Below, piece after piece: positions 1 to 64,000 of a DNA stretch of 64,000 bases. Position 1 is the first letter of the stretch; every line of letters starts with the position of its first letter. The position numbers and the translations under genes are program-made. The stretch is from Minisyncoccota bacterium (lineage in GTDB: Bacteria > Patescibacteriota > Minisyncoccia > Phycocordibacterales > UBA9973), in NCBI GenBank assembly GCA_041659785.1, contig JBAZXO010000001.1, forward strand, positions 177,649-241,648, in the 5' to 3' direction. The notes below the pieces were generated by a model. It was given only the letters and a program-made list of their open reading frames with translations. It did not search any database and was not told the DNA's origin.

Positions 1-87
1 TGCTTTAATATTGTTAACCCAGTTGGGGTTCACGGTTAAGGGCTCAGAAACCAGGGAGTTCAATCCTCTCTTCTCACTCACTGTTCA
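1..87 (+). other. possible 3' portion of a tRNA-like RNA, truncated by the window edge
   Basis: Canonical T-arm GGGAG-TTCAATC-CTCTC followed by a 7-nt acceptor-like strand TTCTCAC plus discriminator. The 5' partner GTGAGAA is not inside the window. The upstream region could be a long variable arm of a class II tRNA. It cannot be folded fully. Confidence 0.25.
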
Positions 88-360
88 TTGATTTTTCTGC
101 GGAGGCAATGTATGAAAGAAAAAAATTTCGTGAAAATAAAAATCACAAAGGTCTCTAAAGATCTTGAAGAAAAAAGTATTTACCACCTTTTTGAGGCAAT
201 AAAAAAAGCATTACCAAACATTAATATCCAGACATATATTTACCCTGGAGTAATCAAGGAATGTTTGCCAATGGTCCTAAAAATTGATGAAATTAATCAC
301 AAGGACCTAAGAAAGTTGCGAAACAGTTTGCGACTTGAGGTGGAAAAACTCAATGATTAG
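88..360 (+). CDS. hypothetical small protein, 90 aa (possible internal start at M9)
   Basis: Open frame followed by a strong intrinsic terminator. No recognisable motif. Confidence 0.35.
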   Translation: MIFLRRQCMKEKNFVKIKITKVSKDLEEKSIYHLFEAIKKALPNINIQTYIYPGVIKECLPMVLKIDEINHKDLRKLRNSLRLEVEKLND

Positions 361-401
361 TCCTTTTACAGCCCATCGGCGCAAGCCAAACAAATCTAAA
401 C

Positions 402-428
402 GCCCCGCGCTCACGCCGGGGCTTTTTT
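402..428 (+). terminator. rho-independent terminator
   Basis: Stem GCCCCG / CGGGGC with a 9-nt loop, followed by TTTTTT. Confidence 0.7.
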
Positions 429-512
429 ATTTATATATTAAAAAAATCTAAATTAAGTAAAATTCTTAACCTATCATATATGATATATTAAGAAAATTAA
501 AAAATTATTATT

Positions 513-1973
513 TTATTCTTTCACCGGACGCATTAGTGGGAAGAGTTGTGTTTCGCGTAAAGGTTTGTCTACAAGAAAAGCAAAGAACCTCTCACCGAAA
601 CCAAAGCCGAAAGCTGGAGGCATACCGTGTTCGAGCATCTCCACGAATTCATCATCTGGCATCATTGCTTCATCGTCCCCTTTCTCTATTAATTTTCTTT
701 GAATTTCAAAACGTTCTCCTTGATCTATCGGATCATTTAATTCAGAAAAACCATTAGTCATTTCTGCCCCTGCGAGAAGAAGCTGCACACGCTCAGTCAA
801 AAGTGGATTCTCAGGTTTTGCTTTTGAAAGCGGAGAAACGAGTTTTGGTAAATCGACGAGCCAAGCCGGACCCACGATTTGCTTGCGACAATGTTTCCAG
901 AGAGAATCAGTCAAACGCTCTTTATTATTTCCTTCGTATTTTACTTTGAGCTCATCAAGCTTAACCATCATTTCTTTTTCTGTCGCAGAGAGTACATCGA
1001 TGCCTACCATCTTTTTTATAGTATCGACATAAAGAATCAATTCCCATTTTTTAGATAAATCTATCTTATGTCCGTGAGTTTCGAATTGTAAAGTGCCGAG
1101 GGTTTCTTGTGTAATTTCTTTTAGCATCCTCTCGGTGAATTCCATGCCCTGTTTGTAATCCATATAACCAGCGTAAAATTCTAAATTGGTAAATTCTTGT
1201 GTATGTTCTGGACTAGATCCTTCATTTCTATAAATTCTCCCAATTTCAAAAACTCTAGGAAAACCTGCCGCAAGGAGCCTCTTCTGCCAAAGCTCTCCAA
1301 CAGAAATACGCATAAAAACATCTATATCAAAATCATTGTGATGAGTTTTGAAAGGTCGTGCTTCTGCACCGCCTGTCGTAACCTCAATCGTCGGAGTCTC
1401 AACTTCCAAGAAGTTTTCTTTCTTTAAAAAATTACGAGTCGCATCCCAAAATTTTGCTTTCTTTTCGAAAAGATCTTTTATCTCTGGATTCATTAAAATA
1501 TCCAAATATCTTTTTCGAAATCTTTCTTCTATATCTACGAGGCCGTGCCATTTCTCAGGAAGTGGACGCAAACTTTTACTAAGCATACGCCAGTCTTTTA
1601 TCTCAAGAGTTTTCTCCCCTCTATTTGTTTTGAAAAATGTTCCTTGTATTTCTACAAAGTCTCCAATGTCTACTGTTTCATTCCAAAAAGAAAATTTATC
1701 GTCACTGATGACATCTTTTTTTAATAAACCTTGAAAGGTTCCTGTGCCGTCATTTAAAGTTGTAAAAACGATTGCACCTTGTCCGCGAATAGACATTATT
1801 CTACCTGCAATCCATTTTGTATCCTTGGCTTTTTCAAGATCGTCAAAATTATCAATAGCATCTTTTAAAGTTAATTCTCTATTAGAACTAGCTGGGTATG
1901 GGTTCATACCTCCCTTTTTTAGAAGTTCAAGTTTTTTTATTCTAGTGTCCCGAATTTCATCAATTGAAGACAT
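513..1973 (-). CDS. lysS: lysyl-tRNA synthetase, class II
   Basis: 486 aa. It has an N-terminal OB anticodon-binding region and a class II core. Length and overall architecture are typical of LysS. Confidence 0.9.
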   Translation of the reverse strand: MSSIDEIRDTRIKKLELLKKGGMNPYPASSNRELTLKDAIDNFDDLEKAKDTKWIAGRIMSIRGQGAIVFTTLNDGTGTFQGLLKKDVISDDKFSFWNETVDIGDFVEIQGTFFKTNRGEKTLEIKDWRMLSKSLRPLPEKWHGLVDIEERFRKRYLDILMNPEIKDLFEKKAKFWDATRNFLKKENFLEVETPTIEVTTGGAEARPFKTHHNDFDIDVFMRISVGELWQKRLLAAGFPRVFEIGRIYRNEGSSPEHTQEFTNLEFYAGYMDYKQGMEFTERMLKEITQETLGTLQFETHGHKIDLSKKWELILYVDTIKKMVGIDVLSATEKEMMVKLDELKVKYEGNNKERLTDSLWKHCRKQIVGPAWLVDLPKLVSPLSKAKPENPLLTERVQLLLAGAEMTNGFSELNDPIDQGERFEIQRKLIEKGDDEAMMPDDEFVEMLEHGMPPAFGFGFGERFFAFLVDKPLRETQLFPLMRPVKE

Positions 1974-1990
1974 TTTTAAATTAAGCTAAT

Positions 1991-2464
1991 TTAGGAAACA
2001 CTGATGATTTTATAATTTACTACACCACCTGGAGTTTTTAGGGAAACATTCTCACCTTTCTTTTTACCAAAAAGTGCAACACCTAAAGGAGAACGGTTAG
2101 AAATTTTTCCTTTTAGCATATCTGCTTCCTCTGATCCTACTATAACATAATTTTTCTCTTCCTTGGTGCCTTCTTTCTGTACGACTACCTTAGATCCGAT
2201 TTCAATGATATCTCCACCTCCACCTTTTACCGTTTGGGAAGATTCTAAAATTTGTTCTATTTTTGCAATGCGTGCTTCGAGTTTACCTTGGTCTTCTCGG
2301 ACTTGATGATATTCTGCATTCTCTGATAAGTCACCCAAGGATTTTGCATACTCTAAATTTTTTAGAATTTCTTTTCTTTTAGGTCCTTTCAAATCTTTCA
2401 ACTCCGCTAAAAGTGCCAATCTTTTTTCTTCTGTTATATAATCTCCTGCTTGTTGCATAATCAC
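1991..2464 (-). CDS. greA: transcription elongation factor GreA
   Basis: 157 aa. It has an N-terminal coiled-coil (LALLAELKDLKG...) and a C-terminal FKBP-like domain typical of GreA. Confidence 0.85.
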   Translation of the reverse strand: MIMQQAGDYITEEKRLALLAELKDLKGPKRKEILKNLEYAKSLGDLSENAEYHQVREDQGKLEARIAKIEQILESSQTVKGGGGDIIEIGSKVVVQKEGTKEEKNYVIVGSEEADMLKGKISNRSPLGVALFGKKKGENVSLKTPGGVVNYKIISVS

Positions 2465-2504
2465 ATTATACTATATTTTTTTACAAAAAAGTCAATAATT
2501 TTAA

Positions 2505-2552
2505 CAAAAAAAAAGAGGGCCCGATGTAGATATGGAGCCCTCTGTCACCGAA
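2505..2552 (-). terminator. intrinsic terminator for the minus-strand small ORF
   Basis: On the minus strand the stem AGAGGGC...GCCCTCT is followed by a T9 run. On the plus strand this reads A9 then the stem. Confidence 0.55.
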
Positions 2553-2563
2553 ATGGTGTGAGA

Positions 2564-2797
2564 TTATTTCTTGTTGGCTTGTTTCTTTTCTTGAAGAGCA
2601 TGATTGATATGAAGCTTAAGATGCCACAAAAAGATGTCAAATTGTGCCAGAGCAACTATATCACCTTTTTTTTCCAAAAATTTATTGATAAAATCTTCGG
2701 TAGCTTCAGGTGGTAAGCGGTGTTTATTGTCTTTCCAGATTCTTTTAAAATTAAACTCAATAGCACCAGCCTGAGCTGCTGTTATTTCCTGGGGCAT
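2564..2797 (-). CDS. hypothetical protein, 77 aa
   Basis: ORF with a downstream terminator. No motif recognised. Confidence 0.35.
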   Translation of the reverse strand: MPQEITAAQAGAIEFNFKRIWKDNKHRLPPEATEDFINKFLEKKGDIVALAQFDIFLWHLKLHINHALQEKKQANKK

Positions 2798-2953
2798 TTC
2801 ATCTCCTTAAGAGAATTAGGGTGACGGAATTGTCACCAAGTTGAAAAGGACGTTCTCCCTTTTTCTACACTTAAACTTGATTTATGTCAAGCTTTATCAC
2901 TTCTCATTCAACGAATATTTGCAAAAAATCTTTTATATGGTAATCTTGTTCAT

Positions 2954-3187
2954 ATGGCAAAAACAGTAATAGAAGTGAAGAAAAATCCAAACGAAAACAA
3001 CGCGAGCGTATTGCGTCGTTTTTCTCGTAGAATTCAAGAATCCGGTATTGTCCGCAAGGTCAAAGGCGCTCGCTACAACTTGAGAAAAGAATCCAAACTT
3101 AAAGTTAAAAAAAGTGCTCTAAAGAGAATGGGCCGAAGAAAGGAAATCGAGAAACTCAAAAAGCTCGGTAAGATGGTAACAAAGTAA
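2954..3187 (+). CDS. rpsU: 30S ribosomal protein bS21
   Basis: 77 aa, very basic. MAKTVIEVKKNP...LRRFSRR...KRMGRRKEIEK matches the S21 pattern. Confidence 0.8.
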   Translation: MAKTVIEVKKNPNENNASVLRRFSRRIQESGIVRKVKGARYNLRKESKLKVKKSALKRMGRRKEIEKLKKLGKMVTK

Positions 3188-3192
3188 ACCAT

Positions 3193-3645
3193 ATGGAGGA
3201 AAAACTTTCTATGATAAACAAAACAAAAACGAAAACTCCTCGTCTACCTTTTCTTGATCTTAAAAATGACATTTTAGGGAAAAACTATTCCCTCTCTATC
3301 GCTTTCGTAGATGAAAAAAAATCTAGAGAAATAAATAAGGAATACAGAAACAAAGATAAATCTACAAATATTTTATCTTTTCTTTTACATAAAAACGAAG
3401 GTGAAATAATTATCTGCCCACCCGTCGTAAAGCGTGAAGCTAAAAATTTTGAAAGAAATTTCGACCAATTTATGGGATTTTTAGTTATCCACGGAATGCT
3501 TCATTTGAAAGGACACGAACATAGTAGTACAATGGAGAGACTAGAAGAAAAATATGATAAGAAATATTTCAGTGGGCATAGACGTGGGATCATCCACGAC
3601 ACGAGTCGTGGTAGGAGAATTTCTAAAAGGAGAAAAAAATCCTAA
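3193..3645 (+). CDS. ybeY: rRNA maturation endoribonuclease YbeY
   Basis: HGMLHLKGHEH zinc-binding motif (H-x3-H-x5-H), about 150 aa. The non-conserved C-terminal tail overlaps the ftsA start. Confidence 0.8.
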   Translation: MEEKLSMINKTKTKTPRLPFLDLKNDILGKNYSLSIAFVDEKKSREINKEYRNKDKSTNILSFLLHKNEGEIIICPPVVKREAKNFERNFDQFMGFLVIHGMLHLKGHEHSSTMERLEEKYDKKYFSGHRRGIIHDTSRGRRISKRRKKS

Positions 3646-4717
3646 GATTATTGGTATGGGTGAAAGTATCACTCTAGGCATGAGGCACGGCTACGTCGTA
3701 AACTCTCCACTGGTCACTGCTTCAGTGAGAAATGCAGTTGCGCTCGCAGAAAAAACTTCTGGCTTAAAAATAAAAAAATGTTTTGTTTCACTTTCTGGCA
3801 CCACGCTCAAAAGTGAGATAAGCGGAGGGAGCACTATCGTTTCAAAAGCTGACGGTGAAGTGACCTCTCTCGATGTGAACAAAGCACTTCAGGATTGTGA
3901 GGACAATTTAAGCTTGGGAAATAAAAAAATTATCCATATATACCCCATTTCTTACCGACTCGATGGGAAAGAAGTCTTGGGTAGATTAGAGGGTATGCGC
4001 GGAACAAAGCTTGAGATTAAAGCACTTTTTGTCACTTATTCCGTTGTACACTTAGAGGATTTACTAGGGGCAATAGCAGAAGCTGGAGTAGAAACTATAG
4101 ACGTGATCGCCTCTCCACTCGCCATCAGCAACATCGCTCTAACCGAAAGACAAAAGATCGTAGGCGTAGCACTCGTAGACATCGGAGACCAGACGACATC
4201 TCTTTCTGTTTTTGAAAATGGATTACTCATGTCAGTCGCTACTTTCTCTATAGGTTCGACTGAAATAACAAATGACATTGCACTCGGTTTTAAAATTTCC
4301 TTAGAAAAAGCAGAAGCTCTAAAGCTTGGAAATAGCACAGAAGAATTTTCAAAGAAAAAACTCGACGAAATCATCGAAGCACGACTATGTGACATCTTTG
4401 AATCAATAGAAAATAATTTAAAGAAAATAAAAAGGTCCGAGCTCTTACCGGCCGGTATAGTATTCGTGGGTGGTGGTGCAAATACTCCAATGCTCGCAGA
4501 ATTATCTAAATCTACACTCAAGCTCCCCTCTAGTATTGGTGCAACAGAAATCTTTGGCAACACAAAAACGAAACTTCGTGACCCAGCTTATTTTAATGCA
4601 ATTGGTTTACTCACCTCCGGAAAAGATACAGGTGGCTATGAAGGCAACTCTTTCAAAAAACTCTTAAAAGACCTAGAAAACACAATAAAATCAAGCATAA
4701 AACAGCTGATGCCATAA
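3554..4717 (+). CDS. ftsA: cell division protein FtsA (actin-like ATPase)
   Basis: The N-terminal VGIDVGSSTTRVVVGE phosphate-1 motif is present. Length is 387 aa. It sits immediately upstream of ftsZ. Confidence 0.9.
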   Translation: MIRNISVGIDVGSSTTRVVVGEFLKGEKNPKIIGMGESITLGMRHGYVVNSPLVTASVRNAVALAEKTSGLKIKKCFVSLSGTTLKSEISGGSTIVSKADGEVTSLDVNKALQDCEDNLSLGNKKIIHIYPISYRLDGKEVLGRLEGMRGTKLEIKALFVTYSVVHLEDLLGAIAEAGVETIDVIASPLAISNIALTERQKIVGVALVDIGDQTTSLSVFENGLLMSVATFSIGSTEITNDIALGFKISLEKAEALKLGNSTEEFSKKKLDEIIEARLCDIFESIENNLKKIKRSELLPAGIVFVGGGANTPMLAELSKSTLKLPSSIGATEIFGNTKTKLRDPAYFNAIGLLTSGKDTGGYEGNSFKKLLKDLENTIKSSIKQLMP

Positions 4718-4865
4718 TATTAGTTTTTAGATACTAGAAGCTAGTAAACTAGAACCCAGAAGCTAGAACCTAATACCTAATCTATGGGTTTGCTTTTTTT
4801 TGCTCTAGTGCTAGTATGATTTCATATAAGTTAAATCTTTAATAAGCCTACGGGCAAGTAAAATT

Positions 4866-6071
4866 ATGCCAAAAATAAATCAAGAAATAGAGAGTTTCGC
4901 TCGAATCATGGTCATCGGAATCGGTGGATCAGGAAAGAATGCAGTCAACCATATGATAAACTCTAAGGTCAAAGGTGTGTCTTTTATTTGTATGAACACT
5001 GACACGCAAGACTTACATCACTCTCTTGCTGAGAAAAAAATTCACATTGGAAAAAATTTAACTAAAGGTCTCGGCGCAGGTATGGATCCAGAAATTGGAA
5101 AGAAGGCTGCCGAAGAAACAAAGTCTGAAATACAAGATGTCATCAAAGGTGCAGACATGATCTTCCTCGCTTGCGGAATGGGTGGAGGTACTGGAACAGG
5201 TGCAGCACCAATCGTCGCTCGTGCAGCGAGAGAACAAGGCATCCTCACTGTCGCTGTCACCACCAAGCCATTTTTCTTCGAAGGAAATCACCGTATGAAA
5301 ATAGCTGAGAAAGGTATTGAAGAATTAGCTAAAGAAGTAGATGCAATAATCATCATTCCAAACGACAAATTGCTTCAATTAGCTGAACAAAACACCAATT
5401 TTAAAGACGCTTTCGTAAAATGCGATGACGTATTACGTCAAGCAGTAGAAGGGATTTCTGACCTTATCACCACTCCTGGCGTCATAAATGTAGACTTTGC
5501 AGACATTAAGGCCATTATGGCAAATGCTGGTAGCGCCCTTATGGGTATCGGTAGTGCTTCTGGTGAAAAGCGTGCAGAAAAGGCAGCCTTGGGAGCTATC
5601 AATTCCCCTCTTCTCGAGGTTTCTATTCATGGTGCTAAAGGAGTGCTCTTCGCTATCTCTGGAGGAGACGACCTAACTATCAATGAAATCCAAGAAGCTG
5701 CAAAAATAATCACTGAATCAATCGACAAAGATGCGAAGGTAATCTTCGGAACAATTCGTGATGAGAAATTAAAAAAGGGAGAAATCAAGGTCACCGTCAT
5801 TGCAACCTCCTTCCCTGCTGATATGCCTCGCAAGAATCTTTTTAGCGCAGCTACTACAGGCCTAATGAAAGATGAAACTCCTGTTGCTGTAAAAAAAGAA
5901 ATACATAATACCATCCAGAACAATATGCAGGGCGTAAATCAAAATAATAATTTGAGCAATAATGACTTCATAAAGAAAATGGATAAAAAGGAAGTCAAAG
6001 AAGAAATTATCGAAGATGATGGCGATGACTGGAGCGCTGTTCCAGCCTTCCTCCGAAGAACTAAAAAATAA
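4866..6071 (+). CDS. ftsZ: cell division GTPase FtsZ
   Basis: Tubulin signature GGGTGTGAAPIVA, the N-terminal GIGGSG motif, and a disordered C-terminal linker. Confidence 0.95.
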   Translation: MPKINQEIESFARIMVIGIGGSGKNAVNHMINSKVKGVSFICMNTDTQDLHHSLAEKKIHIGKNLTKGLGAGMDPEIGKKAAEETKSEIQDVIKGADMIFLACGMGGGTGTGAAPIVARAAREQGILTVAVTTKPFFFEGNHRMKIAEKGIEELAKEVDAIIIIPNDKLLQLAEQNTNFKDAFVKCDDVLRQAVEGISDLITTPGVINVDFADIKAIMANAGSALMGIGSASGEKRAEKAALGAINSPLLEVSIHGAKGVLFAISGGDDLTINEIQEAAKIITESIDKDAKVIFGTIRDEKLKKGEIKVTVIATSFPADMPRKNLFSAATTGLMKDETPVAVKKEIHNTIQNNMQGVNQNNNLSNNDFIKKMDKKEVKEEIIEDDGDDWSAVPAFLRRTKK

Positions 6072-6111
6072 AATAGCCAAAAGCTTGACGGCTAGTGTAT
6101 AATAAACGTAT

Positions 6112-7065
6112 ATGACATACGACCTAATAATTATTGGAGGTGGGCCTGCCGGTGTTGCAGCGGCTGTTTATGCTGCTCGTAAAAGGTTAAAAACACTTTT
6201 TATTACTTCCGAATGGGGCGGGCAAAGCATCGTTTCAGAAAAGATTTTCAACTGGATTGGCACACCAGCCATCTCGGGCAATGACCTAGCAGAAAATTTA
6301 AAGAGTCACGTGTTAGCCAATGCAATAAATGATAAAAACCCAGATTCTACATTAAAAATAAAAGAAGGAGAAAAAGTAACTTCCCTGTCAGGTGTTGGAA
6401 ACCCGACAGAAGGATTTTCAGTAAAAATAGAATCAGGTGAAGAATTTTTAACTAAAACAATTTTAATAGCTACAGGTAGTGTGCGCAGAAAGCTTATTGC
6501 AAAAAATGCAGATGAACTTGAACACAAAGGCCTCACTTATTGTGCTTCTTGCGACGGGCCACTTTTTGAAAATATGGATGTGGCTGTAATTGGTGGAGGA
6601 AATGCCGCATTCGAAACAGCCGCTCAGCTACTAGCCTATTGTAAGTCTGTCATCCTCATAAACAGAAGCGACACTTTCCGGGCAGATGAAATTACTGTGG
6701 AGAGAGTTTCTAAAAATCCTAAAATATCAATAGTAAAAAATGTGGATATTTTAGAGATACAAGGCAGTAAATTTGTAGAAGGCTTAATTTATCAGGACAG
6801 AACTACAAAAGTACAAAAAGAATTAAAAGTATCTGGAATTTTTGTTGAAATTGGACAGATTGCAAATACTGATTTTGTAAAAGAATTAGTACCCCTAGAT
6901 GCAGTAGGGAAAATAAAAATTGATGCTTGGTCACAAAAAACTGAGACGAAAGGCATCTGGGCCGCTGGAGATTGTACCAATATCCTCTACCACCAGAACA
7001 ACATTGCTGCTGGTGATGCTGTGCGTGCTGTGGAAGATATCTATCTAGCAATTCACACAAAATAA
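6112..7065 (+). CDS. trxB: thioredoxin-disulfide reductase (FAD/NAD(P) oxidoreductase)
   Basis: N-terminal GGGPAG FAD motif, redox-active CASCDG (CxxC), and a second GGGNAA dinucleotide motif. Confidence 0.85.
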   Translation: MTYDLIIIGGGPAGVAAAVYAARKRLKTLFITSEWGGQSIVSEKIFNWIGTPAISGNDLAENLKSHVLANAINDKNPDSTLKIKEGEKVTSLSGVGNPTEGFSVKIESGEEFLTKTILIATGSVRRKLIAKNADELEHKGLTYCASCDGPLFENMDVAVIGGGNAAFETAAQLLAYCKSVILINRSDTFRADEITVERVSKNPKISIVKNVDILEIQGSKFVEGLIYQDRTTKVQKELKVSGIFVEIGQIANTDFVKELVPLDAVGKIKIDAWSQKTETKGIWAAGDCTNILYHQNNIAAGDAVRAVEDIYLAIHTK

Positions 7066-7082
7066 ATTTCCTAAACAAAAAA

Positions 7083-7111
7083 ACAGCCCTCACAAAAAAG
7101 GCTGTTTTTTT
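7083..7111 (+). terminator. rho-independent terminator after trxB
   Basis: ACAGCC...GGCTGT stem followed by T7. Confidence 0.6.
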
Positions 7112-7132
7112 ATTTTAATTTAGAAATTATTT

Positions 7133-7195
7133 TTAACTTGAACATGTGCAATCACTGATTGGATTACCACAACCAGGACATTTTGGTTCATCCAT
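7133..7195 (-). CDS. candidate 20-aa Cys-rich zinc-knuckle peptide (MDEPKCPGCGNPISDCTCSS)
   Basis: Short ORF with a CPxCG knuckle plus CxC. Four Cys in 20 residues is unusual for AT-rich DNA. There is no other support. Confidence 0.2.
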   Translation of the reverse strand: MDEPKCPGCGNPISDCTCSS

Positions 7196-7299
7196 ATTCT
7201 TTGAGAAATTAGATGATAATTGTATAAAAAATACGTTGGACTAGAATGTATTTATTGTACATTTAAATTATACCACACTACTATGTATTATACCATTTG

Positions 7300-7371
7300 T
7301 GACCCTACTGGGAATCGCACCCAGATTACCAGCTTGAAAAGCTGATGTCCTAACTATTAGACGATAGGGCC
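7300..7371 (-). tRNA. tRNA-Glu (anticodon UUC)
   Basis: Manual cloverleaf. Acceptor GGCCCTA/TAGGGTC, anticodon stem TCAGC/GCTGG, loop TTTTCAA (anticodon TTC). The T-arm is CTGGG-TGCGATT-CCCAG, with an unusual G at position 55. Confidence 0.75.
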
Positions 7372-7431
7372 AATGTCTTTTATCTTATCTTATTTTTGAA
7401 AAAACTGCAAAAAATGCTAGATTAAAATAAT

Positions 7432-7518
7432 GGAGACGTGGCTGAGTGGTTGAAGGCACCAGTTTCGAAAACTGGCATCGGGGCAACTCGATCGTGAGTT
7501 CAAATCTCACCGTCTCCG
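7432..7518 (+). tRNA. tRNA-Ser (anticodon CGA), class II with long variable arm
   Basis: Acceptor GGAGACG/CGTCTCC. Anticodon stem CCAGT/ACTGG with loop TTCGAAA. Long variable arm. T-arm GTGAG-TTCAAAT-CTCAC. Confidence 0.8.
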
Positions 7519-7531
7519 CAAAAATATGACA

Positions 7532-7936
7532 TTAAATTTTTATTCCTAGTTTATGTTTAATCCTTAAAACTACCTCATCTAAAGATGTGTTGGCTTTTGT
7601 TAAATATTCATAATTTTTCCCAAGGCCGGCAAAACTATTTTGAGCAACCATATCACCAGGGTCACTTACGTTCGTGAGGACAATGACTTTTGCGTTTACT
7701 CCCCATGGATCTTCACTTAATTTTTTAATTACTTCAAAACCATCCATCTTAGGCATCAAAATATCGAGCAATATTAAGTCGGGGTGTCTTTTAAGGGCAA
7801 ATTCTAAACCATCAAGACCATTAAAACTTTCAATAACATCAAACTTTTCTGTGTCCAACTTTTCAGTAAGAGTATCAGCTAAGATTCTTTCGTCTTCAAC
7901 AATTAAAATTAAGAATTTCTTATTAGGTTCATCCAT
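7532..7936 (-). CDS. orphan single-domain response regulator (CheY-like receiver)
   Basis: ILIVEDE...DLILLDILMPKMDGFEV receiver signature with the phospho-acceptor Asp. No kinase lies adjacent. Confidence 0.8.
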   Translation of the reverse strand: MDEPNKKFLILIVEDERILADTLTEKLDTEKFDVIESFNGLDGLEFALKRHPDLILLDILMPKMDGFEVIKKLSEDPWGVNAKVIVLTNVSDPGDMVAQNSFAGLGKNYEYLTKANTSLDEVVLRIKHKLGIKI

Positions 7937-7999
7937 GCATCAATTATACCACTAAAAGATAAATTGAAAAACAAAGGGCTTGGTGTATAATCGAGAAAC

Positions 8000-8764
8000 A
8001 TGGAAAAAGACACAAAAATAAAAATAATAATTCTAGCTGCAGGTAAAGGAAAAAGGATGCGAAGTGAGCTACCAAAAGCTTTAATTCCACTTGGAGGCAA
8101 GCCAATGATTAGATATATATTGGATAAAATCGAAACTCTACCCTTTGGAATACCTCATATTGTTGTAGGACACAATAAAGAAAAAATAATAAAAGATTTG
8201 GGAGATACGTATAACTACGTGGTACAAGAAGAACAGCTAGGCACTGGCCATGCGGTAAATGTAGTTAAAACATATATAAAAGACGGAGCAGAAAGTATAG
8301 TTATTTTATATGGCGACCAGCCTTTCACTAGCGCCGAAACCATAGAAAAATTAGTTGAAAAGCAAAAAAGAACTAAAGCGAAAATTGTTATGGCCACAGT
8401 AAAGGTTCCAAACTTTGATGATTGGCGAGCAAACTTTTTAGGTTTTTCTAAGGTAATTAGAGATCACAATGGAAAGATAATAAGAACAGTAGAGAAAAAA
8501 GATTCAACAGAAGAAGAGAATAAAATCAAGGAAGTGAATCCCTGCTATTTTTGTTTTGATTCTAAATGGCTTTGGTCCCACCTTGAAAAATTGAAAAATG
8601 ACAATGCTCAAAAAGAATATTATCTTACTGATTTAATAAAAATGGTAACGGAAGAAGGTATAGAAATAGAATCAATAGAAATAGACGCAAAAGAAGCCCT
8701 GGGTGCAAATACTAAAGAAGAACTTGAAATATTAGAAAATATACTTCGTAATAAAAATTCATAG
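8000..8764 (+). CDS. sugar-1-phosphate nucleotidyltransferase, GlmU N-terminal (pyrophosphorylase) domain only
   Basis: LAAGKGKRMRS...GGKPM and QEEQLGTGHAV motifs match the GlmU uridyltransferase domain. There is no left-handed beta-helix acetyltransferase domain. Length 254 aa. Confidence 0.6.
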   Translation: MEKDTKIKIIILAAGKGKRMRSELPKALIPLGGKPMIRYILDKIETLPFGIPHIVVGHNKEKIIKDLGDTYNYVVQEEQLGTGHAVNVVKTYIKDGAESIVILYGDQPFTSAETIEKLVEKQKRTKAKIVMATVKVPNFDDWRANFLGFSKVIRDHNGKIIRTVEKKDSTEEENKIKEVNPCYFCFDSKWLWSHLEKLKNDNAQKEYYLTDLIKMVTEEGIEIESIEIDAKEALGANTKEELEILENILRNKNS

Positions 8765-8821
8765 TAAATTCATGTCATAGGGAGTAAAATAAAAACATTA
8801 ACAATAAATAAATTAAAATCA

Positions 8822-10039
8822 ATGCAAAACCCATATCAAAACGCAATGGCACAGTTAGACAAGGTCGCTAAGGTCAAGAATTTAGGTGACGAATTTATTG
8901 CTCGCATGCGAGTACCTGACAGAGATGTCAGAATTTCAATCCCTGTAAAAATGGATGACGGAACACTTAAAATATTTGAAGGATACAGAGTAGAACACAA
9001 CAATGCCCTAGGACCCTACAAAGGAGGAATAAGATACCATCATGATACTGAAATAAATGAAGTGAAGGCACTCGCCTTCTGGATGGCAATAAAATGCGCT
9101 GTAGCTGGCATAGCAATGGGTGGAGGTAAGGGTGGCATAACCGTTGATCCGAAAAGTTTATCTAAAGGAGAACTCGAGAGACTTTCTCGTGGATGGGTAA
9201 AAAGATTAGCAGATATTTTAGGACCAAATAAAGATGTTCCCGCACCAGATGTAAATACAACTCCAGAAATAATGGACTGGATGGCTGATGAATTTGAAAA
9301 AATTACTGGTGACAAGACGAGAGCTACATTTACAGGAAAACCTCTCGGTAAAGGCGGATCAGAAGGTAGAGGTCCAGCTACAGGACTCGGTGGATTTTAT
9401 GTTTTTGATTCTCTTCGTGCACAACTAGGCTTACCAGAGAAATGTGAAGTTGTCGTGCAAGGCTTCGGAAATGTTGGACTAAATGCTGCACAGATCTTCA
9501 TCGAACATGGACACAAAGTTCTCGCAATTTCAGACTCAAAGGGTGGAGTTTATAATGCAAGTGGTCTCGACATAAATAAACTCGTTGAACATAAAAAGGC
9601 TAATGGTTCCCTTTCCGGTTTTGAAGGTAGTAAAAATGTCACAAACGAAGAACTTCTAGAAATACAATGCGATGTCTTAGTCCCTGCTGCTTTTGAAAAC
9701 CAAATAACTGATAAAAATGCAAAGAATATCAAAGCAAAGGTTGTCTTAGAGCTTGCAAATGGCCCGACAACACCAGAAGCTGATGAAATCTTATTTAGTA
9801 AGGGCATAGCTGTGATCCCAGACGTTTTAGCTAACTCTGGAGGAGTCACAGTTTCTTTCTTCGAATGGGAACAAAATTTAAAAAATGAACATTGGACTGA
9901 AAAAGAAGTATTCGACAAACTTCTCGTATTGATGAATGACGCTGCACAAAAAACATTCGCAAAAGCAAAAGAATCAAATACTCATCTTCGCATAGGAGCT
10001 TTTATTTTAGCTCTTGAAAGAATTAAAGCTAAGATGTAA
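8822..10039 (+). CDS. gdhA: glutamate dehydrogenase (Glu/Leu/Phe/Val dehydrogenase family)
   Basis: KGGIRYH catalytic-lysine motif and GFGNVG Rossmann motif. Length 405 aa. Confidence 0.9.
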   Translation: MQNPYQNAMAQLDKVAKVKNLGDEFIARMRVPDRDVRISIPVKMDDGTLKIFEGYRVEHNNALGPYKGGIRYHHDTEINEVKALAFWMAIKCAVAGIAMGGGKGGITVDPKSLSKGELERLSRGWVKRLADILGPNKDVPAPDVNTTPEIMDWMADEFEKITGDKTRATFTGKPLGKGGSEGRGPATGLGGFYVFDSLRAQLGLPEKCEVVVQGFGNVGLNAAQIFIEHGHKVLAISDSKGGVYNASGLDINKLVEHKKANGSLSGFEGSKNVTNEELLEIQCDVLVPAAFENQITDKNAKNIKAKVVLELANGPTTPEADEILFSKGIAVIPDVLANSGGVTVSFFEWEQNLKNEHWTEKEVFDKLLVLMNDAAQKTFAKAKESNTHLRIGAFILALERIKAKM

Positions 10040-10045
10040 TATAAA

Positions 10046-10072
10046 ATTTACGAAGGACAGACCTTCGTAAAT
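10046..10072. repeat. conserved hairpin ATTTACGAAGG-acaga-CCTTCGTAAAT (copy 1 of 2)
   Basis: 11-bp perfect stem directly after the gdhA stop. The same stem occurs at 40159-40183 in inverted orientation. Confidence 0.6.
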
Positions 10073-10098
10073 GCGCGGTTAGCTGTTTTGGTGGATAA
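10073..10098 (+). repeat. degenerate duplicate of the tRNA-Val 5' half (GCGCGGTTAGCTgttttGGTgg)
   Basis: The first 12 nt are identical to the tRNA-Val 5' end located 73 nt downstream. The remainder is similar but decayed. Confidence 0.5.
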
Positions 10099-10145
10099 CG
10101 TTATATTTAGATAGAAAGTCGATTGCATTATAAATAATGCAATTT

Positions 10146-10218
10146 GCGCGGTTAGCTCAGTTGGTAGAGCGTGTCTTTGACGTAGACAAGGTCACAGGTT
10201 CGATCCCTGTATCGCGCA
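10146..10218 (+). tRNA. tRNA-Val (anticodon GAC)
   Basis: Acceptor GCGCGGT/ATCGCGC. D-arm GCTC-AGTTGGTA-GAGC. Anticodon stem TGTCT/AGACA with loop TTGACGT. T-arm ACAGG-TTCGATC-CCTGT. Confidence 0.8.
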
Positions 10219-10240
10219 CATTAAATTTGCAAAAAAATAA

Positions 10241-10268
10241 CCCGCACAAATTTCGTGCGGGCTTTTTT
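10241..10268 (+). terminator. rho-independent terminator after tRNA-Val
   Basis: CCCGCAC-aaatttc-GTGCGGG stem followed by T6. Confidence 0.7.
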
Positions 10269-10301
10269 GTTTGTGGAGTTCATATTCCGAACTCCGAGAT
10301 A

Positions 10302-10910
10302 TTATGACTTCAGGTCGTCCCCAAAATCATCAACTTCTTCTTCAATCTTGGGAGGAATCAGTTTTATATCCCATCCCTCATACCCAGTAGAAAGTATTAT
10401 GTGGACCTTCTCCTGACGAAGGGTGTGGGCTAAAATTGACCCTACGCCATTAAGAAACTCCTCAATGATGTGTCGAGATGCGGTCATGGGATTTACGTAA
10501 CCGCTATAGATTAACTGCGGTTCTCTTTCTGTGGACGCATCCCCACCAGATCCATCCATTTGAGCACTGAGATACGTCTTCGTTGTGAAGTGCCCGTCCA
10601 CGTAGAATTTGTTTTCCAGAACCGATTGCCGAAGGAAAGCTTCAATGAGCCCCATCGCCACTTCGGGATGATGCTCTTCGATCCTTTTGCCAATCCGACA
10701 CCGGACCATGCCGCATTGAACCGAAAATTTCCACACAACATTGCGTGAGCCTTGAGTGTACTCGAAGGCAGGATGTATTCTGCCCCTTGCTATGGCTTGA
10801 ATTTCTTTCTGATGCTCGGTGAGCATGGTGTCCCTTTCATTGTGCGAGGCTGTGCTCGCGTAGGTTGGGGGTTGTGAGCGACTTCTAGGCCACTCGTTGG
10901 AATAAAACAA
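10302..10910 (-). CDS. hypothetical protein with acidic C-terminal tail, encoded by a compositionally foreign (GC-rich) gene. TTG start at 10910, or ATG at 10826.
   Basis: ORF of about 200 aa whose DNA is roughly 50% GC, against about one-third in flanking DNA. It ends ...EEEVDDFGDDLKS. No family recognised. Confidence 0.5.
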   Translation of the reverse strand: MFYSNEWPRSRSQPPTYASTASHNERDTMLTEHQKEIQAIARGRIHPAFEYTQGSRNVVWKFSVQCGMVRCRIGKRIEEHHPEVAMGLIEAFLRQSVLENKFYVDGHFTTKTYLSAQMDGSGGDASTEREPQLIYSGYVNPMTASRHIIEEFLNGVGSILAHTLRQEKVHIILSTGYEGWDIKLIPPKIEEEVDDFGDDLKS

Positions 10911-10933
10911 AGATCAAAATATCACCTTTAGAT

Positions 10934-10962
10934 AATATAGCATTCTAAAACACTACTGTCAA
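10934..10962 (-). promoter_or_regulatory. sigma70-like promoter TTGACA-17-TATATT for the GC-rich ORF
   Basis: On the minus strand: TTGACA (plus coordinates 10957-10962), a 17-nt spacer, then TATATT (10934-10939). Confidence 0.45.
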
Positions 10963-11013
10963 GTTTTGATGCTTGGAAAATAAGGACTAATTTGATACAA
11001 TGGATAAACTTTT

Positions 11014-12159
11014 ATGAAACTTTTAAGCATAGAAACGTCTTGCGATGACACAGCAATAAGTATATTCGAAGTAAATGGAGGCATTCAAAATGCTTCTTTT
11101 AAGGTGCTCGCAAATAATTCAAATTCTCAGATAAACATACACATCCCCTATGGTGGCGTGTACCCAGCACTCGCAAAAAGAGAACATGAGAAAAATCTGC
11201 CAATTCTGCTTGAAGCAAGCTTGCTACAGGCTAAACTTAAAAAAGGTCGAACCTTTTTGAATTCCCAAGGTCCGACCTTGAATCCGGGCATAGATGCCAT
11301 CGCTGTGACTTATGGACCAGGTTTAGAAATGTCTCTTTGGACAGGACTCACTTTTGCAAAAGATTTAGCCAAGAAATGGAAAGTGCCTTTAATTCCCACG
11401 AACCACATGGAGGGTCATGTACTTTCAATTTTTGGAAAAGATAAAGGAAAATTTAAAATATCAAAATTAAAATTGCCCATGCTTACCCTCTTGGTATCTG
11501 GAGGGCATTCACAGCTCGTACTAACAAAAAAATGGATGCAATATGAAATAATCGGAGAATCATTGGATGATGCAGTCGGCGAAGCTTTCGATAAGGTCGC
11601 CAGAATGCTCGACCTCCCCTACCCAGGTGGCCCACAGATCTCAAAACTTGCAGAATCTTCCCGTACACCAGGTGTCCGGGAAAACAAAATAAAGCTTCCT
11701 CGCCCAATGTTGAAATCTAAGGATTTTAATTTCTCTTTTTCTGGACTTAAAACAGCTGTACTTTATTTAATACGAGACTTAGGTGGCATAGAAAAGTTAA
11801 GTGAGAAAACAAAAAGTGAAATAGCTATGGAATTTGAAAATGCTGCTATCGAATGCCTAGTTTATAAAACAGCTAAAGCAATCGAAACGTATAAAATCAA
11901 AACTCTAATCGTAGCTGGAGGAGTAGCTGCAAATAAACATTTAAGAAATGAAATAAAAAAAGTTACCACCGCCAAGGCGGGGCAAGCCGGTAAAAAAGTA
12001 AAACTTCTATTGCCTCTAAATGAACTGAACGGAGACAACTCTCTAATGATTGGCATAGCTGGTTACTTGAATTACATAAAAAATAAAAAGAAAGTCCCTA
12101 AACTAGATAGCATAAAAGCGACTGGTAATTTAAGGCTCGGAGAGTCGCCAAAACAATAG
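11014..12159 (+). CDS. tsaD: tRNA N6-adenosine threonylcarbamoyltransferase TsaD (Kae1/Gcp family)
   Basis: MKLLSIETSCDDTAISI N-terminus and an HMEGH metal-binding motif. Length 381 aa. Confidence 0.9.
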   Translation: MKLLSIETSCDDTAISIFEVNGGIQNASFKVLANNSNSQINIHIPYGGVYPALAKREHEKNLPILLEASLLQAKLKKGRTFLNSQGPTLNPGIDAIAVTYGPGLEMSLWTGLTFAKDLAKKWKVPLIPTNHMEGHVLSIFGKDKGKFKISKLKLPMLTLLVSGGHSQLVLTKKWMQYEIIGESLDDAVGEAFDKVARMLDLPYPGGPQISKLAESSRTPGVRENKIKLPRPMLKSKDFNFSFSGLKTAVLYLIRDLGGIEKLSEKTKSEIAMEFENAAIECLVYKTAKAIETYKIKTLIVAGGVAANKHLRNEIKKVTTAKAGQAGKKVKLLLPLNELNGDNSLMIGIAGYLNYIKNKKKVPKLDSIKATGNLRLGESPKQ

Positions 12160-12172
12160 CGGGTATGATATT

Positions 12173-14320
12173 ATGTCTTATATGAACGAAAAGCTGCTCA
12201 AGCCCTACGACCCTAAAAATACTGAGGAAAGAATCTACAAACTTTGGGAAGAAAGCGGTTTTTTTAATCCCGACAACTTACCTGACGACAGAAAAGAAGC
12301 GTTTACCATAATAATGCCACCAGCAAATGCTAATGGATCACTTCATGCAGGACATGGTTTAGTCATGACTATTGAAGACATCATTGTTCGATATAAAAGA
12401 ATGCAGGGTTTTAAAACACTTTGGCTTCCAGGACTCGACCATGCTGGCTTTGAAACACAAGTAGTTTACGAAAAACAATTAGAAAAAGAAGGACGAACAA
12501 GGTTCGGGATGGATCCAGAATTATTGTATAAAGAAATTTTAAATTTCACTCTTACTAATTCGGTAAATATAAAATCTCAAATAAAACAAATGGGAGCATC
12601 GTGTGACTGGTCACGCGAGAAATTTACCCTAGACGATGATGTAGTAAAAATTGTTTATCAAACATTCAAAAGAATGTATGCAGATGATTTAATATATAGA
12701 GGAAATAGAATTGTTTCTTGGTGTTCAAAACATCAGACTTCTTTTTCTGATTTGGAAATTAAAGATGAAGAACGTATAGATAGTTTATATTATTTAAAAT
12801 ATGGGCCATTCGTTATAGCCACCTCAAGACCAGAAACGAAATTCGGTGACAAATATGTGGTAATGCACCCTGACGATAAAAGATATTTGGAATACAAAGA
12901 TGGTCAAAAAATCGACTTGGAATGGATTAACGGCCCCATAACAGCAACTGTGATAAAAGACGACGCTATTGATATGGAATTCGGAACAGGTGTAATGACC
13001 ATCACTCCTTGGCATGACAATACTGATTTTGAAATTGCAGAAAGGCATAAACTAGACAAAGAACAAATAATAGATGAATTTGGTAAATTGCTTCCAGTTG
13101 CTGGAGAATTTGCTGGACAACATATAAAAAAAGCAAGAGCACTTATAATTGAAAAACTTCAAACAAAAGGATTAGTAGAAAAAATAGAAGAAAACTATAA
13201 ACACGTAGTTAGAACATGCTATAAATGTGGAACTGTAATTGAACCACAAATAAAAAGTCAGTGGTTCGTAAGGATGAAACCATTAGCCGAGAAAGCATTA
13301 GAAAAAATAAATAGCGAAGAAATAAAATATATTCCTGAACATTATAAGAAAATAACAACTTACTGGTTAGAAAATATTATGGATTGGAACATTTCTAGAC
13401 AAATCGTCTGGGGTATTCCTATACCAGCAAAAATCTGCACTAAATGCGGACATGGAATGGTGGATCTTGAAAATAAAATAACAAAATGTACTTCTTGCTC
13501 CGGTGAGGTAATAAAAGATAATGATACTTTTGATACTTGGTTCTCATCTGGACAATGGCCTTATGTAGTACTCGGATATCCTGACAAAAAAGATTTTAAA
13601 ACTTTCTATCCTACTAATGTGATGGAAACTGCCGGAGATCTTGTATTCTTCTGGGTTGCTCGAATGATAATGCTCGGACTTTACGTCACAGGTGAAATTC
13701 CATTTAAAACTATATATATGCACGGAATGGTACTCGATGCCAAGGGACAAAAAATGAGCAAGAGTAAAGGAAATGTGATAAACCCACTAACCCTGACAGA
13801 AAAATATGGCACTGATGCATTTCGAATAGGTATGGTTGTCGGTAACACTCCTGGAACATCTCTTTCTCTCTCTGAGGATAAAATACGAGGTTACAAAAAC
13901 TTCGCAAATAAAATCTGGAATGCGACACGCTTTGTATTAGACAATACGAAAAATTTTATTATTCCCGAAATACCAGAATATGATGAAGAAGATAAAAAGT
14001 CAGATGAAGAGTTAAAAGCTCTGATGCAAGAAATAACAAAAGAGATGGATGAATACAAATTCTACATCGTAGCAGAAAAACTTTACCATTATTTCTGGCA
14101 TACTTTCGCTGATATCATTATTGAACGATCAAAAAAGAAGATTTCAGAAAATAAAAACGCCGACTCTGCAAAAGCTCTACTATATACACAACTCACTACC
14201 CTGCTAAAAGCTCTTCATCCATTTATTCCATTCGTTACAGAAGAAATTTGGTCGATGTTACCTAAAGAAAACAACCAGCAAAATAAAAATCTTTTAATAA
14301 TAGAAAAATGGCCTCAGTAA
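12173..14320 (+). CDS. valS: class I aminoacyl-tRNA synthetase, most likely valyl-tRNA synthetase lacking the C-terminal coiled coil
   Basis: PPANANGSLHAGHG (HIGH) and KMSKSKGN (KMSKS) motifs, with a CP1 editing-domain-sized insert. At 715 aa it is short for ValRS, so an IleRS or LeuRS relative cannot be excluded. Confidence 0.7.
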   Translation: MSYMNEKLLKPYDPKNTEERIYKLWEESGFFNPDNLPDDRKEAFTIIMPPANANGSLHAGHGLVMTIEDIIVRYKRMQGFKTLWLPGLDHAGFETQVVYEKQLEKEGRTRFGMDPELLYKEILNFTLTNSVNIKSQIKQMGASCDWSREKFTLDDDVVKIVYQTFKRMYADDLIYRGNRIVSWCSKHQTSFSDLEIKDEERIDSLYYLKYGPFVIATSRPETKFGDKYVVMHPDDKRYLEYKDGQKIDLEWINGPITATVIKDDAIDMEFGTGVMTITPWHDNTDFEIAERHKLDKEQIIDEFGKLLPVAGEFAGQHIKKARALIIEKLQTKGLVEKIEENYKHVVRTCYKCGTVIEPQIKSQWFVRMKPLAEKALEKINSEEIKYIPEHYKKITTYWLENIMDWNISRQIVWGIPIPAKICTKCGHGMVDLENKITKCTSCSGEVIKDNDTFDTWFSSGQWPYVVLGYPDKKDFKTFYPTNVMETAGDLVFFWVARMIMLGLYVTGEIPFKTIYMHGMVLDAKGQKMSKSKGNVINPLTLTEKYGTDAFRIGMVVGNTPGTSLSLSEDKIRGYKNFANKIWNATRFVLDNTKNFIIPEIPEYDEEDKKSDEELKALMQEITKEMDEYKFYIVAEKLYHYFWHTFADIIIERSKKKISENKNADSAKALLYTQLTTLLKALHPFIPFVTEEIWSMLPKENNQQNKNLLIIEKWPQ

Positions 14321-15009
14321 TAAATGATCCGAAAATTTTAATCATGGCATTCTTGGGAGGAATTATTCCTTCCCTTTTGTGGCTGTGGTTTTGGCTTAAG
14401 GAAGATGAAGAACATCCAGAACCCAAAGGAATGCTCGCTATTGTGTTTATCATGGGAATGATCTCAGTCATAGCAGTTTTACCAATTCAAAAATTTATTC
14501 AAGATCATGTAAGCTCATATGAGGGCCAGCTTGTATTGTGGGCTAGTGCAGAAGAGATATTGAAATATATTGCGGTTTTAGCAATCTTATATGATACGAA
14601 CAATGCCGATGAACCAATAGATTGGCCTATATACATGATCACTGTGGCTTTAGGCTTTGCTGCTCTTGAGAATATGCTATTTTTACTTAAAATTTTTCCT
14701 TTATCAATAGGTACAACCCTAAGCCTAAGCACGGGCAACCTCCGGTTCCTCGGGGCAAACCTATTACACGCTATTTCAAGTGCAATAATAGGAATCTCAA
14801 TAGGAATTTCCTTCTACTTGCAGGAATGGAAAAGAAATATTTTTCTTGTATTTGGGTTTATTGTTGCCATTGCCTTGCATAGTGCCTTTAATTTTTTTAT
14901 AATAAGGAATAATGGAAATGATTTTTTGCAAGTGTTAGCATTTTTGTGGGTCGTCACAATTATAATCATGTTACTTTTTGAAAAAATTAGAAGAATGAGC
15001 GGAGAATAA
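14308..15009 (+). CDS. PrsW/CAAX-family intramembrane protease-like protein
   Basis: Multi-pass membrane protein with EEILKY (EExxK) and ALHSAFNFF (FxxxH-like) motifs of the PrsW family. Its start overlaps the valS 3' end. Confidence 0.5.
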   Translation: MASVINDPKILIMAFLGGIIPSLLWLWFWLKEDEEHPEPKGMLAIVFIMGMISVIAVLPIQKFIQDHVSSYEGQLVLWASAEEILKYIAVLAILYDTNNADEPIDWPIYMITVALGFAALENMLFLLKIFPLSIGTTLSLSTGNLRFLGANLLHAISSAIIGISIGISFYLQEWKRNIFLVFGFIVAIALHSAFNFFIIRNNGNDFLQVLAFLWVVTIIIMLLFEKIRRMSGE

Positions 15010-15051
15010 TTAATAGCCTAAAACCCCAAAGCAATACTTAGGGAAAATATT

Positions 15052-15519
15052 ATGGAAAATAAAAAAAGAAGTTTTTTTGAAAGATTGACTGGTAGTGTTT
15101 CTTCAGAAGAAGAAAACCCTAAAAAGGATTATCCCGGAAAAGGTAATAATGGTGATAAGAAAAATAATTGGATAGAAGAAGAGAACGAAGAAGCAGAATT
15201 GTCCGTTGACCTATATCAAACACCAACTGATATTATCGTGCAGACAATGGTGGCTGGAGTTAAACCAGAAGATCTAGAGCTCTCAATCGCCCGAGACATC
15301 ATAACTATCCGTGGTAAAAGAGAAGAAAATAGAACAATAGATGAAGATAACTATTTTACTAAAGAACTTTATTGGGGTAAGTTTTCCCGTACTATTTCCC
15401 TCCCCGCCGAAGTAGAACCCGAAGAAGTCGAAGCTACAGAGAGACACGGCCTCGTCACTATCAAAATCAAAAAAGTAGATAAAGAAAAGAAAAATACTGT
15501 TAAAGTAAAATCTATCTAA
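15052..15519 (+). CDS. small heat-shock protein, Hsp20/alpha-crystallin family
   Basis: Alpha-crystallin domain. The pattern LSVDLYQT...VQTMVAGVKPEDLELSI...GKFSRTISLPAEVEPEEVEA is typical of Hsp20. Confidence 0.85.
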   Translation: MENKKRSFFERLTGSVSSEEENPKKDYPGKGNNGDKKNNWIEEENEEAELSVDLYQTPTDIIVQTMVAGVKPEDLELSIARDIITIRGKREENRTIDEDNYFTKELYWGKFSRTISLPAEVEPEEVEATERHGLVTIKIKKVDKEKKNTVKVKSI

Positions 15520-15533
15520 ATACAACACAAAAC

Positions 15534-15569
15534 AAAATCCGTCGCTCAGAAGCGACGGATTTTGTTTTG
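15534..15569. terminator. bidirectional intrinsic terminator
   Basis: 13-bp stem AAAATCCGTCGCT-caga-AGCGACGGATTTT flanked by T-rich runs on both strands. Confidence 0.75.
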
Positions 15570-15571
15570 TG

Positions 15572-15643
15572 TGCCTGGGGGCAGAATCGCACTGCCGACC
15601 TATCCCTCTTCAGGGGAGAGCTCTACTACTGAGCTACCCAGGC
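15572..15643 (-). tRNA. tRNA-Phe (anticodon GAA)
   Basis: Acceptor GCCTGGG/CCCAGGC. D-arm GCTC-AGTAGTA-GAGC. Anticodon loop CTGAAGA, with a C-U mismatch at the stem top. T-arm GGCAG-TGCGATT-CTGCC, with G at position 55. Confidence 0.7.
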
Positions 15644-15654
15644 ATATTTTATTT

Positions 15655-15927
15655 TTAAATTCCTATTTTCTTTAAAAGGTCTTGAACAGGGGTATCATTT
15701 AATTTCTGTTGAGTGCCAGAAATTGAATCCCATAAACTTATCGCCTTGTTCATATAAGGCTCTAGAAAATAAAAAGACCCTAATGCAATACCAATTACTA
15801 TAAGAACCTTAAGGCCGGACCAGAAGGTTGCCCATTTTTGGACATTTCTGATTTTGTGGAGCATCTTATTATTCTCCTCTGCAAGGGCATATGTATCCTC
15901 TAATAATTTTTTGGATTCAGGATCCAT
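15655..15927 (-). CDS. hypothetical single-pass membrane protein, 90 aa
   Basis: ORF with one hydrophobic segment (LKVLIVIGIALGSFYFL). No family recognised. Confidence 0.35.
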   Translation of the reverse strand: MDPESKKLLEDTYALAEENNKMLHKIRNVQKWATFWSGLKVLIVIGIALGSFYFLEPYMNKAISLWDSISGTQQKLNDTPVQDLLKKIGI

Positions 15928-15948
15928 ATTTATAATTTAGCATAAAAC

Positions 15949-15981
15949 ATAAAAAAAACCAATTCCAAATTGGTTTTTTTT
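15949..15981. terminator. bidirectional intrinsic terminator
   Basis: A8-ACCAATT-cca-AATTGGT-T8. Confidence 0.7.
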
Positions 15982-16000
15982 ATGTTAGATTGTAGCTATA

Positions 16001-16072
16001 GCCCTCGTAGTTCAATGGATAGAACGAATTCGTCCTAAGAATGAAATGTAGGTTCGATTCCTGCCGAGGGCA
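16001..16072 (+). tRNA. tRNA-Arg (anticodon CCU)
   Basis: Acceptor GCCCTCG/CGAGGGC. D-arm GTTC-AATGGATA-GAAC. Anticodon loop GTCCTAA. T-arm GTAGG-TTCGATT-CCTGC. Confidence 0.7.
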
Positions 16073-16086
16073 CACAAACTGAGAAT

Positions 16087-16113
16087 AAAAACATGCATTT
16101 CTGCATGTTTTTA
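16087..16113. terminator. bidirectional intrinsic terminator
   Basis: 11-bp stem AAAACATGCA-tttc-TGCATGTTTT with a T-run. Confidence 0.7.
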
Positions 16114-16219
16114 TGTTTGTGTGCCGACCACAGTGATGTTTTGCGAGCACGCAAAACCACGAGGGGCGGGCTGCGAAAATTTCGAGCGACGGCGAGAAAT
16201 TATTTGTAGCCACACAATC

Positions 16220-16453
16220 CTACAAACCTAGAAGCTTTGCTATCTTTGGTTTATCGAAGCCGACAGTGAGTTCGTTCCCTATTATGATTACAGGCACGCC
16301 CATTTGTCCGCTTTTTTCCATCATTTCTTTTCTTTTTTCAAGATCAGTCGCTACATTGTAGTCTGTATAGACGATACTATTAGCAGTAAAGAAATCTTTC
16401 GCCATGTGGCAGAAATGACAAGTTGGGGTTGAATAAATAGTTACATTTTGCAT
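16220..16453 (-). CDS. glutaredoxin-like protein (NrdH/Grx family)
   Basis: 77 aa with a CHFC active site near the N-terminus and a GVPVIII thioredoxin-fold motif. Confidence 0.75.
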   Translation of the reverse strand: MQNVTIYSTPTCHFCHMAKDFFTANSIVYTDYNVATDLEKRKEMMEKSGQMGVPVIIIGNELTVGFDKPKIAKLLGL

Positions 16454-16510
16454 ATTCTTTATAAATTATCTTTTAATATTCTAATTATAGCATACGTGTC
16501 AAGTTAACTA

Positions 16511-16581
16511 GTGCGGGATGCGGGAATCGAACCCGCGTTTAATCCTTGGGAAGGACTCGTCATACCACTAAACTAATCCCG
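16511..16581 (-). tRNA. tRNA-Gly (anticodon CCC)
   Basis: Acceptor GCGGGAT/ATCCCGC. Anticodon stem AGTCC/GGATT with loop TTCCCAA. T-arm GCGGG-TTCGATT-CCCGC. Confidence 0.75.
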
Positions 16582-16621
16582 CAACATGTATTTCTAAACT
16601 ATTTTTGTAGACTTAGAAATA

Positions 16622-16649
16622 CTCGCATACCACTAAACTAATCCCGCAA
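16622..16649 (-). repeat. near-perfect duplicate of the 5' 27 nt of tRNA-Gly (one indel), preceded by a 10-bp hairpin at 16586-16620
   Basis: GCGGGATTAGTTTAGTGGTATG-CGAG versus GCGGGATTAGTTTAGTGGTATGACGAG in the intact gene 40 nt away. Confidence 0.6.
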
Positions 16650-16664
16650 ATACATAGGAAGAAC

Positions 16665-19088
16665 CTATGTATTTGTTTTATCACCCAACGCTGTAAGAAT
16701 TTTTATAACTGTATCAGGATTTAATGACATACTTTCTATGCCCTCGGCTACGAGAAATTTTGCAAATTCTGGATAGTCTGATGGTGCTTGACCGCAGATG
16801 CCGATATACTTCCCTTTCTCTTTACATTTATGAATTATTTGAGCCACGAGTTTTTTTACTGCAGGATTATTTTCATTTGCTATGTGTGTGACTATTCCCG
16901 AATCACGATCGAGCCCTAAGGTAAGCTGGGTCAAATCATTTGAGCCGATAGACATACCATCGAAAACTTCTAGAAATTCATCCGCGAGAAGAATGTTTGA
17001 AGGTATTTCACACATTACATATATATGAAGGTCTTTATCCTTCTCTCTATCTAAGCCAAATTCTTTCATCACCTCTACTACCTGCTTCCCTTCTTCGGGA
17101 GTACGACAAAATGGAATCATCGGTACGACATTTGTAAGCCCCATATCCTCCCTGACAATTTTCATTGCTTTACACTCGAGGCTGAAAGCTTCTTTAAACT
17201 TCGGATCATAATAACGAGATGCTCCTCGCCATCCGATCATTGGGTTTTCTTCATGCGGTTCATACATATCTCCTCCCACAAGCGTACGGTATTCATTCGT
17301 CTTGAAATCAGAGAAACGAATAATAACTTTTTCTGGGAAGAAAGTAGCACCGATTTTTGCAATTCCTAATGCGAGGTTGTCTACATAAAATTGTGGTTTA
17401 TCTTTATAAAGGGGCGTTAAGTCATCAATTTTCTTAAGAATTTTATTTATTGCTGGAGTTTTCTTTTCTTTTTTTAATTTTTCATAATTAATTAAAGCAT
17501 TAGGATGCACGCCGATATGTTCAGCGATAATGAATTCTAATCTACCTAGGCCCACTCCTTGTGCAGGAATATTATGATTCTTAAATGCCTCATCTGGGGA
17601 ACCAATGTTCACCATGATTTTCGTTTCTATCTTAGGTATTTTATCTAAACGATGTTCTATTATCTTAAATGGGATAATTCCTTCGTACACATTGCCCACT
17701 TGGCCCCCTGAAGAGTCCACAGTGACTTCCTTGCCATTTTTTAATACCTTCGTGGCATTGTTTGATCCGACGATACAGGGTATGCCAAGCTCACGAGATA
17801 CAATAGCCGCATGAGAAGTACGTCCACCTTTATCTGTAACAATAGCTGATGCTATTTTCATAATAGGCTCCCAATCTGGGTCAGTAATCTCCGTCACCAA
17901 TACTTCCCCTTTCTTGAAAGAATTTATGCTTTTTGCATTGTGCAAAACACGAACTTTTCCTGCGCCAATCTTCGCACCGACGGCAATACCACTCACTAAA
18001 ACCTTACCTTTTTTTTCTAATTTATATTCTTTTAAGATATTTTTATCTTCTCCAGAAACAACTGTCTCGGGACGTGCTTGCACAATAAATAGCTCACCGG
18101 TTTTACCATCTTTAGCCCACTCTATATCCATCGGCTGGTAACGATTGTGTTTTTTAGAAAAATATTTTTCTATTTGGTAACACCATTTTGCAAGCTTTAC
18201 AGCTTCGTCATTTGTGATTGAGAACTTTTGCTGATCGGATACTGAAACCTTTTCTTCTTTTGTACCGTCCTTGGCATAAACAAGCTTTATATTTTTCTTA
18301 CCAATATTTTTACCAATAATTGGATTTTTACTATTGTTATCTAAGCTTGGTTTAAAAATAATAAATTCATCTGGGATAACTTTACCTTGAACGATAAACT
18401 CACCGAGACCGTATATGCCTGTGACTACGATAACTTTATCGAAACCTGTCTCTGTGTCTATAGTAAATGCCACGCCTGAAGAAGAAAGATCTGAACGCAC
18501 CATGCGCTGAATACCTACAGACAATGCAGCATCGAAATGGGAGAAACCTTTATCGGCACGATAAGAGACAGCTCTGTCGGTAAAGAGCGAAGCAATACAT
18601 TTCTTTGTCGCAACGAGAATGTTTTCAATACCATGAACATTTAAGTATGTTTCCTGCTGACCAGCAAAAGAAGCTCCAGGTAGGTCCTCAGCCGTGGCAG
18701 ATGAACGCACTGCGACATCACTGTTCTTCCTATACTTTTCACCTAATTTTTTATATGATTCCGTAATTACATCTTGAAGGTCTTGTGGAAGAGTAGCTTT
18801 CAGAATAGCTTCGCGGCATTTCTTGGCACGAACTTGCAAATTACGAATATCTTTTGTATTTAAATCAGAAAGAATCTTTTTTATTTCTTCATCTAGACCA
18901 GTTTTCTTAAAAAAATGACGATAAGCATCAGCGGTAATAGCAAAACCATCCGGTACATTTACGCCAAGTGGTACTAGGTTTGAATACATTTCTCCTAACG
19001 CAGCATTTTTACCTCCCACAACTGAAACATCATCAATACCTACCTCGGAAAACCACTTTACAAAATTCCCTGCTCTTTCTTCTGCCAT
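16665..19088 (-). CDS. ppsA: phosphoenolpyruvate synthase (pyruvate, water dikinase)
   Basis: 807 aa. It has an N-terminal ATP-grasp region, a central phospho-histidine domain (GGRTSHAAIVSRELGIP) and a C-terminal PEP-utilising TIM barrel. Confidence 0.9.
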   Translation of the reverse strand: MAEERAGNFVKWFSEVGIDDVSVVGGKNAALGEMYSNLVPLGVNVPDGFAITADAYRHFFKKTGLDEEIKKILSDLNTKDIRNLQVRAKKCREAILKATLPQDLQDVITESYKKLGEKYRKNSDVAVRSSATAEDLPGASFAGQQETYLNVHGIENILVATKKCIASLFTDRAVSYRADKGFSHFDAALSVGIQRMVRSDLSSSGVAFTIDTETGFDKVIVVTGIYGLGEFIVQGKVIPDEFIIFKPSLDNNSKNPIIGKNIGKKNIKLVYAKDGTKEEKVSVSDQQKFSITNDEAVKLAKWCYQIEKYFSKKHNRYQPMDIEWAKDGKTGELFIVQARPETVVSGEDKNILKEYKLEKKGKVLVSGIAVGAKIGAGKVRVLHNAKSINSFKKGEVLVTEITDPDWEPIMKIASAIVTDKGGRTSHAAIVSRELGIPCIVGSNNATKVLKNGKEVTVDSSGGQVGNVYEGIIPFKIIEHRLDKIPKIETKIMVNIGSPDEAFKNHNIPAQGVGLGRLEFIIAEHIGVHPNALINYEKLKKEKKTPAINKILKKIDDLTPLYKDKPQFYVDNLALGIAKIGATFFPEKVIIRFSDFKTNEYRTLVGGDMYEPHEENPMIGWRGASRYYDPKFKEAFSLECKAMKIVREDMGLTNVVPMIPFCRTPEEGKQVVEVMKEFGLDREKDKDLHIYVMCEIPSNILLADEFLEVFDGMSIGSNDLTQLTLGLDRDSGIVTHIANENNPAVKKLVAQIIHKCKEKGKYIGICGQAPSDYPEFAKFLVAEGIESMSLNPDTVIKILTALGDKTNT

Positions 19089-19100
19089 AATTAATTCTTT

Positions 19101-20342
19101 TTAACTTAATAATAAATTGCTAATTTTTATTAGCCTTTGATACTTTACCATTCTTTCAGCTTTTTGTGGAGAACCAGCCTTCAATCCAAAACAATTAAAA
19201 GCAAAAGCAAGGTCAGCGATAAAATCATCATCTGTCTCCCCGCTCCTATGGCTCACGATGAGCTCTATGTCATTTTCTCTCGCAAGCTGCATGGTCTCTA
19301 GGGTCTCAGAAAGTGTGCCGATCTGATTGGGTTTGATTATCATCGCATTTATGCTTCCCTTTCCTATCGCTTCTTTTAATAAAACTTTATTGGTGACGGT
19401 CAAATCATCACCGACTACTATTATTTTATTATTTTCCTTCAAATTTTTGAAACTTTCAAAATCTTCTTCATCAAAAGGGTCCTCAATAGAAAGTAAATTA
19501 AACTCAGCAATCAAAGAACTATAAATACTCATCAATTCTTCTTTTGAAATATCTTTTCCATCAACTTTATATGTTCCATTATTGTAGAAAGATGAGCTAG
19601 CTACGTCTAAAGCGAGTCTTACTTTGTCCTCTATATTATTTTCTTTTATCGCTTCAGTTAAATATAAAAGTGGTTTTTTTATGTCACTTACTTTAGGAGC
19701 AAAACCTCCTTCATCACCGAGCACGAGCGAATCTTCCCCTAAATCTTTACCTATAATTTCTTTTAAGCTATTTTGAATTTTATTCCCTATTTCTACTGCT
19801 TCAGCAACATCTTCCGTATCTGGCACAACGTGATATTCCTGAAAAGCTAAATCATTTTTCGCATGCTTCCCTCCATTTATTAAATTCATATACAAAAACG
19901 GGACTTTTCTTGAAGGCTTTATCTCTGCAAGGGTCTGTAAATATTCATATGTTTCTTGATTGGTAACTTTGGCTGCCACCTTCGCACAAGCGACACTAAC
20001 TCCAATCATAGAATTGCTACCCAAATTATCTTTATTGGAAGTGCCATCTAGCTCAATCATAATTCTATCTATTTCTTTCTGATTTAAAACATCTTTACCG
20101 ACTAAAGCTCCTGCAATAATTTTGTTTACTTTTTCAATTGCATTTTGCACACCTTTTCCATCGGGATCCCGCAGTTCATGTGCTTCATGAGCGCCAGTAG
20201 AAGCTCCAGACGGCACAGAAAAGCTATCAGACATATCACCTACCCCCGCCAGAGGCGGGCAAGCATACACAGTAACTTTAATAGTCGGATTCCCTCTTGA
20301 ATCTTTTATCTCTTCGGCTGTTATTTTAGTAATTTGATTCAT
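19101..20342 (-). CDS. eno: enolase
   Basis: N-terminal EIKDSRGNPTIKV, SHRSGETDD and KPNQIGTLSETL motifs. Confidence 0.95.
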   Translation of the reverse strand: MNQITKITAEEIKDSRGNPTIKVTVYACPPLAGVGDMSDSFSVPSGASTGAHEAHELRDPDGKGVQNAIEKVNKIIAGALVGKDVLNQKEIDRIMIELDGTSNKDNLGSNSMIGVSVACAKVAAKVTNQETYEYLQTLAEIKPSRKVPFLYMNLINGGKHAKNDLAFQEYHVVPDTEDVAEAVEIGNKIQNSLKEIIGKDLGEDSLVLGDEGGFAPKVSDIKKPLLYLTEAIKENNIEDKVRLALDVASSSFYNNGTYKVDGKDISKEELMSIYSSLIAEFNLLSIEDPFDEEDFESFKNLKENNKIIVVGDDLTVTNKVLLKEAIGKGSINAMIIKPNQIGTLSETLETMQLARENDIELIVSHRSGETDDDFIADLAFAFNCFGLKAGSPQKAERMVKYQRLIKISNLLLS

Positions 20343-20354
20343 TATTTTTTATTC

Positions 20355-21644
20355 TTAATTTTTTTTGGTTAAAAGAACCATTAAGTCAGAAACATTTGCT
20401 CCTGTGGGACCCGTAATAATCATATCTTTTGTCTTTTGGAAAAGAGTATAAGAATCAAAACGATCTAGGTAGTCGTCTACGTCTAAGCCTAATTTTTCTA
20501 TCTCATTTAAAGTATTTTTATCCACCACAGCACCCGCTACGTCGCTATTATCCATGCCATCAGAGGCAAAGGATATAAAGACAGAATCTTCTCTATCTTT
20601 TTTATTTATCATTTCATCTTTTACCACCTCTAACCCCATATGCAAATTCCTGCCACCACGCCCTCCCTTTTTCATAATCACAATCTTGGGTTCACCGGCG
20701 GCGAGTACTACAGTGCCTTCTTTTTTTGCAGAAAATATTTTTTTAATTGCTTTTTCATCTTCGTCATATAAATTTGTAGAAACAATATTTGTATTAAAAT
20801 TTAACTCTTGCGCTTTTTTAGCCATTGCTTCCACTGCGGTTTTATTTGAAACTAAAACAAAATTATGAACTTTCTCAAAGTATTTATCTTCTTTAGGTGT
20901 TTCAATTAATTCAAAATCTCCTAAATTATTTTCTGCAATAATCTTTTTTACGTCCTCTATCGTAGTGTTGTCTTTATATGTTGCCCCAGAAGCAACATTT
21001 TCAAAAATATCTCCAGGAACATCTGAAAAAATAAGTCCGATAACCGTCGCAGGATAGGCTAATTTCGCTAGTCCGCCACCTTTTAACAAGGATAGATGTT
21101 TTCTAACTGTATTGATCTCAGAAATCGTTTTACCAGACTTTAGAAATGCATCATAAAGCTTCGCCCCCTCCACATATTCACTTTCAGGATAACAAAGTAA
21201 AGCCGAACCCCCACCAGAGACAAGAACAATGATCAAATCAGCAGCATCTGAATCTTTAATTATTTCATATATTTTTTTTCCAGCAGGAACATTTACCTCA
21301 CTTGGCCTAGGGTGTGTACCAGCAAAGGTTTCGATATACTTAGCGTCTACTTTTGAAAGTCCAATGACTGCTCCCATTTTAATTCTAGAACCTAAAATTT
21401 CCTCCAATGCTAGAGCTGCATCACAAGAAGATTTACCAAAACCAACAACTTTTATACTTTTAAATTTATTTAAGTCGAAACTTTCCCCGTCTATAAAAAG
21501 TACGCCATCTTCGAGATTTATTTTATTTTTTATTACCTTTTGGGTATTTATAGCATCCAAACCAGCCTCTACTATTTCTAGCGCATTTTTTCTATTGGGA
21601 GTTGTGGCCAACTCTTCAAAGTTTTTAATCCAACTTCTTTGCAT
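20355..21644 (-). CDS. glycerate 2-kinase (MOFRL family)
   Basis: About 430 aa, with N-terminal DUF4147-like and C-terminal MOFRL-like regions and a Gly-rich GGGSAL segment. Confidence 0.75.
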   Translation of the reverse strand: MQRSWIKNFEELATTPNRKNALEIVEAGLDAINTQKVIKNKINLEDGVLFIDGESFDLNKFKSIKVVGFGKSSCDAALALEEILGSRIKMGAVIGLSKVDAKYIETFAGTHPRPSEVNVPAGKKIYEIIKDSDAADLIIVLVSGGGSALLCYPESEYVEGAKLYDAFLKSGKTISEINTVRKHLSLLKGGGLAKLAYPATVIGLIFSDVPGDIFENVASGATYKDNTTIEDVKKIIAENNLGDFELIETPKEDKYFEKVHNFVLVSNKTAVEAMAKKAQELNFNTNIVSTNLYDEDEKAIKKIFSAKKEGTVVLAAGEPKIVIMKKGGRGGRNLHMGLEVVKDEMINKKDREDSVFISFASDGMDNSDVAGAVVDKNTLNEIEKLGLDVDDYLDRFDSYTLFQKTKDMIITGPTGANVSDLMVLLTKKN

Positions 21645-21650
21645 ATAATT

Positions 21651-22670
21651 TTATTTAACTAAATTTATCGGACTATCATTTAAAAAACCTTGGATATTAT
21701 CAACGGTTGTTTTTTGTATCAAGGCAACCGCCTCACGAGTATAGAAGGCAATATGGGGTGTAATGATAACATTAGGCATTTTCATAAGTTCGTGGTTCAA
21801 GCCAATTATTCTTTTATCTTCATCAGTTGCAAGACCACTAGCTAAAAAGTTCACACCATCTTTTAATGGCTTCTCATCCTCTAATACATCTGCACCAAAA
21901 CCAGCGATGATACCCTCTTTCAAGCCCCATACAAGTGCTTCTGTATCGATGAGTTCTCCACGAGCTGTATTGATAAGGTAAACACCTTTTTTCATTAGAG
22001 ATATTTTTTCTTTGTTTATTAAATGAATATCTTCTTTATTGCAAGGAGCGTGCAAAGTAATAATGTCAGCTTCAGAAACAACCTCTGCCAAACTTTTATA
22101 CATAAAGTTATTTTTGAAATTATTCTCTTTAGCAAAAGCTAAGTCTGGGTGTAGATCATAAGCAATTACTTTCATATTGAAACCTTCGGCAATTTTTACA
22201 ACATTTTTTCCAATTTTCCCAGTACCAATAATTCCAAGTGTCTTACCATTCAAATCAAAACCTTCCATCTCTCCAAAATAATTAAAATCTTCTGACTCTG
22301 TTATGTAATTATTCGCTTTTATAATATTTCTCGAGAGACTCAACATCAAAGTGAAAGCAAATTCAGCGACTGTGTGAGAACCATAAGCGGGCACATTGGA
22401 AACTTTTATTCCTTTACTTGCCGCATATGCACAATCAATATGATCAAAACCTGTAGAACGAGTGGCAATAAACTTCAAATTTGGTAATGCATCGATAACC
22501 TTTTTATTTATAGTAGAAGTAACAAAGATACAGACCACATCAGCATCTTTTGCTTTTTCTGCACTATTTTCATTTAGTTTTTCCTCAAAATAAGTAACAT
22601 CTGCACCACCTAAATATCCTGCAAAAACAGACTGTTCTATTTTCAGCACATCAAAAAATACTATTTTCAT
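21651..22670 (-). CDS. D-isomer-specific 2-hydroxyacid dehydrogenase (glycerate/hydroxypyruvate or D-lactate dehydrogenase-like)
   Basis: GIIGTGKIGKNVVKIA NAD-binding motif and the catalytic R/E/H arrangement of the family. Confidence 0.8.
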   Translation of the reverse strand: MKIVFFDVLKIEQSVFAGYLGGADVTYFEEKLNENSAEKAKDADVVCIFVTSTINKKVIDALPNLKFIATRSTGFDHIDCAYAASKGIKVSNVPAYGSHTVAEFAFTLMLSLSRNIIKANNYITESEDFNYFGEMEGFDLNGKTLGIIGTGKIGKNVVKIAEGFNMKVIAYDLHPDLAFAKENNFKNNFMYKSLAEVVSEADIITLHAPCNKEDIHLINKEKISLMKKGVYLINTARGELIDTEALVWGLKEGIIAGFGADVLEDEKPLKDGVNFLASGLATDEDKRIIGLNHELMKMPNVIITPHIAFYTREAVALIQKTTVDNIQGFLNDSPINLVK

Positions 22671-22701
22671 AGATATATTATAACATATTTTAAAAGACTA
22701 T

Positions 22702-23979
22702 TTACCAAGTAGTAATAGCTGATCTTTTCCAAGTATTCGTGGCTACACAAACATAAACGTAGCCGGAATCCCAAGCTATTGAACCAGTAATACAAGCAGA
22801 TGCAGCAGTGGCTGGAGTCTGGGCTGTTTCTAAAATAAAAGAATTTGAATTTATATCAAGCTTTGCTTGTGGTGCTTTTGTACCTATTCCAATATTCCCA
22901 GTTGAAATTGTTGCTCCTGTGCCATCGAGTGCTGTGCCGTAAATTAAATTACCTATGTCTAACTGATTTGATGCAGTTGCACTTGCTACAGCTACATCGT
23001 TACCTATTGATATATTGTTTGAACCAGTGGTGATTTGATTTTGTGATGCAGATATAGTCGAATTTCCAACAACAACATTACGAGCACCCGATGTAACTCC
23101 ATAACCAGACTGATAACCAATTAGGGTATTATAATCCGATCCAGTAAGTGCCTTATAGCCTGACTGATAGCCAAGATAGACTCCACCTTGATTAGAAAAA
23201 TGTGTTACGTTACCACTTCCAGCATTATAACCAACTGCCGTGTTAGATGTAGCTACATCACTAAAATATAAAGCATTTCCCCCAATAACGGTATTTTTTG
23301 AACCCGTAGTGTTGTAGACTAATCCCTCAAATCCTACAATAGTATTATCACTACCTGTGGTATTTGTAGCTAAAACATTGTGCCCTATTGCAGTATTATC
23401 AATACCAGTTGTATTTAACAAAAAGGAATATGAACCAATCCCAATATTAAAAGAGCCTGTGGTATTGGCACTAAGAGTATAGTCACCAATTGCAATATTG
23501 CTAGTTCCTGTGGTATTTGCGTTAAGTGCAAATGAACCCAAGGCAGTATTTTCTAATCCTGTGGTATTTGAAGATAGTGCACTATCTCCCACTGCTGTAT
23601 TATAACTTCCTTGTGATCCAGTACTTCCTGTCATTGTAAAGTTACCTGCATTTATTCCAACAAAAGTATTTTGTCCATCAGTTCCAGCTAGCGCAAAATT
23701 ATGGATAAAACGATTTGCTCCTTTGAAAATAACTCCGGTAGTTGAACTTGTGGTCGTAGGAATAGTAAGACTACTACCCAAAGTAACCATCCCTGTTCCT
23801 GTGGTTATCGCTCCGTTGTTCGTAGTCTGTAATGACAAAGCATTCCCTGCACCTACATCTATCGTAGAAGCAGCATCTCCTGTAATAGCAGCTGAGCTGA
23901 AGGTTAGAGAGGCAAATGCTTTTGTTGCACCTAAGACAATTACTAATAATACAAACAAACTTAATATTTTTTTATTCAT
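22702..23979 (-). CDS. secreted repeat protein resembling phage tail fibre shafts (NTxxG / NTTGxxN tandem motifs)
   Basis: Signal peptide MNKKILSLFVLLVIVLGATKAFA. More than 15 tandem copies of an approximately 15-aa motif (xNTAxGxxALxSNTTG). The C-terminus is Cys-containing. Confidence 0.6.
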   Translation of the reverse strand: MNKKILSLFVLLVIVLGATKAFASLTFSSAAITGDAASTIDVGAGNALSLQTTNNGAITTGTGMVTLGSSLTIPTTTSSTTGVIFKGANRFIHNFALAGTDGQNTFVGINAGNFTMTGSTGSQGSYNTAVGDSALSSNTTGLENTALGSFALNANTTGTSNIAIGDYTLSANTTGSFNIGIGSYSFLLNTTGIDNTAIGHNVLATNTTGSDNTIVGFEGLVYNTTGSKNTVIGGNALYFSDVATSNTAVGYNAGSGNVTHFSNQGGVYLGYQSGYKALTGSDYNTLIGYQSGYGVTSGARNVVVGNSTISASQNQITTGSNNISIGNDVAVASATASNQLDIGNLIYGTALDGTGATISTGNIGIGTKAPQAKLDINSNSFILETAQTPATAASACITGSIAWDSGYVYVCVATNTWKRSAITTW

Positions 23980-24017
23980 AATATACTTAAAAAGTTAATT
24001 ATTAATTCAACTCTTTA

Positions 24018-24047
24018 AGTTTACCCCCCCCCCCGAAATTTTGTTAA
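24018..24047 (-). promoter_or_regulatory. candidate promoter for the tail-fibre-like gene, with the C11/G11 tract forming most of the -35/-10 spacer
   Basis: On the minus strand: TTAACA (24042-24047), 18-nt spacer AAATTTC+G11, then TAAACT (24018-24023). The ATG is 39 nt further downstream. Confidence 0.4.
24024..24034. repeat. homopolymeric tract C11 (G11 on the coding strand of the downstream gene)
   Basis: Direct read of ttaCCCCCCCCCCCgaaa. This is very unlikely by chance in DNA that is roughly one-third GC. Confidence 0.9.
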
Positions 24048-24093
24048 GTGAAAATGGGGATAACTCAAATAACAAGGTTAAACCTTGTAATTT

Positions 24094-24468
24094 TTATTTA
24101 AACCAACTTGTTAAAAATGACCAAAAGCCCGAAGACGCAGGCTTGGGCGCCATGGGTGGATTTTTATCTTCTACTACTACCGTCAGGTCTTCTCCTTCTT
24201 TTACTAGACCTAGATTTTCTCTAAAGAACTTCTCCTTACCTGCATCAGTGTTTAAATTATTTATCTCGGATGAGATATTTTTCTGTTGTTGTTTTAAGGC
24301 AGCTACTTTATCTTCTGCAATTTTTCTATTTTTACTAGTTTCCTCCATTCTGCCCCAAAGCTCCCAAACATTCCAAGCAAAAAATAACAAAACAATACCA
24401 AAAAATATTAAAAATGGTTTTGACTCTACAATATTCCTCCAGCCCCTTTTTTCTTGAAAATTTCTCAT
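24094..24468 (-). CDS. FtsB/DivIC-like septum formation initiator (bitopic coiled-coil protein)
   Basis: N-terminal transmembrane segment (FLIFFGIVLLFFAWNVW) followed by a coiled coil (IAEDKVAALKQQQKNISSEINNL). Length 124 aa. Confidence 0.5.
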   Translation of the reverse strand: MRNFQEKRGWRNIVESKPFLIFFGIVLLFFAWNVWELWGRMEETSKNRKIAEDKVAALKQQQKNISSEINNLNTDAGKEKFFRENLGLVKEGEDLTVVVEDKNPPMAPKPASSGFWSFLTSWFK

Positions 24469-24725
24469 AGTATGCTACCCGGTTAGTAGATTTTGGCAAT
24501 GTAATTTACAATTACGCGCCTTGCGCCTTGCCAAAACTCACTACCGGGTGCTATGCTCATTGTATGCTTTTCAACAAAAAACATCAAAAGAAAATACAAA
24601 TTGCTTGGGCAGTAATTAGCGTACTCATCATCGTCAGTATGCTCGTTCTTTATTCTCCAATTTTTAGGCAATAAGACTTAAGCCGACGTTTCAGTCGGCT
24701 CCCCGACCCAAAAAAGGCGTCGGGG

Positions 24726-26564
24726 TTATTCCCCCGTACGCATCATCTTCAAAAATACATCTTGAGGGATATTTACTCGTCCCCTTTCTTTCATTTTCTT
24801 CTTACCTTTCTTTTGTTTCTCGCGAAGTTTCATTTTACGAGTGATGTCACCTCCATACATATGCTGAGTGACATCTTTTTTCATACCAGAAAGAGTGCGT
24901 GAAGAAATAATTCTACCAAGAGCTTGGCCTTGCACCTTCAAAGTAAACATCTGACGAGGTAATATCTTTGCGAGCTTTTCCACTGCTTCTTCTGCTTCAC
25001 TCTCTGCCCTCTTTCTAGAAACAACCCTAGAGAAAGCTGGCACAATTTCATCAGCTACTAAGATATCGAGTCTAGTCACATCCGCTACTCGCATATCACC
25101 TATCTCATAAGAAATAGACCCATAACCAGAAGAAGTGCTTTTTAATTCATCAAAGAAATTTCGCATCAATTCACGCAGTGGCATCTGTACAGAGATAGTC
25201 GAACGATTGTCTCCGAAGTTTTCCGTATCACCCACTTCTCCCTCATGATCAAAAAGAAGCTGCATAATATTTCCGACATATTGCACTGGAGTAATTATTT
25301 TTAATTTTACCCATGGTTCAAAGACTGTATCTATGTTTCCATCATCTGGAAAATGGTATGGGGAATAAACTTTCTCTTTTTTACCATTTTTCATTAAAAC
25401 TTCGTAAGTGATAGAAGGCATCGTAATCACTAATTCCAGATTAAATTCCCTTTTTAATCTCTCAGTAATAATTTCCAAATGAAGCATTCCAAGAAATCCA
25501 CATCTAAATCCTCGGCCCAAGGATCCGCTCGATTCTTCTTCGTATGAAAAAGCTGAGTCAGAAAGTTTTAATTTTCCTAAAGAAAGTTTTAATTCTGAAA
25601 AATCATCTGCATCTTCTGGAAAAACTGAAGCCCAGACCACCGGCATTGGCTGCATGTATCCAGGGAAGGCCGGTAGTGGATTTTTCGCCATTGTGATAGT
25701 ATCTCCGACTGATGCAATGCCGGGCTTTTTTATTCCAGTCACAATGTAGCCCGTATCTCCAGGAGAAAGAAAATCACGCGGAGTTTCTTCGGGAGAAAAA
25801 GTCCCCACTTCAAGAGCAGTAAATTTTTCCCCAGAAACTGCAAAGACTAAACTGTCACCCTTAGAAACCTTACCATCAAATACTCGCACAAAAACTATCA
25901 CCCCTCGATGATTTGAATATTTAAAATCAAAAACGAGAGCACGTAAATTATTGTCACCTTGATATTTTTCAATTGGTGCTGGAATACGTTTTACGACTTC
26001 TTGTAAGAGTTCTTCTACCCCTTCTCCCGTACGCCCTGAGACCAAAAGTATATCTTCTGAACTACAATCTAATAAGTTCATCACCTCTTCCTTTATGTCA
26101 TTTATCCGAGCTAGAGGAGAATCAATTTTAGAGAGTACAGGGATGATTTTAAGCCCTCCCTGACGCGCCATAGCAAGCGTAGTAAGCGTTTGAGCCTGGA
26201 CTCCCTGAGTTGAGTCTACCAGCAAAATAGACCCTTCTACGGCCTTTAATGCTCGAGAAACTTCATAGGAAAAGTCTATGTGCCCCGGGGTATCTATCAA
26301 ATTAAGTACAAAAACCTCACCCCCAGCCCCTCTCCTGTCAGGAGAGGGTGGCCAAAGGTCGGGTGAGGTATATTCCATTCGGACTGGCTGCATCTTGATA
26401 GTGATACCCCTTTCGCGTTCGATGTCCATAGAGTCTAGTACTTGGTCACGCATTTTACGCACCTCTATTGTGTGTGTAATCTCAAGCATTCTGTCCGCCA
26501 AGGTACTCTTGCCGTGGTCGATGTGCGCTATGATTGAAAAATTTCTAATGTGTTTTAAATCCAT
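24726..26564 (-). CDS. lepA: elongation factor 4 (LepA) carrying an in-frame insert of about 12 aa encoded by a GC-rich palindromic element
   Basis: G-domain motifs AHIDHGKST, DTPGH and SKID. LepA-specific C-terminal domain. Length 612 aa. Confidence 0.9.
   Translation of the reverse strand: MDLKHIRNFSIIAHIDHGKSTLADRMLEITHTIEVRKMRDQVLDSMDIERERGITIKMQPVRMEYTSPDLWPPSPDRRGAGGEVFVLNLIDTPGHIDFSYEVSRALKAVEGSILLVDSTQGVQAQTLTTLAMARQGGLKIIPVLSKIDSPLARINDIKEEVMNLLDCSSEDILLVSGRTGEGVEELLQEVVKRIPAPIEKYQGDNNLRALVFDFKYSNHRGVIVFVRVFDGKVSKGDSLVFAVSGEKFTALEVGTFSPEETPRDFLSPGDTGYIVTGIKKPGIASVGDTITMAKNPLPAFPGYMQPMPVVWASVFPEDADDFSELKLSLGKLKLSDSAFSYEEESSGSLGRGFRCGFLGMLHLEIITERLKREFNLELVITMPSITYEVLMKNGKKEKVYSPYHFPDDGNIDTVFEPWVKLKIITPVQYVGNIMQLLFDHEGEVGDTENFGDNRSTISVQMPLRELMRNFFDELKSTSSGYGSISYEIGDMRVADVTRLDILVADEIVPAFSRVVSRKRAESEAEEAVEKLAKILPRQMFTLKVQGQALGRIISSRTLSGMKKDVTQHMYGGDITRKMKLREKQKKGKKKMKERGRVNIPQDVFLKMMRTGE
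26315..26368. repeat. GC-rich nested inverted-repeat element (copy 1), in-frame within lepA
   Basis: Outer arms cctcaccc/gggtgagg and inner 10-bp arms ccctctcctg/caggagaggg. The outer and inner arm sequences are shared with the element at 45716-45787. Confidence 0.65.
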
Positions 26565-26566
26565 AA

Positions 26567-28342
26567 TTAAATTATATTTTTAAATCCGCCTGCTTGTAAG
26601 TCCCAAAGTTTTTTATACAAACCGTCTTTTTTGTTTACCAATTCATAATGAAGTCCGTCCTCAGTAATCTTTCCTTTTTCCAAAACAATAATTCGATCCA
26701 TTTCTCGAATAGTTGAAAGTCGATGTGCGATAACTATTGTCGTCTTACCTTTGATGAGTGTACGTAGAGCATCTTGAATTAAAGATTCAGAATGAGAATC
26801 AAGAGAAGATGTCGCTTCATCGAGAACAAGAATTGGAGCATTTTTAAGAATGGCCCGAGCAATAGCTACACGCTGACGTTCTCCACCCGAAAGCTTTACT
26901 CCTCGCTCGCCGACGTATGTCTCATAACCTTTAGGCAATGCATCGATAAATTCATCACAGTGTGCTAAGTGTGCAGCTATTAATACTTCTTCGTCTGTAG
27001 CGTCTCGCCTTCCGTAACGAATGTTTTCCATAAGAGTACGATGAAAGAGTACTGGATCTTGTGGCACGAAAGCTATATGTTCTCGAAGATTTTTCTGGGA
27101 AATATTTTTTATATCAACTCCATCAATCATTACTTTACCAGAAGTAATGTTGAACAATCTCATAAGGAGACGTACGAAAGTCGTCTTACCTGCCCCTGAT
27201 GAACCAACAATAGCAATCTTTTGTGAAGCTGGAATCGTCAAAGAAAAATGATCTAATACTTTAGAATTATTATTCTCATATATATAACTAACATCATCAA
27301 ATACGACTTCCCCTTTAACTTTATTTAAAGCTTGTGTCGAATTATCAATAATTTCATAAGGTGTATCGAGGATGATAGTCATTTCTTGCGCGTTGGCAAA
27401 ACTTTCATAATATGCACGCACAATAGCACCAAAACTCCATAAACCATCAACTAAACGAACAAAATAAAGCTGTAATAAAACAATCACGGGTAAAGTTACT
27501 AAGCCAAGTTTCCAATCATCAATAACCAACCAGAAAATAATAAATTCAGCACAAAAAGTATAGAAACTTTCTACAGTATTAAGCCCTTCCCAGAGATACC
27601 AGTTGAATGCTGTTTTGTTTTTTTGATCTTTAACAACTTCATCTATCTGGCTTTTTTCGTATTCATGTCCTGTGAACAACTGAATTGCTGAATGATTACC
27701 AATTGAATCAGACAAAGCACCAGTAGTTTTCGAATCAGCTTCTGAGGCGATGATATCGTATTTCAATTTATAGCGAATATAAATAAATGCTGTAATTAAA
27801 AATATAATACAGAAAATCCCTAAAATATAAGAATACTTTGGTACCAGTGTATAAAAAGCAATTATTATTCCTATTCCACGAACAAAAAGCGGTATGCCGT
27901 CAGCCATCATTCTGTCAGTTAATTTTTCGAAGGCGTTAGCGTATTTATTTATTTTTCTTACGAGAGAACCACCAAAATTATTTGCAAAAAAGGAATGCGA
28001 ATTTCCGATCATATAAGAAAATGCCTGCTTGCGCAGACCAGCAATAGTATTAGCTTCAAAATATGCAAGTGAAAATCCTGAAGTTCTGCGGATTATCCAA
28101 CGAATAAAGTTTAACAATAAAATAAAAAGAATTACAGACTTAGCGACAGAAACTACTGAAAAATTATTGGCGCTTAAAACATTCCAAAGTTTTAAGTATT
28201 GAAATGGTATATAGACATCAAGGATAGAAGCAATTGTTGTACAAACAACAACAGAAAAAAATGACACCTTGAAGCGTTTTACTACTTGCCAATAATATTT
28301 AAGCACCAAACCTCGGTGCAGATTTGAGTAATCTTTTTCCAT
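26567..28342 (-). CDS. ABC transporter, fused permease and ATPase (MsbA-like exporter)
   Basis: Six-helix transmembrane domain followed by Walker A (GSSGAGKTT), the LSGGERQRVAIARA signature and Walker B (ILVLDEATS). Confidence 0.85.
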   Translation of the reverse strand: MEKDYSNLHRGLVLKYYWQVVKRFKVSFFSVVVCTTIASILDVYIPFQYLKLWNVLSANNFSVVSVAKSVILFILLLNFIRWIIRRTSGFSLAYFEANTIAGLRKQAFSYMIGNSHSFFANNFGGSLVRKINKYANAFEKLTDRMMADGIPLFVRGIGIIIAFYTLVPKYSYILGIFCIIFLITAFIYIRYKLKYDIIASEADSKTTGALSDSIGNHSAIQLFTGHEYEKSQIDEVVKDQKNKTAFNWYLWEGLNTVESFYTFCAEFIIFWLVIDDWKLGLVTLPVIVLLQLYFVRLVDGLWSFGAIVRAYYESFANAQEMTIILDTPYEIIDNSTQALNKVKGEVVFDDVSYIYENNNSKVLDHFSLTIPASQKIAIVGSSGAGKTTFVRLLMRLFNITSGKVMIDGVDIKNISQKNLREHIAFVPQDPVLFHRTLMENIRYGRRDATDEEVLIAAHLAHCDEFIDALPKGYETYVGERGVKLSGGERQRVAIARAILKNAPILVLDEATSSLDSHSESLIQDALRTLIKGKTTIVIAHRLSTIREMDRIIVLEKGKITEDGLHYELVNKKDGLYKKLWDLQAGGFKNII

Positions 28343-28397
28343 TAGTCCCTATTATATCACAAAAACCCTTTATTACAAAGCTTTAATTGAAATATTT

Positions 28398-30851
28398 TTA
28401 TAATGCTGGAGCTGGGGTGGATGTAGGAGTAGGTGCTGGGTCTGGGGCTGGAGAACCACCTCCCCCACTTACTGTGGGGACTCCTCCTCCGGAAGGAGGA
28501 GAGGAAGTCGTGCTTTCCCCTCCTTGTGGAGGAGGGGTGCCTCCGCCAGACGGAGGCGGGGTGGTAGTAGTTGTTGGTGCAGGTGTAGGCGTAGAAATTA
28601 ATGCTGTGGGTGGAGGTGTATTATTTTGCAAAAATGTTTGCAACTCTGTTTCAGTCACACAGGTATTGTTAATACATATTTTATCTTTTGCATGGAAACT
28701 TCCTGCAAACACATCCCCTATCCCATTTGTAACATCTGCGAGCCATGCACCCACTTTCGTATAAACATTATTAAAGAAGGCTGTCACGAAAGATTCAGTA
28801 GCGGGTGAAATGGTCTGCCCTGAACTTAGCTGAAGGGTGCCAGAAACTGCGTTTATGTTTAGATTAAGTTCTTGTAAAGCTTTAGTTAATATTGGAATAA
28901 CACCAGTAGTATTTAGAGATTTCATTCCTTCTACATCAGTCGCTACTAATTTAGGAACTACAGTTTCGACTTCTTGAGCGATAAAACCTAAATTTTTAAT
29001 AGAACCATCTACTTCATAATTCCAATTATAAACAACTGGTCTTAACTTCATTATTGTATCTAATCCATAATTAATATCTTCAATATTTTTCTTCATTCTT
29101 ACATCTGAAGTACAAGATATAGTTCCTCCAGTAGCTAAGGTACATCCTGTGGTATTTACATCGGTAAATTTTGCAATTATAGCTCCAGTTCCAGTGCCTT
29201 TTACCTCCAAAGGAATAGTCGTACCAGTTATTCCAATACCCACATTCCCCGTACTCCCTACTTGTAATCCTGTATATGCAATATTGTAAGCTTGAGAGGC
29301 GACAGTTTGAGAAGTTGAAACAGTGAGGCTTGTGGTTGAGCCAAATGCAGTAATTGTTCCTGCATTCGTACCATCCGCAAATACGAATTGCGAACCTACC
29401 ATTGCGGAAGTGAATGTCGTACCTACACCAGTGATTGTAGTCAAAGATTGAGATGCTGTGCCTGTGCTGTATTGAGTAGGGGTGACGGAGAGGATACCAG
29501 CAGGTACAAGTGTTCCAATGCCAAGATTTCCATTAATTGTTAATTTTTGTCCTGTAAGAGATCCTGCTGTGCCTGAAAAGGTTCCATAAAGGAGAGAGTA
29601 GTTTTTGTCATTCGCAAGCGTAGTCTGAAGCACATTATTTACATAAAAAGCGTTAGAATCAATTTCATTATAACCAGCTGAATATCCTAAGGCGACATTA
29701 TTGTTTCCTGTGGAGTTTGTATAAAGAGCATTAGCACCATTCGCGGTATTATAATAACCTATAGTGTTTAAATAGAGAGATTTATAACCATTTGCGGTAT
29801 TTTCCGATCCTGTGACAAAAATAGAATCATCCATGTTAATAGCCGTACCAGTATTAGAGTAAAGAGCATCTTTGCCATTCGCAGTGTTGCCATCTCCTAT
29901 AATATTTGAATAAAGAGCATTAGCACCATTCGCGGTATTACTATCGCCACTGAATCCTATAAAACAACCAGGTTCTAAAGGATTACAAGTACGAGTTATT
30001 GAAGCGTTAGAATAAAGAGAACTTAAACCAATAGCAGTGTTATTGCCACCAGAAGTATTCGAATATAAAGCTGAGTCACCAATTGCCACGTTGGAGGAAC
30101 CTGTAGTATTACTAAAAAGTGCTTCTGTTCCGCTTGCTAAATTGGCAGAACCAGTTGTATTAGAAAATAAAGCAGACTCACCTTGTGCAATATTATACAA
30201 TCCAGTCATTGTTAAATTTCCACCATCACCAAAAAAATAATTACTTAGGGAAGGATCAGCTGTAACAATATTAACACCCGCATATTTATAAGCAGAGCCT
30301 GAAGAAATATTTATATTCCCCACAACGTCAAGTTTTTGTGAAGGAGTAGTCGTCCCGATTCCAATATTTCCATTCCCTAATACTGAAAATCTTGTTCCCC
30401 CAACTAAAGTGTAAGCTACACCAGAGTTTGCAAGGGTAATAGCATCTGTGGTCATGGAAGTATCTGAAGCAATGGCAGAAATAGTTACAGTCTGACCTGT
30501 GGTTGCTGGTATTGTAATTGTGTCTCCAACTTTAAATGTATTGGTAAATTTTGTACCTACACCCGTGACTGTGGTACCGCCAGCATCATTTGAAACTGTT
30601 CCTATTCCTGTTGTTTCTTGAGCGACTTGAAATTTCGCAGTCGGTGCATTTGTACCGATACCATAAAAAAGTGTCGTTGGGTTTACATAAATTTGATCAA
30701 CCGCGCAGTTTGTATCTGTGGGACCACAAGTAGGATTCAATGTCTCTCCTGGTGCAAAGCGGGTACTAGGTGGAGAAGCAAAAACAAAAGTCGTGACCGT
30801 AAAAAAAGATGCAAATATAAATAACCCGATAAGAAAGAAATTTTTATGCAT
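28398..30851 (-). CDS. very large secreted tail-fibre-like protein with a peptidase-S74 intramolecular-chaperone domain and a Pro/Thr/Gly-rich C-terminus. Likely start is M27 (MHKNFF...) at 30851.
   Basis: Signal peptide. NTxxG/NTTGxxN repeats as in 22702-23979. SDVRMKKNIEDINYGLDTIMKLRPVVYNW...GFIAQEVETVVPKLV matches the S74 chaperone-of-endosialidase domain consensus (SDxRxKxNI ... GFIAQEV). Tail is TPPPSGGGTPPPQGG... Confidence 0.7.
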   Translation of the reverse strand: MHKNFFLIGLFIFASFFTVTTFVFASPPSTRFAPGETLNPTCGPTDTNCAVDQIYVNPTTLFYGIGTNAPTAKFQVAQETTGIGTVSNDAGGTTVTGVGTKFTNTFKVGDTITIPATTGQTVTISAIASDTSMTTDAITLANSGVAYTLVGGTRFSVLGNGNIGIGTTTPSQKLDVVGNINISSGSAYKYAGVNIVTADPSLSNYFFGDGGNLTMTGLYNIAQGESALFSNTTGSANLASGTEALFSNTTGSSNVAIGDSALYSNTSGGNNTAIGLSSLYSNASITRTCNPLEPGCFIGFSGDSNTANGANALYSNIIGDGNTANGKDALYSNTGTAINMDDSIFVTGSENTANGYKSLYLNTIGYYNTANGANALYTNSTGNNNVALGYSAGYNEIDSNAFYVNNVLQTTLANDKNYSLLYGTFSGTAGSLTGQKLTINGNLGIGTLVPAGILSVTPTQYSTGTASQSLTTITGVGTTFTSAMVGSQFVFADGTNAGTITAFGSTTSLTVSTSQTVASQAYNIAYTGLQVGSTGNVGIGITGTTIPLEVKGTGTGAIIAKFTDVNTTGCTLATGGTISCTSDVRMKKNIEDINYGLDTIMKLRPVVYNWNYEVDGSIKNLGFIAQEVETVVPKLVATDVEGMKSLNTTGVIPILTKALQELNLNINAVSGTLQLSSGQTISPATESFVTAFFNNVYTKVGAWLADVTNGIGDVFAGSFHAKDKICINNTCVTETELQTFLQNNTPPPTALISTPTPAPTTTTTPPPSGGGTPPPQGGESTTSSPPSGGGVPTVSGGGGSPAPDPAPTPTSTPAPAL

Positions 30852-30888
30852 TTTTTGAATTGTTAATTTTTTGAGATACATATATTTA

Positions 30889-32649
30889 TTATAACAAAAA
30901 ATTCTGATTAATGATCCCCCTCTTTGCATTAATTATACCAGAAGTATAAACAGTAGTATATGATTCATCTGGATTCTTGCGGTCTATGGTAATGTGATAT
31001 TCGCCTTTAGCAAGCAGACAATAATAATGACCATATTTATCAGCAACACGGTGGAATATCTCTTGCGGAAAACCTTTTCTAAACACGCGGACAATAGCAA
31101 AGGACATTGGTGTTTTGGTTTTAGCATCCATAATCGTCCCTAGAGTTTTAGGTTTTAAAAATAGCCGAATGATAAGAAGTAAAACGTAAATAGCAATAAT
31201 TATAAGATTCAACTTATTAGGATTAATAGCCAACAGAACAGTAGCAGAAATAAATCCAAGATAAAAAAGATTGGTTGAAATAATATTAATTATCCTTGCG
31301 TTTTTTGAATAAAATACCATGAGTTTCTTGTCACGTTTTGCAAACTCATTCCAGTCGAAGGCAAGGGGGTCCATTGGGATGTTTTTAGTGATGACTGTAT
31401 TTTCATTTAGAATAACTTCTCCACCGAAGTATAGATTGTCATAAAGTTCATCTCTAGTCTTTCCAGCAAGTTTTATGGAAGGTGCTTGATAGTTTGTTTT
31501 TCTTGTTGTAATTTCGTACGGACCTGGAGGTGCCAGAAAACCAAAACGTCCATCTAAGTCTGTTATGGCTGTGCCCACTTCTTTTCCTTCTTTATTTTTT
31601 AGAACTACATAGACTGGATCGAGTGGTTGCTTGGTAACACTATCATAAACCGTCCCCCAGGGTGCACGTTTTTTCCTTAAACCAAGTGATACCAGAAGAA
31701 CACTCCAAAGACGAAAAATTAAAAGGGGTACATCGGCAAAAGAAAATACATTCCCAGCAAGGGAAATTGCGACGACAGAACTTCCACCAAGAACACCGAC
31801 ACCGGAGACAGTTTTTGAAGCGATGGAACCAGCAGAAGTATTAACAAATCTAACAACATTTTTTCTTATTGTCCTAGTTGTTTTATCTACAAGAGTTACT
31901 CCTTTTTTAAAAGACTCAAAAATTGTTGTAGTAACTGAAGGTAATGATTGAGTGCCGCCACTGACTCCACCCCCAACATTTCCCGTAAATCCTGGGGTTG
32001 GTGTTGGACTCGGAATCGGAGTAGGTGTGGGATTAGGAGTCGGGGTTGGGGTTGGGGTAGGAGTTGGTGTTGGTGTAGGAGTTGGTGTCGGGGTCGGGGT
32101 TGGGGTTGGGGTTGGTGTAGGATGACCTCCCCCACCACTTTCGCTAGGACGTAAACTAAATGGTTTCCAATCAGTTTGCAAATAGAAATTATCAGTTCCG
32201 CATGAATTATCATCTAAACAATTAAAACTAATCCATCCTAAATTTTGACTCCATGCATAACCATGAAAAATTCCTAAATTATCAATAGTAACTCCTCCTC
32301 GTGTGGGCGCAAAATTAATCCAACCAGTATTTTGCCCCCAAGCATAACCAGCGAGATGACCTTCCGCATCATTAGTCACACCTCCATTCGTTGGTGCTAA
32401 ATTGATCCACCCAGCTAATTCACTCCATGCATTACCTGTAAGTCTAGAATCTGTAACATGTACATTTCCTAAAACAAGAGCAAAATTAATTTTCCCGACA
32501 TTACTATCTAAACCTTTTGCGTATTTATGAACACCATCTATCGTCCCATCAGTAGCGGAAGCATATGCAAAAAGTGGTACTGAAAACACAAAAAGACCTA
32601 AAAGTAACAAATTTTTTAGATATAAACTAAAAATTTTTTTATTTAACAT
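30889..32649 (-). CDS. secreted multi-domain protein: three GWINF/GYAW repeats, a (PT)n linker, transmembrane segments and two carboxypeptidase-regulatory-like (DxDGxF) domains
   Basis: Signal peptide. Repeats GWINLAPTNGGVT..GYAWGQNTGWINF x3. A PTPTPT... linker of about 35 aa. LKNKEGKEVGTAITDLDGRFGF motif. Confidence 0.55.
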   Translation of the reverse strand: MLNKKIFSLYLKNLLLLGLFVFSVPLFAYASATDGTIDGVHKYAKGLDSNVGKINFALVLGNVHVTDSRLTGNAWSELAGWINLAPTNGGVTNDAEGHLAGYAWGQNTGWINFAPTRGGVTIDNLGIFHGYAWSQNLGWISFNCLDDNSCGTDNFYLQTDWKPFSLRPSESGGGGHPTPTPTPTPTPTPTPTPTPTPTPTPTPTPNPTPTPIPSPTPTPGFTGNVGGGVSGGTQSLPSVTTTIFESFKKGVTLVDKTTRTIRKNVVRFVNTSAGSIASKTVSGVGVLGGSSVVAISLAGNVFSFADVPLLIFRLWSVLLVSLGLRKKRAPWGTVYDSVTKQPLDPVYVVLKNKEGKEVGTAITDLDGRFGFLAPPGPYEITTRKTNYQAPSIKLAGKTRDELYDNLYFGGEVILNENTVITKNIPMDPLAFDWNEFAKRDKKLMVFYSKNARIINIISTNLFYLGFISATVLLAINPNKLNLIIIAIYVLLLIIRLFLKPKTLGTIMDAKTKTPMSFAIVRVFRKGFPQEIFHRVADKYGHYYCLLAKGEYHITIDRKNPDESYTTVYTSGIINAKRGIINQNFLL

Positions 32650-32744
32650 TTTATTTACGCTAACCCTTGTATTATATCAATATATATTTTGAAATAAAAG
32701 ATATTTGTGGATAACTTTCTAAAGAAGTAAGCTCTTAACAAAGA

Positions 32745-34211
32745 TTACTCATCTAAAATTTCAAAATCATTACCATCTTCTGGTATAACCTTTTTCCGAC
32801 GAATAAAATAAACCGCGCCTGCCGAAGCTCCTATAAAAATAACTGAGGTAATTATGGGTAAATATGAATTACTGGGACTATTTTCTGGTGTATTACTTTG
32901 GATTGCTGAAGAAGTCAAATCCTCTGGAATAGAACTAAGATTAGTATCAATAACCCCTCCTAACCTCCCCTTATCAAGGGAGGAAAAAGATCCAGAACGT
33001 CCCCCTGATAAGGGGGATTTAGGGGGTTGCACTACTGCCAGGTCTTGCCTAACGGTATAATCAAATACAACTCCTCCTTCTCTATTTATTAATTTTAAAG
33101 TATCTTTATCGGTAATTGAAAAATTTGTAATTCTAGGAGAAATAATCATCTTCTTTTTTGATACCAAAATTGTATTCTTTGGAATCATAAAACTTTTTCC
33201 ATCACTTACTAAAAACCAATTTGAAATGTCAGCATTGTAAAGAGTATTATTCGAAAGCTCTACAAAAAAATCTTTTTCATCACCCACGCTAGATATCGAG
33301 ATGTCTGCTCCAACTATTTTTATATTAATTTCATCTATAGCATCCGGAATGTCCGAATAATTATTAGAATAATAAGAAAGAGACACAACATATTCTCCAG
33401 GGTAAAAATATGCATGAGTAAATTTACTACTATTTATCATTTGTATTTCTTTGGAATCTCCATCACCAAAATTCCAAAAATACTTTCCGTAATGCAACTG
33501 CTCTCCGCCATATCCTAATGTCGTAGCATCAAAAGGTAGTGGTAAATTAACAAAACCAAAAGTCTTGCTTATAATTTTAGTTTTAATTTTAGGTATTTCG
33601 GATACTTTCTTCTGTTCTGGTATTGTATTTGAACTTAAAGGAACAGAAGAAATTGGATTTCCGCCACCAGTTGTAGAAGTTGATGTAGTAGATGTTCCAC
33701 CATTTATTTCTCCAGGTGTGGGAGTAGACCCTACCCAAGAGCCTGATATTTTTTGTAAAGAATTTCCATCACCCGCTCCGCCTAAGGATGTTGTATAAGA
33801 AACTTCATCAATAACACTTCCATCTTGATCTAAAATTTTTAATGTTGTACCAGTATTATTTAAACTTGTAAAACCTGTGTCATACACAGAGCCAGCAAAA
33901 GAAGAGTGCTCTGCCAAGAAAGTATCTTTGTCTCCAGTAAAAATTACATAACCATTAGCCGGAATAGAGAAATTCACTTCACCGTTTATTGTTCTGTTCC
34001 CTCCTCCATCATAAAACCTCCATTTCGAAGCATCGACAGAAACTTCGTTAGATCCAGAATTGTAAATTTCTACCCATTCTCTACTTTTTCCGTTTATCGA
34101 ATCAGAACCCGATAAATCATAGTTTATTTCATTGATACTTAAACCAGCAAAAGCTAAACGACACGCTGAAAAGAAAAAAACCAACACAAAAACTGAAATT
34201 GATTTCTTCAT
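32745..34211 (-). CDS. secreted protein with lamin-tail-domain (LTD)-like modules and a C-terminal membrane anchor
   Basis: Signal peptide. INEINYD...EWVEIYNSG...VDASKWRFYDGGG matches the LTD pattern (INE...EWVEL.N.G...L.GW.L.D). A C-terminal hydrophobic helix is followed by RRKK. Confidence 0.55.
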   Translation of the reverse strand: MKKSISVFVLVFFFSACRLAFAGLSINEINYDLSGSDSINGKSREWVEIYNSGSNEVSVDASKWRFYDGGGNRTINGEVNFSIPANGYVIFTGDKDTFLAEHSSFAGSVYDTGFTSLNNTGTTLKILDQDGSVIDEVSYTTSLGGAGDGNSLQKISGSWVGSTPTPGEINGGTSTTSTSTTGGGNPISSVPLSSNTIPEQKKVSEIPKIKTKIISKTFGFVNLPLPFDATTLGYGGEQLHYGKYFWNFGDGDSKEIQMINSSKFTHAYFYPGEYVVSLSYYSNNYSDIPDAIDEINIKIVGADISISSVGDEKDFFVELSNNTLYNADISNWFLVSDGKSFMIPKNTILVSKKKMIISPRITNFSITDKDTLKLINREGGVVFDYTVRQDLAVVQPPKSPLSGGRSGSFSSLDKGRLGGVIDTNLSSIPEDLTSSAIQSNTPENSPSNSYLPIITSVIFIGASAGAVYFIRRKKVIPEDGNDFEILDE

Positions 34212-34254
34212 CGTAAAAATTTTTTAATATTTTATAATATGCTACAATATTACC

Positions 34255-35256
34255 ATGACTACTAATGAAAATAAAATAGATTTTTTGGCAATTGGGGATA
34301 TTGTTATAGATTGTTTTATAAAATTAAAACAGGCAAACATACAAGGTACCCCAGACAGTAAAAATTATGAGATTTGTATGCCTTATGCTGACAAGGTTCC
34401 CTATGAAGAAGTTTTTATCTTACCTGCTGTCGGCAACGCAGGAAATGTTGCGGTCGCAGCTTCTAGGCTCGGACTTCAAACAAAACTCATTTCCAACGTT
34501 GGTGATGATAAAGAAGGTGTAGACTGTTTGAATTCACTTAAAAAAGACAGGGTCGGCACAGAGTTTATTAAAATAAATACTGGAATAAAAACAAATTATC
34601 ATTATGTATTATGGTATGAAGCTGATCGAACTATTTTAATTAAACATGAAATTTATCCTTACAGTTTGCCAGAAGTTGCTCCACCAAAGTGGATTTATTT
34701 TAGTTCGGTAAACGAAACAGCTTTTCCTTTTCATTACGCTATTGCCGACTATTTAGATGCTCATCCAGAAACAAAATTTGCATTTGAGCCAGGTAAATTT
34801 GAAATAAAATTAGGTAAAGAAAAATTACAAAGACTTTATAAACATGCAGATATGTTTTTCTGTAATGTAGAAGAAGCAAGAAAAATATTGGGATTAGATA
34901 GTGGAGAAATAAAGAAACTTCTCACGAAAATAAATGAACTAGGACCAAAAACAGTAGTCATCACCGACGGACCCAAGGGTGCTTATGCTTATGACGGAAG
35001 TGACACTTGGTTTATTGAACCTTACCCAGATCCAAAGCCTCCCTACGAACGCACTGGTGCCGGAGATGCTTTTTCTTCTACTGTGGTAGCTGCAATTATT
35101 TTAGGAAAAACTTTACCAGAAGCTCTTGCTTGGGCAGGAATCAATTCAATGTCTGTAGTCCAAGAAGTTGGTGCGCAAAAAGGACTCCTCTCAAAAGAAA
35201 AACTAGAAGAATATCTAAAAAACGCTCCTGCAGACTACAAAGCAGAAAAAATATAG
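34255..35256 (+). CDS. PfkB-family carbohydrate/nucleoside kinase (ribokinase-like)
   Basis: N-terminal GDIVIDCF, GNAGNVAVAASRLG, and a C-terminal GAGDAFSS anion-hole/DTxGAGD motif. Confidence 0.8.
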   Translation: MTTNENKIDFLAIGDIVIDCFIKLKQANIQGTPDSKNYEICMPYADKVPYEEVFILPAVGNAGNVAVAASRLGLQTKLISNVGDDKEGVDCLNSLKKDRVGTEFIKINTGIKTNYHYVLWYEADRTILIKHEIYPYSLPEVAPPKWIYFSSVNETAFPFHYAIADYLDAHPETKFAFEPGKFEIKLGKEKLQRLYKHADMFFCNVEEARKILGLDSGEIKKLLTKINELGPKTVVITDGPKGAYAYDGSDTWFIEPYPDPKPPYERTGAGDAFSSTVVAAIILGKTLPEALAWAGINSMSVVQEVGAQKGLLSKEKLEEYLKNAPADYKAEKI

Positions 35257-35267
35257 AAAAAAGTTTT

Positions 35268-36266
35268 TTATATTTTTCTCTTTAGCACTTTTTTCACTGC
35301 TTCTTTTATAGAATTTTTTCCCATGCTGTAATGTTCTATAAGTTCATCTGGAGTACCTGACTGACCAAATTTATCTTTTATCCCAATGAATTCTATGGGT
35401 GTTGGGGAATTTTGCGCTAGGACTTCTGCCACAGCCGAACCCATTCCTCCCGATATCTGATGCTCCTCTACTGTTACTATTGCTTTGCATTCTTTTGCTA
35501 AAGATATTATTGCTTCAGTATCTATCGGCTTAATGGAAGCTAAATTCATTACTTTACTTTTTATTCCTTCAACTTCTAACTCTTTCGCAGCGAGTAATGC
35601 ACGATGCATCAAACCACCAGTAACAATTATCCCCACCTCTGCAAGACCCACATCTGGCATCCAGTAAATTTCTGCTTTATTTATATTAAAAGGAGTTTCT
35701 TCTGTAGTTATGATTGGTGTCTTCTCGCGAACTAAACGCAAATATGCTGGTTCTTTCGTTTTTGCTAATGCGAGCGTAGCCTTTTTCGCTTCTATCGCAT
35801 CGCAAGGAGAAATGACATCCATATTCGGCATCACACGCATAAGAGCAATATCTTCTAATGCTTGATGTGTACCTCCGTCAGGACCCACAGAAATACCAGA
35901 ATGTGAGCCGACGATTACAACTTTTCTATCGTTATAAGCTATCGTCGTTCTTATCTGTTCCCAATTTCTACCCGGAGAGAACATCGCATAAGAAGAACAA
36001 AAAGGAATTTTACCCATCGCAGCTAAACCTGAAGAAACTGTTGCAAGATTTTGTTCAGCAACTCCTACTTGGATAAATCTCCCCGGAAACTTATCAGCAA
36101 ATAAATTCATCTGCGTGCTTTCTGTAAGATCAGCGCAAAGCCCTACGACATTCTCATTTATTTCCCCTGCTGCAAGTAAACCTTGTCCGAAACCTTTTCG
36201 GATTGGAACCTGTTCAACGTCATCGTTGAAAATTTTTGAATTTAATTTTAATTTTGGATTAAGCAT
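35268..36266 (-). CDS. transketolase, C-terminal subunit (pyrimidine-binding plus C-terminal domains)
   Basis: 332 aa, collinear with the C-terminal half of full-length transketolases. It lies adjacent to the N-terminal subunit gene. Confidence 0.85.
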   Translation of the reverse strand: MLNPKLKLNSKIFNDDVEQVPIRKGFGQGLLAAGEINENVVGLCADLTESTQMNLFADKFPGRFIQVGVAEQNLATVSSGLAAMGKIPFCSSYAMFSPGRNWEQIRTTIAYNDRKVVIVGSHSGISVGPDGGTHQALEDIALMRVMPNMDVISPCDAIEAKKATLALAKTKEPAYLRLVREKTPIITTEETPFNINKAEIYWMPDVGLAEVGIIVTGGLMHRALLAAKELEVEGIKSKVMNLASIKPIDTEAIISLAKECKAIVTVEEHQISGGMGSAVAEVLAQNSPTPIEFIGIKDKFGQSGTPDELIEHYSMGKNSIKEAVKKVLKRKI

Positions 36267-36287
36267 TTTTTGTTTCTTTGCTAAAGC

Positions 36288-37130
36288 CTAGGGCCTAAAA
36301 TTTCTTAATTCTTTTAATGCCATTTCCCCTTCTTCTTTTGTTGGTGGTTTACCATGCCATTTATAATTTCTCTCAAATTCTTTTACTCCTTTGCCAGGTA
36401 TTGTATGTGCGATGATAATTGTAGGCTTTTCATAAATAGCTTGCGCTTCCTCTACTACCTCATTTAAAGATCTAAAATCATGCCCAGAAACTTCTATCAC
36501 ATGCCAATTGAAAGATTTCCACTTTGCATGAAAGGGCTCTAGGGGCATTACGTCTTCGGTCACTCCTTCTATCTGAATATTATTTCTATCCACAACTGCT
36601 ATCAAATTTCTTAATTTATTTTTCCCTGCGAGCATGGCTGCTTCCCAAGTATTTCCCTCATCCATTTCCCCGTCAGACATAAAACAATAAATAAATCTAT
36701 CGTTTTCTTTTTTATCCATTTTGTCGGCGAGAGCCATGCCGACAGCTTGTGAAAGTCCAGAGCCTAGTGGGCCAGAAGAATTTTCTATATAAGGCAAATA
36801 TTCTCGATGAGGGTGACCTTGAAGTCTGGTGCCAAATTTTCTTAAAGTTTTTAATTCTTCTATTGGGAAATATCCTGCATGTGCCATCGTAGAATAAAGT
36901 ACCGGACAAATGTGGCCATTGGAAAGGACTAATCTATCTCTCTCTGGCCAAGATGGATTTTTCGGATCGTGTTTTAGAATATGAAAATAAAAAAGTGTAA
37001 AAATATCTGCCATACCGAGAGGTCCTGCAGTGTGTCCAGACTTTGCTTCTACGAGCATCTCAATAATAGAGATACGAATATCATTCGCTTTCTTTTCTAG
37101 CTCTAAAATTTTTTCTTCAGTTAAAAGCAT
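36288..37130 (-). CDS. transketolase, N-terminal subunit (TPP-binding)
   Basis: GHTAGPLGMADI and GDGEMDEGNTWEA (GDG-x-N thiamine-diphosphate motif). Length 280 aa. Confidence 0.85.
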   Translation of the reverse strand: MLLTEEKILELEKKANDIRISIIEMLVEAKSGHTAGPLGMADIFTLFYFHILKHDPKNPSWPERDRLVLSNGHICPVLYSTMAHAGYFPIEELKTLRKFGTRLQGHPHREYLPYIENSSGPLGSGLSQAVGMALADKMDKKENDRFIYCFMSDGEMDEGNTWEAAMLAGKNKLRNLIAVVDRNNIQIEGVTEDVMPLEPFHAKWKSFNWHVIEVSGHDFRSLNEVVEEAQAIYEKPTIIIAHTIPGKGVKEFERNYKWHGKPPTKEEGEMALKELRNFRP

Positions 37131-37134
37131 AATA

Positions 37135-37836
37135 TCATTGTACCAAACTTTTAAAAGTTTCGAGAGTGTCTATAGGGTCTCCACTTTTCCAAATAGCAGA
37201 ACCCACAGTAAGCCTGTCTGCATCGACATCTAGAAGCACGGGAGCATTTTCTAAATTAACACCACCATCCACGGATATAACCACTCCAGGCAATTCTTCC
37301 TTAAGATATTTTATATTTTCTACCACATTTTTATCAAATTCTTGCCCTTGAAAACCAATTTCATCTATTCCCATGCATTGCAAGAAATCAACTTTATTGG
37401 AAAGCTTGGATACAATAGACAAATCATCACTGGGCTTGAATGCAATACCTATTTCTACATTGTCTCGTGTGTACATATCTAAACCATCAAGAAAATGTTC
37501 AAATTCTTTTAAATCTTTTTGCGCATCTAGATGAAAGATAATTCTCTTGGGCCCGAGCTTCATATAGATTTCAAAATTTTCTACTGCATCTATCACCATC
37601 ATATCTAATTCGAAATCAAAATCTGTCCAAAATGGCAAACCTTCTTCTTCGTTTAAAATTTTAACAAAATCCTGATCGTCAAAGCCACCAGAGGCAAAAG
37701 GCCAAGTTTTATTTTTAACAAAAATTCCATCACAAATATCAATCTGCACGGTTTTCACTCGCCCCCGCAAAAAGGTAAGCTTATTTTTTATTTCACCATA
37801 ATCTTTTTCTAAAATTGCAGGAGTTATGCTAGCCAT
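37135..37836 (-). CDS. rpe: ribulose-phosphate 3-epimerase-like TIM-barrel protein
   Basis: ITPAILEKDYGEIKNKL...VQIDICDGIFV parallels the Rpe N-terminal pattern (SIL.AD...L....GADWIHVDVMDGHFV). It sits in a pentose-phosphate context. Confidence 0.55.
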   Translation of the reverse strand: MASITPAILEKDYGEIKNKLTFLRGRVKTVQIDICDGIFVKNKTWPFASGGFDDQDFVKILNEEEGLPFWTDFDFELDMMVIDAVENFEIYMKLGPKRIIFHLDAQKDLKEFEHFLDGLDMYTRDNVEIGIAFKPSDDLSIVSKLSNKVDFLQCMGIDEIGFQGQEFDKNVVENIKYLKEELPGVVISVDGGVNLENAPVLLDVDADRLTVGSAIWKSGDPIDTLETFKSLVQ

Positions 37837-37839
37837 AAA

Positions 37840-38328
37840 TTAGAATTTATTAATTCTTCGAACGTGTCTTTCCTCACCTTCAAATTTTGTAGACATGAAA
37901 AGTTCTATAGCAAATTTTATTTCATCTTCGGACAAGAACCGTACAGCTAAAGATAAAATATTTGCATTATTATGAACTCGAGTAAGTTTTATAATTTCAA
38001 AGGGGTCTATACTTTTTCTACCTTTTACGTCGATAGCATCCTTTGGTAAAGCTTCTCCATAAAATACAGCTGCTCGTGCACCATGCACTCTATTTGCACA
38101 CATTGCCTCCCCTTGACCCGAACCACCAAGTATAATTCCGAAACTTTCAGCATCCCCTGCCACAGCTTGCGCTACAGGAGTTATAAAGTCTGGATAATCA
38201 TCAGCTTCGTCATAGATAAAAGCGCCTTTGTCTTCTACGACATTTCCAAGTTCAGTAAAATATGTTTTTAATTTTTTTTTCAATTCATACCCTACATGAT
38301 CCGAGCCAATATAGATTTTCATAAACAT
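37840..38328 (-). CDS. rpiB: ribose-5-phosphate isomerase B (RpiB/LacAB family)
   Basis: MKIYIGSDHVGYELKKKL... N-terminus typical of RpiB. The 5' extension in the ORF track is AT-rich filler, so the start was chosen at MFMKIYIG. Confidence 0.75.
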   Translation of the reverse strand: MFMKIYIGSDHVGYELKKKLKTYFTELGNVVEDKGAFIYDEADDYPDFITPVAQAVAGDAESFGIILGGSGQGEAMCANRVHGARAAVFYGEALPKDAIDVKGRKSIDPFEIIKLTRVHNNANILSLAVRFLSEDEIKFAIELFMSTKFEGEERHVRRINKF

Positions 38329-38364
38329 ATTATAGCATTTTAAAAAATATAGTATAATCAAAAT

Positions 38365-39165
38365 ATGCTTAAATTTTACAAATATCACGGTGCCGGAAAT
38401 GACTTTATTTTCATAGATAATCGTGATAAAAAATTTGATATTAAAGATACGGAAAATATCAAATTGCTCTGCCATAGACGTTTTGGCATTGGGGCTGATG
38501 GACTAATCCTCTTAGAAAAAGAGAAAGGTTATGACTTTAGAATGGTCTTTATAAACAATGATGGCTCTATGGGGAGTATGTGCGGGAATGGCGGACGCTG
38601 TATAGTGCATTTTGCCAATAGTATTTTAAAAATTATTAAACCTGCCCGCCGTGGAGGGAGTCCTAAAAAAGTTAAATTCATAGCAGTGGATGGTGAGCAT
38701 GAGGCTGAAGTATTGAAAGATGGCCGAATAAAACTAAAAATGCAAGATGTAAAAGACATCGGAGAAAGAGATGGGCTAGCTTTCTTGTTTTCTGGAACCA
38801 CTCCACATCATATTCAATATGTGGTAAATGTAGAAAGTTTTCCAATTTGCGAAGAGGCTCGTAAAATTCGTGATAATGGTAAAAATCCTAAGGGTGTAAA
38901 TGTTAACTATGTAGAATATAAAAATGGAATCTTTTATGTACGCACTTATGAACGTGGTGTAGAGGATGAGACTCTCGCTTGTGGCACGGGAGCTACTTCT
39001 GTCGCCATCGCTTCACATCATCTAGGTATTTTAAAAGAAAATATTTGTCATATAAAAATGCCTGGCGGGGACCTCACTGTTGAATTCGAAAAAACAAAAG
39101 ACGGTTCTTATAAAAATGTCTGGCTCACTGGACCCGCTGTGTGCGTATTTCAGGGTGTGTTATAA
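38365..39165 (+). CDS. dapF: diaminopimelate epimerase
   Basis: HGAGNDFIFID N-terminal motif, with catalytic Cys in the GNGGRC and ACGTGATS contexts. Confidence 0.85.
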   Translation: MLKFYKYHGAGNDFIFIDNRDKKFDIKDTENIKLLCHRRFGIGADGLILLEKEKGYDFRMVFINNDGSMGSMCGNGGRCIVHFANSILKIIKPARRGGSPKKVKFIAVDGEHEAEVLKDGRIKLKMQDVKDIGERDGLAFLFSGTTPHHIQYVVNVESFPICEEARKIRDNGKNPKGVNVNYVEYKNGIFYVRTYERGVEDETLACGTGATSVAIASHHLGILKENICHIKMPGGDLTVEFEKTKDGSYKNVWLTGPAVCVFQGVL

Positions 39166-39172
39166 TCCCAGG

Positions 39173-40156
39173 ATGCTTCAAAAGAAAAATATATTCAACG
39201 GCGAAAAAGCTATATTTAATTACTTAACCCCAAGATCCACAGGCCCAACACCAATAATTGAGCTTCCTTCTCGCCTCAATCCATACCTTAAAGATGGCGT
39301 GCATATTTATATAAAATTAGTTCAGAGTTTACCACTCGCCAACATCAAATCTCTCCCCGCTTATTTTATGCTTGATGCGATTCCTAAAAAGGAATTGGGT
39401 AAAATAAAACACCTCGTAGAATATTCATCTGGCAATACTGTAATGTCTTTAACTATTTTGGCACGGCATTTCGGCATACCAAATATTCATGCAATTATCA
39501 CACCTGAAGTTCCTAAAAATAAACAAAATTTATTACGTCTTTTAGGCACTGACCTCATCATCTCGCACGGTCCCTCTTCACCAGATGTAAAAAGTAATAA
39601 GGGTGGTATCTGGGATGCAGCGCAAATGGGCAAAAAGCCAGGCTGGAAAAATTTACAACAATACATAAATCCAAACAGTCCAAAAGCATCAAATGAAATA
39701 ATTGGTAAAGAACTTTTCGAACAATTAGGTAAAAAAATAAATATCCTCTGTGCAGCTTTGGGTACAGGTGGGACGATTACCGGCAGTGCGACTTATTTAA
39801 AAAAGAAAATTCCAAATCTTTATGTGATAGCTACGTCGATAAAAAAAGGTAGCTCCATCCCTGGAGCTCGTGGAGAAGATGCAGTAAAAAAACTTTTCTT
39901 CCCCTGGGAAAAAGTAGTGGACTTAGAGTTTCCTGTAGCTACTCGGCCAGCATTTGAAATGAGCCTCAAGCTTATTCGTGAAGGAATCTTCGTCGGCCCT
40001 TCGACAGGTATGCAACTCGCAGGAATCTTAGAAACTTTGGCAAGATTAAAGAAAGAGAAAAAACTTAAGAAAAACACAAACGCTGTCTTAATAGCCTGCG
40101 ACACAATGTTCCCTTATATAGAGGATTATTTTACTGTGTTACCTGAACTTAAATAG
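39173..40156 (+). CDS. PLP-dependent enzyme of the tryptophan-synthase-beta / cysteine-synthase (PALP) fold
   Basis: TPIIELP...EYSSGNTVMSL...GTGGTITG pattern of fold-type II PLP enzymes. The start was moved to M32, directly after the dapF stop. Confidence 0.55.
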   Translation: MLQKKNIFNGEKAIFNYLTPRSTGPTPIIELPSRLNPYLKDGVHIYIKLVQSLPLANIKSLPAYFMLDAIPKKELGKIKHLVEYSSGNTVMSLTILARHFGIPNIHAIITPEVPKNKQNLLRLLGTDLIISHGPSSPDVKSNKGGIWDAAQMGKKPGWKNLQQYINPNSPKASNEIIGKELFEQLGKKINILCAALGTGGTITGSATYLKKKIPNLYVIATSIKKGSSIPGARGEDAVKKLFFPWEKVVDLEFPVATRPAFEMSLKLIREGIFVGPSTGMQLAGILETLARLKKEKKLKKNTNAVLIACDTMFPYIEDYFTVLPELK

Positions 40157-40158
40157 CC

Positions 40159-40183
40159 TTTACGAAGGGCTGTCCTTCGTAAA
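40159..40183. repeat. conserved hairpin TTTACGAAGG-gctgt-CCTTCGTAAA (copy 2, inverted relative to copy 1)
   Basis: Same 10-11-bp stem as at 10046-10072. The loop is approximately the reverse complement. Confidence 0.6.
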
Positions 40184-40189
40184 CTAGGT

Positions 40190-40218
40190 TTGACAAAAGT
40201 GTTATGAGGTGGTACTAT
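40190..40218 (+). promoter_or_regulatory. sigma70-like promoter TTGACA-17-TACTAT
   Basis: TTGACA at 40190-40195, a 17-nt spacer, then TACTAT at 40213-40218. A GGAG Shine-Dalgarno lies 6 nt upstream of the ATG at 40311. Confidence 0.45.
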
Positions 40219-40310
40219 TCAGGTTGAATGTGCACTTCTTCGACAAATTGATCCCTTGGCATCTCGCCAAATGGACCACATCTTTTTCTCAAAAAAAACT
40301 GGAGATTCCG

Positions 40311-40742
40311 ATGAGACAAGAAACCAAATCATCTCAAGAAGCATTTCATGACACAACCCTTTGGATACTCTTTTTTCTAGTTTTGTTTACGGTGTCAAGT
40401 TTTTGGACATTTGTGACATCCGAACAAATACCGAAACCGAAACAAGAAGGGGTCGTTCTCCGCATGGAGGGATGGGCAAAGCTGATGAAGAAACCCATTC
40501 CCATTGTTCGTTCTGATATTTCCATCCAACCAACCATTGGGCTCACGCAGGTGGAGATTGAGATGGGCAGGGTCCAGATGACTGCATTTTATCCAGGAAG
40601 ACTTGGAGATATCGGTTTCTGGAAAGTGGGAGATGAGGTTATGGTGACATCGTTCCAATGTAAGGGTACAGGAACGCTAAGCCAGACTTCTCCGCCTTCA
40701 ACAATCTATATCGTGATCGGATATCGCCCTCAAAAGCAATAA
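40311..40742 (+). CDS. hypothetical membrane-anchored protein, 143 aa, encoded by a compositionally foreign (GC-rich) gene
   Basis: One N-terminal transmembrane helix (LWILFFLVLFTVSSFWTFV) and a beta-rich C-terminal domain. GC is well above flanking DNA. It has a canonical Shine-Dalgarno and promoter. Confidence 0.5.
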   Translation: MRQETKSSQEAFHDTTLWILFFLVLFTVSSFWTFVTSEQIPKPKQEGVVLRMEGWAKLMKKPIPIVRSDISIQPTIGLTQVEIEMGRVQMTAFYPGRLGDIGFWKVGDEVMVTSFQCKGTGTLSQTSPPSTIYIVIGYRPQKQ

Positions 40743-40761
40743 TCCTTTCACTATCCGCACA

Positions 40762-40794
40762 AAAGCCGCATGGTTCGCCCAGCGGCTTTTTTTA
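40762..40794 (+). terminator. rho-independent terminator
   Basis: AAAGCCGC-12 nt-GCGGCTTT stem followed by T7. Confidence 0.65.
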
Positions 40795-40816
40795 TTTGTA
40801 AAATTTTGAGAAAGTT

Positions 40817-41854
40817 TTATTTTATCGTACTCCCTGTTTTAATAACATGATCTACTAGGGTGTATGTATACCCCATTTCGTTGTCATACCAGCCCATGAC
40901 TTTTACTAAATTTCCATCTACCACACGAGTCATTTTTAAGTCTGCGATAGAACCATATCTACTTCCCAGAATATCACTCGAGACGAGATCTTCATTCGTA
41001 ATAGAGAAAATGCCTTCCCATCTTTTATCTTTCGATGCTTTTTCCAAAATTTCATTTACTTCTTCTTTTGAAGTATTTTTCTTTGAAATAAAAGTGACGT
41101 CCACGATAGACCCAGCTGGCACAGGTACTCTCATCGATACACCATCAAAAAGTCCTTCTAATTTTGTAAACGCTTTTGTCACAGCGATAGCTGCTCCAGT
41201 AGAACTAGGCACAATGTTTTGTGCAGCTGCACGCCCTTCACGAAAATCTTTTTTATTTGGTCCATCGACAATTGCTTGAGAAGCAGTATATCCATGCACT
41301 GTGTTTAAAATTGCTTTCTCTATACCAAGAGCTTCATCTAGTATTGCGATAAGTGGTGAGGCAGCATTTGTGGTACAAGATGCATTGGAAGTAATATCAC
41401 AAGTACCGAATTTTTCTTCATTCACACCCATTAAAATTGTTTCCCCTTCAACTGTTCCGTCTCCATCTTTCGCGGGGGCAGAAATCACAACTTTTTTAGC
41501 GCCAGCATCCAAGTGAACTTTCGCTTTGTCATAAGAAGTGAAAAGTCCAGTGGACTCTACGACTACGTCAATGTCTAAATCTTTCCAAGGAAGAAGTGTT
41601 GGATCTTTTTGAGCAAGAACCTTAACTCTCTTTTCGCCAATAATAATATCACTTGTCCCGTTAGAAATTTCAGTTCTAATGGGATGATTCCACTGCCTAT
41701 AAACCGTGTCATATTTAAGTAAATAAGCCATATTCGCAATGTCACCTAGGTCATTCACAGCCACGACTTCAATTTCTGGACGTTCATATGCAATCTTTAA
41801 AAAAGCCCTACCTATTCTGCCGAAACCATTAATTCCTACTCGTATTTTTTTCAT
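40817..41854 (-). CDS. gap: glyceraldehyde-3-phosphate dehydrogenase, type I
   Basis: KIRVGINGFGRIGR NAD motif and catalytic SNASCTTN. The start was set at MKKIRVGINGFG. Confidence 0.9.
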   Translation of the reverse strand: MKKIRVGINGFGRIGRAFLKIAYERPEIEVVAVNDLGDIANMAYLLKYDTVYRQWNHPIRTEISNGTSDIIIGEKRVKVLAQKDPTLLPWKDLDIDVVVESTGLFTSYDKAKVHLDAGAKKVVISAPAKDGDGTVEGETILMGVNEEKFGTCDITSNASCTTNAASPLIAILDEALGIEKAILNTVHGYTASQAIVDGPNKKDFREGRAAAQNIVPSSTGAAIAVTKAFTKLEGLFDGVSMRVPVPAGSIVDVTFISKKNTSKEEVNEILEKASKDKRWEGIFSITNEDLVSSDILGSRYGSIADLKMTRVVDGNLVKVMGWYDNEMGYTYTLVDHVIKTGSTIK

Positions 41855-41915
41855 AATTTTTCGATAAAATTTTAATACCCTTATTATATCAAAAAAATAA
41901 ACAAAATGTGCTATT

Positions 41916-44900
41916 ATGCAAAGAACAAAAGATATGGAAAAAGACACCGAACCAAAATTTATACACCTCCATACCCACAGCCACTATTCACTATTGGATG
42001 GGCTTTCTAAGCTCGAAGATTTAGTTGATCTAGCCAAGAAATTCGAAATGCCGGCGATAGCCATCACTGATCATGGCAATATGTACGGAGCTATTGAATT
42101 TTATAAATTAGCAAAAAAAGCTGGCATCAAACCAATCATCGGAGTAGAGGCTTATGTAGCAAATCGTAGCAGGCTAAATAAAGATCCTGGTATAGACAAC
42201 AAAAGATATCACCTCACTTTGCTCGCAAAAAATATGCAAGGTTATAAAAATTTAATGAGGCTGGTAACAATTTCTAACATCGAAGGGTTTTATTACAAAC
42301 CTAGAATGGATAAAGAGATATTGAAAAAATACAGTGATGGCATTATCGCCCTCTCTGGATGTCTCGGCGGAGAATTATCTCGTGCGCTCTCTAATAAAAA
42401 TATTGAACTCGCTGAAGAAATAATAAAGGAACATCAAGAAATTTTCGGTAAAGAAAATTATTTTTTAGAAATAATGAAACACAGTACTGTACCAGGTGAC
42501 GAAGAAGTGCGAACAGAAATTATTAAACTTGGAAAGAAATTTAATATTCCACTCGTGGGTACGATCGACTCACATTATCCCTGTTCCGATGACAACAAAG
42601 CTCATGAGACATTGCTCGCAATACAAACAAACTCTGACATTAAGGATGAAAACAAATTTTCTTTTGGTGAAGATGATTATTCTTTTATAGACACAAAAAA
42701 GGCACAGGAAATTTTCAAAGATACACCAGAAGCTGTTACCAATACAGCGAAGATAGCAGACATGTGTAATGTAGAGCTAGAATTGGGCCGTTGGGTTTTC
42801 CCTGATTTTAAAATAGAAGATGGAAAGACTGCCGATGCAAAGTTGCGCGAGCTTGCTTATGCCGGTTTTGAAAGACTTGGTTTAAAAGAAACTCCAGAGA
42901 TAAAAGAACGAGTAGAATATGAACTAAAAATTATTTGCGATAAAGGATATTCTCCTTACTTCTTGGTGGTGGGAGATCTTCTGCGTTTTGCGAAAGAAAA
43001 CGGCATCCTAAGTGCCATTAGAGGCTCAGTCGCAGGATCCATGGTCACTTATCTTTTAGGAATTACGAATATAAACCCTATTGAGTACAAGCTCCCCTTC
43101 GAAAGATTCTTAAATCCATTTCGTCCTTCACCTCCCGATATCGATATGGATTACGCCGACAACAGACGCGATGAAATGATTGAATATGTAAAAAGTAAAT
43201 ACGGTGAAGATAAAGTCGCGCAGATCGGAACTTTCGGTACAATGATGGCCAAAGGTGCCGTGCGTGATGTGGCCCGAGCCCTTGCTTATCCTTACACTAT
43301 CGGAGACAGAATTTCGAAAATGATTCCAATGGGTTCACAAGGTATGCCCATGACCATAGACCATGCTATGGAAATAGTTCCAGAGTTAAAAGATGCTTAT
43401 GAAAAAGAAAAAGACACAAGGGAGATAATAGACTTAGCAAAAAAGCTCGAAGGCTGTGTTAGACACATCTCCGTGCATGCCGCTGGAGTGGTCATTGCTC
43501 CTCGCCCAATCTATGAATACATGCCAACCCAGCTCGACCCTAAGGGCGGAAAAATAATTACTCAGTACGATATGTATAGTGCTGAAGATGCAGGACTACT
43601 AAAATTCGACTTCTTGGGAATTAGAAACTTAGCAATCCTCTCTGATGCGATAACTTTAGTTAAGAAATTTTATAATACAGATATAGATATCGAACGTATA
43701 CCGCTTGATGATAAAAAGACTTTCGAACTACTCGCAAATGGTCAGACTGAAGGTCTGTTTCAACTAAATGGTAGTGGTATGACCAGATACTTAAAGGAGC
43801 TCAAACCTACTTCAATCCATGACATAAACGCGATGGTGGCCCTTTATCGTCCGGGCCCGATGGAATCAATACCAGAATATATCAAGCGCAAGCACAACCC
43901 AAGACTCGTAAAATATTTAGATCCAAGAATGAAAAAGTTCCTTGGGGAATCATACGGGCTTATAGTCTACCAAGACGACCTGCTCTTTTGTGCGATAGAC
44001 CTAGCCGGCTACAACTGGGAAGAAGCGGATAAATTCCGTAAGGCTGTCGGTAAAAAAATTCCTAAAGAAATGGCTGCGCAGAGAGAGAAATTTACGGAAG
44101 GTATAATAACAAACGGTCAGACTCCAGAATTTGCTGAAAAACTATGGAAACTCTTCGAGCCGTTTCAGGCTTATGGTTTTAATAAAGCACATGCAGCCTC
44201 ATATGGAAGAGTGGCGTACCACACAGCCTATATGAAAGCCCACTACCCTGTGGAATATATGACAGCAATCCTCACTGCTGAGTCCGGTGATGTAGAAAAA
44301 ATTTCTGAAATTATCGAAGAGTGTAAGAAAATGAATATTCTGATTCTTCCACCAAACATCAATGAAAGTTACGGAGGCTTTACTTGCTTACCTCATGAAA
44401 AAGATACAAAAATAAGTAATGAAAACAAAAGTGAGAAAATTAGATTTGGTTTCTATACTATTAAAAATCTTGGCACCGATATTTCCGACGCAATCATCGC
44501 GGAGAGAAAGTTAAATGGTAAATTTACCTCTATTACAAATTTCTTAGATAGAATTAAGCATAAAAATTTAAACAAGAAATCAATTGAAGCGTTAATTAAG
44601 TCTGGATGTATGGATGACTGGGAAGATCGAGGAATACTCCTAGCCAATGAAGAAGCAATGCTCGAATACAATCATGAAAATTCTAAACAAAATGAAAACC
44701 AAGTTTCTCTTTTTGGTGGCACTTCCTTAACCAAAGCCCCAGAATTCAAATTACAACCTGGGAAAGCTGCAAATCAAGCAGAAAAGTTGCTTTGGGAAAA
44801 GGAACTTTTGGGACTTTATATTTCTGGACATCCTCTCGACCGCTTACGTGAGAAACTAGAAAAACGAGATATAAACATCAAAAAGATAAAAGAAGAACTC

Positions 44901-45152
44901 GGCAATGGCATGCCCGTAACTATCGCCGGAATAATAGAAAACTCACGACAAGTCGTAACGAAAAATAATGAACGTATGGCATTCCTAAAGATTGCTGACC
45001 TGACCGACTCCATCGAAGCTGTATGCTTCCCTTCTATATTTAAAGAATGTGTAGATATCCTAGTCGCTGAAAAGTGCATAGCCCTTTCTGGAAAAGTCTC
45101 CTTCAAAAACGGCGAAAAGAGCATCATCATCGAAGCAGTAAAGGAAATTTAA
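41916..45152 (+). CDS. dnaE: DNA polymerase III alpha subunit (DnaE)
   Basis: PHP domain [13 protein letters not shown] at the N-terminus, polymerase core, and an OB-fold C-terminus. Length 1078 aa. Confidence 0.9.
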
Positions 45153-45155
45153 TAT

Positions 45156-45695
45156 TTAATTATAGAGAGACATCGCTTTTTCTTTACTCTCAGAAAAAAC
45201 AGTTTCTACTATTTCGGCGACTTTTTTAGATAATTTTTTAAGTGTTTCTAATTCTGGTTTCTTAAATTCACCAAGCAAAAAATTTAATACGGCCTTCTCC
45301 CCTGTTGGCTTTTTTAATTTTCCAGATGGTGTCGCGGGTGATATCCCAACTCTAATACGCAAAAATTCTTCACTCTTTACAGATTTGATGACAGAAGCGA
45401 GGCCATTGTGTCCACCCGAAGAACGATTAAAGGAAATTTTAATCTTCCCTAAAGGCAAATCAATGTCATCATATATAACTATCAGATCTTTCAAATCTTT
45501 ATTTGTCTTTATCAAAGGAGCGACAGCTTTCCCAGAATTATTCATAAAGGTATCTGGAGTAAGAAATTTAATTTTCTTTTTTTCTCCTTCTTTTTCGAGT
45601 TTCTTCTCAACCATGCCCACTAAAATACGCCCGGTATTATGCCTTGTGTTTTCGTATTCTTTTCCAGGATTTCCTAAGCCAACTACTAATTTCAT
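45156..45695 (-). CDS. pth: peptidyl-tRNA hydrolase
   Basis: MKLVVGLGNPGKEYENTRHNTG N-terminal signature. Length 179 aa. Confidence 0.9.
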   Translation of the reverse strand: MKLVVGLGNPGKEYENTRHNTGRILVGMVEKKLEKEGEKKKIKFLTPDTFMNNSGKAVAPLIKTNKDLKDLIVIYDDIDLPLGKIKISFNRSSGGHNGLASVIKSVKSEEFLRIRVGISPATPSGKLKKPTGEKAVLNFLLGEFKKPELETLKKLSKKVAEIVETVFSESKEKAMSLYN

Positions 45696-45715
45696 AAATA
45701 CATAGTAACATAGAA

Positions 45716-45787
45716 CCTCACCCCTGTCTGCCTAAGGCAGACTTCCCCTCTCCAAACAAAATGCTTGGAGAGGGGTTAGGGGTGAGG
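45716..45787. repeat. GC-rich nested inverted-repeat element (copy 2), intergenic
   Basis: Outer arms cctcacccc/ggggtgagg. Inner hairpins gtctgcc-taa-ggcagac and cccctctcc-13 nt-ggagagggg. Confidence 0.65.
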
Positions 45788-45848
45788 TAATTTATTACAA
45801 AACAAATTCCCCTACCCTGTCAAGGATTTTTTATGTTATATTGTAGCA

Positions 45849-46454
45849 ATGGAAGACATTAAACAAGATATGCCTATAAAGGCAATAGAGAAAACACAAG
45901 AAAAGACAAAGATGCAGTCATTTTGGGAGCTTGTACGCTTTGCTTTTATCGCATTAATAATAGTAGTCCCAATACGCGTATTAATAGCTGAACCATTCAT
46001 TGTGTCTGGAAGTTCTATGGTCCCCACCTTTACAAATGGGGATTATTTAATAATAGACAAAATATCTTATAGATTGAGCGATCCTAAAAGGGATGACGTA
46101 GTAGTCTTCCGATACCCAGGTGACACAACAAAATTCTTTATTAAAAGAATTATTGGTCTACCAAATGAAACAGTAGATATAAAAGGTAATGATGTAACGA
46201 TAACCAAAGGAGACAAAACTACCACACTCAAAATTGACCAGCCTTTCGTAAAAAATCCTGCAAACAATGAAACACATTTTGAATTAAAGGGAGATGAGTA
46301 TTTCGTAATGGGCGACAATAGAGGCGCTAGCTCTGACTCAAGATATTGGGGAGCAGTAAAAAGAAATCTCTTAACGGGTAGAGCTTTCTTACGCTTGTTA
46401 CCAATAAATAAAATAGATGTATTGCCTGGCAATTATAAACAAATAGAACAATAA
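45849..46454 (+). CDS. lepB: signal peptidase I
   Basis: Catalytic SGSSMVPTF (Ser) and IKRIIGLPNE (Lys box) motifs, and GDNRGASSDSRYWG. Confidence 0.85.
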   Translation: MEDIKQDMPIKAIEKTQEKTKMQSFWELVRFAFIALIIVVPIRVLIAEPFIVSGSSMVPTFTNGDYLIIDKISYRLSDPKRDDVVVFRYPGDTTKFFIKRIIGLPNETVDIKGNDVTITKGDKTTTLKIDQPFVKNPANNETHFELKGDEYFVMGDNRGASSDSRYWGAVKRNLLTGRAFLRLLPINKIDVLPGNYKQIEQ

Positions 46455-46455
46455 T

Positions 46456-47763
46456 ATGAAAAAATCATCAAACGCAAACAAAGCTAAGATGTCAGAAGTT
46501 TCTTCACCCAAGGGAATGAGAGATTTGATGAATGAAGATTATTATTCTTTTCAAGGATTTTTTGAAAAAGCACAAGAAGTGGCAGTGTATTATGGTTTCA
46601 AACCAATTGATACTCCAATGCTTGAACAAGAAGAAATATTTACCACGACCATAGGAGAAGGTACAGATATCATAGATAAAGAGATGTACACTCTAAAAAC
46701 TAAAGGCGGAGATCACCTAGCTCTTCGTCCAGAACACACTGCTCCCCTCATGCGTGCTTATATCGAACACGGAATGCAGACAATGCCTCAGCCTGTAATG
46801 TTTTATCAGTATGGTCCAGTCTTTAGACATGATAAACCTCAGCGCGGACGTTACCGACAATTTTGGCAATTTGATTTAGACTGTTTGGGAAATGACAAAA
46901 GCATTATGGATGCGCTTGTTATCAAAACAGGAATGACTATATTAGAAGAAGCTGGAGCAACCAACTTAACAATTGATGTAAACTCAATAGGAGACAAAGA
47001 GTGTAGAAATGTATATTTAAAAGAACTCACGAGTTATTACAAAAAACACATTAATAGCTTACCAGCAGTGGATCGTGAAAGATTAAAAACAAACCCACTT
47101 CGCGTATTGGACTCAAAAGAAGAAAAGACAAAAGAAATTAATGAGAATGCTCCAGATTCTGTATCTTTCCTGTGTGCTTCTTGTAAAAAACACTTTAAAG
47201 AGGTATTGGAATACTTAGAAGAAATGGGTATACAATATAATGTAAATAAAAACTTAGTACGTGGACTTTCTTATTACACTCGTACTGTTTTTGAAATAAT
47301 AGAACAAGCGGGTGGAGAAGATGGTACTCCATTAACTCTCGCCGGTGGCGGACGTTATGACTATCTAGCTCGTCAAATCGGGAGCAAGCGTGATGTACCA
47401 GCGATAGGAATATCTATTGGTGTAGATCGAATAGTTGCATCAGCTTGGTATAAAAAACTCTCCCCTCGTATATTGAAGAAGCCAAAAATTTACTTTATTC
47501 AATTGGGCTCTGAAGCAAAATTAAAAAGCCTAAACATTATCGAAATATTACGCAAAGCACACATGCCTATTGCTCAATCCCTATCAAAAGACAGCCTAGG
47601 ATCTCAGCTCGCTATCGCTGAAAAGCTTTCTATCCCCTACGCAATAATCTTCGGACTAAAAGAAGCTCTCGATAATTCTGTTATTGTACGAGATATGTCC
47701 AATAGATCACAAGAAACTGTAAAATTAAGTAAACTTCTAGAATACTTAAAAGAACTAAAATAA
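46456..47763 (+). CDS. hisS: histidyl-tRNA synthetase
   Basis: Class II motifs (MYTLKTKGGDHLALRPEHTAP, QFDLDCLG, GGGRYD). Length 435 aa. Confidence 0.9.
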   Translation: MKKSSNANKAKMSEVSSPKGMRDLMNEDYYSFQGFFEKAQEVAVYYGFKPIDTPMLEQEEIFTTTIGEGTDIIDKEMYTLKTKGGDHLALRPEHTAPLMRAYIEHGMQTMPQPVMFYQYGPVFRHDKPQRGRYRQFWQFDLDCLGNDKSIMDALVIKTGMTILEEAGATNLTIDVNSIGDKECRNVYLKELTSYYKKHINSLPAVDRERLKTNPLRVLDSKEEKTKEINENAPDSVSFLCASCKKHFKEVLEYLEEMGIQYNVNKNLVRGLSYYTRTVFEIIEQAGGEDGTPLTLAGGGRYDYLARQIGSKRDVPAIGISIGVDRIVASAWYKKLSPRILKKPKIYFIQLGSEAKLKSLNIIEILRKAHMPIAQSLSKDSLGSQLAIAEKLSIPYAIIFGLKEALDNSVIVRDMSNRSQETVKLSKLLEYLKELK

Positions 47764-47804
47764 TCGCCAGAACGGCGATCCGCCGAAGAGGCGGAAAAAT
47801 AAAG

Positions 47805-48368
47805 ATGAAAAAAATATTGCAACAAAAAGAGAAGGTCCTACACCAAATAGCAGAAGAGGTGAATATTTCTGATATTAAGACTAAAAAAATACAGACTGTG
47901 ATAAAAGAGATGTCTGCATCTCTCAAAAGCCAAGATGATGGTGTAGCCATAGCCGCACCACAAATAGGATACAAGTTGCGAATTTTTGTTGTATCTGGGA
48001 AAATATTCGCGAAAGATTTTGCTAAAAGTAGAGAAGAACGATTATTAAATGAAAACAACATAATAAAATCAACTTATAAAAAAGAAATATTAAAAGATTT
48101 AATATTTATTAACCCTAAAATTTCCAAACTTTCTCGCGAAAAAGAATGGGTTCCAGAAGGTTGCCTTTCAGTAAGATGGCTCTATGGAAAAACCTTTAGA
48201 TCTAAAAAAGTAATAATCACTGCTTATGATGAAAATGGCAAGAAATTCCAACGAGGAGCATCTGGATTGCTTGCTCAAATTTTTCAACATGAGACTGACC
48301 ACTTAAACGGCATACTCTTCATCGACCATGCCAAAGACATAAAAGAAGAGCTTCCTGAAAGGAAATAA
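47805..48368 (+). CDS. def: peptide deformylase
   Basis: EGCLS and QHETDHLNG (HExxH) motifs. Confidence 0.9.
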   Translation: MKKILQQKEKVLHQIAEEVNISDIKTKKIQTVIKEMSASLKSQDDGVAIAAPQIGYKLRIFVVSGKIFAKDFAKSREERLLNENNIIKSTYKKEILKDLIFINPKISKLSREKEWVPEGCLSVRWLYGKTFRSKKVIITAYDENGKKFQRGASGLLAQIFQHETDHLNGILFIDHAKDIKEELPERK

Positions 48369-48369
48369 T

Positions 48370-49287
48370 ATGAATACACAAAATAATAAATTAAATTTTG
48401 TATTTTGGGGTACACCAGATGTAGCAAGAGAGACATTAGAGATATTAAAAGACTCTGGTTATGTACCGTCACTAATTGTAATCTCACCTGACAAGCCTCA
48501 AGGACGTAAAATGGTTATTACTCCCCCACCAGCAAAAGTTTGGGCTATAGAAAATAATATTCCATATGTTCAACCAGAAAAAAATACGGATCTTTTTTCT
48601 ATTTTTTCGAGCGAGGAATTCAGCTCGGCTGTACGTAGTGAGAAAAAATTGGAAAAAGTGAAGTATGATTTATTTATTGTTGTCGCTTATGGAAAAATAA
48701 TACCAGAAAATATATTAAATATACCTAGATTAGGCTCCATAAATATACATTATTCTCTACTTCCTAAATATCGTGGTGCTTCACCCGTAGAATCCGCTAT
48801 TTTAAACGGTGACACAGAAACAGGTGTTACTATACAAAAAATGGAATACCAGATGGATTCTGGCCCCATTCTCAGTGAGGAAAAAGTAGAAATACTTCCT
48901 AATGAAAAAGCTTCGGAATTACGAAAACGCTTAATAAAGCTCGGCGGAGAACTCTTGATAAAAACTCTGCCAGAATTTATCGCTCATAATATTACAGAAA
49001 TTAAACAGGATGAAAGTAAAGCAACTTTTTGTAAAAAAATAAAAAAAGAAGACGGTTTGATAGATTTAAAAGATGATGCTATGAAAAATTACAATAAATT
49101 TAGAGCTTACGCAGCTTGGCCTAGAACTTTCTTTTTTCAAAATGATAAAAGAATCATTATTACGGAAGCTATTCTAGAAGATAATCCCATCGATAAAACT
49201 CAGGGCAAGCAATTTATAATCAAAAAAGTATTACCCGAAGGTAAAAAAGAAATAAAATATGAAGATTTTATTAAAACTATTATTTAG
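48370..49287 (+). CDS. fmt: methionyl-tRNA formyltransferase
   Basis: N-terminal formyltransferase domain (FWGTPDVA...SLLPKYRGASPVESAIL) plus a C-terminal domain. It lies immediately downstream of def. Confidence 0.9.
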   Translation: MNTQNNKLNFVFWGTPDVARETLEILKDSGYVPSLIVISPDKPQGRKMVITPPPAKVWAIENNIPYVQPEKNTDLFSIFSSEEFSSAVRSEKKLEKVKYDLFIVVAYGKIIPENILNIPRLGSINIHYSLLPKYRGASPVESAILNGDTETGVTIQKMEYQMDSGPILSEEKVEILPNEKASELRKRLIKLGGELLIKTLPEFIAHNITEIKQDESKATFCKKIKKEDGLIDLKDDAMKNYNKFRAYAAWPRTFFFQNDKRIIITEAILEDNPIDKTQGKQFIIKKVLPEGKKEIKYEDFIKTII

Positions 49288-49675
49288 AGGTAAAAGGATT
49301 TCTATCGGAAAGCCCTTTTAGCATTTTTTTGACGCTTGATGCACCACGCTTGAAGAGCGTTTGTTTTCGGTCTTTATTTTTACTTATATCGTTGAAAAGG
49401 GTTTCTTTCACTTGATCGATCGCACTATATAAATCTTCATGGTCACTTTCTCCATAAAAATTTCTGCCATCTAAGTTAATCTTACAGCTCGCATGGAAAA
49501 TCTCCCCTGCTTTGTGGTGATTTGTGGTTTTAACAACTTCAAAATTTGCATTTACTTCTCCTCCTCTTTTCTCAATTCCAGAAAGTAATTTGTCTAAATT
49601 AGTAACTCTTTTAAGAACGTAATCTTTAATAGCCTCTGTTAATTCCATACCCTTTCCTTGTAAATTTATTTGCAT
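49280..49675 (-). CDS. hpf: ribosome hibernation promoting factor (RaiA/HPF family)
   Basis: MQINLQGKGMELTEAIKDYV N-terminus typical of HPF. Length 131 aa. Confidence 0.8.
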   Translation of the reverse strand: MQINLQGKGMELTEAIKDYVLKRVTNLDKLLSGIEKRGGEVNANFEVVKTTNHHKAGEIFHASCKINLDGRNFYGESDHEDLYSAIDQVKETLFNDISKNKDRKQTLFKRGASSVKKMLKGLSDRNPFTSK

Positions 49676-49687
49676 ATTTTTATTATA

Positions 49688-51619
49688 TCACTTTTTTATA
49701 TCACGAGTAAGGGCTCGGAGAAGTATGTCGAGCTCTATCGTAGCCACTCCGACGACAGTATCAGCCCCGCCATAATATATATAAAGTATCCCTTCTCTTT
49801 CAGTCATACCACATGGAAAAACAACATTATTTACTACTCCAACTTTTTCATATGGTTCCGCTGGTTCAAATATAGGATCAGAAAGACGAGCTAGCACTAT
49901 CGCCGGGTCATTTAAGTCAAGCAAGGCAGCTCCTAGACGATAAGTATGATGATTCTTCGAAATACCATGATAAAGAAGGAGCCATCCGTATTTCGTCTTT
50001 AAGGGCGGAGCAGAAATTCCAACTTTTTCACTATCCCACTTATTTATTCTTGGCCCCATAATCCGAATACATTTTCGGATAGTTTCTTTTGTAAAATCTA
50101 GAGATTTTAAATAATCTCCACAAATTTCACTGCCAACTCGATGCAAAATAAAATATTTTCCTTTTGTTTTCTCAGATAAAATACAAGTATCTTTATCGTC
50201 AAATCCTGCTGGAGTAATTAGAACTGGTTTTTCCCATTGCCATTTTTTTGTTAGAAAATTTTTCTCCGTGATAGATGTAACTGCAACTCGCGGTGGACCT
50301 ATGCCATCAAATGCTGTATAACACATATAAATATTCTTTCCTACTTTTGTTAAACGTGGGTCTTCGCAACCTGAATTCCCTCCAGCAATCTTTTTCAATT
50401 CAAAACTTTCTCTGGGAATATATACAGGAGAATCTAATCTTTCATTGATAAAAAAACCATCTTTAGAAGAGGCATAACCTATAGTGGAAGTATTATCTCC
50501 TGAAAGCGCTCGATATAGTATGTGTGTTGTATTTCGTATCCTTAAGGCTGCTGGGTTGAATGTCGCTTGTGCTTCCCATGGATGATTTTTATCTGGCACA
50601 ATAATGGGATTATTTAAAGAACGTAAGAAATGCCATCTCGTACTTGTCTCTGGGCGCATAGTAGAAACAAGGTCGGTTATGTTCACATGAGCGAGGCATG
50701 AAGTCGTATCAGCCGCTCCATAATAAATGGAAAGTACATCTTTTTCTAAAATTGCACCGGAAGGAAAAACGATATTGGGTACATGTCCTATAAGTTCATA
50801 TGGCTCATTGGGTACTAAAATAGGACCACGTGTATGCCCTAAAATCTTTAATGGATTATTGAAATCAAGAAGTACTGCTTCAATACCAAAAATACGGTCA
50901 TGGTCTCCCCCTCCCGCAAAATAATGTTGAATATGAGAATACAGTATAAGCCAACCATGGGTAGTCTTTACAGGTGGGGCTCCAACTTCAGTATGGTCAA
51001 AGGGTGACCTTTTAAAATCTACAACATGTTCATCAATATTTGCATACCATTTTTCCCAAAACTTTTGATTCCATAATTCTTCTATTTTATTTACTTGAGC
51101 TATCGCAATCTTGGAAGGAGGCATATCTGTATTTACTGTTACTATTACTGTAATCTTTCCATTAATACGTTCAGGAAAAAGCGTCATAGCTTTCGCGTTG
51201 AAAGGCGTCACCAAGTGTCGCTCATGAACCTTTTTCAAATCTTTTGAAACTGCTACAGCAACTTTTATCCCACTAGCCTCAAATGGATATTTAGAAAGCG
51301 CTGTATAAAATATATAGTACTCACCTTCAAAGAAAGTAATGCGAGGATCCTCACAGCCAAACTTTTCCCACTCTTCCTTCGGAGTAATAAACGGCATACG
51401 TTCTTCGAAATGCCTGCCGTCTTTTGATTTTCCTAAACCTATTATGGACATTTGGCTAGGTGTGATAAATTTATCTTCCGCTCCGATAGCACGATATACT
51501 CCATAAAGAGTCTTCCCTTTTTTCACAACACTCATATTGAAAGTCGCAAAAGACTCCCAATAGTTATCTCTATAGGGGTCAAGGACTGGGTTATGGTGGG
51601 ACCGTTTTGCTACATACAT
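49688..51619 (-). CDS. glycoside hydrolase family 130 protein with two tandem GH130 domains (beta-mannoside phosphorylase-like)
   Basis: Two repeats of the pattern NP(V/I)(L/I)...W(E)..A.FN....(G..YL.YRA)....IG.A.S.DG..F.....P...P......GCEDPR(I/L)T. Confidence 0.7.
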   Translation of the reverse strand: MYVAKRSHHNPVLDPYRDNYWESFATFNMSVVKKGKTLYGVYRAIGAEDKFITPSQMSIIGLGKSKDGRHFEERMPFITPKEEWEKFGCEDPRITFFEGEYYIFYTALSKYPFEASGIKVAVAVSKDLKKVHERHLVTPFNAKAMTLFPERINGKITVIVTVNTDMPPSKIAIAQVNKIEELWNQKFWEKWYANIDEHVVDFKRSPFDHTEVGAPPVKTTHGWLILYSHIQHYFAGGGDHDRIFGIEAVLLDFNNPLKILGHTRGPILVPNEPYELIGHVPNIVFPSGAILEKDVLSIYYGAADTTSCLAHVNITDLVSTMRPETSTRWHFLRSLNNPIIVPDKNHPWEAQATFNPAALRIRNTTHILYRALSGDNTSTIGYASSKDGFFINERLDSPVYIPRESFELKKIAGGNSGCEDPRLTKVGKNIYMCYTAFDGIGPPRVAVTSITEKNFLTKKWQWEKPVLITPAGFDDKDTCILSEKTKGKYFILHRVGSEICGDYLKSLDFTKETIRKCIRIMGPRINKWDSEKVGISAPPLKTKYGWLLLYHGISKNHHTYRLGAALLDLNDPAIVLARLSDPIFEPAEPYEKVGVVNNVVFPCGMTEREGILYIYYGGADTVVGVATIELDILLRALTRDIKK

Positions 51620-51625
51620 AGATTA

Positions 51626-52837
51626 TTATTCAAATTTAAGTATTTTATTTTTTTCTAATTTTACTGATCCATTCTTCTTCATACTATCGATCAAATCATT
51701 AAGTGGTATAGAAGCTACTCCAATATATTTATCTCCACCACCATAATATACAAAAAGCTTATCTTTTATCATAATTGCACCACTCGCATATATTATCCCT
51801 GGCTTCCAATCATTTTCATACCATGCATCTGGTTCAAGGATGGGATGAGCTGCTCGATAAAGAACTTTTCTTGGGTCTTTCAAATCAAGCAAGAGTGCCC
51901 CTAATTTATAGCGGTTCCCATCGTCTTTATCCATAGCATGATACAACAAAAGCCAACCATCTTTAGTTTTAATTGGAGGAGCAGCAGCACTACGGGTACG
52001 CTTATGCCAAGCTACAACATGGTCAGGTAAAATTTGAGGATCTGGCGCTTCGCTTCCGACACCACTTCCCATAGGGGTTTCAGAATTATCGAGTTTATTT
52101 ACAAAAGCAACACCAACTTGTGATGGATCACCTTTATCTAAATTGTGGAAAATTGCAAATTTACCATTTATTTTCTCTGGAAATAAAACCCAATTTTTCT
52201 GCCTATCTCCAAGACGAGAAAGGTAAGAGAAATTTTTCCAAATCCATTTCTTGTTAAATAAATCTTCTTCCTTAATAGAAATCACTGCCACTCGCATAGA
52301 ATTCCAGCCACTAAAAACATTAAAAGTCATATGTACATTACCATCCATAAGTACAGTTCTAGGATCCTCACAACCACCCCATCCCCCACCCGAAGCATAA
52401 AGCATCGCATCATAGATAGGACGTGAAGGTGATGTAAAAGGCCAGTGTTCTTTTATTTCTTCAGCATTTTTTAAAAAATAAACTGGGTAAAAAAGTCTAT
52501 CATCAAAATTAATACCATCTTTACTAGAAGCATATCCAATACGAGAAATTCCATCATTTCCAAGTGCCCGATAAAAAAGATGTATTCGTCCGCCTGAAGA
52601 TACGACAGCTGGATTAAAGACAGCCTGAGATTCCCAAGCATAAGACGTTGGTTTAAAGATTGGGTTGTGTAAAGACTTAGAAAGTTTTAAAGTTTTTACT
52701 ATTTTCTTTACAACTTTTTTTCTTTTTACAGCTACTTTTTTACCTACTGTCTTTTTTTTAACAGTAATCTTTTTTAAAGTCTTTTTAGTTACTTTCTTTT
52801 TTAAAGTAACTTTCTTCTTTTTTTTAGATACGGCCAT
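51626..52837 (-). CDS. GH130 family protein with a Lys-rich N-terminal extension of about 55 aa
   Basis: HNPIFKP..WESQAVFNPAV...IGYASSKDG..F...GGCEDPR matches GH130. The N-terminus is MAVSKKKKKVTLKKKVTKKTLKKITVKKKTVGKKVAVKRKKVVKKIVK. Confidence 0.7.
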   Translation of the reverse strand: MAVSKKKKKVTLKKKVTKKTLKKITVKKKTVGKKVAVKRKKVVKKIVKTLKLSKSLHNPIFKPTSYAWESQAVFNPAVVSSGGRIHLFYRALGNDGISRIGYASSKDGINFDDRLFYPVYFLKNAEEIKEHWPFTSPSRPIYDAMLYASGGGWGGCEDPRTVLMDGNVHMTFNVFSGWNSMRVAVISIKEEDLFNKKWIWKNFSYLSRLGDRQKNWVLFPEKINGKFAIFHNLDKGDPSQVGVAFVNKLDNSETPMGSGVGSEAPDPQILPDHVVAWHKRTRSAAAPPIKTKDGWLLLYHAMDKDDGNRYKLGALLLDLKDPRKVLYRAAHPILEPDAWYENDWKPGIIYASGAIMIKDKLFVYYGGGDKYIGVASIPLNDLIDSMKKNGSVKLEKNKILKFE

Positions 52838-53165
52838 ATTTATCTTTTATTCTAACAATGTCTTCTTCGTCAAAATTTCCATAAGCTATCTCTAAAACTT
52901 GTACGTCATCATTTAGGGCTTCTAGTTGATGTGGTTGTAATTTTTCTATAGTAAACTCATCTCCAGGGTTTGCATTCTTTATATCTTCGCCTACTGTCAC
53001 AACAGGATGACCAGAAATAATTCTCCAAAATTCAGTTCGATGACCGTGGTCTTGTAAACTCAAAGAACCACCACGGTTAACAGAAAGAATTTTTACTGTA
53101 GTTATTTCATTATGGGTAAATTGATCAAATTGCCCCCATGGCTTTTTTACTGTAAGAGTTTTCAT
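52824..53165 (-). CDS. cupin, type II phosphomannose-isomerase-like (ManC C-terminal domain type)
   Basis: KKPWGQFDQF...SLQDHGHRTEFWRIISGHPVVTVGED matches the PMI-type cupin pattern (KPWG...SLQ.H.HR.E.W.V..G...V). Confidence 0.55.
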   Translation of the reverse strand: MKTLTVKKPWGQFDQFTHNEITTVKILSVNRGGSLSLQDHGHRTEFWRIISGHPVVTVGEDIKNANPGDEFTIEKLQPHQLEALNDDVQVLEIAYGNFDEEDIVRIKDKYGRI

Positions 53166-53204
53166 ATAAAAATTGCTGTCCTAATTATACAACTAAACAA
53201 TTTT

Positions 53205-53972
53205 TTAGCCAATCCAATTCTTTATAATTGTTTCAGTTTCTTGTGGGTTTTTTACAGCGATTGTATCAAAACCAGCTTCGTATACAGAATAATCATTCCC
53301 CCCGGGGAAAAGGCCATCTCCAACAAAAAGTACATCAGATTTATCAAAACCTGCTTTTTTAAGATACCTTGCAAGCCCCACCGCTTTGTTAAACCCTTTT
53401 GGTAAAATATCAATACTTGAGGTGCCGTTAATTAAGAAAGTTAATTCTGGTAATTTAGGCTCGAGCATCGCTACTATCTTTTCTCTCTTTTTACGATTTG
53501 GATCAAAAGCGAGCTTTACAGCGATGGGTGCTTGTTGTCCATTGGGAGTAAAAGTAATTTGGGTATCGCGGTCTTCAATAATTTTTCCAAAAGGGTTTGG
53601 CGGTATTTCATATTGTGGGTCAGTGATAACTCCTTCTAATAATTCTATAGCGAGTTTTTTAGCTTCTACCGGCATTGGTTCTTTGTCAGTCATTTCCCAT
53701 CTATTGTCTTTTTCATTGTATTCATATCTCTGACTACCACTCGTTGGTAAGAGAGTAAAATTTTTTATAAAAGGCAACATAGATTTGTCATTTAAAAAAG
53801 GTGGTAAAAACTGCGTCTCGAGCTGATGAAAACTTCCACCAGCAATAGAAATAACCATCTTTTTTTGAATAAGTTTTTTTATCAAATTTGCCATGCTTTC
53901 TGTTATAAGAGTTTTACTGGCGGTAAGCGTCCCATCAACATCAAAAGCAATAATTTTTTTATCTGGTAACAT
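53205..53972 (-). CDS. eukaryotic-type phosphomannomutase-like HAD hydrolase
   Basis: FDVDGTLT ... ISIAGGS ... FVGDGLFPGGNDYSVY parallels PMM2 (FDVDGTLT ... GVVGGSD ... FFGDKTMPGGNDHEIF). Confidence 0.65.
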   Translation of the reverse strand: MLPDKKIIAFDVDGTLTASKTLITESMANLIKKLIQKKMVISIAGGSFHQLETQFLPPFLNDKSMLPFIKNFTLLPTSGSQRYEYNEKDNRWEMTDKEPMPVEAKKLAIELLEGVITDPQYEIPPNPFGKIIEDRDTQITFTPNGQQAPIAVKLAFDPNRKKREKIVAMLEPKLPELTFLINGTSSIDILPKGFNKAVGLARYLKKAGFDKSDVLFVGDGLFPGGNDYSVYEAGFDTIAVKNPQETETIIKNWIG

Positions 53973-54490
53973 TACATTTTTTTCTTTTTGGTAATTTTTA
54001 ATTTCTGGGCTTGTTTAACTAAATCAGAAGAACTACGAACCTTTCCGCCATGTCCAACATTAAAAACCATTTCAATTCCTAATTTTTTACACATTTCAAT
54101 ATCTTTATATAACGAAGACTCAGGATTGCTTGCATTTTTTTCATCACGATCTCCCCCGTTAGCAAACACATGCGGACGTAAAAATTCTATGTCTTTGCTA
54201 ATACTAAAATCTTTAGTATTTTTTTTATGACTACTTAAAAAAACTTGATCCACAGATTTGATTGCTTCAATAATTTCCTTGCGATCAAAGTCTGGCATAA
54301 AAGCATAACCTTTCTTTGAACGTAGCCAATGATCATTATTTATCACCACCACAAGTTCATCACCAAGTTTTTTAGCGTCATTAAAGAGCCTTACATGGCC
54401 AATGTGTACCGGGTCAAAACCGCCACTAACCATGACTATTTTCTTTCCTCTTTTTTTAGATAGAGATTTTTTTTTCATAACTATATCCAC
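53972..54490 (-). CDS. cytidylyltransferase-fold nucleotidyltransferase (RfaE domain II / TagD-like)
   Basis: VMVSGGFDPVHIGHVRL (HxGH motif), 172 aa. Confidence 0.6.
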   Translation of the reverse strand: MDIVMKKKSLSKKRGKKIVMVSGGFDPVHIGHVRLFNDAKKLGDELVVVINNDHWLRSKKGYAFMPDFDRKEIIEAIKSVDQVFLSSHKKNTKDFSISKDIEFLRPHVFANGGDRDEKNASNPESSLYKDIEMCKKLGIEMVFNVGHGGKVRSSSDLVKQAQKLKITKKKKM

Positions 54491-57108
54491 TCATATTTTC
54501 TAATAAAATACATTTTCAGGAATTGAGTGATTAGGAAATACAATATTAGTCCTATAAATAATAACACGAAATAAAATGGCGGCAAAGGCAAGAATTGAAA
54601 GGCTTTGGCAAATGGAGAAAATGGTAGATAAATTCCAACTGAGATTACGGCGAGAGTGGAAACCAAGAGTGGCCAGCTTGCCCAACTCTGGAAGAATGGG
54701 ATTTTACTAGTTCTAATGATATGCACAATAAAAGTCTGAGTGAGGAGAGATTCTACGAACCAGCCGGTATGAAAGAGCGCAGGGTTGTTCCATGCATGGA
54801 ATATGTAAAGCATCACAAAAAACGTAGCATAATCAAACAACGAACTAATAGGCCCAAAAAATAAAATAAATCTCTTAATATTTTTAAAATCCCATTTTTT
54901 AGGCTTTGATAAATGATCTTCATCGACATTGTCTGTGGGGATAGTCATTTGAGAAAAATCGTAAAGCATATTGTTTGTGAGTATTTGTATCGGCAACATC
55001 GGCAAAAATGGTAAGAAAATACTTCCACCTACCACACTAAACATATTTCCGAAATTGGAGCTAGCCGCCATTTTTATATATTTAATTATGTTATCAAATA
55101 TTCTTCTACCTTCTATTATTCCGTCTTTTAGAACGAGTAAACTTTTCTCAAGTAGGATTAAGTCTGAGGATTCTTTCGCTATGTCTGCTGCGGTGTCTAC
55201 AGAAATACCCACGTCTGCTGCAATAAGGGAAAGAGAATCATTTATACCATCACCTAAAAATCCAACTACATGATTTTTGGAACGCAGGCTTTTTATTATT
55301 CTCTCTTTGTCATATGGAGATAATTTTGCAAATACAACAACTTCTTCTACCTCTTTTGATAATTCTTCATCACTTAATTTTTCAATATCACTACCGAGTA
55401 ATATCCTAGAGACCACAATACCGACGTCTTCACATATTTTTTTTGTCACAATTTCATTATCCCCTGTCAAAATCTTTACTCTTACTCCTATTTCTTCTAA
55501 ATCTTTAATGGTCTCTTTCACGCTTTGCTTAGGAGGATCGAAAAATGCTAAAAATCCAACAAATGTAAGTTCATTTTCATCTTTTGTATCAAAAACTTTT
55601 TTATTAATATCAGTTTCTTTATATGCTACAGCTACCACTCTAAAACCTTCTCTATTTAATTCTTTTTCTATAACTAATTTCTTCTCATCACTAAAATCTT
55701 TAAGAGAAAATACCTTGCCATTTACTAATGCATTTGTGCAAGAAATAATTATTTCTTCGACTGCTCCTGAACAAACTAAAAGTGATCTACTCTCACCCTC
55801 CTTTATAATTACAGACATCTTTCTCCTGTTGTAGTCAAAAGGTATTTCATCTATCTTTACATAATTTTTTATCCCAACTTTTTCTTTTGCTTCTTCGTGT
55901 TTTAAAATAGTCTGGTTGATTATATTACTCACCCCAGTCTGGAAATAACTATTTAAAAATGCATAATGCAAAGACTCAAGATTATCTTTACCATAAATAT
56001 CTAAATGTTTTTCTAAGATAATTCTTCCTTCTGTGAGTGTACCTGTTTTATCTGTACACAATATATTCATTACCCCTAAGTTTTCTATAGCATCTAGGTG
56101 TTTTACTATTACTTTATTTTTTGATAAAACTATAGCTCCTTTTGATAAATTTACAGCCACAATCGTCGGGATCATTTCAGGAGCTACTCCGACAGCCACA
56201 GCAATTGCAAACAAAAATGCTTCAAACCAATCCCCCTTAAAAAATCCGTTTAACAAGAAAACGGCTGGCACCATAATTGCCATAAATTTTAAAATTAGAA
56301 GAACAAATTGCCTTAATTCCTTATTGAAATCTGAAACATGATCATTTTTATTTATATCAGAAGCAATACTTCCTAAATAAGTATTTTTACCAGTTGAGAG
56401 AACTAAGGCTTCTGCTACACCAGACTCGACACTTGTACCCAAAAAACATAAATTGCAAAATTCTAATGCACCTTTTTCATCTAATGAAGAGTCGACTACA
56501 TGCTTCTCCACTGGCAGTGATTCTCCAGTAAGCATTGCCTGATTTATAAATAAATCTTTAGAAGATATCAGCCTCACATCACCAGGGATGATCGTACCTG
56601 AATATAAATAGATGACATCACCCGGAACAACATTCCTCAGAAGGATCTCTTGTTTAACATTATTTCTAATTACTGTTGTTTTAGTATGAATTATTGCTTT
56701 AAGTTTGTCGGCTGCGATGGATGCTTTCGTTTCTTGATAAAAATTTAAAATTATACTAAGAGACACCATTAAAATAATGACCCCGAATGATTTCATGTCA
56801 CCAACAAAAAAAGAAACAACGGCTAGCCCTAGGAGTAGTAAATTTAAGGGACTTTTTGCAATCTCAAATAATTTAAAAAAATGATTAGTTTTCTTTTCAT
56901 CAGCAATATCATTGGAACCATATATTTTTAATCTATTTTTTGCTTCTTTTTCACTCAATCCTTCTGCTCTTGATTTTAATTCGTTAAAAGCAAAATCTGG
57001 ATCCCCTTTTGCAAATTTGTATAACTTTTCAAAAAGATTCTTTTTTAAGGAATCAATCAGTTCACTGTCTTTTTTACTTTTTATAAAAATATGCTTTAAC
57101 CAATTCAT
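54481..57108 (-). CDS. P-type cation-transporting ATPase, MgtA-like
   Basis: DKTGTLT phosphorylation motif, TGESLPVEK, GDGINDSLSL hinge motif and ten predicted transmembrane helices. Length 875 aa. Confidence 0.8.
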   Translation of the reverse strand: MNWLKHIFIKSKKDSELIDSLKKNLFEKLYKFAKGDPDFAFNELKSRAEGLSEKEAKNRLKIYGSNDIADEKKTNHFFKLFEIAKSPLNLLLLGLAVVSFFVGDMKSFGVIILMVSLSIILNFYQETKASIAADKLKAIIHTKTTVIRNNVKQEILLRNVVPGDVIYLYSGTIIPGDVRLISSKDLFINQAMLTGESLPVEKHVVDSSLDEKGALEFCNLCFLGTSVESGVAEALVLSTGKNTYLGSIASDINKNDHVSDFNKELRQFVLLILKFMAIMVPAVFLLNGFFKGDWFEAFLFAIAVAVGVAPEMIPTIVAVNLSKGAIVLSKNKVIVKHLDAIENLGVMNILCTDKTGTLTEGRIILEKHLDIYGKDNLESLHYAFLNSYFQTGVSNIINQTILKHEEAKEKVGIKNYVKIDEIPFDYNRRKMSVIIKEGESRSLLVCSGAVEEIIISCTNALVNGKVFSLKDFSDEKKLVIEKELNREGFRVVAVAYKETDINKKVFDTKDENELTFVGFLAFFDPPKQSVKETIKDLEEIGVRVKILTGDNEIVTKKICEDVGIVVSRILLGSDIEKLSDEELSKEVEEVVVFAKLSPYDKERIIKSLRSKNHVVGFLGDGINDSLSLIAADVGISVDTAADIAKESSDLILLEKSLLVLKDGIIEGRRIFDNIIKYIKMAASSNFGNMFSVVGGSIFLPFLPMLPIQILTNNMLYDFSQMTIPTDNVDEDHLSKPKKWDFKNIKRFILFFGPISSLFDYATFFVMLYIFHAWNNPALFHTGWFVESLLTQTFIVHIIRTSKIPFFQSWASWPLLVSTLAVISVGIYLPFSPFAKAFQFLPLPPFYFVLLFIGLILYFLITQFLKMYFIRKYEWI

Positions 57109-57144
57109 ATTTTTATATTATAACAAATTTATCCAACAAAAATA

Positions 57145-57843
57145 TTAGTTTAAAAGAAATCTGAGTGTAGAAACTACCCGGATCTTCTTGTATTCAGGAG
57201 AACCTGGATCTTTATCTGTTATATCAAACACGCCTTGATTTCCGCGTGACACCCCACCCAAGTGAGATCCGGACTCTTTTGCGAATTGTGTTGCTGCATC
57301 TTTTGCGTTTTTAATAGCTTCAGCAAGCATCTCTGGTTTAACACTATTGATATCCGAAAATTCAAAAGCGATAGAATTTTGATTTAGGGTAACCCCTTCT
57401 TTTACCAACATCAAAGTATCCTTGGAGGCAGACCTAACTGCATCGACTTTCTTTGTATAGACAGACAATTGAGTGTTTGCATTGTATCTAAACAAAGAAT
57501 CTTTGTATGTATCCTGATAAATATTTACTGGAGCTACATTTATCTCTGACGTCTCAAATCCTTTTGCTAAAAGAAATTTATTTATTGCCGTAGTATTTTT
57601 TTCAATATCAGCATAAAGTGAATCAATATTGTTTGACTTAACATCAAAATTGATTGACCATATCGCCACATCAGCTTTGACTATTTTTTCTGATAGACCT
57701 TTCACCTCTACATAAGACTGTTGCTTAGAAAAATTCTGTGCCGCAGCAAAAGAAAGAAATGAAAAAACTAATAATACTGCTCCAATAATCCACATACTGC
57801 TATTTTTTATATTTTCCATAAATTTATTATAACACAAATACAC
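57145..57843 (-). CDS. SIMPL/BP26-family (DUF541) secreted protein
   Basis: Signal anchor. YVEVKGLSEKIVKADVAIWSINF pattern typical of SIMPL-domain proteins. Confidence 0.45.
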   Translation of the reverse strand: MYLCYNKFMENIKNSSMWIIGAVLLVFSFLSFAAAQNFSKQQSYVEVKGLSEKIVKADVAIWSINFDVKSNNIDSLYADIEKNTTAINKFLLAKGFETSEINVAPVNIYQDTYKDSLFRYNANTQLSVYTKKVDAVRSASKDTLMLVKEGVTLNQNSIAFEFSDINSVKPEMLAEAIKNAKDAATQFAKESGSHLGGVSRGNQGVFDITDKDPGSPEYKKIRVVSTLRFLLN

Positions 57844-57864
57844 TGACTAAATAAATTAATAAAA

Positions 57865-59034
57865 TTAAACAAGGCGTTTAAAAAGATAAATAAATACAGT
57901 CATTGCAGTAAATGCTACCAAGGCAGCGAAAACAAAAGCATAAATGGGATTTAAGACCCACAAAATTCCTGCTATCACTGAAGCGAGAAGATATATTAAG
58001 CCTGTAGTAAAGTTATATGCGCCGATGGCTGTAGCTCTCCTGTCCTTCTCTATGTCAGAAATAAATGCTTTACTCTGAGCTTCGTCAATACTATAAAAGA
58101 TTCCAAATAATATGAACAAAATAATTACCTCCCATTTTTCTTTTGCAAAAATAAAACCTAAAGACATAATGATATAAGTTATATATCCTAAAATAATTAT
58201 GTATCTTCGTCCGATAAAGTCACCGAGCTTGCCTATAGGTATAGATATAAAGACAAAAGAGATATTGAAAAGCGCGTAAAGCAAGACCACATCTTTGATA
58301 GCAAAGCCGACAGCATATGCTCTAAGAAGTAAAAATCCAAAACTAAAATAAGCTAAAGAAAAAATTCCCGCAGGAATAAGAAAAAGTCTAAAACTAGGAC
58401 TCAATGTCCCCCAGGCCTTAAAAATATTTTCTCTTTCATGAGGAATACCTGGACGATCCTTCATTAAAGCGAGAACGAGCACAGCGAGTAATGCTCCGAT
58501 GATTGCTATAACAAAGATAATATGAAAAGTACTCCTGGTAGTACCCAAATAAAGAAGTAAGAAATATGCAACAAGAGGCCCTAAGATAGCACCTGCTTTA
58601 TCCATCGCCTTATGTACTCCAAATGTGTATCCCCTAGTAGATTCTTGTGCTACAGCAGAAAGCCATGCATCTCTAGGTGGACCACGAAAACTTTTTCCTA
58701 CACGTTCAATAATTCTAAATGATGCTAGAGATGCCACAGAGCTCGATACGAGAAGAATCACTTTCGCAACAGTTGAAAAACCATAACCAAAAATAGCTAA
58801 TTGTTTCCTCTTACCCGTTTTATCTGAAAGCCAACCAGCAAAATAATCTAGAGAAGACGCGGAAAAATCTGAAAAACCTTCTACTAAACCTAGAAGTGAT
58901 GCAGGCGCACCAACGATTACTGTAAAGAATATAGAAAAAACTGAAAAAATAGCCTCCGAGCTAATGTCAGTCAAAAAACTCACAATACCCAATTTGAAAA
59001 CATCAGGGTGAATATTTAAAAATCTTTTTTCCAT
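57865..59034 (-). CDS. MFS transporter
   Basis: Twelve predicted transmembrane helices and a GxLaDrxGrR-like loop (LSDKTGKRKQLA). Confidence 0.75.
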   Translation of the reverse strand: MEKRFLNIHPDVFKLGIVSFLTDISSEAIFSVFSIFFTVIVGAPASLLGLVEGFSDFSASSLDYFAGWLSDKTGKRKQLAIFGYGFSTVAKVILLVSSSVASLASFRIIERVGKSFRGPPRDAWLSAVAQESTRGYTFGVHKAMDKAGAILGPLVAYFLLLYLGTTRSTFHIIFVIAIIGALLAVLVLALMKDRPGIPHERENIFKAWGTLSPSFRLFLIPAGIFSLAYFSFGFLLLRAYAVGFAIKDVVLLYALFNISFVFISIPIGKLGDFIGRRYIIILGYITYIIMSLGFIFAKEKWEVIILFILFGIFYSIDEAQSKAFISDIEKDRRATAIGAYNFTTGLIYLLASVIAGILWVLNPIYAFVFAALVAFTAMTVFIYLFKRLV

Positions 59035-59056
59035 TACAAGCTAAATATACTAGTTA

Positions 59057-59188
59057 TTAAGCAAACTTTGTTTTGTTTCTAGCAGCTTTTTTAGTAAGCA
59101 TGATACTCTTGACTGCGAGTCTTTTTGCAGTCTTGTGTGAGCGTCTTGATTTCTTTTTGGGACTAAGTGTTGTTCCTCTTTTTGCCAT
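59057..59188 (-). CDS. small basic protein, 43 aa, possibly ribosomal (bL35-like?)
   Basis: MAKRGTTLSPKKKSRRSHKTAKRLAVKSIMLTKKAARNKTKFA. The ...ILTKKA.R.K segment resembles bL35, but the protein is much shorter. Confidence 0.25.
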   Translation of the reverse strand: MAKRGTTLSPKKKSRRSHKTAKRLAVKSIMLTKKAARNKTKFA

Positions 59189-59272
59189 ATAATTCTTGTT
59201 ATTTATTATTAATAAGTTATTTTCTATTATACTTTATAATGATAAATAATTCAATAAAATTAATTCTTATTT

Positions 59273-59557
59273 TTATTCCTTAGTTTTTAGCCATCTTTGT
59301 AATTCAATTACGGCATTTAATTTTTCTTTATTTTCTTCTACCCTTTTTAAATCTTCTAGCCATCCTTCAACCATAGGTTTCATATCTTTTCCATCTGATT
59401 TACCATTTTCCATTATTACTTCTAAATGTTTTTTAGCTAGATCTAGCTTACCCATATCTAACAAATGCTTTGTAACGCTAGTCGCAGAAAGCCATGCCGC
59501 ATTTCCAATTTTATGTTTAAGGTTTTCGTGAAGATTTTTGTGAACAAGTTTATCCAT
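59273..59557 (-). CDS. hypothetical all-helical protein, 94 aa, co-directional with and downstream of the nuclease gene
   Basis: ORF only. No motif recognised. Confidence 0.35.
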   Translation of the reverse strand: MDKLVHKNLHENLKHKIGNAAWLSATSVTKHLLDMGKLDLAKKHLEVIMENGKSDGKDMKPMVEGWLEDLKRVEENKEKLNAVIELQRWLKTKE

Positions 59558-59615
59558 ATAGATTATAAAAAATTAAAAATATTAATAAAACCATTATAGC
59601 ATGTTTATTATTATA

Positions 59616-60368
59616 CTACTTTTCTTCTGCCTCACTAACTGCTTTCCTATAGGCGCACCAATCACAATTTTCTCCTGTTTCTGGAATTTTATCACTATCT
59701 AAACATTCTTTTATTTTAAATAAAGTCTTTTCCACCCATGAGTCATCACCCTCATACGCAATTAGATTTACATCAAAATCAATCCTTTTATCGAAGGCTT
59801 CTCGGTCCATTATACCTGTACAATAAACAAAATAGCCTGTATTAGAAACCTTTAAACCATTATGCCTGACTAGCCACTGATATACCTCCATTTGGCGTTT
59901 ATAGCCATCCTGCCACTCTTTATCGAGCTCTTTTACTGCTTCATCCTTTGCAGTAGCTTTGTAGTCTACGACCATATATTGACCCTTACCATCAATCCAT
60001 AAATCATCGATGGCTCCAGTGACGAGTAAACCTGTGGGTTCATGCAAATATTTAACCCCACCGAAATTTCTTCTCCATTCATCAAGTTCTTCATGAGGAG
60101 CTGGTTTCGCATCTATGCCATATTCTTTCTGCAATGGGTGCTGTTGATTCTTCGCGCGATGAATATCAAATTCTTGTTTAAGCAAATGATCGACTGCGCT
60201 GTTGATAGAAAACGGAAATCCTGGCACTCTTTTTATGCCCAATTTATTATCTATATAAAAACACCTTGGGCATTCCAAAAATAAATCAATCTTGGAACGG
60301 CTAAGTTTCCAATTTCCTCCTCCGTAATTCCAAGCTCTCCCCCTGTTTGGTTTGTAATATTCAGACAT
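59616..60368 (-). CDS. PD-(D/E)xK nuclease, Cas4/RecB-like, with a four-Cys cluster
   Basis: D...VVDYKA (D-x(n)-D/E-x-K) core. Cys pair CPRC near the N-terminus and CDWC at the C-terminus, the Cas4/AddB-type arrangement. Confidence 0.6.
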   Translation of the reverse strand: MSEYYKPNRGRAWNYGGGNWKLSRSKIDLFLECPRCFYIDNKLGIKRVPGFPFSINSAVDHLLKQEFDIHRAKNQQHPLQKEYGIDAKPAPHEELDEWRRNFGGVKYLHEPTGLLVTGAIDDLWIDGKGQYMVVDYKATAKDEAVKELDKEWQDGYKRQMEVYQWLVRHNGLKVSNTGYFVYCTGIMDREAFDKRIDFDVNLIAYEGDDSWVEKTLFKIKECLDSDKIPETGENCDWCAYRKAVSEAEEK

Positions 60369-60403
60369 AAACTATTTTACCATTTTTTTATAATTCTCTA
60401 TAG

Positions 60404-60436
60404 CAAAAAAAAGGTCATCTTACGATGACCTTTTTT
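60404..60436. terminator. orphan bidirectional terminator-like hairpin in a divergent intergenic region
   Basis: A9-GGTCATC-ttac-GATGACC-T6. There is no upstream gene on either strand to terminate. Confidence 0.5.
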
Positions 60437-60446
60437 CCTCGTGGAC

Positions 60447-60457
60447 ATTATATCACA
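60447..60457 (-). promoter_or_regulatory. extended -10 element TGaTATAAT on the minus strand, upstream of the hairpin and the nuclease gene
   Basis: Minus-strand read TGTGATATAAT. No good -35 is needed for extended -10 promoters. Confidence 0.4.
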
Positions 60458-60633
60458 AAGTTGGAACCAATGGGAAAGCTGGGTTTTCGGAGCATACGAC
60501 ACCCTTATCGGAAATTATCGGTCTGAAAATAGCCTTGTTTGTTAAGTATAAATAGATATCTAGTATCACAAGAATAGAATTAAATAGCTTATATTGTGGA
60601 CAACTTTATTAAATAATATGATACAATTATTCC

Positions 60634-61119
60634 ATGAATAAATTAGCAGTAAGTGTGCCTGCTAGCTCAATAGCAGAATACTTTATTCAAAAATCTAATC
60701 TTTCATCTCCGCGAAGGGTTATAACTAATAAGAAAATTCAAAAACTTGTCTATTATGCTCAAGCATGGTCTTTGGCTATAAACAAACGTCCTCTTTTTGA
60801 AGAAAAGATTGAAGCGTGGGTGCATGGACCTGCAATAAAAAGTGTCTATGATAGATATAAAAAATTTGGTTTTAGTGTAATAAAAAAAGAACCTGATTTA
60901 GCTTTAATCAAGGTTATATCTGAGAATGATAAAAATATTTTAGAACAAGTATGGGATGTTTATGGTAAATACGATTCTTCTTACTTAGAAATGCTTACTC
61001 ATTCCGAACTCCCTTGGCAAAAAGCGAGAGAAGGACTTACTGTTGATGAAAGTTCTGAAAATGAAATAAGTATTGCTTCTATGCAAGAGTTTTACTCATC
61101 TAAACTTAAAAAAAATTAA
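60634..61119 (+). CDS. Panacea-domain (DUF4065, SocA/GepA-like) protein, putative antitoxin
   Basis: KLVYYAQAWSLAINKRPLFEEKIEAWVHGPAIKSVYDRYKKFG matches the DUF4065 consensus as I recall it (KLqKLlYyaqgw.La..g.pLf.e.feAW.hGPV.p.vY..yk.yG). Confidence 0.65.
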   Translation: MNKLAVSVPASSIAEYFIQKSNLSSPRRVITNKKIQKLVYYAQAWSLAINKRPLFEEKIEAWVHGPAIKSVYDRYKKFGFSVIKKEPDLALIKVISENDKNILEQVWDVYGKYDSSYLEMLTHSELPWQKAREGLTVDESSENEISIASMQEFYSSKLKKN

Positions 61120-61128
61120 TTTAAGTTT

Positions 61129-61548
61129 ATGTCTATTCCAGAAGAAGCAAGTAAGTTGGCAGTAAGTGACTCTTTAATTCCAGAAAATATCACCCAGCTT
61201 CCACAACGAGAAGATGACCCTGAGTCTTCGCCATTTATGATTTCATTGGCTAGGTATAACGAAAAAGAGTGTGGTATAGACAACATAGATAAAAAAAGAG
61301 CTGTAAAAGCCTTAAAACTAATACGAGAAATAGGAGTTAATACGTATTCCGAATCAGATTTAAGGAGTTTGAAATTAAAACCTGTTTATCCAAATGGAGA
61401 TTATAAAAAATTATACAAAGGATTACCCTTAGACATTGAGATAAAGGAATTATTTATTGACTCAGACAAAGGAAGGATTTTCTTTTTTACTCTTCAGAAA
61501 ATTTTTTATCTTATATCAATAACAGATTCTCATTACAATACCCATTGA
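61129..61548 (+). CDS. uncharacterised 139-aa protein 9 nt downstream of the Panacea gene, a candidate cognate toxin
   Basis: Tight operonic spacing. Helix-then-beta pattern with a C-terminal ...SHYNTH, reminiscent of RelE/YoeB-fold toxins (speculative). Confidence 0.4.
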   Translation: MSIPEEASKLAVSDSLIPENITQLPQREDDPESSPFMISLARYNEKECGIDNIDKKRAVKALKLIREIGVNTYSESDLRSLKLKPVYPNGDYKKLYKGLPLDIEIKELFIDSDKGRIFFFTLQKIFYLISITDSHYNTH

Positions 61549-61720
61549 ACCATAATTTGAAAGTTTTCTGACCATATAAAAATATCGATTAAAATGGTGG
61601 AAAACGGAGGAAATCGGTGGTTTTCGGACATCGTGGAAGTGTTGCCTGATAAACAGGGTAATAACAGGAAAGAACAAGACGGCCTATATAGATAAACTGT
61701 ACAATAACTGCATGAAACAG

Positions 61721-61734
61721 CCAGTTATAACTGG
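61721..61734. promoter_or_regulatory. perfect 14-bp palindrome CCAGTTATAACTGG (operator-like) upstream of the zinc-ribbon membrane protein gene
   Basis: Direct read, followed by a TTGACA hexamer at 61746-61751. Confidence 0.35.
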
Positions 61735-61781
61735 TAGTTTACTGGTTGACACTTAGGATAATAAGAGTAGCATTTAAGTAT

Positions 61782-62585
61782 ATGAAAAAATGTCAAAAAT
61801 GTTTTGAAGAACTTTCTGATGATGCTAAATTTTGTGGAAAATGTGGAGAAAAGATGAGTGAAGTTGTTACAAGTAATTTTTCAGAAAATAATCATGAAAA
61901 TATTACCAAAACACCACTTATAAAAACATTAGTGGCATATGTTGTAGGAATTTTCGCATGTATTCTTGTTATTGGTCTTGTTAATTCAATAATGACTGGA
62001 ATCATCCCTGTAATGATAGGAGTAATTTTAGGAGTATCTGTAGCAGATAAAATAATTGTTAAAATAACTGGAAAACCAGTAAAAAAATTTTATTTTGGAA
62101 AACATAAAGACGGTGAAGAAAAAAAGGGGGTAAGTAAAACTTTAATTTACGTTATTATTGGTTTTGTTGTTCTTGTAATTATTTCTTCTATAATACTTTA
62201 TTACCCAAGTTTTACTAAAGAAATAAATAAGGAAACAGGGAACGCAGGTAATACAGAACTTACATATGAGGTTATGCAAGAAGTAGCAAATGGTATGAAT
62301 AAGGAATATCCACAAATGATAGATTCTGACACTAGGTTAGATTCTGTTACTGGAGCAGAAAATACTCTTTCTTATCACTATACACTTGTAAATTATAGTC
62401 TTGCTGACATAGATGTCTCTAAGCTTAACGATATACTAAGAGGAGATATTGTAAATTTAGTTTGTACAACTCCAGAAATGAAAATTTACGTTAAAAATAA
62501 AGCTGTTTTGAATTATACTTATTATGATAAAAGTGGTTTGTTTTTAATAAATATTCCAGTAAATACTGGAACTGATTGTAAATAA
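61782..62585 (+). CDS. zinc-ribbon (CxxC...CxxC) membrane protein with a C-terminal extracytoplasmic domain
   Basis: MKKCQKCFEEL...KFCGKCGEKM, then two to three transmembrane helices. The ATG at 61782 is preferred over the TTG at 61746. Confidence 0.5.
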   Translation: MKKCQKCFEELSDDAKFCGKCGEKMSEVVTSNFSENNHENITKTPLIKTLVAYVVGIFACILVIGLVNSIMTGIIPVMIGVILGVSVADKIIVKITGKPVKKFYFGKHKDGEEKKGVSKTLIYVIIGFVVLVIISSIILYYPSFTKEINKETGNAGNTELTYEVMQEVANGMNKEYPQMIDSDTRLDSVTGAENTLSYHYTLVNYSLADIDVSKLNDILRGDIVNLVCTTPEMKIYVKNKAVLNYTYYDKSGLFLINIPVNTGTDCK

Positions 62586-62591
62586 AAATTT

Positions 62592-62963
62592 ATGTTTTGT
62601 GAAAATTGTGGAGATAAAATTAAAAAAGAGGAAAAATTTTGCACAAAATGTGGTAAAAGTATCAATTTGCAAGAAATAAAAAATGAAAGGTGGTGGCATC
62701 GTCTACTTAAAGTTTTGTATATAATTGCATATTTTCCATTGATTGGTATTGTTTCATTAACATGGAGTGAAAATTTTCCACATTGCTATACTTATACATA
62801 TTCAACCCCCGATTGTTATGGGTCTTATGGTGAAGCATTTTTATATTCACTTTTAGCCTTGGTAATTTATATGACAATTCTTAGGTTGGCAAAAATTGCC
62901 GTGCTTTATATTGTACTTGGTCGTAGACCAGAATGGGGGAAGGAATTTAAAAGATTTTTTTAG
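62592..62963 (+). CDS. zinc-ribbon membrane protein (paralogous N-terminus)
   Basis: MFCENCGDKI...KFCTKCGKSI, then two transmembrane helices. Confidence 0.5.
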   Translation: MFCENCGDKIKKEEKFCTKCGKSINLQEIKNERWWHRLLKVLYIIAYFPLIGIVSLTWSENFPHCYTYTYSTPDCYGSYGEAFLYSLLALVIYMTILRLAKIAVLYIVLGRRPEWGKEFKRFF

Positions 62964-62974
62964 ATTAATAACTT

Positions 62975-63160
62975 ATGTTTATACCTTGGTGGTTAATAAT
63001 TATAGGAATAATATTTATTGCTAGGATGGCAAGTAGTGGTAAAGATGTATTACGAAGAAGGATTAATGAATTAGAAGAACAAGTTGAAGAACTTGAAGAA
63101 AAAACCAAAGAGGAATCTATTCCTGATTATGGTTATGGAATAAATGATGATAGTTTATAA
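62975..63160 (+). CDS. small single-pass membrane protein with an acidic coiled-coil tail
   Basis: MFIPWWLIIIGIIFIARM, then RRRINELEEQVEELEEK. Confidence 0.3.
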   Translation: MFIPWWLIIIGIIFIARMASSGKDVLRRRINELEEQVEELEEKTKEESIPDYGYGINDDSL

Positions 63161-63515
63161 AATAATATAAATAATTTTTTACACTTTACTTTTCTAAAAT
63201 ATTAGAGTATAATTATTTTAGTGTTCTTTAGTTTTAAATAAAAAGTTTTTGAGAGGTATTATATGCGAAAATAGTTTTTGCGATTAGAATAATATTCTTA
63301 AAAACAAATCAACGAATGTATTTAATTTAATGATGTTCAATCAAAATCTAGTGGAGGTACACGGAGAGACGGGCCAATATGGAAATGCCACTATGATAAT
63401 TAGTACCCGATATAATAATATTATTCATTAAAAATAAATGTGTGGAGTTGGTAATTTGATAGGCTTGCCTAGTTAATTACCAATTCTTCATATTTTTAAA
63501 TAGAAAGGTAATAAA

Positions 63516-63545
63516 AAGGCGACCATCAAGGTCGTTTTTTTGTTT
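63516..63545. terminator. terminator-like hairpin CGACC-atcaa-GGTCG flanked by A5 and T7 runs
   Basis: Direct read. The stem is short (5 bp), so this is weak. Confidence 0.4.
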
Positions 63546-63650
63546 GTGCAAAAAGGCGACATTACTAAGGATGTCCACCTAAAGTCTATTTATTAATCGA
63601 CAGGTCGAAGTGGACATCGCCTGTTGATTGATAAGTAGATTTTTTAATTT

Positions 63651-63908
63651 ATGCGAAGCATAGAAGCAAATTATAAAAAAGTTCAAGCTCGAAATCCTAA
63701 TCTTGGAACTCATCCTTGTTTGTGTAGGGCGGTTAGATATAAAAAGTTTTCACGAAAATCCATAGTGAAAGCTTTTAATGAATTGATGCCAGAAAGTGAA
63801 TATGAACAAGATGAGAAAAAAGAGCTGATTGACTATCTAGAGAATCAAACGAACCTAGCTGAGGAGGGCGAAATTAGGGGTAAAAATGCGTTTAGAGCAA
63901 CGAAATAA
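63651..63908 (+). CDS. hypothetical protein, 85 aa
   Basis: ORF preceded by an imperfect long inverted repeat (63560-63625). Confidence 0.3.
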   Translation: MRSIEANYKKVQARNPNLGTHPCLCRAVRYKKFSRKSIVKAFNELMPESEYEQDEKKELIDYLENQTNLAEEGEIRGKNAFRATK

Positions 63909-63913
63909 CAACA

Positions 63914-64000
63914 TGATAAGCATTGAGAGGTGTAAAGAAATATTGGGCGAGAATATGCCAGACTCTGAGGTTGAGAGACTTCGGGAGGTTCTTTACACTA
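63914..64000 (+). CDS. 5' end of an ORF running off the window (MISIERCKEILGENMPDSEVERLREVLYT...)
   Basis: Open frame starting 5 nt after the previous stop. Confidence 0.3.

Follow-up and report, generated by a model that had tools for sequence, protein, structure and literature searches.

Toxin-antitoxin pairs built on the Panacea domain (PanAT) were described by Kurata et al. 2022 (PMC8832971). In that work, complex formation with the toxin is reported for the tested PanA proteins, and the antitoxin-first gene order is the commoner one. Cluster T1 of the PanT proteins covers many phyla and includes a pair of Mycoplasma agalactiae 5632 in which PanA is standalone, its gene comes first and the gap is 2 nt. 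The one tested T1 member, from Clostridium cadaveris, is given as an "mRNase" that is toxic in E. coli and is not neutralised by its PanA, and the part of Dataset S1 considered contained no HHpred fold assignment for T1. Other Panacea partners listed in Dataset S1 are predicted to have a RelE fold, namely T14 (HigB-2-like), T28 and T58 (YoeB/RelE-like) and T59 (ParE), with similarities found by HHpred or CDD; they are recorded as untested or, for the Neisseria gonorrhoeae T28, as "stuck in cloning", and none of the 10 validated PanAT pairs there has a RelE-fold toxin. The T14 PanAs of Saccharibacteria are reported to carry an N-terminal HTH domain. Standalone Panacea proteins neutralise their toxins directly, in one case by contacting the unstructured N-terminal region of the toxin (Ernits et al. 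2023, PMC10440598). The antitoxin domain PF13274 is also found in SocA, the antitoxin of the type VI SocAB system of Caulobacter. The toxin of that system, SocB, binds DnaN.

Here we describe a Panacea gene and its partner in a Minisyncoccota bacterium. On the basis of sequence comparisons and a predicted structure, the two genes are a PanAT-type module encoding a putative antitoxin (PanA) and a putative toxin (PanT), the latter having a predicted RelE/ParE-superfamily fold and representing a remote branch of MAG6450-type proteins.

Organization of the locus

The pair lies in a stretch of 64,000 nucleotides, hereafter the window, in which panA and panT are each present as a single copy. Both ATG-initiated ORFs were found at the coordinates, on the strand and with the 9-nt gap that a first-pass annotation had given, and the Cas4-like and zinc-ribbon membrane protein genes that it had named as neighbors are also present. 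The features of the locus are:

59616-60368, reverse strand: PD-(D/E)XK Cas4-like gene, neighbor of the pair, divergent
60594-60633, forward strand: upstream region moving with the module, its left edge being that of the DNA match to the closest relative (L001)
60595-60603, forward strand: TGTGGACAA motif, in the upstream region of the module
60619-60627, forward strand: extended -10-like element TG-A-TACAAT, ending 6 nt before the panA ATG
60634-61119, forward strand: panA (ORF1), 161 aa, ATG start, standalone Panacea (DUF4065) protein, putative antitoxin
61120-61128, forward strand: spacer between panA stop and panT start, 9 nt, TTTAAGTTT, without Shine-Dalgarno sequence
61129-61548, forward strand: panT (ORF2), 139 aa, ATG start, putative toxin
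61129-61233, forward strand: panT N-terminal extension (aa 1-35) of acidic character, predicted to be disordered and bearing conserved M-x-IP and IP motifs
61234-61548, forward strand: panT core (aa 36-139), predicted RelE/ParE-superfamily fold
61447-61449, 61474-61476 and 61531-61533, forward strand: candidate catalytic codons of panT (E107, R116 and H135, respectively)
61746-62585 and 62592-62963: two zinc-ribbon membrane protein genes, neighbors on the other side of the pair

The pair is not set apart from its surroundings by base composition, its GC content (0.31-0.32) falling inside the range of the neighboring genes (0.28-0.39; 0.362 for the whole window). The sign of the GC skew flips at about 60.4 kb, where the gene strand switches, and the same occurs at several other positions of the window. 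The "accessory islet" proposed in the first-pass annotation thus finds no correspondence in GC content, and the skew flip reflects gene strand. A replication origin at 60.4 kb, considered because of the strand and skew switch together with a DnaA-box-like motif, was rejected, since the skew tracks gene orientation at several switches and the window shows no enrichment in DnaA-box-like matches (25 against 19 ± 5 expected). An Rfam scan of 59-64 kb returned only a sub-threshold RNAI match, and searches for direct repeats at the flanks of the module, for an operator palindrome and for a terminator gave none that belongs to it.

Few expression signals can be read at the locus. The -10-like element at 60619-60627 may act as a promoter; it was not called in a promoter scan and has no -35 match, and the same succession of -10-like hexamer, 6 nt and ATG is also readable upstream of the pair in L001, L009 and L004/L005 (in L004/L005 with the start at 4498). 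Because the element lies only 6 nt from the ATG and no Shine-Dalgarno sequence was found before panA, the panA transcript may have little or no leader. Similarly, no Shine-Dalgarno sequence was found before panT, and the short spacer, together with the short or overlapping junctions of its relatives, suggests that panT is translationally coupled to panA.

The Panacea protein and its linkage to panT

The first-pass annotation had assigned ORF1 to the Panacea/DUF4065 domain, and an HMM comparison bears this out: residues 35-129 match the entire 113-position model of Pfam PF13274 (SocA_Panacea) with 75.9 bits against a cutoff of 25.7 (E 5.9e-21). The protein also matches the phage family phrog_1281 (E 1.1e-43). 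As it harbors no additional N-terminal DNA-binding or neutralization domain, ORF1 is a standalone Panacea protein, unlike the HTH-bearing T14 PanAs of Saccharibacteria; its C-terminal tail is rich in lysine (…YSSKLKKN). It scores 52.5 bits with the NCBIfam SocA equivalog, below the cutoff of 190, and is therefore not a SocA orthologue.

Relatives of ORF2 were used to fetch 32 loci for neighborhood comparison. In 31 of them, belonging to several phyla, a Panacea gene lies immediately upstream on the same strand, with 47-81% identity to ORF1 at the protein level. This pairing is far beyond chance. The exception (L032) retains just a 26-residue remnant of the toxin gene and no PanA; in another contig of the same MAG (L031) the toxin gene is matched in two pieces. 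The arrangement was found again in a locus beyond the 32 (P0172). The junction between the two genes ranges from -32 to +11 nt in the relatives, a 4-nt ATGA overlap being frequent.

The flanking genes vary from one locus to another. They code for nucleotidyl-transferases and a GIY-YIG protein in L001, SmpB, FtsH and GIY-YIG in L009, SmpB and FtsH in L004, DUF347 and an amidase in L010, a GTPase and HTH proteins in L013, RusA in L015, a reverse transcriptase in L016, and a sulfate transporter and YidD in P0172. The window and its closest relative, L001, resemble each other in DNA sequence from 60594 to 61541 and not beyond, so the unit consists of the two genes and about 40 nt upstream. The sequence features by which Kurata et al. 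2022 recognize PanAT pairs are present, as ORF1 scores above the Pfam gathering threshold for Panacea, the paired arrangement recurs, and conservation does not extend beyond a three-gene operon, with flanks differing between loci. From these comparisons the locus is a genuine PanAT-type module of about 950 bp, moving as a unit and composed of a putative toxin and a putative antitoxin.

The two domains are also found in a single chain. A natural fusion of 306 aa (NGX32563.1, P0101) from Anoxychlamydiales begins with Panacea and ends with the ORF2 domain, and keeps the PanT N-terminal extension between them; this same ORF is present in two assembly records. At larger distances PanA is more conserved than PanT, with 47-63% identity against 25-40%.

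The ORF2 family, a remote branch of MAG6450

Searches with the ORF2 sequence of Pfam, PADLOC, PHROG and PDB sequences gave no match, PADLOC having no model that matches ORF1 either, and a match of the ORF2 profile to uL22 in a PDB-sequence profile search was rejected as due to chance. A protein identical to ORF2 has been deposited, annotated as hypothetical, from a 318-kb contig of a Candidatus Paceibacterota MAG. The only direct match was to the NCBIfam model NF046006 (MAG6450_fam), below threshold (14.2 bits, cutoff 40, E 0.049), residues 36-135 of ORF2 aligning on positions 1-99 of the 103 of the model.

A word-indexed homologue search underestimates the family, returning 10 and then 30 matches, compared to 320 representatives at 50% identity (E <= 0.001) in an exhaustive HMM search seeded with an alignment of 10 clusters; 168 of these have E <= 1e-10. 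Nearly all members are 135-150 aa long. The family is found mostly in Patescibacteria and to some extent in Chlamydiota, named records including Parcubacteria/Zambryskibacteria, Saccharibacteria, Kaiser-, Vogel- and Doudnabacteria, Rhabdochlamydiaceae, Anoxychlamydiales, a Melioribacteraceae MAG and a Gammaproteobacteria MAG; our literature search found no paper on its patescibacterial branch. In an alignment of 115 diverse members Y92 and H135 are invariant and M1, S39, Y43, C48, G69, E107, R116 and F118 are conserved in at least 90%, while M1, I3 and P4 are almost invariant among close relatives.

The relation to a catalogued family was reached through the Panacea gene, a tblastn search of plasmids with ORF2 having given no match. 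The closest plasmid-borne relatives of ORF1 include those of a Pontibacter plasmid and of a 4-kb E. coli plasmid. On the Pontibacter plasmid, PanA is directly followed by an ORF missing from the plasmid gene table, whose product (P0181) is named "MAG6450 family protein" at NCBI and matches both NF046006, above its cutoff (56.7 bits against 40), and the ORF2-family HMM (E 5.6e-10). On the E. coli plasmid the partner is a 139-aa protein that starts 4 nt after PanA and matches the MAG6450 profile with E 4.9e-11. We compared the ORF2-family alignment with an alignment of 35 relatives of P0181, mostly from Bacteroidota and about 150 aa long, by hhalign: the two match with 95.9% probability (E 5.2e-9) over 132 columns, including the N-terminal "IP" extension. 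An HMM built from the P0181 relatives ranks ORF2 first among the ORFs of the window (E 0.0012), and NF046006 matches 15 of the 115 ORF2-family members, weakly (best E 1.4e-4). From the profile comparison and the bridging Pontibacter protein, ORF2 is a remote branch of the MAG6450 family that falls below the NCBI threshold. The view of the first-pass annotation that ORF2 has no recognizable family therefore holds for direct searches and gives way at the level of profiles, and its candidate novel toxin-antitoxin pair becomes one whose putative toxin belongs to a divergent branch of a catalogued family.

In M. agalactiae PG2, MAG6450, the gene after which the family is called, adjoins MAG6440, annotated as "putative prophage protein ps3" (PMC3179502). 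A Panacea gene adjoins a MAG6450-type gene in the window, on the Pontibacter plasmid and on the E. coli plasmid. We take the name "prophage protein ps3" carried by MAG6440 to be an old annotation of DUF4065 proteins. The MAG6450 family is probably cluster T1 of Kurata et al. 2022, as judged from the M. agalactiae pair and not from sequence. The Panacea and MAG6450 pairs resemble the window in having a standalone PanA without N-terminal domain, the antitoxin gene first and a short or overlapping junction, and their toxins resemble ORF2 in length (about 140-155 aa), in the N-terminal "IP" extension, in a strand with a conserved Cys and in a C-terminal sheet with E, R and H. They differ in distribution, the ORF2 branch being concentrated in Patescibacteria and Chlamydiota, which are barely sampled by the RefSeq-based catalogue. 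By these alignments, the class of Panacea and MAG6450-type pairs is one already catalogued computationally, of which ORF2 represents a new divergent branch centered on CPR and Chlamydiota. Neither the N. gonorrhoeae T28-type partner (L037) nor the L. gasseri partner matches the ORF2 and MAG6450 profiles, and what follows PanA in B. cereus is a large protein unrelated to them.

Predicted fold and candidate active site of PanT

AlphaFold2 gave a poor model of ORF2 with 10 sequences (pLDDT 60) and a usable one with the 115-sequence alignment (mean pLDDT 84, pTM 0.70). In the latter, pLDDT exceeds 90 over residues ~31-135 and is about 59 over residues 1-30, which look disordered. The predicted elements are a strand (37-39), helices (55-71, 75-79 and 90-96), a short strand (83-86) and a C-terminal antiparallel sheet (strands 105-109, 116-122 and 125-132). 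Fold comparison placed Txp40 on top (8.3), a match to which we attach no interpretation, followed by HigB 6kml and YoeB 7v6w (7.4 each), archaeal RelE 1wmi (7.3), RelE3 3bpq (7.2) and YafQ (6.9); several ParE structures scored 5.1-5.5, RNase Sa 4.0 and barnase 3.2-3.3. Foldseek was concordant, with RelE 1wmi first (E 4.8e-3, probability 1.00), then YafQ, the YoeB-type RelK and HigB, and a viral structure library gave no significant match. These comparisons support a RelE/ParE-superfamily fold for ORF2, with helices packed on a small antiparallel sheet in the model.

The sequences tell a different story at this level. ORF2 matches none of the Pfam toxin models ParE_toxin, YoeB_toxin, YafQ_toxin, HigB-like and Gp49, two of the 115 family members touching Gp49/DUF891 weakly (E 0.0066), and hhalign against the E. 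coli YoeB sequence (checked against PDB 2a6q) and against a four-sequence YoeB profile from PDB chains gave a probability below 1% (0.4%); we accordingly do not claim membership of the YoeB family. The resemblance to RelE/YoeB noted in the first-pass annotation is hence supported in fold and not in sequence. ORF2 likewise has no detectable sequence homology with the toxins of YoeB-YefM, RelBE, HigBA and YafQ-DinJ, and is about 50 residues longer than these. It has a conserved extension of about 35 aa at its N-terminus, together with one additional helix and one additional strand. The antitoxins differ as well, being YefM/Phd, RelB and HigA in those systems and a globular Panacea domain here. 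From SocAB the module is separated not only by the low SocA equivalog score of ORF1 but also by the RelE-type predicted fold of ORF2, for which Pfam and NCBIfam give no link to SocB.

Three conserved polar residues occupy suggestive positions in the predicted sheet: E107 in the first strand, R116 at the start of the second and H135 just past the last. They would cluster in space, and they align in hhalign with the invariant E, R and H of the MAG6450 family. The order along the chain, Glu, Arg and a C-terminal His, is the same as in YoeB (E46, R65, H83), RNase Sa and barnase. In YoeB these residues are said, after the work of Kamada and Hanaoka in 2005, to serve as general base, transition-state stabilizer and general acid, and reportedly likewise in RNase Sa and barnase. 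E107, R116 and H135 most likely form a candidate acid-base site of the microbial RNase type in the modeled structure. As ORF2 has no significant similarity to the RelE, YoeB, HigB and ParE families, the RNase assignment rests on the predicted fold and the conserved residues.

Proposed mechanism and alternative explanations

The reading that we favor, and consider reasonably probable, is that PanA and PanT form a bicistronic module of the toxin-antitoxin type, in which PanT is a translation-arresting RNase with the RelE fold, kept inactive by PanA. PanA would be translated first, with PanT coupled to its translation, and would bind PanT directly, keeping it inactive until PanA is lost or triggered. 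Freed PanT would then cleave RNA, probably ribosome-bound mRNA as RelE-family toxins do, with translation arrest and toxicity as the expected consequences, and the module could serve its own stabilization or phage defense. The conserved disordered N-terminal extension of PanT, which aligns in hhalign with the N-terminus of MAG6450-family proteins, may be the handle by which PanA binds, and is a plausible counterpart, by analogy, of the toxin N-terminal region contacted by Panacea in Ernits et al. 2023.

Three observations call for caution on this binding model: the failure of the T1 PanA to neutralize its toxic partner in E. coli, the slower divergence of PanA relative to PanT, and the natural covalent fusion. 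A labile type II antitoxin would not usually be more conserved than its toxin, and the fusion recalls single-chain fused systems such as CapRel. All three are no less compatible with Panacea acting as a sensor or regulator than with a labile antitoxin, and count in favor of a toxin-antitoxin pair in which PanA, bound to PanT, releases it upon a trigger, or in which PanA is a proteolytic adaptor as SocA is for SocB. A sensory role for Panacea in abortive-infection defense is also the one favored by Ernits et al. 2023 (PMC10440598), and some relatives adjoin defense-like or mobile genes (reverse transcriptase in L016, RusA in L015, GIY-YIG in L001 and L009). Direct neutralization is however the published model for standalone Panacea antitoxins, no phage trigger is known, PADLOC has no model for either protein, ORF1 is distant from SocA and ORF2 does not resemble SocB; we regard this alternative as unlikely. 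The broader proposal that Panacea and MAG6450-type pairs in general consist of a stable Panacea sensor that stays on a RelE-fold RNase, fused to it in one lineage, the RNase being released for example by phage infection and thus not classical type II systems, is speculative and in our estimate rather unlikely.

With respect to the activity of PanT itself, the shared superfamily fold would also accommodate a ParE-like DNA gyrase poison in place of an RNase. The RNase members nevertheless score above ParE in the fold comparison and ParE-type poisons need no polar Glu-Arg-His set, which favors the RNase and makes a gyrase poison quite improbable. It is improbable, too, that the pair is conserved and non-toxic, with an inert RelE-fold ORF2 acting together with Panacea, for example as a regulator or nucleic-acid-binding factor in symbionts with reduced genomes. 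Such a role would suit the concentration of the family in Patescibacteria and Chlamydiota, and Kurata et al. found no toxicity in E. coli for 8 of their 25 tested PanT candidates (PMC8832971), but the polar residues at active-site-type positions are near-invariant across the 115 members and the MAG6450 family, the tested T1 member is toxic, and the split toxin gene of L031 and the remnant of L032 would fit the decay of a toxic gene. Finally, the lack of a direct family match for ORF2 might raise the idea that it is not a real gene or that its adjacency to panA is fortuitous; this is almost certainly wrong, being refuted by the 320 representatives, the confident fold and the recurrence of the partner across the fetched loci.

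Implications for Patescibacteria and the MAG6450 family

The module leaves the current picture of toxin-antitoxin biology unchanged, and what it adds lies in the breadth of the Panacea network and in a hypothesis for one of its toxins. The network gains a widespread branch of 320 sequence clusters, mostly in Patescibacteria and Chlamydiota, and for the MAG6450 family, still without a Pfam model or a characterized mechanism, the hypothesis is that of a fold resembling RelE/YoeB that carries a Glu-Arg-His site. If PanT is indeed an RNase and its family is indeed T1, a very widespread, cross-phylum class of Panacea partners would be explained, and CPR genomes, though reduced, would be seen to keep mobile modules for the arrest of translation. 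Should Panacea prove to be a sensor, the pair would represent a compact abortive-infection defense for ultra-small episymbionts, and both the non-neutralization of the T1 toxin by its PanA in E. coli and the slower evolution of PanA would be accounted for.

Conservation and fusion of the Panacea and toxin genes

The Panacea partner is better conserved than the toxin in all fetched loci. At larger distances, PanA retains 47-63% identity to ORF1 (the standalone Panacea protein and putative antitoxin), whereas identity of the toxin to ORF2, the putative toxin encoded by panT, drops to 25-40%; the usual pattern of conservation in type II pairs is the reverse. The two loci of a Candidatus Doudnabacteria MAG may represent decay of the toxin:

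L031, 729-1120: toxin gene matched in two pieces, 729-962 and 965-1120
L032, 2501-2578, on another contig of this MAG: toxin remnant, C-terminal 26 residues

The split match in the first of these loci points to a stop codon within the gene or to a pseudogene, and the contig carrying the remnant has no Panacea gene.

The two components also occur as a natural single chain of 306 aa, with Panacea at the N-terminus and the ORF2-type domain at the C-terminus, which was found in two assembly records:

L038, 3001-3921, and L039, 2102-3022: Panacea and ORF2-type domain fusion NGX32563.1 (P0101), Candidatus Anoxychlamydiales

In related loci of the Chlamydiota type the two genes overlap by 23-32 nt, so that an indel of 1 nt could create such a fusion.

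Genomic context of the relatives

Some relatives of the pair lie in a plasmid or next to a reverse transcriptase gene:

L034, 1984-2472: gene of the MAG6450 family (Panacea-associated putative toxins, of which ORF2 is a remote branch), directly 3' of a Panacea gene, Pontibacter sp. G13 plasmid NZ_CP134697.1
L016, 1495-2517: reverse transcriptase gene (RVT_1, 340 aa), same strand as the Panacea gene

The plasmid collection's gene table for NZ_CP134697.1 omits the MAG6450-family gene and leaves a 1.1-kb "empty" stretch in its place. The reverse transcriptase gene, seen in one distant relative, ends 33 nt 5' of the Panacea gene, a neighbourhood that could be retron-like or belong to a defence island.

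Other features near the pair

Three further features of the window lie close to the pair, among them the AT-rich spacer already pointed out in the first-pass annotation:

59057-59188, minus strand: very basic 43-aa peptide, MAKRGTTLSPKKKSRRSHKTAKRL…
59273-59557, minus strand: 94-aa protein
63161-63650: AT-rich spacer, GC 0.278

Both small ORFs are located between the MFS transporter gene and the Cas4-like gene, and a family search with the 94-aa protein gave no convincing match. The spacer contains no plus-strand ORF of at least 40 aa, and its sole Rfam match, to RNAI at 63443-63543, scores 24.7 bits (E 0.18), below the gathering threshold of 47, and is most likely due to chance.

Region upstream of panA

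The Cas4-like gene (start at 60368, minus strand) and panA (start at 60634, plus strand) are divergent, and the following features lie between their starts; two upstream motifs from other loci are listed with them:

60407-60436: perfect 13-bp hairpin, AAAAAAGGTCATC-ttac-GATGACCTTTTTT, with an A-run and a T-run on its sides
60476 to 60447, minus strand: promoter-like site, 10 of 12 matches, with TG
60595-60603: DnaA-box-like motif TGTGGACAA, 5' of panA
L009, -52 relative to panA: perfect DnaA-box-like motif TTATCCACA
L004, -44 relative to panA: DnaA-box-like motif

The hairpin looks like a bidirectional terminator but lies between two divergent gene starts, and the promoter-like site would make it part of the Cas4-like gene's 5' leader. 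Of the 22 regions upstream of panA, 5 contain the DnaA-box-like motif, compared with about 3% of background windows, a count that 1 shuffle in 2000 attains. The cases are not independent because the promoter-proximal ones are confined to one closely related clade. No enrichment of the motif was found over the window as a whole. It may represent a -35-region or operator element of this closely related clade.
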